Assembly (NCBI GenBank): GCA_000004695.1
Contig: CM000151.3
Coordinates: 2,112,001 to 2,176,000, forward strand
Direction of reading: 5' to 3'
DNA length: 64,000 bases
Source of the DNA: Dictyostelium discoideum
Lineage: Eukaryota
Numbering within the stretch: the stretch's first letter is position 1; every line of letters starts with the position of its first letter. Positions 1 through 64,000 of the stretch are shown in pieces. A program made the translations under genes and the position numbers. The notes below the pieces were generated by a model. That model searched no databases and had not been told where the DNA came from. It saw only the letters and a list, made by a program, of their open reading frames with translations.

Positions 1-1956
<1,956 letters not shown>

Positions 1957-2191
1957 CTTTTAATTTATTTATTATTATTTGTAAACAAAAATCTAATGCT
2001 CAAAAAATGAAAAAAAAAAAAAAGTTTGAAAAAGAAAAAATAAAAAAAAATAAAAAATAAAAAATAAAAAAAAAAATTGGCGCACTTTTTCGACGCTATT
2101 TTCTTAGAAAAGTGTTAATCTAAATTTTAAACGATAATGATAAACTAATAAACTAATAAATTGGATTTTTTTTTTTTATATACAAGAATAA

Positions 2192-2527
2192 TTAATTAAG
2201 ATTTATTATTTGCTGATTTAATTGTTGAATTTGTAATTTAAGATGTTGAATTTGTAAAAATAATTGTTGATAATAATTTCGTATTGGAATACTATTATTA
2301 CTATCGTTATTATTTTTATTATTATTGTTGTTGTTATCATTATTATTATTCTTGGTAATATCTAATAAATTTATATATTGAGTTGTTTGAATTGTATGCA
2401 TTTCTTTTGAAATGGATTTAATTTGATTTTCTTTTACTAAAATTATATGTTTAGTATTCACTCTTTTTATAAAATTATTATATTGAGATGGTAACTTTAT
2501 GTGATTTGGTAATTGATGAGACTTCAT
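2192..2527 (-). CDS. Small basic/coiled-coil protein, tandem family copy 1 (about 111 aa; MKSHQLPNHIKLPSQYNNFIKRVNTKHI...NYYQQLFLQIQHLKLQIQQLNQQIINL)
   Basis: Complete ORF. The true ATG is at MKSHQ; the ORF-track start at 2536 is a TTG alternative start. About 90% identical at protein level to the ORFs at 3195..3599 and 5004..5300. Internal poly-Asn; C-terminal heptad-like Q/L repeat. Confidence 0.6.
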   Translation of the reverse strand: MKSHQLPNHIKLPSQYNNFIKRVNTKHIILVKENQIKSISKEMHTIQTTQYINLLDITKNNNNDNNNNNNKNNNDSNNSIPIRNYYQQLFLQIQHLKLQIQQLNQQIINLN

Positions 2528-3084
2528 ATGATTCAAACATTTTATATATAATGGATCATTAATATCTATTTTATTCTCTTGAAGTTCATTTAATTTCTAT
2601 TTTTTTGGAGAGAAAAAAAAAAAAAAAAAAATAATAAAAGAAATTTTTTTAAATTAATAAAAAAAAAAATATACATACATTATATCCAATACAAAATAAT
2701 TTTATAATTTCTGTATTATTTTTATTATCACTTTGTTTTTCACTATTTATTGAGTATGTTGGAATTTGTATTTTGTGTGTATTAATTTTAAAGAAAAAAA
2801 AAAAAAAAAAAAAAGTATTTTAAGTAGTAGTAAAATCTGAAAGTTTAATATTGATTTCATATATAAAAAACTTTATTTTTAATGTTTTTTTTTTTTTTTT
2901 TTTAATATTTACACAATTTTTTTTTTCAATGGAAATTTACAAAAAATAAAAAAATAAAAAAAATCTAAAAAAAAAAAAAATCTGAAAAAAAAAAACATAA
3001 ATGATGCCATTTTTTTTGAATTGTAATAAAAAAATCCAAAATCGAGATCTTTGCAAACTTAATTTTCCATTCAACATTTTTTTT

Positions 3085-3200
3085 TAAAATCTTTCAATAA
3101 AGACTAGCAACATCAATGACGACCACAAATTTCAATAACAACACCAATGATATTTCTTTCCACTCCCATTCCAAACCATCACAGCCGCAAAATGCTACCC
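3085..3200 (-). pseudogene. Degenerate fragment related to the 3' part of the hssA-like gene at 4293..4516
   Basis: GC-richer island. Minus-strand frames give ...NIIGVVIEICGRH* and VAFCGCDGLEWEW..., which resemble ...[18 protein letters not shown] / [11 protein letters not shown] but carry stops and frame breaks. Confidence 0.3.
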
Positions 3201-3213
3201 CAACTTTCTCCAC

Positions 3214-3270
<57 letters not shown>

Positions 3271-3599
3271 ATCTTAAAAAAAAACAAATCAAAAAAAATT
3301 TTAATGTATAAGAATAATAAATAAAGATTTATTATTTGCTGATTTAATTGTTGAATTTGTAAAAATAATTGTTGGTAATAATTTCTCATTGAAATACTAC
3401 TATTATTATTATCCTTATTATTATTTGTAATATCTAATAAATCTATATATTGATTAGTTTGAATTGTATGCATTTCTTTTGAAATGGATTTAATTTGATT
3501 TTCTTTTACTAAAAGTATATGTTTAGTATTCACTCTTTTTATAAAATTATTATATTGAGATGGTAACTTTATGTGATTTGGTAATTGATGAGATTTCAT
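3195..3599 (-). CDS. Small basic/coiled-coil protein, tandem family copy 2 (C-terminus reads through into a poly-F low-complexity tail and is probably slightly mis-terminated)
   Basis: ATG MKSHQLPNHIKLPSQYNNFIKRVNTKHILLVKENQIKSISKEMHTIQTNQYIDLLDIT...NYYQQLFLQIQQLNQQIINL. Paralog of 2192..2527. Confidence 0.55.
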
Positions 3600-4175
3600 A
3601 TGGTTTAAACATTTTAAATATAATGGATCATTATTGTCTATTTTAATCTCTTGAAGTTCATTTAATTTCTAAATTTATTTAAAATAAATAATTAAAAAAA
3701 AAAAAAAAAAAACAAAAAAAAAAAAAGTGTAAGTTTTTTTTGTTTTAAAAATAAAAAAAATAAATGATAGAGATATAAAGATATGGATATACATACAGTA
3801 TATCCAATACAAAATAATTTTATAATTTCTAAATTATTTTTATTATCGCTTTGTTTTTCATTAATAATTGAGTATGTTGGAATTTGAATTTTGTGTTAAA
3901 GTTATTTCTAAAATTTGAATATTTTAATAATGATTTGATTTTTTAAAATTACATTCTTTTATACAAAGGTTTTTTTTTTTTTTATTAATATTGTTTTTAG
4001 TAAACTAAATGACTGAAACCATAATTTAAAAAAAAAAAAAAAAAAAAAATCCAAAAATGACACCACCCAGAAAATTAAAATCTGAAAAATAATTAAAAAA
4101 AAAAAAAAAAAATCCAAAAATAAAAAAAAAAACATGGGGTTTTAAGTAAAAAAAAAACTAAAAATGTAAAATTAG

Positions 4176-4209
<34 letters not shown>

Positions 4210-4292
4210 CAAAAGGTTTTAAGTTATCGTCTTCTAGAATACAGTTTTTTTATTTTTTTTGTTTTATTATGTTTTAAAATATCTTTTTAATC

Positions 4293-4605
4293 TTAACAAC
4301 ATCTACGATGATGACGACGACCAATATCAATGTCAACATTAATTATATTTATATTTCTACCTCCACTAATACAACAACCACCACCTCCCATACAACCATC
4401 AAAACCACCATCAAAACATGCAACTGAATTATTACCAATGTTTTTACCAAAGCTACTTAAAGTTGAAATTGAACTATTGATTGACTTTGTTGGATTGGAA
4501 ATTGATGAAATTGAATCTATTAAATAAAAAAAAAAAAACTATTAGTTTTGTTTTATTAATTTTTTTTTTTTTTAAAACCAAATTTCAATTACCGAAAATT
4601 GCCAT
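4293..4605 (-). CDS. Small Gly/Cys/Ser-rich protein resembling the Dictyostelium hssA/2C/7E (sigN) family; 2 exons (4605..4593, 4516..4293), about 78 aa
   Basis: Not in the ORF track. Minus strand: ATGGCAATTTTCG|GTAATTG...TTTAATAG|ATTCAATTTCATCA gives [78 protein letters not shown]. The locus is GC-richer than its flanks; consensus donor/acceptor; frame is preserved across the intron. Confidence 0.55.
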
Positions 4606-5003
4606 TGTTTGATTTTAAATTATTTGTTCTTTTATTAGTTTATATTTAAAAAATAATTAATAATAAAAATTTTAAAAAAAAAAAAAAAAAACATATTTTT
4701 ATAACTTTAAAACATTTTGAATAAATTGTCTATATAAATATTTTTTAATTGAAATAAAATGAAATGTGTTAATAGAAAAGTTTTTTTTTTTTAAACTATT
4801 GAAAGGAATTTTCTGAGCCATTTAAAGTATTTTAAATATTAATTAATAAATTCAAATATTTTTAAAGCTTTTTTTTTTTTTTTGGTAATAGGAAAAAAAA
4901 AAAAAAAAGAAAAAAAAAAAAAAACAAATGAATAAAATAAATGAGTAATGATAACAATAAAAATAATAAAGAACTAATGAAAATATTTTATATACAAGAA
5001 TAA

Positions 5004-5300
5004 TTAATAAAGATTTATTATTTGATTATTTAATTGTTGAATTTGTTGTTTAAGATGTTGAATTTGTAAAAATAATTGTTGGTAATAATTTCTTATTGAA
5101 ATACCACTATTATTATCATTGTTGTTTGTGATATCTAATAAATCTATATATTGAGTTGTTTGAATTGTATGCATTTCTTTTGAAATGGATTTAATTTGAT
5201 TTTCTTTTACTAAAATTATATGTTTAGTATTCACTCTTTTTATAAAATTATTATATTGAGATGGTAACTTTATGTGATTTGGTAATTGATGAGACTTCAT
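5004..5300 (-). CDS. Small basic/coiled-coil protein, tandem family copy 3
   Basis: MKSHQLPNHIKLPSQYNNFIKRVNTKHIILVKENQIKSISKEMHTIQTTQYIDLLDIT...NYYQQLFLQIQHLKQQIQQLNNQIINLY. The ORF-track start 5309 is TTG; real ATG at about 5300. Confidence 0.6.
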   Translation of the reverse strand: MKSHQLPNHIKLPSQYNNFIKRVNTKHIILVKENQIKSISKEMHTIQTTQYIDLLDITNNNDNNSGISIRNYYQQLFLQIQHLKQQIQQLNNQIINLY

Positions 5301-6090
5301 ATGATCCAAACATTTTATATATAATGGATCATTAATATCTATTTTATTCTCTTGAAGTTCATTTAATTTCTATTTTTATTTTAAAAAATAAAAAAATTAA
5401 AAAATAAAAAAAGTGTTAGTATTTTGTTTTTAAAAAAAAAAAAAAAATAAAAAATTAAGATACTCAAACAATTTACTGACACAAAAAAAAAAATAGCATT
5501 GTATAAAAGAATGTAATTTTTTAAAAATGAATTCATTATCAAAACATTCCCAATAGTTATTTCAAGTAATTTTTAAATTAAACTCATCAACACAAAATGC
5601 AAATTCCAACATACACAATTATTAATAATGAAAAACATTTAACTTATATCAAAAAATAAATTAAAAAAATAAAAAAAAAAAAATTTAAGGTTTAACACCA
5701 CCAAAAAAAAAAAAAAAAAAATTGTGAAAAAAAAAAAAAAAAAGATTTTTGTAGTTATCACCTTTGAAATTCTTTTTTTTTTTATTTTTTTTTAAAATAT
5801 CTTGAATCTTAATTTCCTTTTTCACACTTTTTTTTAATAAACAATTTTTTGTTTTTTTATTTTTTAATTAACATATTTGTGTGAATAATTCAATCACGAT
5901 TGCGGTAATTTCTAAAATAAAAAATTTTCACCAAATTTTTTATTTTTTTTTATTTTTTTTTTTTTTTATTTTTTTATTTTTATTTTTTTTTTTTTTTTTT
6001 ATTGTCAATTTTGATCAGTCCCTCACAAGTTCATATTTTATTTTTAAATCAAACCAATAAAATAAGAAATAAAAAAATAAAAAATAAGAA

Positions 6091-6531
6091 ATGAGTATTG
6101 GTATACCAGTTAAAATTTTACATGAAGCAGATGGACATATAGTAACAGTGGAGTTAAAAAATGGTGAACTTTATAGAGGTACATTAATAGAGAGTGAAGA
6201 TAATATGAATTGTAGAATGAAGAATATTACAGTCACAGCAAGAGATGGCAGAAACTCTCAAATGGAATATTGTTATGTTAGAGGTAGTAAAGTTCGTTTC
6301 ATCATTTTACCAGATATCTTGAAAAATGCACCAATGTTCAAGAGAATCGATGGTCGTGTAGTACTTAAAGGTAAAGCATTAGGTATTGGTAAAGGTGCAA
6401 CCTTTGAACGTGGTAATTTCAGAGGTGGCCGTGGTGGTGGTGGTGATCGTGGTGGTTTCAAAGGTGGTCGTGGCGGTGGAGGTCGTGGTGGTTCTATGAA
6501 TACTTTCCAACAAAGAAGAGGTCCACAATAA
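6091..6531 (+). CDS. snrpD3: Small nuclear ribonucleoprotein Sm D3
   Basis: [84 protein letters not shown]... matches the SmD3 Sm fold almost residue-for-residue. C-terminal RG/GRGGGG tail (sDMA-type). Confidence 0.95.
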
Positions 6532-6569
6532 AATTAAAAAAAAAAAAAAAAAAAAAAAAATTAAAGTTA

Positions 6570-6570
<1 letters not shown>

Positions 6571-6646
<76 letters not shown>
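6571..6646. repeat. (AAT)n microsatellite, about 25 units, 3' of snrpD3
   Basis: Perfect aataataat... run directly visible. Confidence 0.95.
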
Positions 6647-6647
<1 letters not shown>

Positions 6648-6766
6648 GTACACGCTCTAAAAATTTTAATAACCTATACTAGTAACAGCCCATCATTAAA
6701 AACAAATAACACTCAAATTTATTCGTACGCATTCATTTCCACACAAATCAACAAAACTTATGCAAC

Positions 6767-6812
<46 letters not shown>

Positions 6813-7708
6813 AAAAAAATAAATAAATAAATTATTGTAAATAATAAGTATACTTTTTTTTTTTATTACTATTACTATTAGTATTATTTATTTTTATTTT
6901 ATTTTATTTTATTTTTATTAAATTTTATTTTATTTTATTTTAATTTTTTTTTTTTTTTAAAAATAATAATAATTAATTAATTTTTTATTACAATAGAAAT
7001 ATCAATTATTATAAATTAAAATAAGTTGTTTATTATAATGATTCTCATTGTTTTTTTTTTTTTTTTTTTACACTCAACTGAAAAATTGTTTTTTTTAAAT
7101 AATTACACGATTGTGTTATGACATCTTTTACAACAAAACACATTATTGTATAACCTTTTAGGATTTTTTAAATTATAGTTATTCGAAATATTATTATTAT
7201 TATTATTATTATTATTATGTTATCTTCATATGTATACATTTTTAAAATTGTAGGGAAATGGGGATAGAGTCAAAAATGAAATAGAAAGAGGGTTATGTTT
7301 TAATTATAATAAATAGGAAATGTTGGTTATTTTATTACAATTTCAGTTATTTTGTTTTTTTGTTTTTTTAGTTTTTTTTTTTTTCAATAAAATTTTTATT
7401 AAAAAATTCTAAAAAAAGGAATATATCCATAGTTTGTTCCAATATTTTATTTTCATAAAAAAAATTGTTTTATTTTTTTTTTTTTAAACAGTTTGGATTT
7501 TTAAACACCTTAACACACCCAACAAATAAAAAAATGGTTTTTTTTTTTTTTTTTTTTTTTAAAATTTTATTTTAATTTTATTTTATTTTTTAAAAATAAA
7601 AGTTATCAATTTGTAATTTAATTCATTGTGTTATTATTATTGAAAATACATATATATTTTTTTTGTTTTTTTTTAAAATTGATCTGATCTGTTAGAACTG
7701 CAGATTGT

Positions 7709-7730
7709 TTGTGGTGTGTGGGGTTAAAAT
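7709..7730. promoter_or_regulatory. G-rich 'G-box' (TGTTTGTGGTGTGTGGGGTT) of the type bound by Dictyostelium G-box binding factor (GBF)
   Basis: Isolated GT-rich 20-mer in an otherwise more than 90% A/T intergenic region. Matches the (T/G)G(T/G)G(T/G)G half-site pattern of CAEs. Confidence 0.4.
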
Positions 7731-7945
7731 TTTCTTTTTTTATCATTTTTATTTTTTTTTTTTTTTTTTTTGAATTCAAGAAAAAAATTAATATGATACA
7801 TTATTCCTTATTTATTTTCTTTGATATTAAAGTTCCTCTGAATTTTATTAGATTTGAAAAGTCCAATAGTTTTTATTATTATTATTTTTATTATTTTTAT
7901 TTTTTTTTTTAAAAAAAAAATAACCTCTTATAATTTTTAAGAAAG

Positions 7946-7977
<32 letters not shown>

Positions 7978-8598
7978 AATAATTAAAGAATCGTACTCAT
8001 TCCAAATTATTAGTAAATTATTAATAATATAATTATTCCAACATATATGATTTTTTTTTTTATTTTTTTTAACCTTTTTTATTTTTTTTATTTTTATTTT
8101 TTTTTTAATTTTTTTTTTTTACTTGAAATTGAGTATTTTCGTTGCTAGCTCTTATAATCTACTTTTGTCGTCAATATACCACCCTTCCCTCATTTTTAAC
8201 ACACATAAAACACAATAAAACACAAAACACGACCCACATTTTTAAATAATTTATCCACTCCATCCTTAGAATTTATGAATAAATTTTTAAGCTCATTAAC
8301 TAAATTTACAATATAGACTACCCTCTGTTCCTTCTTTTGTTAATGTTTTCATTAGATTAAATGAAATGAATTGTTGGTTTTTTTAAAATATTGATATAAT
8401 TTATTTCTTTTCTTTTTTCTCAAAGAGAGGAACACTTAACTGAAATAAAAAATGTGTGAATAAAAAAGTAGTAGAACTATTAGTATTGTTTTTTTATTTT
8501 TTTATTTTTTTATTTATTTATTTTATTTTTTATTTTTTATTTTATTAATTTTTTTAGTATTGTATATATATAAAATATTTAAAGTTGGGAATAAAAAA

Positions 8599-8637
<39 letters not shown>

Positions 8638-8694
8638 CTAATCAATGATTTTATAAAAATTCGTCATAACTAATTTATATAATTATCATTATCA

Positions 8695-9045
8695 TTTCAA
8701 ACCACACACGCTCACACACACACACACAACTACCATATTTATCAAATTTTTTAATTATAATAAATTTTTTAATTTTAATTTTTTTGTTTTTATAAAAAAG
8801 AAAAAATAAAATTTATCATATTTTTTTATATTTATATATATAAAAAAATATATAATTATTTATTATTATTTTTAAAAATAATTTTATAAAAATAAAAAAA
8901 CATTTACCCTTCCCTAGTATTTAAATATATAAAGACACTTATTCAAATTCAAATACACACACCACACTCCACAATCCACCCATCCACAATCCACCCATCC
9001 ACAAGTAAAATAATTAACACACACTCACACACACACATAAATATA
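8695..9045. promoter_or_regulatory. Cluster of CA-rich elements (ACCACACACGCTCACACACACACACAAC at 8700-8730; CCACAATCCACCCATCCACAATCCACCCATCCACA and CACACACTCACACACACACA at 8940-9045), about 500-850 bp upstream of the ATG at 9552
   Basis: C-strand versions of GBF-type CAEs, including a tandem direct repeat CCACAATCCACCCAT x2. This is the only C-rich sequence in a 3-kb A/T desert. Confidence 0.4.
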
Positions 9046-9523
9046 TTTTTCTATTCTAATTTCATTTATGTGATAGTACTAATAGTAGTAGTAGTAGTAA
9101 AATTATAAAAAATAAAAATATATTTTTTTTATACCTAACAAGCAAATCTAAATATAATTATCACAAATTATTTTATAAATATAAAAATTATAAATAATCA
9201 AAAATAAAAAAAATAATAATAATAATAAATAAAAATAAAAAAAATAATAAAAACAAAATAAAAAAAAATAAATAAAATAAAATTAAAATTGGTTGGTTGT
9301 TGTTTAAATTCTTTTATTTATTTATTGTATTTTGTTATTTTCTTACACCCCAACCTACAAATAATTTTTTTTTTTTTAATCACCCATCAAAAATTTTATT
9401 ATTTTTTTTTTTTTCCCTCATAGCCCTTTTTTGTAAAAACAAAAAAAAAAAAAAATAGTAATTATAAATAAAAAAAATTTAAATTATTTTTTTTTGTAAA
9501 TAGTAAATTATCCAAAAAATAAA

Positions 9524-11626
<2,103 letters not shown>

Positions 11627-11897
11627 ATTATTTTTTATATAATAATAACCAACAATATAATATACACATTTTTTTTTTAATATAAATAAAAAAATAATAT
11701 AATACTACTTCATACTATCATTACAATCTAAACAAATTTTATTTTTTTAAAAAAAAAAAAAAAATTTTAAATAAAATACATTTTATTTCAACATACATTT
11801 TATTATTATTTTTATTATTGTTATTATTATTATTATTATTATAATTTATTATTATTATTATTATTATTATTTATTATTATTATACTATTTAAAAATT

Positions 11898-14411
11898 TTA
11901 CTCTAAATTTTTAATTAAATTATAAATTAAACCAGATTGTAAAATTGATTTGCAAGTATTTTCTTTTGCAGTTTTTTTATTTTGACCAGATTTAAAATGA
12001 GAATGTGCAGCTTCTTTATTTATATAGAAAGTAGCAATAGCATTAAAAAAACCAGAACCATCAGGAGTATGTTCCCAAGCTATACCAAAATCAAATGTAT
12101 GTCTTTTAACTTGAATAACCATCTCTTGAACCAAAGCACTAGCAGAAGCAAAATAGGAATTTGTATCCATTTCTTCATCAACTTGATTAACTTGAGTTGT
12201 ATAGTTTTGTTGTTTTAAAGATATTGGAAGTTCACCAGTTTTTAAGAAATTAATAGCCTCTTCTAAATATCTTTCTTGATTTTTAAAGAACTCATAGATG
12301 TTATCCTCTCTTGGATCATCAACTTTGACAATACCATAGAAATAACTATCCCTATTTCTTAATCTACCCCTTGATTGAATATTAGCAGTAACGGTTGTTG
12401 GTGGATCTAATCTAATTACAATATTACATTCTGGTACATCGAATCCTTCTTCCACTACACTAGTTGCAACTATAACATTACATTGATCACTTCTAAACTC
12501 TTCTATAGCCTTCTTTTGAGATGATATTGACATTCCACCAATAGAACCATGACCAACTACTAAATTTGGTTTAATAAAAGAGAATCTATCACCCATTCTT
12601 AATTGATCCAAAAGTGAATAAACTTTCTTTGCTACGTCTCTTGTTTTTACAAATATGATTGCTTTTAAATCATCACTCTTTTTTTCATCCAAAATTTGTA
12701 ACGCAATCTCTAACTTTGAAATACTATCCGCAATCTCTTCATCACAAGGTAACGAATGAACCATTGCTAAAATCTCTGATTGAAGTTCTACATCATCAAT
12801 ATTTGAAATCTCTTCAATTAAAAAGGATTTTAAATTTAAACCAACTGGAATTGCACTACCAAACATTTTAAAATTAATAAAATCATTAATTTTTTCAAAA
12901 AATGATGATAAAAACTTATTTAAATTATGATTTTGAGTACTACTATTGGAACCACCACCACCACCACCAACACCTAAACCTTTTAAAGTATTACTATCAA
13001 TTACTGAAGTAACAGAATCAAATAATTCTTGATTATTACTAAGATTTGGTTTATATTTTGAAATTAAATCTTTTAAGATTTGAATTGAGTGACGTTCTAA
13101 ATTATTTGTTGGAATTGGTATGATTTTAATATTCTTTTGATTAATATATGGAATGATTGATTGATTAGTTGGTTTTATAATTTCACAACGACTAACTTTT
13201 GAAATTAATTTCAAGGATAATAAAGTATTGAAAAAATCTTTTTTACCAGCTGGTGACGCAGTTAAACCTAAAATCTTTGGATGACAAATCTCTGGAATCG
13301 TATTTAATTTATCACGTAATAATTTAGCGAATGAATGCTCTTTAACTATATGATGAGCTTCATCGATAACAATCAAACAGAAACTAAGTATATTTAAATC
13401 ACCATTTGATAAAAGTTTATTGAATAAATCACCAATCACCACCAAAACATCAAATCTTTGCTTCAATTGAACTGGTTTAAATGTTTCACCGTGAGCTGAT
13501 AACACCTTTAACCCCGTCTCTGTCTCTATTACGTCTGATTGTTGGATTACCAATGGGATTCTATCTACAATGAAAACTATTTGCTTTGAAGGATTCAATT
13601 GCTTCATTTTCTTTATCACCAAACATGATATTAAAGTCTTACCTAAACCAGTTGGTAAACAACATATTATATCCTTTTCCATTGATTTTCTATAGAGTTC
13701 ACATTGATAATCTCTTGGTTTACTCTTATTCATCTCCATTGGTTTACCATCATCACCCTGTTGTAATGTTTTTATAATTGGCATACCAATTGTTTTAATT
13801 TGACCGAGTGTAAGATTATTACAATTTTCATCTTGAAAAATGCTATTCATAGTATCAACTCTTTGTTGTAAATCACCAAGTGTTCTCTTTAATCTTTCAA
13901 TTTCATTATCCTTTTCCATTTGAGTTGGTTCATTAAAATGTAAATAACTAAAACCACCACTTAATAAATTTCCATCATTTTTTTGTTTTTCAATTAATTC
14001 ATCTTTAATTTTATTTTTATCTATACTAATAAATTTTGAAAATAATGAATCTATTGATTGTTTTGTTTGATATGTTAATTGTTGTGGTTGTTGTGGTGGT
14101 GGTGATTCTATTTCTTGTTCTTGTTGTTGTCTAGTTTTTTTTTGTTCTTGATATTTATTATTTAAATCTTCTCTTCCCTGTTGATTTAAATAATTTAAAA
14201 CTTTTATTGCGCAACATGATTCTGCTGTTTTTTTATTTTTATACCAATCGGAATATACAATTTTATTGTTATGTTTTGAATTAATTTCACCAACGCGTAT
14301 GTGTGTACGATATTCTCTCTCGTGGTCAGGTCCTCTACACTCTGAATGGTATACTGGTAAATATCCTATTCTTTTTTGTTGAATATAAGTTTGTAAATCA
14401 TTTTTAGTCAT
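11898..14411 (-). CDS. Dicer-type DExH/DEAD helicase flanked by N- and C-terminal dsRNA-binding domains (837 aa); architecture as described for the Dictyostelium RNAi suppressor HelF
   Basis: N-terminal dsRBD (DLQTYIQQKRIGYLPVYHSECRGPDHEREYRTHIRV...KKTAESCCAIKVLNYL). Helicase motifs I CLPTGLGKT, II VIDEAHH, III LTASP, VI QSRGRLR. C-terminal dsRBD-like (YFASASALVQEMVIQVKRHTFDFGIAWEHTPDGSGFFNAIATFYINKEAAHSHFKSGQNKKTAKENTCKSILQ). Confidence 0.8.
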   Translation of the reverse strand: MTKNDLQTYIQQKRIGYLPVYHSECRGPDHEREYRTHIRVGEINSKHNNKIVYSDWYKNKKTAESCCAIKVLNYLNQQGREDLNNKYQEQKKTRQQQEQEIESPPPQQPQQLTYQTKQSIDSLFSKFISIDKNKIKDELIEKQKNDGNLLSGGFSYLHFNEPTQMEKDNEIERLKRTLGDLQQRVDTMNSIFQDENCNNLTLGQIKTIGMPIIKTLQQGDDGKPMEMNKSKPRDYQCELYRKSMEKDIICCLPTGLGKTLISCLVIKKMKQLNPSKQIVFIVDRIPLVIQQSDVIETETGLKVLSAHGETFKPVQLKQRFDVLVVIGDLFNKLLSNGDLNILSFCLIVIDEAHHIVKEHSFAKLLRDKLNTIPEICHPKILGLTASPAGKKDFFNTLLSLKLISKVSRCEIIKPTNQSIIPYINQKNIKIIPIPTNNLERHSIQILKDLISKYKPNLSNNQELFDSVTSVIDSNTLKGLGVGGGGGGSNSSTQNHNLNKFLSSFFEKINDFINFKMFGSAIPVGLNLKSFLIEEISNIDDVELQSEILAMVHSLPCDEEIADSISKLEIALQILDEKKSDDLKAIIFVKTRDVAKKVYSLLDQLRMGDRFSFIKPNLVVGHGSIGGMSISSQKKAIEEFRSDQCNVIVATSVVEEGFDVPECNIVIRLDPPTTVTANIQSRGRLRNRDSYFYGIVKVDDPREDNIYEFFKNQERYLEEAINFLKTGELPISLKQQNYTTQVNQVDEEMDTNSYFASASALVQEMVIQVKRHTFDFGIAWEHTPDGSGFFNAIATFYINKEAAHSHFKSGQNKKTAKENTCKSILQSGLIYNLIKNLE

Positions 14412-14675
14412 TTTATTAAATTTTATTTGTTTATATTATATTTTTATATATTGAAAGAAATAGGGGTAAAACATAATAAATTCCCGTTTTCTCGAAAATA
14501 TAAAAAAATAAAAATAAAAAAAAAAAAAAAATAAAAAAAAAAAGTGTTTGTTTCAACCAATCTTATTTTGTTTTTTTTTTTTCCCTGTAACACATTTTAA
14601 TCAAAATTTTATTTTATTTTTAGAATTTAATTATTAATCATTATTAAAAAAAACAATTACAATAAACGAGAGGGA

Positions 14676-14741
<66 letters not shown>

Positions 14742-14767
14742 GGTTATTTTCGGGGGACTGTGTATTT

Positions 14768-14799
<32 letters not shown>

Positions 14800-14876
14800 G
14801 TTTGAAAATATTATTACTATATAAAATAAAAGTAATAAAGATTAAAAATTTAATTTTTTTTTTTATTTTTTATTTG

Positions 14877-17800
14877 TTACTTTTTTTGTTTTAAATGATT
14901 AATAATCATTTGATTTATAATTTCTAAATTATTTTCTTGAATGGTGTCAGTATTACTATTACTATATTTTGTAATTATATTATGAAGTTGTAAATATTTA
15001 TAAACACAAGAAGAATTATTTGAATCTGTTAAAATTTGAATCCAATCATTAAATTCAATCTGTTTACAATTAAATTCACATTTTAATATTTGATTAATCT
15101 GTTGTGAATTTATATTATTATTATTACTATTATTATTATTTAAATTAATTGTATTAAATAATAATTTTCCTTTTTCATTATCATGCTCATAATAATTTTG
15201 ATTATTTATTTGATTTATAATTAAATTTGATAAATGATTAATTGGAATGGTTGGATATGATGTAGAAACGTTTGGATAAAATCCAATTGAATGACAAGAT
15301 TGTAAAAATAATTGTAATAATTCATTTTCATTTCCTAAACCAGTTTCAATATTTGAAAAAATTGGAGGAATTCTTATCATTGTTGATGGTATATTAAATT
15401 TTATTGAACAATCTTTTAGAAAATGTTCAATTAATAAACTACTTTGAATTTTTCCACTTGATAATGGTAATTTTTCAATTGATTCAAAATTTGGAATTTC
15501 AATACTATTATATTCATTTTCATTAATAAATTCATTTGATATTCCTAAATAAATATATATTGATGATATATTTATAATTGAAATTTTATTATTATTATTA
15601 TTATTATTATTATCATTATTATTACAATAACCATTAATTATTAAAGATTTAATTAATTCTTTAACCAAATTTAATTCAGTTTCATTAAATTCTTGTTCAA
15701 ATAAAATTGAATCTTGAAATGAATCACTTGAAACAATAATTATTAAATTTATATCATTATTTTTGATGAATAATTGATTATAGTCTTTTTCTGATGAAAC
15801 TGATATAATATTAATTTTTGAAATTTCATTTTGATTTAAATTAAAATATAATTGATGGTACTTTAGGCTTTGAATTATTAAATCAATTGATGTATTTAAA
15901 CAATAAACTATAGAACAATTTGAATCTTTAACTAAATTAAATAATAAATAAGTACTTAAATAACCACCACTTGAAAAAGGGAATAATATTCTTTTATTAT
16001 TTTTACTAGTACCACCATTTTTAGTAATATTTACATACGATGATGTTGATGATGAAAATTCATTACCAATAACTTTTAATTTAATTTGTTTTTTCCAAAA
16101 TTTTAAATTTTTAACATTATTATTTTTACTTTTACCCCCAATGAATGAACCAGTTTTAATATTTTCATTATTATTTGATTGTTGATTACTATCTTTTATT
16201 TTTTTATTATCAATAGCTGTAATGATAATTTTAATTACTAAAGAGATTGTATTATTTTGAATTTGTTGAATTGTAATAATATTTGGAGAGATTTCTTTAT
16301 CTATCCAATTTTTTAATTGAACAGTTAATAATGAGTCTGCACCATAATCAAGTAATCGTAAATCTTGATTAATTTTAGATGATTCAATTGAAAGGAATTC
16401 TGATATTTTATTAATGAAAATATCTTTAATATTTAATGAATCTACAACTTTTCCACCACCACCACTGCCACTACTACTATTGGAACCACCACCACCACCA
16501 TCGATTGAATTAATAATAAAATCAAATTTTTGTTTAGGAATTTGAGCATTTACTTTAAAAGCTGGAAAATTGAAATTACAAATTAAAAGATTTGTTGATA
16601 AATGTTGATTTTGAATTTGTAAATCTAATGAACCTAAAATTAAATTTGTAGAGATTGGATTTAAACCTTGACCAACTAACATTTCACCAACTGATTCAAA
16701 TCTTGATACAAATCCTGCATCACCTAAAGAACCATAATTTGTACAAATTGATGGTAACCCAATTGATTTTCTAAATCTTGATAATGAATCTAAAACATTA
16801 TTCGCACAAACATAAGAACATTGTTTTGAAGAACCGATGATTGAAGCAATTGAAGATGCCATTACAAATTGTTTTAATTTCCAATTCCTCTTTATCGATT
16901 GATTATGTAAATTAATTGCACCAAATGTTTTTGCACCATGTGAAATATCCAAACTTTCCATATCAATTTTATTAACTTTTCTAGAAACTTGTTGAAATGC
17001 AAAATGAAAAATTGAATCAACATTATTTATCAATGGATTATCTTTTAATATTTGATCGATTGATTCATTTACTAAACTTTCATTACAAATATCAATACTC
17101 TTAAAATGAAATCTAATATTTGAATTATTGTTTACTAATAATTCTAATTCCCATTTCATTGGTGATTTTGAAAATATTATAATATCTTTAACACAATCTG
17201 AAAATTTAACAATCCATTTTAATATCTCTAAAACTATCCCCGTTTGACCTGTAACTAATATTGTTGAACCTAAATTATCATTATTTATTTTATAATTTGA
17301 TTTTAAAATTGGTTCCTTAACATCAATACTACCACTACCACTACTACTACCACTACTACTACTACTATTGAAATTATTATTTTCAATTAATTTATTTATT
17401 AAATTAATATTATTATTTACAATAATTTTACCAATATGTTTACGTTCATTTATAAATTCAATTGCTTCTTTTATTTTTAAATTTGAATATTCATTAATTG
17501 GTATTAAATTTAATTGATTATTTTCAATTGCATTTGATATTTGTAAAAATAAAATTTGAAGTTTTCTTTTATTTATAAATAATAATTCAACATTATGATA
17601 ACCATAATTATATTTGAATTTACTAAAATCTATATATTCATTTGGATTTAAATGAGTGATTGATAAATCAACGATTCTACCACCACATTCCAAACATTTG
17701 AAATTTGAATCTAAATAATCACTTGATAATGTATTCAATATTAAATCAACACCTTTTTTATTTGATCCCAATTGTTTTAATTTTAATTTAATTTGTTTTA

Positions 17801-19037
17801 CATAATCTTTATTTCTTGTTGAATAAATTCCAGTGATAAAATCACCATAGGTGTCAATAAGATATTGCTCTTTCTCTTTTGAACCTACTGTAACGAATAG
17901 ATGTGATTTATGACCTTTCCATTTCAATATATTCAATGCAGATAAACCAACACCACCAGTACCTGAATGAATTAAAATTGATTCATTATCTTGGATATTG
18001 AAATTACCAATATTGAATATTGAATATAAAGATGTTAAATACACTGCTGGTATTGATGCTGCCTCTGAGTGGCTTAAATTGGTTGGTTTCTTTACAATGT
18101 AATCTTTATCAATGATAATATGAGAAGATGACGAATCGAACGCAATTCCATAAACTTCATCACCCACTTTAAATTGATCTTCACCACAATCTTTTCCAAC
18201 CCTTGTAATGATACCAGAGAAATCAATACCAATCTCTGGATTGTTAATATCACCTTTACGATTACAAATCTCTGGCGGAACCAATCCACAATATACTAAA
18301 TAATCTTTATAATTCACTCCTAAACTTAATACATTCACTTCAACCTTATTCGATTTAATAATTTCTTTTCTCGATTTTAATTTATATTCTAAATTTGATG
18401 TTAATTTTAAATAAACATTTGAAAAAGAATCATTACTAACACCAATACCATATTCAAATGAATTTGATTTAAATGTATTGATTAAATTTTTAATTGATTC
18501 TTTTTTATATCTTTCATAATAAATTTCATTATTCATTATTATAAATTCCTTTTGAGTATTAATAGTCTCATCAATTAAAGAATCAATTTTTGAAATTAAA
18601 TTTAAATTTTCAATTGATTGTTGATCAAAATCTATATAGAAAAGTTGTAATTGTTCTGAAAACTCTTCAAAATACTTTGCAGCTCCAATAACTGATGCTG
18701 ATAAATAATTTTTACCATTATTTACATTGGTTGTAATTAAAACATGTTTACATTTTAAATTATTTGATGATAATAATCTCTTATTAATTTCAATAAATTC
18801 AAATGTTACCAATTTAAAATTTTCAAAGTTTAATTGTTCAATAGGTTTAATAAAATAAATTATTGATTTATTTGTAATAATATTTGATTCTTCTAATTCT
18901 ATAAATTCTTTAATACTTGAAATTTTAATAATAATTTTAAATGAATAAATTGATTCTAACATTTTAATAAAATGATTATTATTATTCTTATTATCTTTAT
19001 CAATTTCATTACAAAATATAATAACATTATCTTCATA

Positions 19038-19118
<81 letters not shown>

Positions 19119-22100
19119 ATTAATTTCTAGAATTGATGGTTTTTTACAATGAATTAAAAAAGAAACTGATTCTAATTCTTTTGACATTATTATATATTTA
19201 AAATTATGATTTGTTAATAAATCGAACCAAGATTGTTGATTCATACAACAACTATCTTTTCTGATATCAGTATCTTGAAATGACCACCACTGATTGAAAA
19301 CACCAAATACATTATCTAGAATTATTGAATTAAATGGTGGTTCTATAAATAATAATTGACCATTTGGTACAAGAACTTTATAAATTTGATCAATTGAAAA
19401 TCTAATATCTTTAACCACATGTAATACATTTGACATTATTACATAATCATAATATGAATATTTCAAATTTTGTTTTTCAATTAATGGTTCTTCTAAATCT
19501 AATGAACGATAAATTATTTTTATACCAAATTTACCACCATCTAAATCTAAATCATTATTATTCTCATTATTATTATTATTATTATTATTGTTTATAATTT
19601 TTGATAATTTTAATTTTGCATCTGGTATGAATGACGTTGAAATATCACTCCATGTATATTCAATATCAATTTGATTAAAAACATTATTACTCTCTTCAAG
19701 TAATTGAGTAATTTTATTTAATACAACCATTGATAATGAAGAAACACCACCACCAAATTCTAAAATTCTTATTGTGATTTTCTCTTTTTTCAATACCAAT
19801 GGTTTAATAGATTCTTTAATAATTTCAGCAAGTAATTGATGATTTTTTGCAACAAATTCAGTATCTGAATAAAATTTATCAAGTAAACCATCTTCAAATA
19901 AAATTTGTGGACTATCTAAATTTGAATCATTTTCATTTTCAAATGGAAATAATTGTTTTGAAATTACTCTAGTTGATCTCTTTAAAATTTTATAATTATT
20001 ATTATTTTCCATTTGTTTTTTTAATTCTTTAAAATTATTATTATTATTATTTTTATAACCAAACATTTTTATAGTTTTAAAAACTGATTTAAATAATCTT
20101 TCATATTGAATTGAATTTTCTAAATTTTTATTAATAAAAATTGATTTAAAATTTAAAAATAATTGATCAATTGATTGATTTTCAATTTCTTTAATTGTTA
20201 TATTTGAATTTCTTTTATTAATATTTAAAAACAATGAAGATGATATAAAATTTTGATAAATTGAAATATTTGAACTATAGATATCTTTTGATTTAAATTG
20301 ATCAGATTCATAAAGTGATTTAAATGATGAAGGTGCACCAATTGGTGAATCTCTTGGTTGTAAATATCTTGAATATACTAAATCAATTGGATATTCAATT
20401 TCTAAGGGATTTTTAACTATTTTTAATGATTTACAAATTACTCTTTCAATTTCAATTAAAATCGTACCATCTTTTAACATTATAATAATTGATGCTAAAT
20501 ATGAATTTCCTAATCTTGATTTAAATTTTGAATAAACGAAAATACTATTATTACTACTATTAATATCATTTGTTTCATATACTTGTAAATTTGATGAATA
20601 ATATTTTAATCCTTCAATTTTATGAAAAACTAGTTGACAATTTTCTTGAATTAATGCAATCATTCCATGTAAACAACTATCTAATAATTGTGTTTTAAAA
20701 AATGATTTTGATGTTGATGAATTAACAGTAACTTCTGATAAAGAACAACTATCACCTAAAAAACACTGAATAACACCTTGAAATTCATCATTATAAGTTA
20801 AACCTGTTTTTGATTTTATATGTTGATATAAATCAATTCTTGATATTTTTGTTTTATTACACTTTTTTGAAATTATTTCTTGTAAATTTAATTTTTTATT
20901 ATTATTATTATTATTACTATTATTATTATTACTATTATTATTATTTAATAATTGAAAATTAGCAATACATGATTGTACCCATTCATTTGATTTATTATCT
21001 TTAAAGTGATAATAAAGTTTAAATTCAGTTTTACCAGTTTGGAAAACATTTGTTTGTAAACATTGATTAATACCATCTATTAAAATTAATGGTGATTTAA
21101 ATTCCATTGAACTAATAGTCAAATCTTGTGATGGATATAATTTCAATAGATTATCAATGTAACCACAACCTGGGAAATAGTATTTACCATTTACAATATG
21201 ACCTTTAAGATATTTGAATGGTTCTTTCTTTATATCAATAAATGTTTGATATGATTTAACATTTGATGAATTATCATAGTTTGATAAACCAAGTATATCA
21301 ATTGGTGGTCCCTCAATTCTATGTTTTTGTTGAATCAAATCTTCTTTCCAATACTTTTCATCATCCCATTGATAATTTGGTAATGGTTGTGGTTGTGGTT
21401 GTTGTAGTGGTGGTATTACTGTGTGGTTGTGGTTATTAATACTACCACAATCAAATTGTGATTTAAAATTAATATTATATCTATTTTCACAATAAAGTTT
21501 AGCAATTGTTTTTTGAATCTCCATAGTATCATTCTTTTTCTTATGAAGTGGTGAATAAATTGATATTTTCCCACTAAAATAATTTGTTGATACAGGTATC
21601 ATTTGTTTTAAATAAAATTGTAATGTTGGATGTGGTGCTAATTCAATGAATACAATATCAGTTCCCAATTTATTTATTTCAATATGTTTATATAAATTTG
21701 ATATAGTTTGTGAAAATTTAACTGGTTCTACTATATTATTATAAATATATTCAGAGTTAAATGGTGTTGTTGTTGTTTCTACATTATTATTATTATTATT
21801 ACTATTATTATTGCTATCATTAAAATTATTATAATATAAATTTGTTGTAACAGTTGAGAAAATTGGTATTTTTGGTAATTCATAATCAATATTTAATTTT
21901 GAAATATCATCTTTTACTATTTTTTGATTTGAAGTATGGAAAGATGATAATGAAGCTAACATTTTTGAGAAAATTCCTTTATCTTTTAATTCATTTGATA
22001 TTTGATTTAATTGTTGTTCTTTACCTCCTAATACAATTGAATTTGGTGAATTGTAACATGCAATTTCAATATCTGGGTATTTAGTTGAATAATTTGATGA

Positions 22101-22898
22101 TAAATAATCTTCAGAGCTAATATTAACTGATAACATTCTACCACCATTACAATGTGTTTGAATTTGTGCTAATGATCTATGATAAATTAAATAACATAAA
22201 GTATCCAATGTAATCATACCTGAGCAATAAGCTGCTGGAATCTCACCTAAACTATGACCAACTATAAATGATGCTTCAATACCCCAATGTTTATAAAATT
22301 CAAATAATGATATAGCTAACATACACATTATTGGTTGTGCGATTGTTGGATGTTGAATACTAATATCATCATCATGATCAGTAATTGATATGAATTTTTC
22401 AAAAACTGAATAACCATAATATTTAAATAATTTATTATCAAACATATTGATTGATTGTTTGAAAATTGGTTCACTATTATATAATTCCATTGCCATTCTA
22501 CTATATTGTGAACCTTGACCTGCAAATACAAATACAACTATAGGATTCTTACTATGAACCATTGACATTGTTGATGACTTTGAATTTAATGTTTGAACTC
22601 TATTTAATTGTTCTTTCTCTTCTCCTTCTCTTTCTTTTTCTTTTTCTTTTTCTTTTTGTGATTGTTTTTGTTTATTAAATTCATCCCAATTTGAAACCGA
22701 AAAAATTACTAAACGTTGATAAAGTGATAAAGATTTATTAAAAATTTGATTTTTAACAAATTCATTAAAATTTATTTTTAATTGAAATTCTTCACTTTCA
22801 ATAATTGATTGATATTTCTTTAATGATAAAGTTGAATTTGCTGAAAAAGGTATTAAATACTTTTTTGGTTGACTATTATCATATTGCTGCTGTCCTCG

Positions 22899-22960
<62 letters not shown>

Positions 22961-24353
22961 GATTTTCATTATTTTTAAATTGTGATAAAATTAAACAACA
23001 ATTTGAACCAGTAATACCAAAACTATTGATTAACATTGTTATTTGTTTATTTGTATTAAATTGAATTGGTTCAGTTACAACTTTTAAATTCCATTCATTA
23101 AATTTAATCATTGGATTTGGTTTATTAAAATTAATATTTGGAACAAAGTAACCATTTTTAAACATTAAACAACATTTAATTAATGATGCAACACCCGATG
23201 CTGCCTCTAAATGACCAATTGAGCTTTTAATTGACCCAATTAATAATGGTTGTTGAGTTGTATTATTATTACTACCACTACAACTACCACTACCAATAGC
23301 AATATCATTTAATTGTTTAAATGAATTTGAAATTGCTTCTAATTCAATTGGATCGCCAGTTGGTGTACCAGTACCATGTGCTTCAATATAATCGATATTA
23401 TTGAATTTAATTTTACCATTGGTTGATTGAATTGCCATTTTAATATTTTCACACTGTGATATTGATGAAGGTGAAAAAAAGTTTTGTTTATCTTTTAAAC
23501 CACCACCATCAACATTTGAACTTGCACCATTGATAATACAATAAATGGTATTACCATCTGATAATGCTTGTTTTAAACTTTTTAAAACCACAATTCCAAC
23601 ACCTTCTCCTCTGACATATCCATCAGCACTTTCATCAAATGTCATACACCTTGCTGTACCATTAGTTGATTTACTTAACATATTTAAATGGGTGAATGAT
23701 TTTGAAACGTTTGTATCCAACAATAAATTTACACCACCGACAATTGATAAATTACAATTGTTCTGCTTACTGAATTTAATTGATTGGTAACCCATTTTAA
23801 TAGCATTCAATGATGATGAACATGCTGTATCAATTGTAATTGATTCATTACGAAAATCAAAACAATATGATATACGATTTGAAATTGAATGATTTGTCAA
23901 CCCGAATATATTAGATTTGTTATTATTCATTTGATTTTGTTGTTGATTTTGATAATCATTAGTTGAACAACCAATGAAAACTGATGTATTTGAACCACGA
24001 ATTTTCATTGGATCAATTCTTGCATCTTCTAATGCTTCCCATGTACATTTTAATAATAGTCTTTGTTGTGGATCAATGCTTGGTGCTTCTGATGGATTAA
24101 TACCAAAAAATAATGGATCAAATGATTTCCATTCATCAAGTGGTAATAAACCAGCATTTCCATTTGAAATTTCACCCAATTCATTGAAATTATCACTCCA
24201 TCTTTCTCTACTTTCAATAATACCATCAAATCCATTCATTAAATTATCCCATAATTCAATTGGTGAATCATTTGATTTAGAAATATCTCCCGATGGTAAT
24301 CTAAATCCAATACCAACAATTGCAATTTCATCATTATCATCAATAATATTATT

Positions 24354-24400
<47 letters not shown>

Positions 24401-24401
24401 T
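14877..24401 (-). CDS. Type I iterative polyketide synthase, 3174 aa: KS - poly-Q linker - AT - DH - C-methyltransferase - ER - KR - ACP - about 450-aa C-terminal domain of unknown function
   Basis: KS (IAIVGIGFRLP...DTACSSSL...HGTGTPTGDP...GHLEAASG). AT (GQGSQY...GHSLGE). DH-like (HxxxG...GHIVNGKYYFPGCGYID). MT (LEFGGGVSSLS, SAM-binding). ER (LIHSGTGGVGLSA). KR (ILVTGQTGIVLEIL). ACP (LDYGADSLLTVQLKNWI). 22-Gln tract from (CAA)n between KS and AT. Confidence 0.92.
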
Positions 24402-25293
24402 ATTTTTGTTATTATTATTATTAAATTTATAAATGAGAATATTAGTAAATTAATAATTTTATATGTTTTAAAAAAAAAAAAAATTTTAATAATAAAATAA
24501 AATTAAATTAAATATATATTAATAGTTAATTAATTAATCTTACTTTTAAACCTTTTTAGAAATTTATCGTTTTTCAAATAAAATTTATTTACTAAAAAAA
24601 CTTCATTTTATCTCTTTATATCTGTTGCAGAATATACAAACTCAAATGAATGAAGAAAAAAAAAAAAAATTGAAAAAAAAAATTGTAAAAAAAAAAAAAA
24701 AAAGAATATTAACAAAAACACCAAATCGACACAAAAAAAAAAAAAAAAAAAAATCTCATTTTTATATCATTTTATGTATGTTTGGGTGCTCTTTTTTTCT
24801 TAAAATAAATAAAATTAAATAATTAATAAAAAAAAAATGAATAATAAAATGAAAAAAAAATAAAATAATGGTGCAGATCTAATCTTTTTAAACCACAAAA
24901 TATAGATTTTTTTTTGAAAATTATTTAATTATCTATTGTAAAAAAATTACACTTTAAAATTTCATTTTTTCATTCAAAAAAAAATAACAAGTAAAATGTT
25001 AATTATTAAATAATTAATTATTAATTACCTTAAAAATCACACCGGTTTTTTCACATGCAAAAAAAAAGAAAATGCTAAAAGTAATTTTTTTTTTTTAAAA
25101 TAATAACAAACTCCCAACTTCCGACACTTTTAAAACCCAAAAACATTGGGGAGTTAAAAAAAGAAAAATGATTTGATCTCTTGGAAGTTTTCAAATTTAT
25201 TTTTAAAAGGAAAAAAAAAAAAATAAAAAAAGATTCAGACTTTTTTATACTTCCATTTACGATTGGGTGAACTTAATCCTGGTCCCAATGTTG

Positions 25294-25324
<31 letters not shown>

Positions 25325-25568
25325 TATTAAGACTTGATTTCAAAGAATGAAAAAAAAAAAAAAAAAAACACCAAAATATGTTAACCTAAAAAAAAGATAA
25401 AAAAAAAAGGCAATGAAATGAATTTTTGATTTTTTGAAAGCATCGACTGGAAAAAAAAAAATTATAAAAAAATAAAAAAAATTAGATATTTTATTGTCAG
25501 TTAAAAATCCTTTTTTTTTTTTTTTTTTATTTTTTTTTTTTTTATCTTTTTTTTTATTTTTTTTTTTT

Positions 25569-25612
25569 CTCACCCCACACAATCACAAAATCAAACCCCC
25601 ACACTCTGACAC
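25569..25612. promoter_or_regulatory. C-rich element (CTCACCCCACACAATCACAAAATCAAACCCCCACACTCTGACAC) in the 1.4-kb divergent intergenic region between the PKS (ATG 24401, -) and the collagen-like/PH gene (ATG 25821, +)
   Basis: Only C-rich island in the spacer. Resembles CA-rich/GBF-type CAEs. Confidence 0.35.
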
Positions 25613-25820
25613 AAAAATAAAAAAAATAATAATATAAAAATAAAAAATAAAACATTGTTTTTTATTTTTAATTTTTTAACTTTTGTTTTTTTTTTTTTTT
25701 TTTTTTTTTTTATTGGTTCAATTGAAACAATTGTTTCAGCAAATATTATAAGTATTAATATAAAAATAAAACAATAAAAAAACAATTATTTATTTTTATA
25801 AAAAAAAAAAAATTTAAAAG

Positions 25821-28800
25821 ATGGCAACTACCAATGTAGTTGCAAGTTTATTGAACAATGGTGTTCATGGTGCAGGTAAATATTTAAATATTGGGCATTA
25901 AAAAATAAAAAATAAAAAATAAAAAATAAATTTCAAGATCGGAATCTAATTATTGTTTTTTTTTATTAATTTTATTCCAAATAATTTCAAAAACAAATGA
26001 ATTATTAATGATTTTATTATAATAATAATTTTCAAAAAGATGGTCCAAATGGTCTTCATGGTGGTAGTGGAGGATATGGTGGTGGACGTGGTGGTGATGT
26101 AAGTTTTTTTTTTTTTCTCCAAACCATTAATAAAAGATTTTAAAATTATAAATATGTATACTAAATTATATTTTTATTTTTTTTATTTTTTTTTTTTTTT
26201 AAAAAAAAATAAAGGGATCTAGAGGTGCAGATGGTAATCATGGTACACCATCAGGTAGTATTGAAGTTTTTTTGGCAACAGATGGAATTAAAAATATTTT
26301 AGTAGATTATACATTAGGACCAACACCAATTCATCATGAAATTAGAAAAGGAGTTGAACCATTGGAATTAGGTAATCCTCAAACACATCTCTATTTATCA
26401 TCTAGAGGAGGAGATGGTGGTTGCGGTGGTCGTGGTGGTGATGGTGGTAGTGGTGGTCCTGGTAGCGCAGGTATGAATGCCACAAGACATAGTTCAGGTA
26501 CAAATGGTGGACCTGGTGGTAATGGTGGTAGTGGTGGTAATGGTGGTAGTGGTGGATCGTCAGGTAATGGTAATGATATTACAATTAGGAATAATCAAGA
26601 AGATATGGATTTGTTAATGATTTTAAAACAAGGAGTTAGTGATACAGGTCCAGGTATACCTGGAAAGGGTGGTGATAAAGGTCATGGTGGTAGAGGTGGA
26701 CCAGGAGGACCAGGTGGTAACTCTTATAGTTGGAGTGAAAGTTATCAAGTTTCAGATGGTAGAGGTGGTACAACAACTCAATATAGACATCATACAAATC
26801 CAGGTGGTATTAGTAAGTTTAAATTTAAATTCTAACATTAAAAAAGGAAAAAAAAAAAAAAAAAAAAATACTAACGAAAAAAAAAAAAAAAAAAAATAGG
26901 TGGTCCAAGTGGACATAGTGGTAGTAATGGTATTGGTAAGTTTAAATTTAAATTTTATTATTGAAAAAAAAGGAAAAAAAAAAAAAAAAAAATTACTAAT
27001 TTTAAAAAAAAAAAAAAAAAAATACTAGATGGTAATAATGGTATTTCAGGTATACCAGGAAAATATTCAATTTTATTAAATACTCATGAATATGGAGTTG
27101 TTAGATATGAAGCACCATATGATTTACATGTTGAAAAGATAAGATATATAGATACGATTGGATATAATATAATTGAACCAGATTCAGATGTTAGATTAAG
27201 TGTTGATCATTTAAATGTTGGTGGTATGCCAACACCATCACATCAAAATATTATGGCATATGTTGGTGATAATGGTTGGGTTGAATGTCCAATAGAGAAT
27301 AGGGTTGCAATGCAAAGATGGATAGTAGAGAAAACCAAATCAAGTTTACCAAAGGAAATTATATTTCATATTAAAGATTATCGTCATGATATTAGAGTGT
27401 TACCAAGAAATCCATTTATTCAAAGTTCTACAATGGATCATCAATGTTTAGTGGATCGTATCAATCAAAGCTTTGCAAGAGTATCAGCTACCAAATCACC
27501 ATTTACCATTGAATATCCAGTTCAGTCATCGATTATCAAAGGTTTAGACTGTGTCACAATGACAGATGAGGCACCATTTACCTATAGTATTTGGAATAAA
27601 TCATTACTATCGATTGGTGTTGAGTCGAATGAGTTTGATAAAAAATCACCAAATCGTGTTTTATTTACAACTCTTAAAATTAATTTAAATACACGTGGTG
27701 GTAATACATCAATTAACGCAACCGATATTATAGTGAGAGATGTTAATGGTAAAATATTCAATAATCCAGAGAATGGATTATATTCAACCATTGAATTAAT
27801 TAATCCACAACAATTGAAATTTGCATCGGCCACAATGACATTTGTAAATCCTGATATTAAACCATACACTCGTGTTTTGGTTGAGTCTTCACTTTATTTA
27901 GGTCATATTAAAGACATGATCAATTCACCACAACCAATCCAATCTAGACCATTTGAAATTCAATTATCAGAGGGTTACTTATCATCATTATTCAATTGTG
28001 ACATTTTATTAGTGGTTAACAACCAATCGGAATACGATGAAATCACTCAATGGAAGTTATTAGCCCATCAATTAGGTTTAACATTAAATGTTTGGAATTC
28101 TGGTTTATATCAAGGTTTTATGTTAAATCATAGAAAAGCAGATGGTCGTACACTTCTTCAAGATTTTAGATCAAAAACAATCATTTATCTAGATAATAAC
28201 TATGTAAAGGATGAATTGTTATATCCAGCCTCTGAGTATATTAGATCAAAAGAATTTTTAAATGCTGCCTATCATCATGGTATTCATGTTTTAATGGTTG
28301 GTAAAAATTTCTCAATCGAGAATGAAATCTTCCCAATTAATACATTTGAAAGAGCAACTTTGGTTTATTATAAACAACATAAACAATTATTATACGCTTT
28401 AAAACATAGAATTCCTTCTGGCACTGGTTGTGGTCAAATTATACCACCACATATGGCTGTTGATGATAATGGTGATCTATCATTAAATCTATTAGTTGAT
28501 AAAAAGAATGAATATTTCATTGTAATCTTTAGACAATTAACCCTACTTTCAATCTTTAAAAAATCAAATTCACTCTACCCAATTAAAACAATTCATTTAG
28601 ATAGTTTTAATTTAACTTGTTTAACTCAACCACATTCTGAAACTAATGAAATCATTACAATTAATTTAGAATTTCAACATTTAGGTTTTAAAATTAATTT
28701 TTCACCATCAAAAGATAAAAAACTTAAAGAAAATTCAATTTCAAAAATTCAACAATTTTTTGAAATTTTACAACAAATTAAAACTTTATCACCAATTAAT

Positions 28801-31410
28801 AATAATAATAATAATAATAATATAAATATAAATGAAAATAATAATAATAATAATTTAAATGGTTTAAATGTTTCAGGTGGTGGTGAAAGAAAAAGTGTTG
28901 GTCCAATTTCAACAATAATTGAAGATGATAATGATATTTATGGTGGTTATTTGTATGTTAAATTTAAAGCAGAAGGATCATATAAAAAATATTATTTCAA
29001 TTTATTAACAAATGCAAAGGTATTACATCAACGTGAAGAAAAGAGTAAAAAAAAATCTAACAACAACAATGTTGCAATTAAAATATTAAATTTAAAGAGA
29101 TTTTCATTGACAAGAGGTAATCAATTTGGTACAGAGAAACAACATCATTTACAAACTTTCCAATTGGTTACACCAGAGACAACTTGGTACTTTAGAACTA
29201 GTTCAAATGATGAATATCAAGAATGGTTAAGTAGATTATCACCAATGTCAATTGAATATAATCTAACCTATTCTGAGCCATCGTCGGTGGTTAAGGACCA
29301 AATCATTTTAAAGAAAGAGGATGCAAGAGGTATACATTTATCACCAAGAACTCCAATTTTAGAAGAGAAGCATATACCAATCATTCAAGTTGTTGATAGA
29401 TTTGTCATTGGAAAACCAAAGGAAAAAGATTTAATAAAGTATGCAGAGAAATTATCGGAAAAGTTAAATTCACGTTTCCCAAATCAAAGAAATATTGTTG
29501 TCTATGAATTTAAACCAAAACAAACTGACGGCTGGAAGAGAATGACACTTGGTAATGTTGAAGTACATAGATCACTAGATAAAATTCAACCACATTTTGC
29601 AAAACTTAATATTGAACAAGATGTTTATATTCATAGTCCAACAATGATTCAAACACCTTCAACCATTTATCATTTCTTTAAAGTTTTAGATTTTAGAGAG
29701 AAATTATCCCTATTGGATAGTTTAGCAGAAAATTTATATTCAAATGATGAAACTTTGAATTTACTCTCAAATATTTCATCTCAATCTAAATTAGGTTTAT
29801 TACTCTTATCAATTTGTTCAGATCTTGCTGAAGAACAACATTGGTTTAGAGATGGTTCAAATTGGAGAGATAAATTATCAATTGATAAAATTAAATTAAA
29901 TTTATTAAAATTAAATATTTTAAAGAATTTCCAATTCAATTCTTATAATAATAGTAATTCAACAAATGTTACAACTAGATTATCTTTACCAATTTCAGAT
30001 CTTTTAATTGAAATTGGTGCTCACTTAAAGATAATTCTTTCAAATTTCCCTAAAAACTTTGCTGATAAAATTTGTTTACGTCGTAGAGCTAATGATGTTA
30101 CTGATGCTTCAAATTCGCTTTGGAATGATATTGTCATGATTCATCTATTTGGTAAAGAATTAAAAGATGATAAACCTATTGGTAAATCTAATCCAAATGA
30201 ATCTCAACTTTTAAAATCAATTAAAGAAACTGAATTGAAAAAACAAAAAGAATGGCAAAATCATTTATTCACTCAACATGGTTCAACTGGTAGTTGGGGT
30301 TACAATTGTACAAAAGCTGATCCTTCAAAAAATAAAAAAGAGAAACGTTGGATTAAAGGCGCCCATGTTATTTTAGCTTATAGAAAACCACCCTTCACTT
30401 CTGTAACAAGTGTTATCGATTGTGAAATCCTTTTACCAACCATTATGTCAAAGCAATCATTCCTTTCAAACTATGTTCCTCCAGTTCAAGGTAGTGCAAT
30501 CGTTGAAGAAAGAACTATTTTCGGTAATAATCAAGAGGCTCGTCAACAATTTATAAATCGTATTGCAACTGAGAAACTAGGTTTCGATATTAATAATACT
30601 GATAGATCATCACATTTAACAGTTTTAGAAAATTATTCAACAATATTTAATAATAATAATCAATCATTAATTCCAGTTGTTCAATTAGAAAAACCAACTG
30701 ATTCAATGACTCAAATTTTACCAAATTCTTATTCTTCAACCGAACCTCTTTCCTCAACCCCTTCTGATAATATTATTAGTATAGATTTAACAAAGAATTT
30801 CCAATCACCTCCAACTACAACTGAAAAACAATTTATTATTGGTGATGATTCAAATGATAATAATAATCTAATTAATAATTCTTTTGAACCTTCAATGGTA
30901 ATTCCATTATCACATTCAAATAATCAACAACAACAACAACAACAACAAGGAGTTAGTGAACCATCTTCGCCTGTGATCATTGACGGAGCTTCAAAACATC
31001 AATATCAAAATGCTGAAAATAATATTATTAACAACGACACCACTACCACTACCACCATTACAGAAACGACTACATCAACAGTTAAAATTGAGAAATTAGA
31101 GAAAAAAGAAGATTTATCAAACACTTCATCATCATCAACACCATCATCATCAACACCATCATCATCAACAATTTCTTCACCATTATTACAACCAATCATT
31201 ACAGTAAACGAGCAAAATATTGAAATTTCTTTAACAACAGCAACTACAATAACACCAGTAATTGAAGAACCATCACCTTTAACAACACCTTCATCTTTAT
31301 CATTATCAATCTCTTCACCATTTTTACCTGAAGAAAATAATAATAATAATAACATCAGTAATAATACAACAAAAGAAGATGATTTAGTAATTGAAGAACA
31401 CCACAATTAA
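25821..31410 (+). CDS. Large (about 1530 aa) protein: collagen-like G-X-Y/(GGX)n Gly-rich N-terminus, central PH domain, Ser/Thr-rich tail. 5 exons (25821..25875, 26040..26098, 26215..26812, 26900..26935, 27029..31410)
   Basis: Exons joined by GTAAAT/GTAAGT...AG introns with preserved phases. MATTNVVASLLNNGVHGAG|DGPNGLHGGSGGYGGGRGGD|GSRGADGNHGTPSG...GGDGGCGGRGGDGGSGGPGSAG...GPGIPGKGGDKGHGGRGGPGGPGG...|SGPSGHSGSNGIG|DGNNGISGIPGKYS...MPTPSH... PH domain near GYLYVKFKAEGSYKKYYFNLLTN...TWYFRTSSNDEYQEWLSRL. Confidence 0.7.
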
Positions 31411-32127
31411 ATCTCCTTTTAATTTTTGTAAAAAATAAAAAGAAAAAGAAAAAGAAAAAGAAAAAGAAACAAAAAGAGTAACAAAAAAAAAACCTTTTAA
31501 ATAAACTATTAAAATTGAAAATGTGTAGAAATATTATTTATTAAATTTAAAATTCTTTTTTTTATTTTTAATATTATTAATTTAAAATCTATTTATTTTT
31601 AAAGTTTTTTGGAATAAATTGGTTAAAGGTATCTCCCTAACAAATAGGTAAAAAATTATTTCCATACAACGTAGACCCAACCAACTTAACAGTAGCAAAT
31701 TAAATATTTATATATCAAACTTTATCAAATAAATATATAATTGTTTATTTATTTTATCTGTTTATTAATTAGTAAATAATAAAAATTAAATAAATAAATA
31801 TATATATATATAACAAAATAAATTAAAATAAAATAAATAAAAATAAAAACAAATTTAAACAAATTAAAACAAAATTTTTTTTTTTTTATTTCAAAAAAGA
31901 AAAGATAAATTAATTTATGGACCATTTTTCTTAAAATTTGATAACTTGTAGACTCATACTATTTATAAAAGTGGGGTATGCGCCAACGAAAAAGAGTTAA
32001 ATATGAATTTCTAATTTTAAGATTTATTTTTTTATTTTTATAAATTAAATAAAATTAAAAAATGTTAAGAAATATTATTTATTAAATTTTAATTTTTTTT
32101 CTTTTTTTTCTTTCATTTTTTTAATAC

Positions 32128-32355
32128 CTATTTAATTCTCCTTTTATTATTATTATTTTTATTATTATTACTAAAATTGAAAGTTCCATAATAATTATCT
32201 AAAACTGTACCATATGGACCTGTATTACCAATACCAATACTTGGTGAATAAAAACTAGTTGGTTGAACATCGACTTGATTAAATGCAATTGTCAAATTAT
32301 CAATTTCATCCCATGCTAATGTGACACTATATTTTTTTTTTTATATAGTCGGTGA

Positions 32356-32395
<40 letters not shown>

Positions 32396-33019
32396 CTTAC
32401 TGTGGTTGAAATTGATCAAAAACGTTTGGAGAACCATATTTTTTAATCATTGCAATTTTTTCATCTCTTAATGGTTCTGGTAATGAATAAACCCAATCTG
32501 GGATAGTTTGATTTGGTGTGATATATTGAAAAGTATTATTTACAACCAAATCTGATAAATATTGTAAACATTGATTATTTTGTACTAACCACATACCATA
32601 TTGTGCTGAAATATCAATTGTTGTCATTTGAACTAAACAATTTTTACCTGCTTGATTTAGTAATGGGAAGATTTGTGAAATTCTAAAATTTATTATTATT
32701 ATTTTAAAATTAGTTTTTTTTTTTTAAAAAAAAAAAATTATTATTAATTATTATTTTTATTTTTATTTTTATTATATTACCCATTTTGAACTAATGGTAT
32801 TTGTTCTTGAACGAAATCAGTTAAATATAATGTAATATGTGGAATTGATTTTGAACCAAGGAAAACTTGATCATTTGGAGCATATTTATGTAACAAATTA
32901 TTATAATCAATTGCAACCTCATTAGTTGTTGGATCTAAATTGATATGAATATCCAATTCAACTGATGAAACAATTGCAACCAAACAAATAACAAAAAAAG
33001 CAATCAATTTGTGTGACAT
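32128..33019 (-). CDS. Secreted 2H-phosphoesterase-superfamily-like protein (signal peptide + two H-x-T-x motifs), 3 exons (33019..32781, 32682..32401, 32326..32128), about 239 aa
   Basis: MSHKLIAFFVICLVAIVSS signal peptide. Motif 1 PHITLYLT in exon 1. Motif 2 HVTLAW is created only by splicing CA|GTAAGT...ATATAG|TGTCAC (exon 2/3 junction). Phases are consistent across both introns. Confidence 0.6.
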
Positions 33020-33073
33020 TTTTCAGTTTTAAAAAATAAAAAAAATAAAAATTAAAAAAAATCCTTTTAATTT

Positions 33074-33104
<31 letters not shown>

Positions 33105-33570
33105 TTTTTTAAAAAAAAAAAGATTTATTTTTATTTTTAATATGAAATTTTGTGTATAAAAATAGAACCCTCAAAAATACACAAAATGATATCAAATTTA
33201 AAAAAATTAATTTTTGGTTTTTTTTTTTTTTTTTTTTTAGCAAACACAAAAAAAAAAAAAAAAATTTGATTAAATAAAGAAAGGCAATAGAAATTTCCAT
33301 TTGAAGCTGCACTAAGAAAATTTTATTTTGACGGTTTTAAAAATTTTATTTTAGAAGCTTTAAAACAAAAAAAAAAACCAAAAAAGAATATAGGATTTGG
33401 ATTCGATCACTTTCTTAAAATAATCTCAAAATAACTAATTAACTTTGTTTTTGGTCAAAAATAAAAAGATTCTCTTTGTATCTTTTTAACTGTAAGGTCA
33501 CATTTCTTTTTTTCGCAAAAAAATAAGATATTTTAATTTTTAAAAAAAATCCAGACATTTTATAATTTTT

Positions 33571-33617
<47 letters not shown>

Positions 33618-33732
33618 GCCGTCTATTTTTCGTAGACTGTAATTATTTATTTTTTTTTTTTTTTATTATTATTATTAATATTATTAATATTATTATTTGG
33701 TTTTTATTTTTTATTTTTTATTTTAAAAATAA

Positions 33733-33764
<32 letters not shown>

Positions 33765-33767
<3 letters not shown>

Positions 33768-34141
33768 AAAATAAATAATATTATAATTTTATTGATCATA
33801 GTATCAATATTTTTATTAAACTCAAAGGTTGATAGTAAATCATTACCACCAAGTTATAATAGAAATAATTTAAAATTACCAAATGAAAAAGATGTTCAAG
33901 ATATTTACAATAGATATAATCTTTTAAATACCGAACACTTTAGTTTAAAACAAAATCCATTTAAAAAAACAAATTTAAATGAAAACTTAAATACAAAATT
34001 ACAAACCTCCTATCCAGTTTCTTCAAATTGTTCAAATGCAATGAGTAATTTATTAAACCCAAATAATCCAGATTTTATGATGTGTAAGTTTTTATTATTT
34101 AAAAAAATAAAAATAAAAATAAAACAAATAATTGATATTAA

Positions 34142-34180
<39 letters not shown>

Positions 34181-36199
34181 GTATTTTATAGTGGTGTTAG
34201 TATAAATGAATTAGGTAATTTTGATTCATGTATTAGTTATGCATCAAATGTTTCACAGTATTGTTTATTTAATACTCAAATTGAAGAGATATTACCAATT
34301 TATATTGGTGTATGTTATCCAAGTGCAATTTATTGTTCACCAGAAGATGTATTGGGTTTAATGACACAATATTCGATTTTAATGCTTTTACAAGCAAATA
34401 TGACATTCAATGCAACAGAGGATTTACATTGTTACAATAGTACCTATCAAACAGTAAACATAGAAGCAACAGCAGGTACATGGGCAATGACGGCAGTTTG
34501 TGCTTTCATCGCTTTGAATATCATAATTGGTACTGTCATTGAATATATATTTGTCATTCAATTATCAAACTATAGAAAGAGATATGGTAACTTAATGAAT
34601 CATCCATATTCATTATTAAATCCAAAGAGTTATTTCGAACCAAATTCAACCAATTTACAAGGTGATAATCAATATAGTTATATTACAAATCAAAATGAAA
34701 ATGAATCAAGTGGTGGTGGTGGTGGTGGTGGTGCTACTACTGCAAGTGGTGGTGGTGGTACAATTGAAAATCTTGGTAATAGTGGTATAAATAATGATTT
34801 TGAACCACAATTTTATGATGGATTTTTTGAAAGAATATCAAATGTTAATGTTGAATCCAATTTATTTATAAAGTATTTCACATGTTGGTCATTAATAAAG
34901 AATTTCAATTCATTAGCCTATGGAAAGAGTGAAAAACGTTATTTCAATTCATTGGATGGTATTAGAACTTTATCAACATGTTGGGTTATTTTAGGTCATT
35001 CATTACTATTTGGTGCATCAGGATATGGTTATGATAATTTAGCATACGTAGCAAGTGGAACTACATTACAAACCTTTGCAGCTCAAGCCATTTTCGGTGG
35101 TGAATTTGCTGTTGATACATTCTTTATGTTAAGTGGTTTCTTGGTTTCTTTCTCTGTATTGAATCAGTTAAGTAAACGTAATAGTATCTATGGGTCAATT
35201 AAATTTTGGGTTGCTTATGTAGTTCATAGATTCGTTAGATTAAGTCCGTTATATTACTTTATGATATTCTTTTCAATGTGGGTTGCACCAATGATTGGCA
35301 GTGGTCCAATTTTCTATCAATATAGTCAATTCACAAATTTGGGTTGTTCAAGTAGTTGGTGGACAAACTTTTTATACTTTAATAATCTTTACTCGACATT
35401 GGCCACCGAATGTTATGCTGTATCTTGGTATTTAGCAAATGATATGCAATTCTTTTTGTTGACACCTTTTATTTTGATACTATTCAGAAAATGGAAATTG
35501 GGTGGTTGGTTATTAACTTTATCACTTATTTTCGCTTCAGTCATTGGTACCACAATCGTCGCCTACAAATACCAATTGGAAACCTTCTTTGATATTTTCT
35601 CAGTAGCCGATGAAACCAATACCAATCCTTTCATAACAGATATCTATCAAAAACCATGGAATAGAATTGGTCCTTATTTAGTTGGTGTTTTGGTTTCTTT
35701 TATTTATACTGCACCAAGATTATCAAAAAGAGTTAGATTTATCTATTATCGTAGAATTACACGTTATATCTTATATTGTATCGCATTCTTTGTAACATTT
35801 TTCCTAGTTTATTGTCCATACACTTTTTATCAAAATGCTTGGAATTATTCTCAAAAGGCAGTGTTCTCTGGTTTCGGTCATACAAGTTTTGTTGTGGGTC
35901 TTGCTATCTTTATGATTGGTACTTTCTTTGGTTATGGTGGTATCGTTAAATGGTTCTTGGAATTGGGTATTTTCAAATTCTTTTCAAAGTTAACCTATTC
36001 AAGTTATCTTGTTCATCCATTGGTAATCATGTTTAGAATCTATTCAATGACAAATTTCTTACATTATTCTGTAACTGAATTCATTGTTTATTATGCTGGA
36101 AATATTGCAACCACTTTTGCTGCTGCTTTTGTAATTCATCTTTTAATTGAAAAGCCATTTGTCAATTTAGAAAGATTAATTTTCTCAAGTTCAAGTTAA
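33765..36199 (+). CDS. NRF-domain + acyltransferase-3 family multi-pass membrane protein; 2 exons (33765..34083, 34182..36199)
   Basis: Signal peptide. Cys-rich NRF-type N-terminal domain spanning the intron (MM-LFYSGVSINELGNFDSCISYASNVSQYCLF...CYPSAIYC). Then about 10 hydrophobic helices (LDGIRTLSTCWVILGHS..., acyl_transf_3-like). GTAAGT...ATAG intron, phase 1. Confidence 0.8.
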
Positions 36200-36456
36200 A
36201 ATAAAAATAAAAATAAAATGAAAATGAATATATGAATTCATGGAAATAAAAAAAAAAAAAAAAAAAAAACAAAAATAAAAATAAAAATAAACTAATAAAA
36301 TATATTATTTTTTTTTATTTATCTTATAAAAAAAAAAAATTCAATTTAAAAAGTTTTTTTGATTATTTTTTTAAAAATACTAGTAAAATATCATATTATT
36401 TCTAAACTAAATTTTCCATTTTTTTTTTTTTTTTTTTTTTTTTTATTTTGCGAATT

Positions 36457-36494
<38 letters not shown>

Positions 36495-36503
36495 TATTAA
36501 CTA

Positions 36504-38108
36504 ATGAATTTTAAAAGGTTGATTACAACATCTTTTACAAATCAAATAAAAAATATGAAATTTAAAAAAACAATTAGTTTTAAACCATTTGATATTAATA
36601 ATCGAATTATTTATGATAAAGAACCTACAATAGTTTTTAAAGATCAAAAATCATGTTTGTTAAAAGATACAATTTCAACAACACTTGAAGATGGTAGTAA
36701 GGAATTAAAAATAAAAATTGGGAGATTTACACCAGGTTTAGATTCAAATAATAATTATATTTCATCAGATATCTTTGAAATTAATATTAACAATTATTCA
36801 AATAAAATTGATTTATGTTTGGTAAGTTTAAAATTTTATATATACATATATTTTATTTAAACAAATAAACAAACAATTTAGCAATACAATTATTGTTAAC
36901 AATCAAAACAATCAAAAAAAAATTACAATCAAATAATAAACAAAACATTAAAAAAACAATATATAACAAATCCATCCAAACAATCTATCAAGTAAATATT
37001 GTTTATTTTTTTTTTTTTTTTAGTTTACACTTTTGATTTGTTTTTTTTTGTTTGGTTGGTTATTCATCTTTTTTATTAAAGATTATTAATAAATTTTATA
37101 TTAGAATGGTAAAAATCCAACATTTTTAAGAAGAAAAGGAAAAATACCGACTAAAGTTAAAAATTGGGAACAATTATTAGGAGAACAATTGGAAATTAGA
37201 AAATCAGTCACTTTGGAAGATGGTGATATAATATCTTTTTTAGGTTTAAATGGTACAACTTCTTCAATACAATTTACAATTGAAGAAGATAATGAAAATG
37301 AAAAAGAAAAAGAAAAAGAAATGGAACTTGATAACGATAATACAAATACAGAATCAATTCCACCAATAACATCAAAATCAACATCAACATCAACATCACT
37401 TATAGATACAAATAAAATTCAATTGAAAAAACATTTTGAAGATCCAAATTCAAAGAATGTAGGTCTTTCAGCATTAGTTTATTTTTGTAATAAACCAGAA
37501 TCATTTCTAGATGTTGTTTTATATTATGATGATAAAACAGTTGCGGTACTTGATAAATATCCAAAAGCAAAACATCATTATTTAGTAATACCAAGAGTTG
37601 AAATCAATACATTGGATGAATTAACACCTTCTTTCATTCCAATGTTAGAACATATGTATAATGTTGCTGATGCAATTATAAATGAAATAATTTCAAAAGA
37701 TAATGATGACGATAATTTAAAAAAATCAGATTTCAAATTAGGTTTTCATGCAATACCATCAATGAAAAGACTTCATCTTCATATTATCTCAAATGACTAT
37801 AATACTAAATATTTAAAAAATAATAAACACTGGAATTCTTTTACTACTGAATTTTATATTCCTTTTGATAAAATCTTAAATGAATTAAAATCAAATGGTA
37901 AAGTTAAAGTAAGTATAAAAAAAAAAATAAAAAAAAATAAAAAAAAACTAATTCACTAAACAAATTATTATTTTAGATTGATCAAGTAAAATATAATTCA
38001 ATATTAAGTCAAATAAAAAAATGTCCAATTTGTAAAGAAGAAAATAAAAATTTAGAAAATTTAAAAGACCATTATAAAAAATGTTTAGAAAAATTTAAAT
38101 CTAAATAA
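36504..38108 (+). CDS. aptx: Aprataxin-like: FHA-like domain + HIT domain + C-terminal C2H2-type zinc finger; 3 exons (36504..36821, 37105..37908, 37977..38108)
   Basis: Exon 1/2 FHA-like (...NGKNPTFLRRKGKIPTKVKNWEQLLGEQLEIRKSVTLEDGDIISFLG). HIT motif HLHIISNDY with upstream KAKHHYLVIPR. Exon 3 IDQVKYNSILSQIKKCPICKEENKNLENLKDHYKKCLEKFKSK*. Introns GTAAGT...TTAG, phase 0. Confidence 0.85.
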
Positions 38109-38156
38109 ATAAATAAAAAATATAGATTTTATATACAAAAAAATTTAAATTTATTT

Positions 38157-39857
<1,701 letters not shown>

Positions 39858-40165
39858 TGTTGCTTTAAATTTGTGAAAAAATTAAAATATTAAAAATTTT
39901 TTTTTTATTATTGGCTGTTAATAAAAAAAAAAAGAAAAAAAAAAGAAAAAAATAAAAAAAATTAAAATAAAAAAAAAAAAATAAAATAAAAAAAAAAATA
40001 AAAAAAAAAATAAAAAGAAAAAAAAAAGAAAAAAATAAAAAAAATTAAAATAAAAAAAAAAATTAAAATAAATTCACAAATTTGGGTCGCCAAGTATAAA
40101 AAAAAAAATAAAAAAAAATAAATAAAAAATAAAAAAAAACTAATTCACTAAACAAATTATTATTT

Positions 40166-40262
40166 TAGATTGATCAAGTAAAATATAATTCAATATTAAG
40201 TCAAATAAAAAAATGTCCAATTTGTAAAGAAGAAAATAAAAATTTAAATCCAAATAAATAAA
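40166..40262 (+). pseudogene. Duplicated, truncated copy of aprataxin exon 3 (zinc-finger exon), with a 47-bp microhomology-flanked deletion
   Basis: 40139-40262 matches 37947-38108 except for loss of GAAAATTTAAAAGACC...AAATTTA between two AAAATTTA repeats. It would encode IDQVKYNSILSQIKKCPICKEENKNLNPNK*. There is no upstream aptx body. Confidence 0.7.
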
Positions 40263-40301
40263 AAATATGGATTTTATATACAAAAAAATTTAAATTTATT
40301 T

Positions 40302-41897
40302 TTATTTTTTATAATCCAATAAAATTACTGGATTGAAATTTTCAGTTTCATAATTGAAAACAAATTTAACTAATTTTAAACTATTTAGATGTTGCTTATT
40401 TTTATCGATTAATGATTGATACGGTTGAATCATATCGGGTCTACCATTAACTTCAACTATACTGACAGAAAAATCAGTGATAGTTTTATTTTGTTCTAAA
40501 ATTCTCTCTATTAATTGTGGACAGTTAATACCTGTACCAAATGATTCCATTGATGTGCTTGATGAAATTAGTGATGAAAATCTTTCAATAAATGTTTTTG
40601 ATGGTGATTGTTTACATAGTAGTATTTGAGATGCATAACATTCATGAAAGAATTCTAAACTTTTTAGGGTTTTATTATTTTTCAAGGCTTCTTTTAAGAG
40701 TCCAATTTTATTGAATTCCTCATTCACTTCCATTGAATTTGAAGGATTCTTATTTCACTTATCACAATTACATTTTTTAATTTTTGATTTCTTTCTTTCA
40801 GTTTTTGTCGATAAATAATATATTAAATTATTAAAACAAATACTAATTACAAGCTGACTTACTTTCTTTGAATAATTTAAAATTAATTCTAAATCTTTTA
40901 ATGAAACTTCCATTGAAAATATTTTTAAAAATTCTATATTTTCTAAATAATTAATTTTTTCATTATATTTCTTATTTTCTTCATTATTATTATTATTAAA
41001 AGGTATAATACCAGCTAATATTGGAAATAATTGCATTTTATCTTGTTGAGAAGTATATTTTATAATGAATAATTGAGCAATTGAATTTTTATATTGTTTA
41101 AATGATTCGATAATGAGTTCATTATCAAAACATGAATTAATTTTCAAAGTAAATACCTTTTTAACATGTTTTTTTATTTTATTTAAAGATTTAAATGTAA
41201 AAATTGGATTTAAATCTAATTCTAATAGATGAATATTACCATCAGTCGCTTCACATCGATAAAGTGATTGTAAAATATCAGTATCTTCAGTCTCGTTTGA
41301 TGATGATATATTTCTTAATATTAAGTTTTTAAATATAATTGTTTGTTGTTGTTGTTGTTGTTTTTGATTTTCTAATAATGATAAAGTTGATGGTATGGTT
41401 GTTTTTAATTTTGATAATTTTTCTAATTCTTTATTAACTATATCCAATTCTATTATTTTTTCATCAGATTTATCGTCATCAAAAATATCATTATCTTTTG
41501 GTGATTGTTTTTTATCTTTTTCATAAATACTAATATCTTTAATATAAAAGAATGAACCTTGATGATCGAAATGTAATTTCAATGTTTTTAAATTCTCTTT
41601 TTTAATTATTGAATATTTTAAATCAATGTCATTTTTATTATTATTATTATTATTATTATTTTTATTATGATTTAAATTTGTATAATTAAAATCAACTGAT
41701 ACAGTTAAATTATTTGATAAAGTTTTAAACCAATCTTGAGATACTAATGCCAATGTTAACATTAATCTTTTAATTTGACTTTCATTCCCTCTATAGTCAC
41801 CACCAACATAATCAATTGATTTATTATTTTTATCTATATATCTACATAAAATTTTAATTATATATTTTTGAATATATAATGGTAATAACACAACCAT
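40302..41897 (-). pseudogene. Copy B of the F-box/LRR-like gene: split into two ORFs by a 1-nt deletion near 40745, poly-N tracts collapsed to 8 and 5 Asn, extra small indel (SIYEKDKKQSPKDNDIFDDDKSD insertion)
   Basis: ORFs 40755..41897 and 40302..40733 are each about 90% identical to parts of 38157..39857. The frameshift shows at ...AATTTGAAGGATTCTTATTTCACTTATCAC vs copy A ...AATTTGAAGGATTTCTAATTAAACTATCAC. Confidence 0.6.
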
Positions 41898-42359
41898 TGT
41901 TGCTTTAAATTTGTAAAAAAATTAAAATATTAAAATTTTTTTTTTTATTATTGGCTGTTAATAAAAAAAAAAAAGAAAAAAAAAAAGAAAAAAATAAAAC
42001 AAATTAAAATAAAATGAAAAATAAAAAAAAAAAAAAAAAAAAATTAAATAAAAAAAAAAAAAAAAAAAATAAATTGTTATGTTTTTCTTAAAATTTTAAA
42101 TATCATGGGGTTTGAAAATAGATTTTTTAAAATTCCAGATTTAAAAAAACTTAATTTGAAATAGAAAAAATAAGGTGGATGGATGTAAAAAGTTCAGAAT
42201 TAAAGTGGAAAAGTAAGTTCTAAACGTTTTTATTTACTGGTCGCAGCCCCCCTTTATAAAAAAAAAAAAAATACAAACATGTACAATTTTTTTTTTTTTT
42301 TTTTTTTTAATAAACTAAAAAAAATGAAAAAAATAATTATTTTATGTTTATTATATTTT

Positions 42360-45300
42360 TTAATTTGAAGGAATATTAAAAGTTATAGTATTTGTATCAT
42401 CTTTAGTTAAAACCAATGAATTTTGATTTGACCAAAATAATTTAATATTTTCAATTTTTGGTATTGTTGGTTGAGAATTATTAATTATAGATTGTTGTTG
42501 TTTTAAGTTATTATTATTATTTTGATTTTGATTTAAAGGTTGAGTTGGTGGTGAATTAAAACCAAGAGAAGTTTGTTTTTCAGAAGCGGTTGAAACTGTA
42601 CGAACACAAGTGAATTGACTTGAATTAATTAAACCAAAAAATGTTGAACTTGCTTGCCAAATTTTAATTTCATTTGAGAGTGAACAATAGCAAGCCAACA
42701 TCTTACCACTTTCATTAAAGGTGACAGCAGAGACAAATGAATTTTTAAATGATTCGAAACGATGCCATCTAGTAGCAGTTTTCAAATCATAGATTACGAC
42801 TAAACCATCCAAAGTACCTAATACCAAACGTTGAGTATCATGATGAAAACTAACCATTGGATATTTATTGACCATTAAATGTAAGACAGCAGTGGTTTGA
42901 CGTATACAAGCCTCACGTAAAACTGGTGTATGAGGATCTAAGCTTTTGATGATTGAATCGATAACACGTGGTAGGAAAGGTAAAACTGAATCGGGATCTT
43001 TCTTTATCAAAGACCCAATGAGTACAATACCATGAACTCTACAAGTGGTACTAGTATTTTCACTTGATATTTCATCGCCAATTACTTGAATAAAAGTTTT
43101 AGGATCTACGGAACCAATTAAAAGCAATGAAGTTTTTGAGGTTGTAGCCAATGGATCCGATTGCATTGTAAGTGTGAATAAACATTTCAATAGACCTGGT
43201 AAATCTTTAATTGAGTCTTTCCAAATGGAGAATCCTTTACCAATCAATTCCACCGCTATAATCGTTAAATTACCTGTACCTTTATAGATCATCTTTTGAA
43301 GTTCAATACCAACACGTGAAGAGAAGGCATTGTTAAAATCTGAATTTGGTCTATTGGATGCAATGATTGCCAAAACAATGATTGAACGTGCTCTTTCAAA
43401 TGGACCCAAACAATCGGCATTCAATACACTACAGAATGAATTTACCAACTGTTTGAATGCAGTATTTGGCATACGTTCAATTGAAATCTTAAATATTGAA
43501 CGAGCACTAATCATAACATCTTCATTACCATCTTGACAATAAGTTGCTAAATAAGAGAAATCTGGATAAACATACCCTTGTAGGGTCTCTGGTAATGTTG
43601 TACAATAGTATGTCGTTAACTGGCTGACGGTATTCTCCATACCACCAATTCTAAGTATAGTTCTACCCAATGCTACCGCTGATAAAGTTGTTTGAGCTGT
43701 TAAAGTTTCTGAACATTGTAATTTACCTGTTGAAAATGATACACTTGGTGTAAGGAAACTCATATTACCACCATGACCTAATAAACCAAATGAAAAATCT
43801 GGTTGTGGTGGTCTTAATTGAAAATCTTTCATATATAATATATCTAATGCTTTATCCATACCCCATGGTATTAAATATGAAAATATTGATACTAATTGAT
43901 TTAAATCTTTTTGAATTATTGATGATCCAATATTTTGTTGTTGTTGTTGTTGTACTTGTTGTTGTTGTTGTTGTTGTGATTGTGATTGTGGTTGTTGTTG
44001 TTGTTGTTGTTGTGATTGTTGTTGTTGTTGTTGTTGTTTTTGTTGAGTTATTAATAAAATATCTTCAGAAATTGATTTTATATTTAAAAATAAAGTTTGA
44101 ATTGGTGGATCATTTTTATGAGTATAAACTAAAGATTTAGTTGGAAAATGTTGACCTGAATGAATTTTACTTTCTTGTTGTTTCCAATTATTCGAGAGTA
44201 ATTCTGAATTATCCAAGATATCCTTAGCGATTTGACCATATACTACACCTTCAAGTTCTCCACTTCCCATCTCCCAAATTGAAACTGAACCATCGATAGT
44301 TTCAACCATTAGATAACCTTGTTCATTCTTCCAATGTACCTTGGATATTGATGAAGAGTGAACACCAAACATGTGTTTACATGATAGATCCTCCATAGAG
44401 TACATACCGATTGTTTTATCTTCAGAGATGGATATGAAGGTATTTCTTCTTGACGATTGTGGTAACGAGAATATTGAATACACGGGACCTGTATGATGAG
44501 AGAAAGTGTGTAACAATTTGAATGTACTTAAATCCCAAACTTTAATTGTGCAATCATTGGATGCAGAGAATAACAATCGTCTTAGACCAGTGCCAGGTGG
44601 TGAACTCATCAAATAGTTTACCCTACTATTATGAGAGTTGTTATAAAATTTCGTAAATAAATCGGTGGGTAATTTACTGGTACTAATACTGCCATCCTCG
44701 TAACCACGTATCAACATCATCGTATCATCCAATAAAAGTGAGGCTGTAACACGTTGTTGTCTTGCTTTGCCACCTTTACCACTCTGTTCAACACTCTTCC
44801 AACCATCAGATATTGATCCTTGTAAATTTGGTTCTCTTAATATTCTCTTACCACTAGTTGTTGCTGTCTGATTAGTTGGATTTAACAATTGTTCACTATT
44901 AACTGGTATTACCCAAATTCTAATATGACCATAAACATCACCAATCATAAATATATTACCAAAACACATTGCTGCTCCAATTTTTAATAATGGTGTTTGT
45001 TGACTATTATTATTATCATTTGAAGTAAAAGTTATTAACAATTGTGGTGGTGGTATACCTGATTGATAAGTGAAATTAATTATTGAATAATCTGGTTGAC
45101 CAATTTTACCATTACTATTATTATTATTATTATTGCTATTGCTATTATTAATATTAAAAGAACTATTATTTAAATTTGAAGAGGAGGATAGAGATGAACC
45201 ATATGATCTTGATAATAATGGTGAGGTACCTTCAATTGGTACAGGGTCACCTAAAGGGAAAGATTTTAAATCGGTTTGATCGATACGATAAAGGAAACCT

Positions 45301-46488
45301 CTGCCTTCTTTATTCCAAATTAAAACCATACTATTATCAATGAACGAACCACCAAACCAACCACCACTAGTTGGCAAACCTGCTTGTTTCTCTTGAATGG
45401 TTGTACAAGGACAACGAATTGAATAGAGTAATCTTGAATTTTGGGTGGTGAAAATGGACCAATTGTTCTTTGTCACAACCAATAACGATTTACCATTGGG
45501 TGAGAATTTAATTGAGATGGGTGCGTCATCCAATGTGTAACTACCATCGACACCACTACCTCCACCATTAACATTTCTAGAATCTATAACTTGCAATGCC
45601 ATATCTTGATCACCGGGTTTGAGTAACCAAAATCTAATAATACCATCCAACCCACCCGATAATAGCATCGAGGTCGAATCTTGCATCGTACAAGAGAATA
45701 AACTTGTCACCCAATCCATGTGATCATTGATCGTACTTACGATTCGCAATGAATGAATATCGACAATATATATATAGTTTGAACCTTTACCACATACAGC
45801 TACCTGTTTCCTATTGGGTAATGATACCATCTGTGTTGGTGAACATGATAGAAAATGTGATACTGTCGACAATAAACATAATCCATCCATTATACTCCAC
45901 ACTGACATACTACCATCTGATGCTGCACTAATAACAACTTCCTTTCTTTCAAATTCTCCTAATGCTAAACATGTAATTGGATTCTCATGTCCAATACCTA
46001 AAATTTTCGGTGTAAATTGATTTTCTTTTCCCTTTATATATATATACATATAAAAATAAATAAAAAATATTAATATTATTTATTTTATAAAATATATAAA
46101 TATTTTTTTTTTTTTTTTTTTTTTTACTTACTTGATCTAATGAAATTGAAGTTATTGCAATGTGACCAGATTGTGAACCTGATATGATTGTTTTTTTATC
46201 TGGAGTAATGATGATTGATGTTATCCAATGTGATGGTGAACCACACCAAAGAACAACTGGTACCAGTATTTCTGTACCTTTATTTAATATATAATTACTA
46301 CTATTATTACCATTAACTGATTGTAAACTATTGGATAGTAATGCATTGCTACCATTCATTCCACTACTACTACTACCACCACTCACTGATAATGGTGATG
46401 GTCCATTTGAATATGTTCCATTACTATTATTATATACTCCACTACCATTTAATACTGACCCACTACTTGAGTTTAAATTAAAACTCAT
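42360..46488 (-). CDS. wdr7: WD-repeat protein, WDR7/rabconnectin-3beta homolog (about 1342 aa); 2 exons (46488..46132, 46031..42360)
   Basis: Exon 1 ...ILVPVVLWCGSPSHWITSIIITPDKKTIISGSQSGHIAITSISLDQ | GTAAGT...ATAAAG | GKENQFTPKILGIGHENPITCLALGE... Multiple WD40 repeats. Conserved C-terminal WD pair (LVLGTLDGLVVIYDLKTATRWHRFESF...KMLACYCSLSNEIKIWQ). Internal poly-Q/poly-N. Confidence 0.75.
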
Positions 46489-46653
46489 CCTTTATAAATA
46501 AATATATAATCTTTAACTTTTTGAAAGTGAATATTTATTTTTCACCTTTTTTTTTTTTTTTTATTAAAAAAAAAAAAATAAATAAATAAAAAAAAAAAAA
46601 CCAAAAAAAAAAAAAAATAAAAATCTTTACACTGGTCACAAATTAAAATTAAA

Positions 46654-46686
<33 letters not shown>

Positions 46687-47392
46687 AAAATTTTAAAAAA
46701 TAAAAAAACAATAAAAAAAAAAATTTTCGTTATCTTAAAATAGGAGTGTTTTCCTAAAATTAAAATCATTTCTTTAAATTAAAATCAATTTCTAAAATAG
46801 ATTAATAATATTATTGACCCCAAATTTCTACCACAAAAACCATTAAACCTATCAAAACCATTCCAATCACCCAATTTCCACACCACCAAAACATACAACT
46901 AGTTGTATGTATTATTATTAATTTAAAACAACACCAAAGTTCAACTTTTTTTTATTTTTTTATTTTTTTTTATTTTTTTTTATTTTTTATATCGAAATAT
47001 ATATAATTATTTAAATTTAATATCAATTTTTTAAATGATTCCAAACCATAAAAAATATTTAGCAAACAAAGAATGTTTATTTGAAAAAAAAATTTTTTGG
47101 AATATCATATTTTTGAAGAGAATAAAAAAAACCTTCTGTGTCGATTAAAAAAAAAAAAAAAAAAATTGAAAACCTTCCATGTCATAACCTTGGGTTGGAA
47201 AAAAAAAAATCTTTTTTTTTTTTTTTTGATGATGTGGAAGGTTTTTTTAAAAAATCTTTTTTTTTTTTTTTTTAAAAATAGAATTGGTTTTTGTTTTTGT
47301 TTTTTTTTTTTTTATTAATAGAATTTATTTTGTTTTTTATTTTTTATTTTTTATTTTTTTTTTTTTTTGATAACATTAATAATAAATAAACA

Positions 47393-48010
47393 ATGAAATT
47401 ATTATTTTCAATTATTTTATTAATTTTTTCAATAAATTCGGTATTTTCATCAAGAAATGAAACAATTATTTTAACTCCATACAAAGATTCAGATTGCACA
47501 GAATTTGGTGGTGGTGTTGGTTATGGGTATATGCCTAATGTACCAAATTCGAATATAATTAGAGTTTTTGGTAATATTTATGATACTTTTGAATTCAAAG
47601 AATCATCAAATGGTGAAATACTTTTAATGAATATTTTAGGATCAAATGGAAAAATTATCAAAACAGAGAGTTTTAATATAAAGAAATGTCAATACTCACA
47701 ATTTTTAAAAACCTATTACTTGTTTGATACAGAAATTAATATCCCAACACCATCAATACAATTTAATCAATGGGCCACTGGTTCAAATAGTGATAGTTTT
47801 AATGGAGAATGTATGGTTGATGTCTATGAAACTTTTAATTTCATAGCAAATGATACAATAATTAATTTACCATATATTCAATCAACCCAACAATTTTATT
47901 GCATAAACGATAGTCCATACTTAAAATCTTGTCAAGAAAATTCAGGTTGCTACACAAATCAATTAACCTCATGTTTTGATGGTGAATACAAAGCAACTTG
48001 TATTAATTAA
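47393..48010 (+). CDS. Secreted Cys-rich protein of unknown function (205 aa, signal peptide, about 10 Cys)
   Basis: MKLLFSIILLIFSINSVFSS signal. Intact ORF in a GC-richer island. No recognisable family. Confidence 0.5.
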   Translation: MKLLFSIILLIFSINSVFSSRNETIILTPYKDSDCTEFGGGVGYGYMPNVPNSNIIRVFGNIYDTFEFKESSNGEILLMNILGSNGKIIKTESFNIKKCQYSQFLKTYYLFDTEINIPTPSIQFNQWATGSNSDSFNGECMVDVYETFNFIANDTIINLPYIQSTQQFYCINDSPYLKSCQENSGCYTNQLTSCFDGEYKATCIN

Positions 48011-48249
48011 AAAATAATAAATAAATGAAATAAATAAATAAATTAAATAAATAAATAAATAAATAAAAATGATTAAACTTTTTTTTTTTTTTTCACTTTT
48101 TTTTATTTTTTTTTTTTGTAGGTGCGTGGATTTTTTTTTTTTTTTTGTATACACATGAAAACTTTTTTTTTAATTTTAGAATAGCAAACTAATACATTCT
48201 AAAAAAAAAAAAAACATCATTATTTATTATTTTTATTTATATGTTTCTT

Positions 48250-50043
<1,794 letters not shown>

Positions 50044-50745
50044 TATCTAAACTATATGTAAATATTTAATATTATGTTTATTTTATTTTATTTTATTCTA
50101 AATTTTTTATTTTTATTTTTTTTATTTTCTTTTTTTTTTTTAAGGATTTATTTGATAAATAATTTATTATTATTAATAATCAATCGCACCACTTTTTTTT
50201 GATTAAAAAAAAAAAACACAAATACACATCACAATTGTTTTATTATTATTATTAATTGTTATGTGAGTGTAGATATATGTATTTATTAATATTTAAATTT
50301 ATATATGTATATTATATGTTTAGGTATGTATGTGTGCTTGTTAGAGAATTGGAAAATAAAAATAATAAAAAAAAAAAAAAAAATTTCATAAAAAAATAAA
50401 AATAATAAAAAAAAATAAAAAATAAAAAAAAATAAAAATAATAAAAAAAAAAAATTCGAAAAAAAACAATTTTTCTATTAATAAAAACATTTAAATATTT
50501 CCATTTTATTTTATTTTATTTTTTTTTAAACAATGATTTAATTTTATTTATTTTTAATATGAATTTAGTATAGATAAATAAAACCCTCGAACAAAAAAAA
50601 GAATAATATTTCTGTTTTTTGAATTTTTTGAATTTTTTTTTTTTATTTTTTTTTTTTTTTTCAAAATAAGATTATTAAATTTTTTATTTTAATTTTCTAA
50701 AATAAGATTATTAAATTTTTAGAAAAAAAAAAAGATTAAGTTTTT

Positions 50746-52524
50746 TTATTTTGGTTTTGATTTTGAAGATAATTTAGATTTACTATGAATTTCTCTAAGG
50801 ATTGATTTTGCCTCTTCTTTTTCAGGACCAGCATAATCCAAGAGACGTAAACAATATTGTTCAGATTGAGTTTGATTTTGATTTTTATAAAAATTTGCAA
50901 GGAATAAGAGAGCATCAATGATTTCTTGACCATCGATTTTCTCTTGATCGCAATAGTATAGATTCTTTTTATAATAGAAGGCTGCTTTTTCATTGTTTTG
51001 AATCTCTTGATAAAGTTTTGCCAATTTATTGATTGCAACACGTTCTCTATCGTAGTTTTCTTCGGCACGTTCGTAGCATTTAATTGCTTCGGGTATTCTT
51101 TCGATGAATTCATAGCAACCACCGGCAGCACACCACATTCTAGGATCATAGGGTCTGAGGGTGGTGGCTTTTTTGAAGTAGTACAAAGAATATAAAGGTA
51201 GCTTGAGTAGTTGATAAGTTTGACCCAACCCATACCAAGCTCTGTAGTCTCTTGGATTGATATCGACCGCTTTTCTATACGCGTTGATTGCAGCGGATAC
51301 ATTCTTAATTTCTAAAAATTCGTGGCCAATCAATGTCCAAGCTGAAAGGTAACGATCATTCAATTTCAAAGCTCTTTGAAAGTAAAGTATTGCCTTGTCA
51401 TGCTCCAATTTCAAACTGTAGTAATTACCAATGATGCAGCATGTCTCTGGACAGTATTTCTCGATCTTCATCGCCTTATGAGCCAGCATACTCAAGGATG
51501 CCTTCTTGTCCCTTACGTAGAGTATGTTGCTGTAGATATCGATATTCTCCAATCTGTTTGGCTCCAACTCTATCAATCTTTCAAATAACTCTTCACCAAT
51601 ATCGTATGCACGTAAATTGTAATTACCAATTGCGGTTTGCGCTAGAATATAAGTGGATTGGGTGAATAGTGTCCTTGAGAGTTGTTGATAGATCACCAAG
51701 GATTCATTGTTTTGTTGAAGTTCCAATTTAAAATGAGCCAAAAAGAAATCTTTCATAAAATGATCAGGTAATGACAATTGCATAATAATATCGGCACTAT
51801 CTGAACACAACGAAGATAGGTCACTCCATGCTGACCAATTACATGGATATTTATGTACAGATTCAATTAATACCTTTCTTGCCATTGTGAAATCTCTTTG
51901 CTTCTTTAATAACATACTATAGAAATATAATAAAAATCCATCCATATCTTTCTTATTTTCAATATATAACTTTTTATAAAATTGAAATAGTTGTTTAAAT
52001 TCTTGACATTGTTCAATCTTTTGTTGTTGTTGCTGCTGTTGTTGCTGATCTGTTTTATTATTATTATTAGTGTCATTATTTTTATCATTTTGTTGTGACT
52101 CTTGTTGTGCTTGTTGAGCTTGTTGTTGTGCTTGTTGCTGTTGCTGTTGTTGTTGAGCTTGTTGTTCAATTATATCTTCTTCTCTTCTTTTTTCAATTGC
52201 TAAATAGGTTGCATAGGAACGTAGGAATATTGGTAATTGATATTTATTACAATCAATTAAAACATCTGAACATCTTCTATACTCTTTTAAATCGAAATAA
52301 TTCTTTGCTAATATATATTTATAATATTCATTACTTCCAATTGGTGGTGATGATATTGATGGTTGTGATATAATTGATAATTGTTCCTCATTGGTTAATG
52401 GTGTAGCCAATATAGTTGGTGATAATCCATTCAATTGTTCTGATGACCATTTTGAACTTAATAATAATCCTCTTGAATTTAAATCATTAATTGATTTAAT
52501 TAATTCAATTTTTATTTGTGACAT
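50746..52524 (-). CDS. anapc8: Anaphase-promoting complex subunit 8 (Cdc23-like TPR protein), 592 aa
   Basis: N-terminal LLSSKWSSEQLNGL Cdc23 motif. 9+ TPR repeats (NPRDYRAWYGLGQTYQLLKLPLYSLYYFKKATTLRPYDPRMWCAAGGCYE...). Internal poly-Q. Confidence 0.88.
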   Translation of the reverse strand: MSQIKIELIKSINDLNSRGLLLSSKWSSEQLNGLSPTILATPLTNEEQLSIISQPSISSPPIGSNEYYKYILAKNYFDLKEYRRCSDVLIDCNKYQLPIFLRSYATYLAIEKRREEDIIEQQAQQQQQQQQAQQQAQQAQQESQQNDKNNDTNNNNKTDQQQQQQQQQKIEQCQEFKQLFQFYKKLYIENKKDMDGFLLYFYSMLLKKQRDFTMARKVLIESVHKYPCNWSAWSDLSSLCSDSADIIMQLSLPDHFMKDFFLAHFKLELQQNNESLVIYQQLSRTLFTQSTYILAQTAIGNYNLRAYDIGEELFERLIELEPNRLENIDIYSNILYVRDKKASLSMLAHKAMKIEKYCPETCCIIGNYYSLKLEHDKAILYFQRALKLNDRYLSAWTLIGHEFLEIKNVSAAINAYRKAVDINPRDYRAWYGLGQTYQLLKLPLYSLYYFKKATTLRPYDPRMWCAAGGCYEFIERIPEAIKCYERAEENYDRERVAINKLAKLYQEIQNNEKAAFYYKKNLYYCDQEKIDGQEIIDALLFLANFYKNQNQTQSEQYCLRLLDYAGPEKEEAKSILREIHSKSKLSSKSKPK

Positions 52525-52647
52525 TATTTATTTTTTTTATTTTTTATTTCTTTATTTCTATTTTACATGTATAATATGTTCATTTGATAATTTTTTTTTT
52601 TTTTTAATTTTTTTTTTTTAATTTTTTTTTTTCAATAATTTTAAGCG

Positions 52648-52684
<37 letters not shown>

Positions 52685-52738
52685 TCCTTTTTTTATTTTT
52701 TTATTTTTTTTTTTTTTTTAATAATTTTATTTTAGGTA

Positions 52739-53144
52739 ATGACAGTAAAACCCGAATTTATATTCAATGAAAATGTTCAATATAATCAAATAAAGTGTAA
52801 TACTAAAACTATTGAATCTTTGAAACTATCATCATATCAATATATTAAATTGTTTATTTCAGATAAACATTGTTTAATAGTTGAAGTTATACCAGATGTA
52901 ACCATTGAAGACAACACCATATTATTATCAAATCAAATAATTAATAAAATTGGTAATAAAAATCAAATAAATAGATATAGTTTTAATTTTGAACCAATAG
53001 AAATTATATCAAATAATAATAATAATAAAAATAAAAATAATGTCACAATTACAATAAAAAATATTAATAGCCCATATAATGGAAAGATTTTAAATAATTC
53101 AATAAAAAGATTCTTTTCATATAAGCCAGTAAGTTTTTATATAC

Positions 53145-53175
<31 letters not shown>

Positions 53176-55055
53176 TATAATTTTAACATTTTCATTAACA
53201 ATAATAATAATAAAATTAAAAATTATAGATTATTAAAGATTGTGAATATTTATGTCCTATGGTCGGTAATATGTGCATATTTAGGGTTGTAGATATTAAA
53301 AGAAATAATAATAATAGTAATAATAATAATAATAATTATGGTGATAATGATAGTTCCTTTGAACATATTCAAGAATTTTTAGAAAATAATAATAATATTA
53401 ATGAAATTATTATAATGGATGATAATACCCCAGAAAATAAAGAGTTGAATATAGAGTTAATCGATATAAAAGAACAAGTTGAACAATTATCAGAATTTTT
53501 AAAATTAAAATTTAATACCTCATTTAGTAACAACAACAACAAATATAGCAATCAATTGAATTTCTTAAAATCAAAAGGTATTTTAATTGATGGACCAGAA
53601 GGCACAAGCAAATTACAATTAATAGAATATATAGCTCAACAATATAACTACAAATATTTAAATTTAAATGAATTAGTTAATGGTGGTAGTGGTGGTGGTG
53701 GTGGTGAACAGTTAAACTCAAAAGAACCAATGATTTACATATTAAATAATTTAGATTCAATTGTTGGTAAAATCAGTGATAATGAGAATAGTTACCAAAA
53801 GAAAGTTATTCAAAGATTAACAAATTTCATTGATCATATAAAGTCTAATGAAATTATTTTATCAACATGTACATCAGTTGAAAATATTGACCAATCAATA
53901 ACACGTGCTGGTAGAATTGATAAATTTATACATTTAACAATTCCAACACAATCTAAAAGAATGTTAATCCTTTCAAACCTTTTAAAGAATACACCATTAC
54001 AATATGACACCAATAATAATAATGATGATATTGATCAGTGTAAAATAAAAGATAAAGAACAATTTATAGTTGAATTAAGTAAAATTACACCAGGTTTCCT
54101 TTTTAAAGATTTAACAAAATTATGTAGAACTGTATCATTATTAACAGTTTCAAGTTTTGAAGAAGAAGAAGAAGAAGAAAATGAAAATGAAAAAGAAATT
54201 AAAATTTCATTTAAAATATTTAAAGAGGCATTAAAATTTATTAAACCATCAACGTTAATAAATTTTGATGTTACAGTTCAAAATGTTAAATGGGATAGAA
54301 TTGGAGGTTATAAACAAGTTAAAGAAAGATTTAGACAATTAATTGAATGGCCATTAAAATATCAAGATACATTCAAGAGATTATCATTGAATAATTCATC
54401 AGGATTATTATTACATGGTCCATCTGGTTGTGGTAAAAGTTTAATGGTTAAAGCAATTGCAACAGAGATGAGTATAAATTTCATATCGATTAAGGGTTCA
54501 GATATCTATTCTAAATGGTTAGGTGAAAGTGAAAGAATCATAAGAGATTTATTCAAGTCTGCTAGATTATCGTCACCGTGTATCATGTTTTTCGATGAAA
54601 TCGATTCATTGACACTCTCAAGAGGCAGTGGTGACGATAATGAGGATGGCGGTACATCCAAACGTATCCTTAGTCAATTGTTGAATGAAATGGATGGTAT
54701 CCAAGTAAAGAGTCAAATATTCTTAATTGGTTGTACAAATTCAATTCAGTCAATCGATAGTGCTCTATTGAGACCTGGTAGATTCGAATCATTAATTCAT
54801 ATAGATTTACCAAGTCTTGATGATCGTTTAGATATTTTAAATGTACTATCAACAAATTCTTTAAATTTCAATAAAGATGAAATCACCCAACAAGTATGGT
54901 TAGATATCGCTACTCAAACCAGTGGTTTCACAGGTTCACAATTATATGATCTTTGTAATCAAGCTGGTATCATTCAATTAGAAACTGACATCGTCAACTC
55001 TCAATCAATTTCAAAACAATCCTTATATGAAAGTTTAAATAAACTTAAAAATTAA
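52739..55055 (+). CDS. Two-domain AAA+ ATPase (degenerate D1, canonical D2) with N-terminal domain; 2 exons (52739..53148, 53229..55055), about 745 aa
   Basis: GTAAGT...TATAG intron, phase 0. D1 GILIDGPEGTSKLQLI (non-canonical Walker A). D2 GLLLHGPSGCGKSLMVKAIATE...IMFFDEIDSL...SQLLNEMDG (Walker A/B, SRH). Pex6/SPATA5-like layout. Confidence 0.75.
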
Positions 55056-55089
55056 ATAAAAATTAAATATTTATAAAAAAATTATAAAA

Positions 55090-57650
55090 CTATGTTTTTA
55101 TTTCTTTGTTTTTTCTTTTTAATAAATTGAATTAAAGAATTGATAGTATTACTTTGAATTTGTAGAATGGTTACTAAATTTATACCAATTTCTTTATCTA
55201 TCCAATTCTTTAATTGAGCAATAAATAAAGAGTCTGCACCATAATCCACAAGACCAATATCTAAATTTAGTTTAATTTCTTCAATTGATAATAACTCTGA
55301 TATCTTGGAAATAATTAACCACCACTCATATTAGATTGCTTTGAAAATTCTGTTGCTGATTCTTCAATAAGATTTTCAAATTTAATTGAGATTGAATGTT
55401 GTGGATTATTTTTAAATATATTAAAATTAAATTGGTTGAAAGTCTTGATTTTGAATTTGTAAATCTAATGAACCTACTTTATTCATTGTGACAATATTGT
55501 AACCTTGAGCCTCTAATGTAACTGCAATCGATGCATTTCTTAAAACTAAACCAGATTTAATTGAACAAATTGATGGTAATTTAAATCTGATACGATTTCA
55601 TTTAATTTTTGTTCATTACCTGCAATGACAATTGATGTCGGTGAATTGTAACATGAAATTTCAATATCTGAATATTTTTAAGAATAATTTGATTTAAATT
55701 TAGATTCATCAATGTTTATTGATAACATTCTACCATTAGCATGGGTTTTATTTTGTGCAATTGATCTATGATAAATTAAATAACATAAAGTATCCAATGC
55801 AATCATACCTGAACAATAGGCTGCTGAAATTTCACATAAACTATGGCCAACTATAAATAATGCTTCAATTCCCCAATGAGTATATAATTTAAATAATGAA
55901 ATTGTTAACATGCAAACTGATGGTTGTGCAATTGTTGGTTCATGAATTGATTGAGTATCAGTTGTTCTTAATTTCTCAAAAACAGAATAACCATAATACT
56001 TTGACAATGCTTCATTTAATTGATAAATTGATTGTTTGAAAATTGGTTCGTTATTATATAATTCAATTGCCATTGTATTATATTGTGAACCTTGACCTGC
56101 GAATACAAATATGGTAATTGGTTTCTTTCTTTTAATTGATATATTTGCTGATTTTGAATTTGATGTTTTAAAATATCCTAATGATGGTGTTTTAAATTGA
56201 TCCCAATTTGATGCAATTATTACAGATCTTTGAAATAATGATCTTGATTTCTTTAAAATTTGATTTTGAACAAATATTGAAAATTCAACAAAATCAATAT
56301 CTTTTGAAATTAATTGTTGTTGATAATCTTCCAATGATTTTGTTGAGTTTGCTGAAAATGGTACTAAATATTCTTTATTTTTATTTTTTATGGTGTTAAT
56401 AGACTTTTCAGGAATTGTTTCTTTAAATTCGGATAAAACTAAACAACAATTTGAGCCAGTAAAACCAAAATTATAAATTACAATTGAAAAAGGTTTATTA
56501 TTATTATTAAACTTTGAAAATGGTTCTGTAATAACTTTTAAATTCCATTCATCAAATTTAATCATTGGATTTGGAATTGAATAATTTATATTTGGAACCA
56601 AGCTTTTATTAAAAAGTATTAAACAACACTTGATTAATGATACTACACCAGATGCAGCTTCAGTAAGACCAATCGAACATTTAATTGAACCAATTAATAA
56701 TGGATTTTCTTTTGAACGAGTGCCATCATTATTAAAAACCATTGATATACTTTTAGTTTCTAATATTTGTAGCTTGGGATAATGGTGCATAAAAATTTGA
56801 TTTATCCTCAAGACCGAAACCATCGACATTTGAATTTGCACCTTTTAAAATACAATAAATTTTATCACCATCTTTAATTGCTTTTGTTAATTTCTTTAAA
56901 AGTACAATACCAGTACCCTCTGCACGAACAAGGCCATTGGCATCTTTATCGAATGGTCTACAAACCCCAGTTTTACTTAACATATTAAGGTATGAAAATG
57001 CTTTAATATTTGTTGTATCCAGAATTAAATTTACACCACCAACAATTGATAAATCTGATTTACCTGTTAAAATTGATTGACGACCTAATGTAACTGCAAC
57101 ACCTGATGATGAACATGCAGTATCAACAGCCATTGACTCACCACGTAAATCAAAACAATAGGAGATACGATTAGCTGTTCCATGTGCATATGTACCAAAA
57201 ATATTTAAATATTGTTTATTTTGATTTACATTGGATTCTCTATATTCTGATGTTGAACAACCAACAATTACCGATGTGTTTGATGCTCTTAATTTCATTG
57301 GATCAATTCCTGCATCTTCAAATGCTTCCCATGTACATTTTAATAGTAATCTTTGTTGTGGATCAATAGTTGATGCTTCTGATGGACTAATACCAAAAAA
57401 TAATGGATCAAATGACTTTAGTTCGTCAAATGGTAATAAACCTGCATATCCATTACTTATTTCTCCCAATCTACTGAAATTATCACTCCATCTCTCTGTT
57501 GTTTTTACAACACCATTAAATCCATTCATTAAATTACTCCATAACTTAATTGGTGAGTCATTGTTTGCTTTTTCTTCGCCACTTGGTATTCTAAATCCAA
57601 GCCCAATAATTGCTATATCTTCATTATCATTATTTATAGTAAACTTCTTT
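55090..57650 (-). pseudogene. Relic of a type I PKS paralogous to 14877..24401: KS (no ATG, frameshift at about 56800) + N-terminal half of AT (GHSLCE) + tail of KR + ACP; DH/MT/ER and the C-terminal domain are deleted
   Basis: Minus-strand frames: [26 protein letters not shown]...[11 protein letters not shown]... (KS, 60-70% identical to the intact PKS). ...FVFAGQGSQYNTMAIELY...GHSLCEISAAYCSG... then stop. 55480-55570 VGSLDLQIQNQDF. 55130-55330 [45 protein letters not shown] (ACP). Confidence 0.8.
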
Positions 57651-57984
57651 TTTTTTTTTTTTTTGATTTATTTACTTTTTCTTTTTTTTTTTTTTTTTTT
57701 TTTTTTTGGTTTAATATCTTCTAAAATAATAAATAACAATAAATGTTTTTAAAGGAAAAAAAAGCTAATAATTTAATGATTATACAAATCAAAAGAATAA
57801 AAAAAAAAACCAAATGTATTTCCTTACATTATGTGATACCAATTTGATAACTTTTTTTTTTAATCAAATGGGAAATAAATAAATTATAAATTAATATTAA
57901 TTTTTTTAAATAATATTTTCAAATGAAATATAAGGTTCATACAATGCCCAATTTTTTACTACCCTCCCTTTTTTTTTTTTTATT

Positions 57985-58010
57985 TAATTATTATTTTGGG
58001 GGTTGGGTGT
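57985..58010. promoter_or_regulatory. G-rich element TTTTGGGGGTTGGGTGTTTGTTT about 340 bp upstream of the PKS relic
   Basis: GBF-type G-box-like. Isolated in an A/T-rich spacer. Confidence 0.3.
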
Positions 58011-58267
58011 TTGTTTATTAATAAAAATGATTTTTTGTACAAATTGTCATTATTTTTACTTTTAATTTATTTAAAAAAAATAAATTTATCCTTGTGGTAA
58101 GATATAATTTCAAATAATGAGTCGTTAAAAAAAAAGTTGCTTTTTGAAATTTTTAATCTTATTTTATCTATTATTTTTTTTATTTTATTTTATTTTATTT
58201 TTTTGTTTTATTTTACTATTTTTATTACGTGAATATTAGTATTTTAATTTATTTGTTATCATCATTT

Positions 58268-58334
<67 letters not shown>

Positions 58335-58340
58335 CCTTAC

Positions 58341-59350
58341 CTATTTTTTAAAAAAGAAATCGTTTAAAATGGCCAAAGTATTAGCTGGTGATTTTACAGT
58401 AAAAGATTGTGTAATTCTTGGGTGATTAGCAATTTCATAATCATTACCACCCAAAAAAGTTTTATCACCAAAAAAGTAGAGTGTTTTAAATTCATCCTCT
58501 GGTAAATGACGTAAACAATAAGTTTTATCCCAACCAATTGGAAAAACATCAAAACTTATTTGACCACCAATTGAATATTGTAAACCAAAAGATTTAAATT
58601 CCTCTTTTAATATTGATACCATTGTTGATCTAATTTTGTGTTCCTGAAAAAAAAAAAAAATTATTATTAAATTTAATATATATATATTTAATCATATTTA
58701 AAAGTACAATAAACCTACCAAATCATACTTTTCAAATTCTTCACGTTCTTGTTGGGAACAATTTCTACCAATTGGCGAGATATTAAGCATACCATTTCTA
58801 AATTCAACAAAGGTACCTCTTTTTATTGGAATATCAAGATCAGCTACATAATGTAACACAAAATTAATAAATTTTTTGATATTTTCTTCACCTAAATACT
58901 TTTTAATATCCTAAAATAATATTTAATTATTATGATGCTATATATTTTATTTATGATTACTACTATTAATATAATAAAAAATTTTAATAATTACTTGAAT
59001 TTCTAATAATGAACCATCTTTATATGCTATTAAACCATTTTCTGCAAATACATAATCAAAATCATTAATAAAATTTTCACCTAATTGCTCTTTAATTTTA
59101 TTAAAATTAGAGCCACCAACAACACCTATCTTTATTTTTGTTCTTAAAGATGCCAATAATTCTTTCATTTCATTGGTGATTGCCTATTTATTTTTTAAAG
59201 CATTTTTATTATTTTATTTTATAAAAATGTTAACCAATCATTTTATTAATTTATTTTATAAAAATATAAAATACGGATACTTGCATTTCTCGGTTTAGTT
59301 AAAGTATCATCCACATCAAACAAACATATAGTGTTTTTATTTTGTGACAT
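58341..59350 (-). CDS. pmmA: Phosphomannomutase; 4 exons (about 59350..59285, 59183..58995, 58910..58709, 58643..58341)
   Basis: [22 protein letters not shown] | [35 protein letters not shown]...[10 protein letters not shown] | [64 protein letters not shown] | [47 protein letters not shown]...[16 protein letters not shown]... Aligns colinearly with PMM2. Intron 1 uses a GCAAGT donor. Confidence 0.85.
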
Positions 59351-59797
59351 TTCAAAGGAATTTTTGTTAATAAATCTCACAAATCAGATTAATCAAAACA
59401 AATGAAAAAAAAAAAAAAATGAAAAAATAAGAAAATAAAAAAAAAATTTATAACATAAAAAAAAGGAAAAAGGAAAAATTGAAAAAAAATCAACATAAAA
59501 AAAAAAAAAAAGGAAAAATTAAAAAAAATTATTGCGTTGTTGCCAATGGGAGCATGGAAAAAAAGGTAAAATAAAAAAAGAGGTGACTAACCGAGCAGCG
59601 CCACATAGAAATAAATAATAAATAATTAATTATTTTTATATCCAGCCAATCTTAGTTGTTTATTTTAAAGAAAAAGATTTTTTTTTTTTAAAGATTTTTT
59701 TTTTTCCCAACACCCAATATATTTATAGTTTTTGAAATTTTTATTTTTTTTTTTTTTTTTTTTTTTATTTTTCATTTTTTATTTTTTTTTATTTTTA

Positions 59798-59829
<32 letters not shown>

Positions 59830-60066
59830 GAACTATGGAATATTATTAGAGAACCAAATGGAAATGGAATGAAAAAGCTATAATGATTAGGTTTATAGTT
59901 TTTTAAAAAATAAAAAATTAAAATTAAAAATAATTAAATATAATTAAAAATAATTAAAAATAATTAAAAATAAAAATAATTTTTGGTAAAAAAGATTATT
60001 TAAAAAAAAAAAAAAGAAAAAAAAAAAAAAACCTAAATACTATTTTTAAAAAAAAAAAAAAAAAAA

Positions 60067-61694
60067 ATGGGTGGTGCGGTGCTTATTAATAGTGGTAACA
60101 GTAGTAATACTCCTATTAATGAAGAAGAGCCGTCTGGATTGGAAACTAATTTTGGTACCACTACTCCAAATTTAAAAAAAAAGTACTTAATTCAGTATAT
60201 AATATTATATGCATATTTAGCGTGTATTTTTATATCAACATTTTTATATGATATTTTCATTCCAACTTTATTATTTCATTATGTTGAACATAAATTTCCA
60301 GATTTAACACCTCAAGAAAAAAGTTCGAAATCATCATATTATAAATCTTATTCTGATGGTTTTCCATTTTTAGTTATGTTTTTATTTGTAAGTTTTTAAA
60401 TAATAATTTTTAATATTTTATAACAATAGAATAATTGTTAATAATTATTAATTGTTTTTTTTTTTTTTTTTTTTTTAATAAAAATAAGGGACCACTTGTG
60501 GGATATATTTCAGATAGATATGGAAGAAAATCCAATTTTTATTTATCAGTTTTAACAGTTATGTTTGTTATTATGTCATGTTTTGTATCAATGGAAACAA
60601 ATAACATTTATTGTTTTTATGTTTTCCATACCATTGGTGGTTTATATAATGTTTCAAACTCTGTAGTTTTTTCATTCATTTATGATATTTCCGATGAAAA
60701 AGATATTCCAGTTTTGTTTACATTATGTGGACTTTCAATGGGCCTTGGTACAACGATTGGATCTTTAATTTATGCATTTGTACCAACTGATAAGGTTCCA
60801 TATATGATGTTATACATTTCTAGTGGGTTCGCTTTAGTATCTCTTATACTTGTTCCATTTTTAATTGAAACCATTCACATCTCTCGAGAAAATAATAAAA
60901 ATAAAACTTTTGTAAAAAAAAGTTTTGAAAATCCAAATCCATTCTCAACTATTAAAAGTTTATTCACAAATAATGGTTTTATTTCTTGGACAATTTTATT
61001 ATTTTTTTCAATTCAATATACTGGTCAAGATATCTGGTCAACCTTTTACTATTACTCATATCTAATGTATAACTGGAATCAAAAAACAATTGGTCTTTTT
61101 ACTCTTGGTGTTGGTGGTGCAACAATTTTATATAGTGTTTTAATTGTTCCATTATTTTTAAAAGTTTTATGTATGTTGTAAATTTATAAATTATTTTTTA
61201 TTATTGTTGAACAAATTTAATTAAATATTAACTTTTTTTTTTTTATTTCTTTCTTTTTTTTTTTTTTTTTTTTTTTTTTAGCTGAAAAAAAAGTAATTAC
61301 AATTGGATTCTTTATTACATTCTGTGCACATGTAATGCTATCAAGTTCAAAGTTTTCACAATATCTTTTTATTTTTGGTGCAATAGTTAGTAGTATTGTT
61401 CCATGTGTTTCGAATTTATTATGCTCTGTAATATCTAAATCTACACCTCAAGAAGTTCAAGGATCAGTATTAACAGGTCTTCAATCTGTAAAAGCACTTG
61501 GTAGCTTTGCTGGTGCCATGGTAGCTAATAATTTACTAAGTCATTTCTCAAGTGATGAATCATCGATTTACTTTCCTCAAGCTATCTATTTTTTAAATGG
61601 TGTTGTATTATTTATAATAATGATCATTTCTATTTTAGTTTGGAGATTTTATAAAAACAAAATCAAAAATAATGTAAACAATAATAACAATTAA
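60067..61694 (+). CDS. Major-facilitator-superfamily transporter; 3 exons (60067..60387, 60489..61170, 61282..61694), about 471 aa
   Basis: MFS motif A GPLVGYISDRYGRK at the start of exon 2. About 11-12 hydrophobic helices. Introns GTAAGT...AAG (phase 0) and GTATGT...TTAG (phase 1). Confidence 0.75.
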
Positions 61695-61912
61695 TAAAAT
61701 TAAAAATTATTTTTTAATTTTGTTCACTTCAAAGTAAAATAATTAATTTTTTTTTTTTTTTTTTATTTTTTATTTACTTTTTTTATTTTTTTTATTTTTT
61801 TTTAAACCAATATGGTATATTTAAATTAAAGAAAAAACAAAAAAAAACAAATAAATAAATTTTAAGTTTTAATATTATTTTTTTTATTTTATTTTTTTTT
61901 TATTTGAATAAT

Positions 61913-63703
61913 TTAAACATATCCACCTTGGTTACCGAAAATTGATTGAATTTGAGTATTGTATTGATTAATTTCACCTAACCATTCTGGTTTATCTTGA
62001 GCGATTTGGTTATAGAAAACTCCGGCCATTAAGTAATTTGCAATTTGGTTTGGATGGAAACCATCAATTGGTTCTATAATAGGAAAAATTAAAAAAAAAA
62101 AAAAAAAGTTAGTATTAACTTTATTTAAAATTATTATTATTATTATTATTAAAACTTACCAATAAGATCATAAGTTTGACCACCTTGAGCAACCCACATT
62201 TCATTAATAGTTGCGAATGGGAAATCGTAATAAATCATATCGAAATTATTAAAAGTATAATTTTTAATGAGTTGATTATAAACGAGAGATAATTGAGCAG
62301 CACGATTACTGGTATAATCACGAACTGTTTCATTTGGATTCATCCAACCCCAACATGGACTTACTTGAATACAATTTAAGAAATCATAAACCTCTTCATA
62401 TGTACAACCGAGTGGATGTGTTCTATTCCATAAACTATCCCAAAGTACTCTACCATCAGCTAAACCAACAAAAACGACATGTGAACCTTTTGGTAAAGTT
62501 GTTTCTAAATAATTTAAGATTGTTAAAATGTTTTCACCAAATTCTTCTACGGTAGTCATTGAATCATAATCATGATGACCACTACAAACATCGTTACCAA
62601 TGAGTTCGAGGAATAATAAAACTGGTTTATCAGTGTTTTGGTTACGGTTAATGGTTTGAATGATGGTTCTTGTACTTGATGAGCTAGCACCATTTACACC
62701 TAAATTTTGGTAATCTCTATGATTACATAAATTTCTTTCTCTCATTCTGAGATACATTGAATCTACGTTTGGTGCAGATGTATCCCAACCAGTGTAACAT
62801 GATCTCATTGGCCAATCGACTTCAGTCTCTAAAATGTCAATCATTCCTTTGTAAGTGGTGGAATTAATATCTCTTGCTGTCATCCATTGTGGTGGAATTG
62901 AGAAATGTGCACCTGCTGAATCACCAGAAACAATTACACCCATTGCACCAGAGTTGGAACAAAATAATTCTTCATATGATTGTGATTGATTATTGACACC
63001 AAAAATACCATTACAATTCTTATCAACACTTGCATCACCTGTACCTTCAATTGTACCTGGATATGATGATTTATCAAAATCATTACAATCTTTACCTCTC
63101 CAATTATAACCTCTAAAAGTTGCTTCAACTAAAAAAATAAAAAAATAAAAAAAATAATAAAAAAAATAATAATTAAATATTTAAAATTAGTAAATTAATT
63201 TAAAAATAGAATTAAAATAAAACTAAAATAAAATACATACGTGAATGATGATCACCATCAAAATCTTGAATTGGTAAATGTTCAGATGAAAAGACTTTAA
63301 TTAATTCTTGAATCCAAGCCCATGGACTACCTCCAACTTTTGGATCTTCTTTGTTATATTCTTGATGAACATGATCTGGATTATAGAATTTAGATGGTGC
63401 ACTTGTGAATAATCTACAAGTTGGTGATGTACAAACGTTCATTGCATGACATACATCATCAGCATTTTGGTATTGATCAAAGTATGAAATGATTTGTTCA
63501 CCATAAGTATTAACTAACCATGTACAAAGTGAACCAGCTTCATCTGGGAAAAATGAACATAATTCATCTAATGAATCTTCAATTGATTTATTATGAATAC
63601 CTGAATATTGGTTAACTAAACTTAATACCTTTTTTTTTTTTTTTTTAATTTTTTTTTTTTTTTTTTTTTTTTCGAAAATGGAAAAAAAGTGATTAGAAGA
63701 TAT

Positions 63704-63742
<39 letters not shown>

Positions 63743-63949
63743 CAAAAATGATAATAATTAATTAATTCTTACAATTGTACATGCAGCACAGTGTGTACCA
63801 CCATTAGCTGATTTTACATCATTTGAAATAAATTCTTCAAATTTATTTTTTATTTCCAATGATTTTCCATTTACTGGAATGTTTACGGCAGTAGTAAAAT
63901 TAATTAAAACTGATAATACTATAAATAATAATACAAATACAGATTTCAT
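61913..63949 (-). CDS. aoah: Acyloxyacyl hydrolase-like protein: signal peptide + saposin B-type domain + GDSL/SGNH lipase domain; 4 exons (63949..63773, 63628..63241, 63128..62160, 62073..61913), about 564 aa
   Basis: Exons 1/2: MKSVFVLLFIVLSVLINF...THCAACTI|VLSLVNQYSGIHNKSIEDSLDELCSFFPDEAGSLCTWLVN...DDVCHAMNVC (six saposin Cys). Exon 3: ...RGKDCNDFD...DKNCNGIFG...VIVSGDSAGAHF (GDS motif). Exon 4: EPIDGFHPNQIANYLMAG... Phases 0/1/1 all consistent. Confidence 0.85.
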
Positions 63950-64000
63950 TCTTTATTTTATTTTTTATTTTTTATTTTTTTTTTATTTCACTTAATAAAA

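Follow-up and report, generated by a model that had tools for sequence, protein, structure and literature searches.

A probable GC-AG intron in the Dictyostelium discoideum phosphomannomutase B gene, derived from a GT donor

In Dictyostelium discoideum, the gene for phosphomannomutase B (pmmB) has a first intron that is very probably a functional GC-AG intron of the U2 type, and comparison of its donor among strains and relatives indicates that it arose in the D. discoideum lineage by a single T-to-C change at donor position +2, from an ancestor whose donor read GTAAGT. The intron occupies positions 59284 to 59184 on the minus strand of the 64,000-nucleotide stretch of D. discoideum DNA that was analysed (referred to below as the window), and all of the tests that were run agree with its assignment to the GC-AG class, as the initial annotation had proposed.

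U2-type GC-AG introns account for about 1% of introns in most eukaryotes and have the donor consensus AG/GCAAGT. The pmmB intron shares with this class the GC at +1 and +2, the AG at the 3' end, the AAGT at +3 to +6 and the existence of GT-AG orthologs, and is in other respects an ordinary short, AT-rich Dictyostelium intron; it differs in that the last exon base is T and in that the host genome nearly lacks the class. In a transcript-based survey of 61 species, the overall GC-AG fraction was ~1.3%, and D. discoideum had the lowest value of all, with 3 of 3309 introns (0.09%) in this class and GT donors in 99.7% (PMC3033335, Additional file 1).

Direct reading of the sequence places a phosphomannomutase gene of four exons, in very AT-rich DNA, on the minus strand between 59350 and 58341. 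Exon 1 (59285..59350, minus strand) begins at the ATG at 59350-59348, encodes 22 amino acids that include the nucleophilic Asp of HAD motif I and Arg21, and ends with CCG AGA AAT, the last base being 59285 and the bases that follow GCAAGTATCCGT. Intron 1 (59184..59284, minus strand) is 101 nt long, has 12.9% G+C and interrupts the frame in phase 0 after codon 22. Its donor, GCAAGTAT, has the G at 59284 and the C at 59283, so that the start of the intron reads GCAAGTATCC / GCAAGT, and its acceptor is AAATAG, with the AG at 59185-59184; the boundaries, the GC donor and the acceptor given in the initial annotation were thus exact. Exon 2 (58995..59183, minus strand) starts with GCA ATC ACC AAT GAA ATG and ends with SLLEIQ, and is followed by intron 2 (58911..58994, minus strand; 84 nt, GTAATT...TTTTAG), exon 3 (58719..58910, minus strand, from the translation of the gene model), intron 3 (58644..58718, minus strand; 75 nt, GTAGGT...TTTCAG) and exon 4 (58341..58643, minus strand), which includes the stop codon TAG at 58343-58341. 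Both of these downstream introns are canonical. The coding sequence of 750 nt specifies a eukaryotic phosphomannomutase (PMM) of 249 amino acids.

This product agrees in all 249 residues with the curated D. discoideum AX4 protein named phosphomannomutase B (XP_001134630.2, EAS66964.2, UniProt Q86B09.2 PMM2_DICDI), so the gene is pmmB and not pmmA, the name it had first been given. The pmmA product (Q54X03 / DDB_G0279289) belongs to a separate protein cluster, the representative of which is 81% identical to the pmmB product. In searches against Pfam, the GC-AG product matched PF03332 (339 bits, residues 28-247) and PF08282 (residues 10-198); the match to the PMM domain (PF03332, HAD-IIB) is full-length, and HAD motif I (DxDxT, here DVDDT) lies upstream of it. 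Among the members of the protein clusters of P0001 and P0003, proteins of the pmmB type were seen only in D. discoideum and 'D. cf. discoideum', and D. citrinum, D. firmibasis and D. dimigraforme were present in the pmmA cluster only; pmmB may be confined to the D. discoideum complex, or else be unannotated elsewhere.

The position of the junction was analysed by enumerating all GT or GC..AG and AT..AC pairs that leave the frame open between the start codon and the end of exon 2. Only one of these, GC59284 joined to AG59184, gives a colinear protein (...LTKPRN/AITNEMK...), in which the AAT ending at 59285 is joined to the GCA starting at 59183 in phase 0 and the reading frame is restored. When translation starts at the ATG at 59350, neither of the nearby GT dinucleotides (59280 and 59274) can be joined in frame to the acceptor at 59184, and both need instead an AG ending at 59162; the resulting products have 243 amino acids (...PRNAKLLAS, a net loss of six residues) and 245 amino acids (...PRNASIQLLAS, a net loss of four). 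The initial annotation had held that every GT in the neighbourhood is either in the wrong phase or deletes eight conserved residues, and the statement about phase is borne out, whereas the real net loss is four to six residues.

Family PF03332 begins at residue 28, after the junction, and cannot discriminate between these models, so a custom full-length profile was built from 104 full-length PMMs, with the pmmB cluster left out. On this profile the GC-AG product scored 423.4 bits and the best GT-AG products reached 404.8 and 401.7 bits, which gives the former a lead of 19-22 bits (18.6-21.7). In none of the 104 homologs is there a gap within residues 16-34, which span the junction, and the GC-AG product aligns to them without gaps, in keeping with the earlier claim that only the GC-AG join permits a gapless, colinear alignment to PMM2. 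A difference in the same direction was obtained with TIGR01484 (96.9 bits for the GC-AG product, 88.1 bits for the GT-AG alternative), and the two best GT-AG products were absent from a collection of 15 billion proteins.

The sequence at the intron 1 position was compared across strains and related species. The window, three further D. discoideum genomes (L004, L005 and L006, the loci of GCA_054859355.1, GCA_054859385.1 and GCA_054883475.1) and two Logan read-set contigs (L010 and L011) all read AAT/GCAAGTATC at this site, and two genomes labelled "D. cf. discoideum" (L001 and L002) read AAT/GTAAGTAT at the identical nucleotide, with the same acceptor (AAATAG/GCAATC). The donor in the latter pair is the canonical GTAAGT, so the GC donor occurs in 4/4 D. 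discoideum genomes and 0/2 'cf. discoideum' genomes. A GT-AG intron is also found after codon 22, in phase 0, in a pmmA-type paralog (L003) and in D. purpureum (L007); the introns at this position in orthologs and paralogs (L001, L002, L003 and L007) are therefore ordinary GT-AG introns. Of the two relatives in which the initial annotation had suggested examining the junction, D. purpureum shares the intron position, and D. fasciculatum (Cavenderia fasciculata, L008) has, like Tieghemostelium lacteum (L009), an uninterrupted reading frame of identical spacing at this point, so that being intronless it is informative on spacing only. By parsimony, the ancestral donor was GT, with one T-to-C transition on the D. 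discoideum stem. Among the sequences compared, L006 is 99.4% identical to the window over 9.6 kb, and L002 (GCA_054859235.1; 3100-3215) has a first intron of 154 nt, as compared with 99-101 nt in the others, its surplus length being an internal duplication of the segment AATGATGGGTTAAATTATGAATCTTTAAAAAATAAT.

Six pmmB genomes were aligned to assess selection on the reading frame, four with the GC donor (the window, L004, L005 and L006) and two with GT (L001 and L002). Across the six, ~6% of exon columns are variable and the exons contain no gaps (5.8% and zero gaps for exon 2), while 38-50% of intron columns are changed or gapped (44% for intron 1, as against 6% in exons). Exon 1 differs among the genomes by synonymous changes only (0 nonsynonymous), the pairwise pN/pS values of pmmB are 0.06-0.14, and the 22 nt from 59183 to 59162, which would be intronic if either GT donor were used, contain one change in six genomes, a synonymous GAA to GAG. 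When only the four GC-bearing genomes are considered, 1.5% of exon columns are variable as compared with 11.8% of intron columns, and the variable sites comprise 9 synonymous and 2 nonsynonymous ones, a split with a binomial probability of ~1.5e-5 against the 80.5% nonsynonymous sites expected at neutrality. These substitution patterns indicate that purifying selection maintains the frame set by the GC-AG junction and has done so since the GC donor arose. Because selection acts on the frame that this junction defines, the intron would have to be removed at the 59284/59184 boundaries, and from this we infer that intron 1 is indeed removed in vivo, which the match of the joined product to the curated protein also supports indirectly.

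A mechanism can be proposed in which the T-to-C change left the donor usable. Retained U1/U6 complementarity at other positions is the usual compensation in GC-AG donors, and in pmmB the bases at +1 and at +3 to +8 (G.AAGTAT) would keep the consensus for pairing with the U1 and U6 snRNAs. The AAGTAT at +3 to +8 is a full consensus match, and the last two exon bases are AT rather than AG; the T at exon position -1, in place of the G typical of GC-AG donors, counts against the GC-AG reading, as does the extreme rarity of the class in this species. By joining AAT (59285) to GCA (59183) in phase 0, splicing would let the frame of exon 1, which encodes the catalytic DxDxT motif and Arg21, continue into the remainder of the enzyme. 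Processing would be by the major spliceosome, since Dictyostelium is reported to have no minor one. A plausible candidate branch site is TTAAC (59229..59233, minus strand), in which the A at 59230 would be the branch point, 46 nt before the intron's 3' end; it matches the generic branch motif yUnAy, and the block that contains it, TTGGTTAACATTTTTATAAAATAAAATAATAAA, is conserved in the alignment of all six genomes.

An unlikely extension of this mechanism is that the change from GT to GC was not neutral, so that a weak donor, spliced inefficiently or depending on conditions, tunes down a diverged paralog in D. discoideum through retention of the intron or use of decoy GTs. The pmmB protein departs from the consensus shared by at least 95% of the 104 PMM homologs at exactly two positions, codon 15 (59305-59307, minus strand), where G15 is replaced by D and HAD motif I changes from DVDGT to DVDDT, and codon 48 (59106-59108, minus strand), where D48 is replaced by N and GGSD becomes GGSN. 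Both replacements are fixed in all six pmmB genomes. Only one other homolog, P0070 from a JGI metagenome, has either of them, and it carries the pair, a pattern that points to coupled substitution close to the active site and perhaps to a diverged activity. In the attenuation reading, too, the recently diverged paralog with the G15D/D48N pair may have a diverged activity.

The alternative that junctions would be formed from GT59280 or GT59274 to the AG ending at 59162 has some appeal, in that these are the only in-frame GT-AG joins nearby that keep exon 1 and that GT donors make up nearly all D. discoideum introns (PMC3033335). It is nevertheless very unlikely, since the protein of 243 or 245 amino acids would lack most of AITNEMKE, a deletion of four to six residues at a place where all 104 homologs are free of gaps, with the deficit in profile score and the absence from the public protein collection described above. 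In addition, the 59183-59162 segment is nearly invariant where the real intron is 44% changed or gapped, the GTAAGT consensus is matched less well by GTATCC and GTATTT than by G.AAGTAT, and the sister genomes use the GT that is equivalent to 59284. A shift of the boundaries by 4 nt, to GT(59280)...AA(59180) would yield the same mRNA by way of the GCAA found at both ends of the intron, and since GC-AG and GT-AA are indistinguishable at the mRNA level, cDNA alone could not separate them. This U12-like reading draws on the donor GTATCCGT, which matches 7/8 of the U12 donor consensus RTATCCTT, and on TGCTTTAAA 11-12 nt upstream of the AG. A U12-type intron requires RTATCCTT, TCCTTAAC at 10-15 nt from the 3' site and the U11, U12, U4atac and U6atac snRNAs; what is found is a superficial likeness, with GTATCC at +5..+10, that is 4 nt off the boundary, and TTTAA 11-12 nt from the AG. 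The CC of the motif varies between strains (GTATCG in L001, GTATTC in L002, GTATCA in L005), the GTAAGT consensus itself accounts for the GT at +5/+6, both sister genomes show a clear GT...AG where the window has its GC-AG boundaries, and Dictyostelium is reported to be without U12-type splicing or its snRNAs (PMC2846911; PMC11347168). A variable motif, relatives with plain GT-AG at the U2 position and the reported absence of a minor spliceosome led to rejection of the U12/GT-AA reading, the probability of which is negligible.

It could also be proposed that the T-to-C change killed the donor, leaving pmmB as an unspliced, decaying duplicate (a unitary pseudogene) while pmmA supplies all PMM activity. 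The existence of the pmmA paralog (Q54X03), the G15D and D48N replacements at near-invariant positions, the decay of the adjoining polyketide synthase (PKS) gene in the same strains and the outcome of searches for transcripts would all fit this proposal. With respect to the last of these, no transcript-derived pmmB fragment was found in the protein collection, where a search with the N-terminal 117 amino acids matched nothing but P0134, an ORF that reads through genomic sequence in Logan contigs, and scanning metagenome contigs for exact copies of the spliced pmmB junction gave no match. There is likewise no transcript-derived pmmA protein in the collection, so the lack of such proteins for pmmB is uninformative. 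A search of the literature yielded no relevant work on pmmB, Q86B09 or Dictyostelium phosphomannomutase, the 'pMMB' matches being Legionella plasmids. Against the proposal, the reading frame is intact in 4/4 GC-bearing genomes, with 0 indels in 750 nt while the introns gain indels, the excess of synonymous changes has built up since these strains diverged, and so after the GC donor arose, and G15D and D48N also occur in the GT-bearing sisters and are thus older than the donor change. The pseudogene reading was rejected on the pN/pS values and the absence of indels, and is highly improbable. An error of sequencing or assembly at C59283, or a mutation private to the laboratory strain, has nothing in its favour except the rarity of GC donors in the genome; three other assemblies, of which two share only ~93% identity with the window across the locus, carry this C as well, as do two independent SRA-derived contigs. 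These five additional independent sequences (L004, L005, L006, L010 and L011) led to its rejection, and it is almost certainly not the explanation.

Several features of the surrounding DNA were also recorded. A block of ~45 nt just 5' of the ATG (59351-59396, minus strand, TTGATTAATCTGATTTGTGAGATTTATTAACAAAAATTCCTTTGAA) is nearly invariant in all six pmmB genomes and is probably a 5'UTR or core promoter; the T-rich sequence upstream of it is highly variable among the same genomes. On the other side of the gene, ~60 uninterrupted A's start a few bases past the stop codon (~58,270-58,335, minus strand; TAGGTAAGG A(n)), a typical Dictyostelium intergenic homopolymer that probably accounts for length differences between assemblies. 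A scan of 58000-59800 with Rfam found no RNA family, so the introns host no snoRNA. Downstream of pmmB lies a PKS remnant (~55,580-57,700, minus strand) that matches the N-terminal KS/AT part of a PKS of 2150-2163 amino acids; the two 'cf. discoideum' genomes have an intact copy of this PKS at the syntenic site. In the window the remnant is divided between ORFs (57529-56753 and 56841-55678) that overlap and lie in different frames, and L004 and L005 have different, larger deletions in the same PKS. A second PKS-like region at ~22,000-24,350, with 75-81% DNA identity to the pmmB-adjacent PKS of related genomes, is a PKS paralog at a separate site in the window.

The curated AX4 model of pmmB (XP_001134630.2, EAS66964.2, Q86B09.2) describes the same protein with zero detectable difference, so the GC-AG form of intron 1 is already implied by this model and in that sense already known, and is an ordinary case of a rare class. 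The '.2' versions of the curated record suggest that the model was revised at some point, and it may rest on homology rather than on transcripts. In the automated annotation of the other, recently deposited D. discoideum strain genomes (L004-L006), by comparison, translation starts at an internal ATG (59286-59284) that overlaps the GC donor, and the GT at 59274-59273 serves as donor (the two decoy elements span 59273..59286, minus strand), so that the predicted protein consists of MQVS plus exon 2 and what follows, and the catalytic DxDxT is lost. The mis-annotated strain proteins are either a 231-amino-acid MQVS model (P0122/P0123) or, in one strain, an 848-amino-acid fusion of pmmB with the PKS remnant. 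The GC donor is apparently the cause of these mis-models. Gene predictors pass over GC donors on account of their great rarity in D. discoideum; the curated AX4 model is right.

Conversions from GT to GC between orthologous introns have been described in mammals and other taxa. The pmmB case shares with them a single T-to-C change at +2, the preservation of boundaries, phase and product, and the presence of GT in sister lineages, and differs in that it is seen at the level of populations and of a species complex in a social amoeba. What the present analysis adds to the curated model is that the donor change is derived and fixed in D. discoideum, and that it is apparently the source of mis-annotation in newly deposited strain genomes. 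No new question is opened by the pmmB locus; it provides a clean and datable example of natural GT-to-GC conversion, fixed in one species and missing from its nearest relatives, in a gene that remained under purifying selection.
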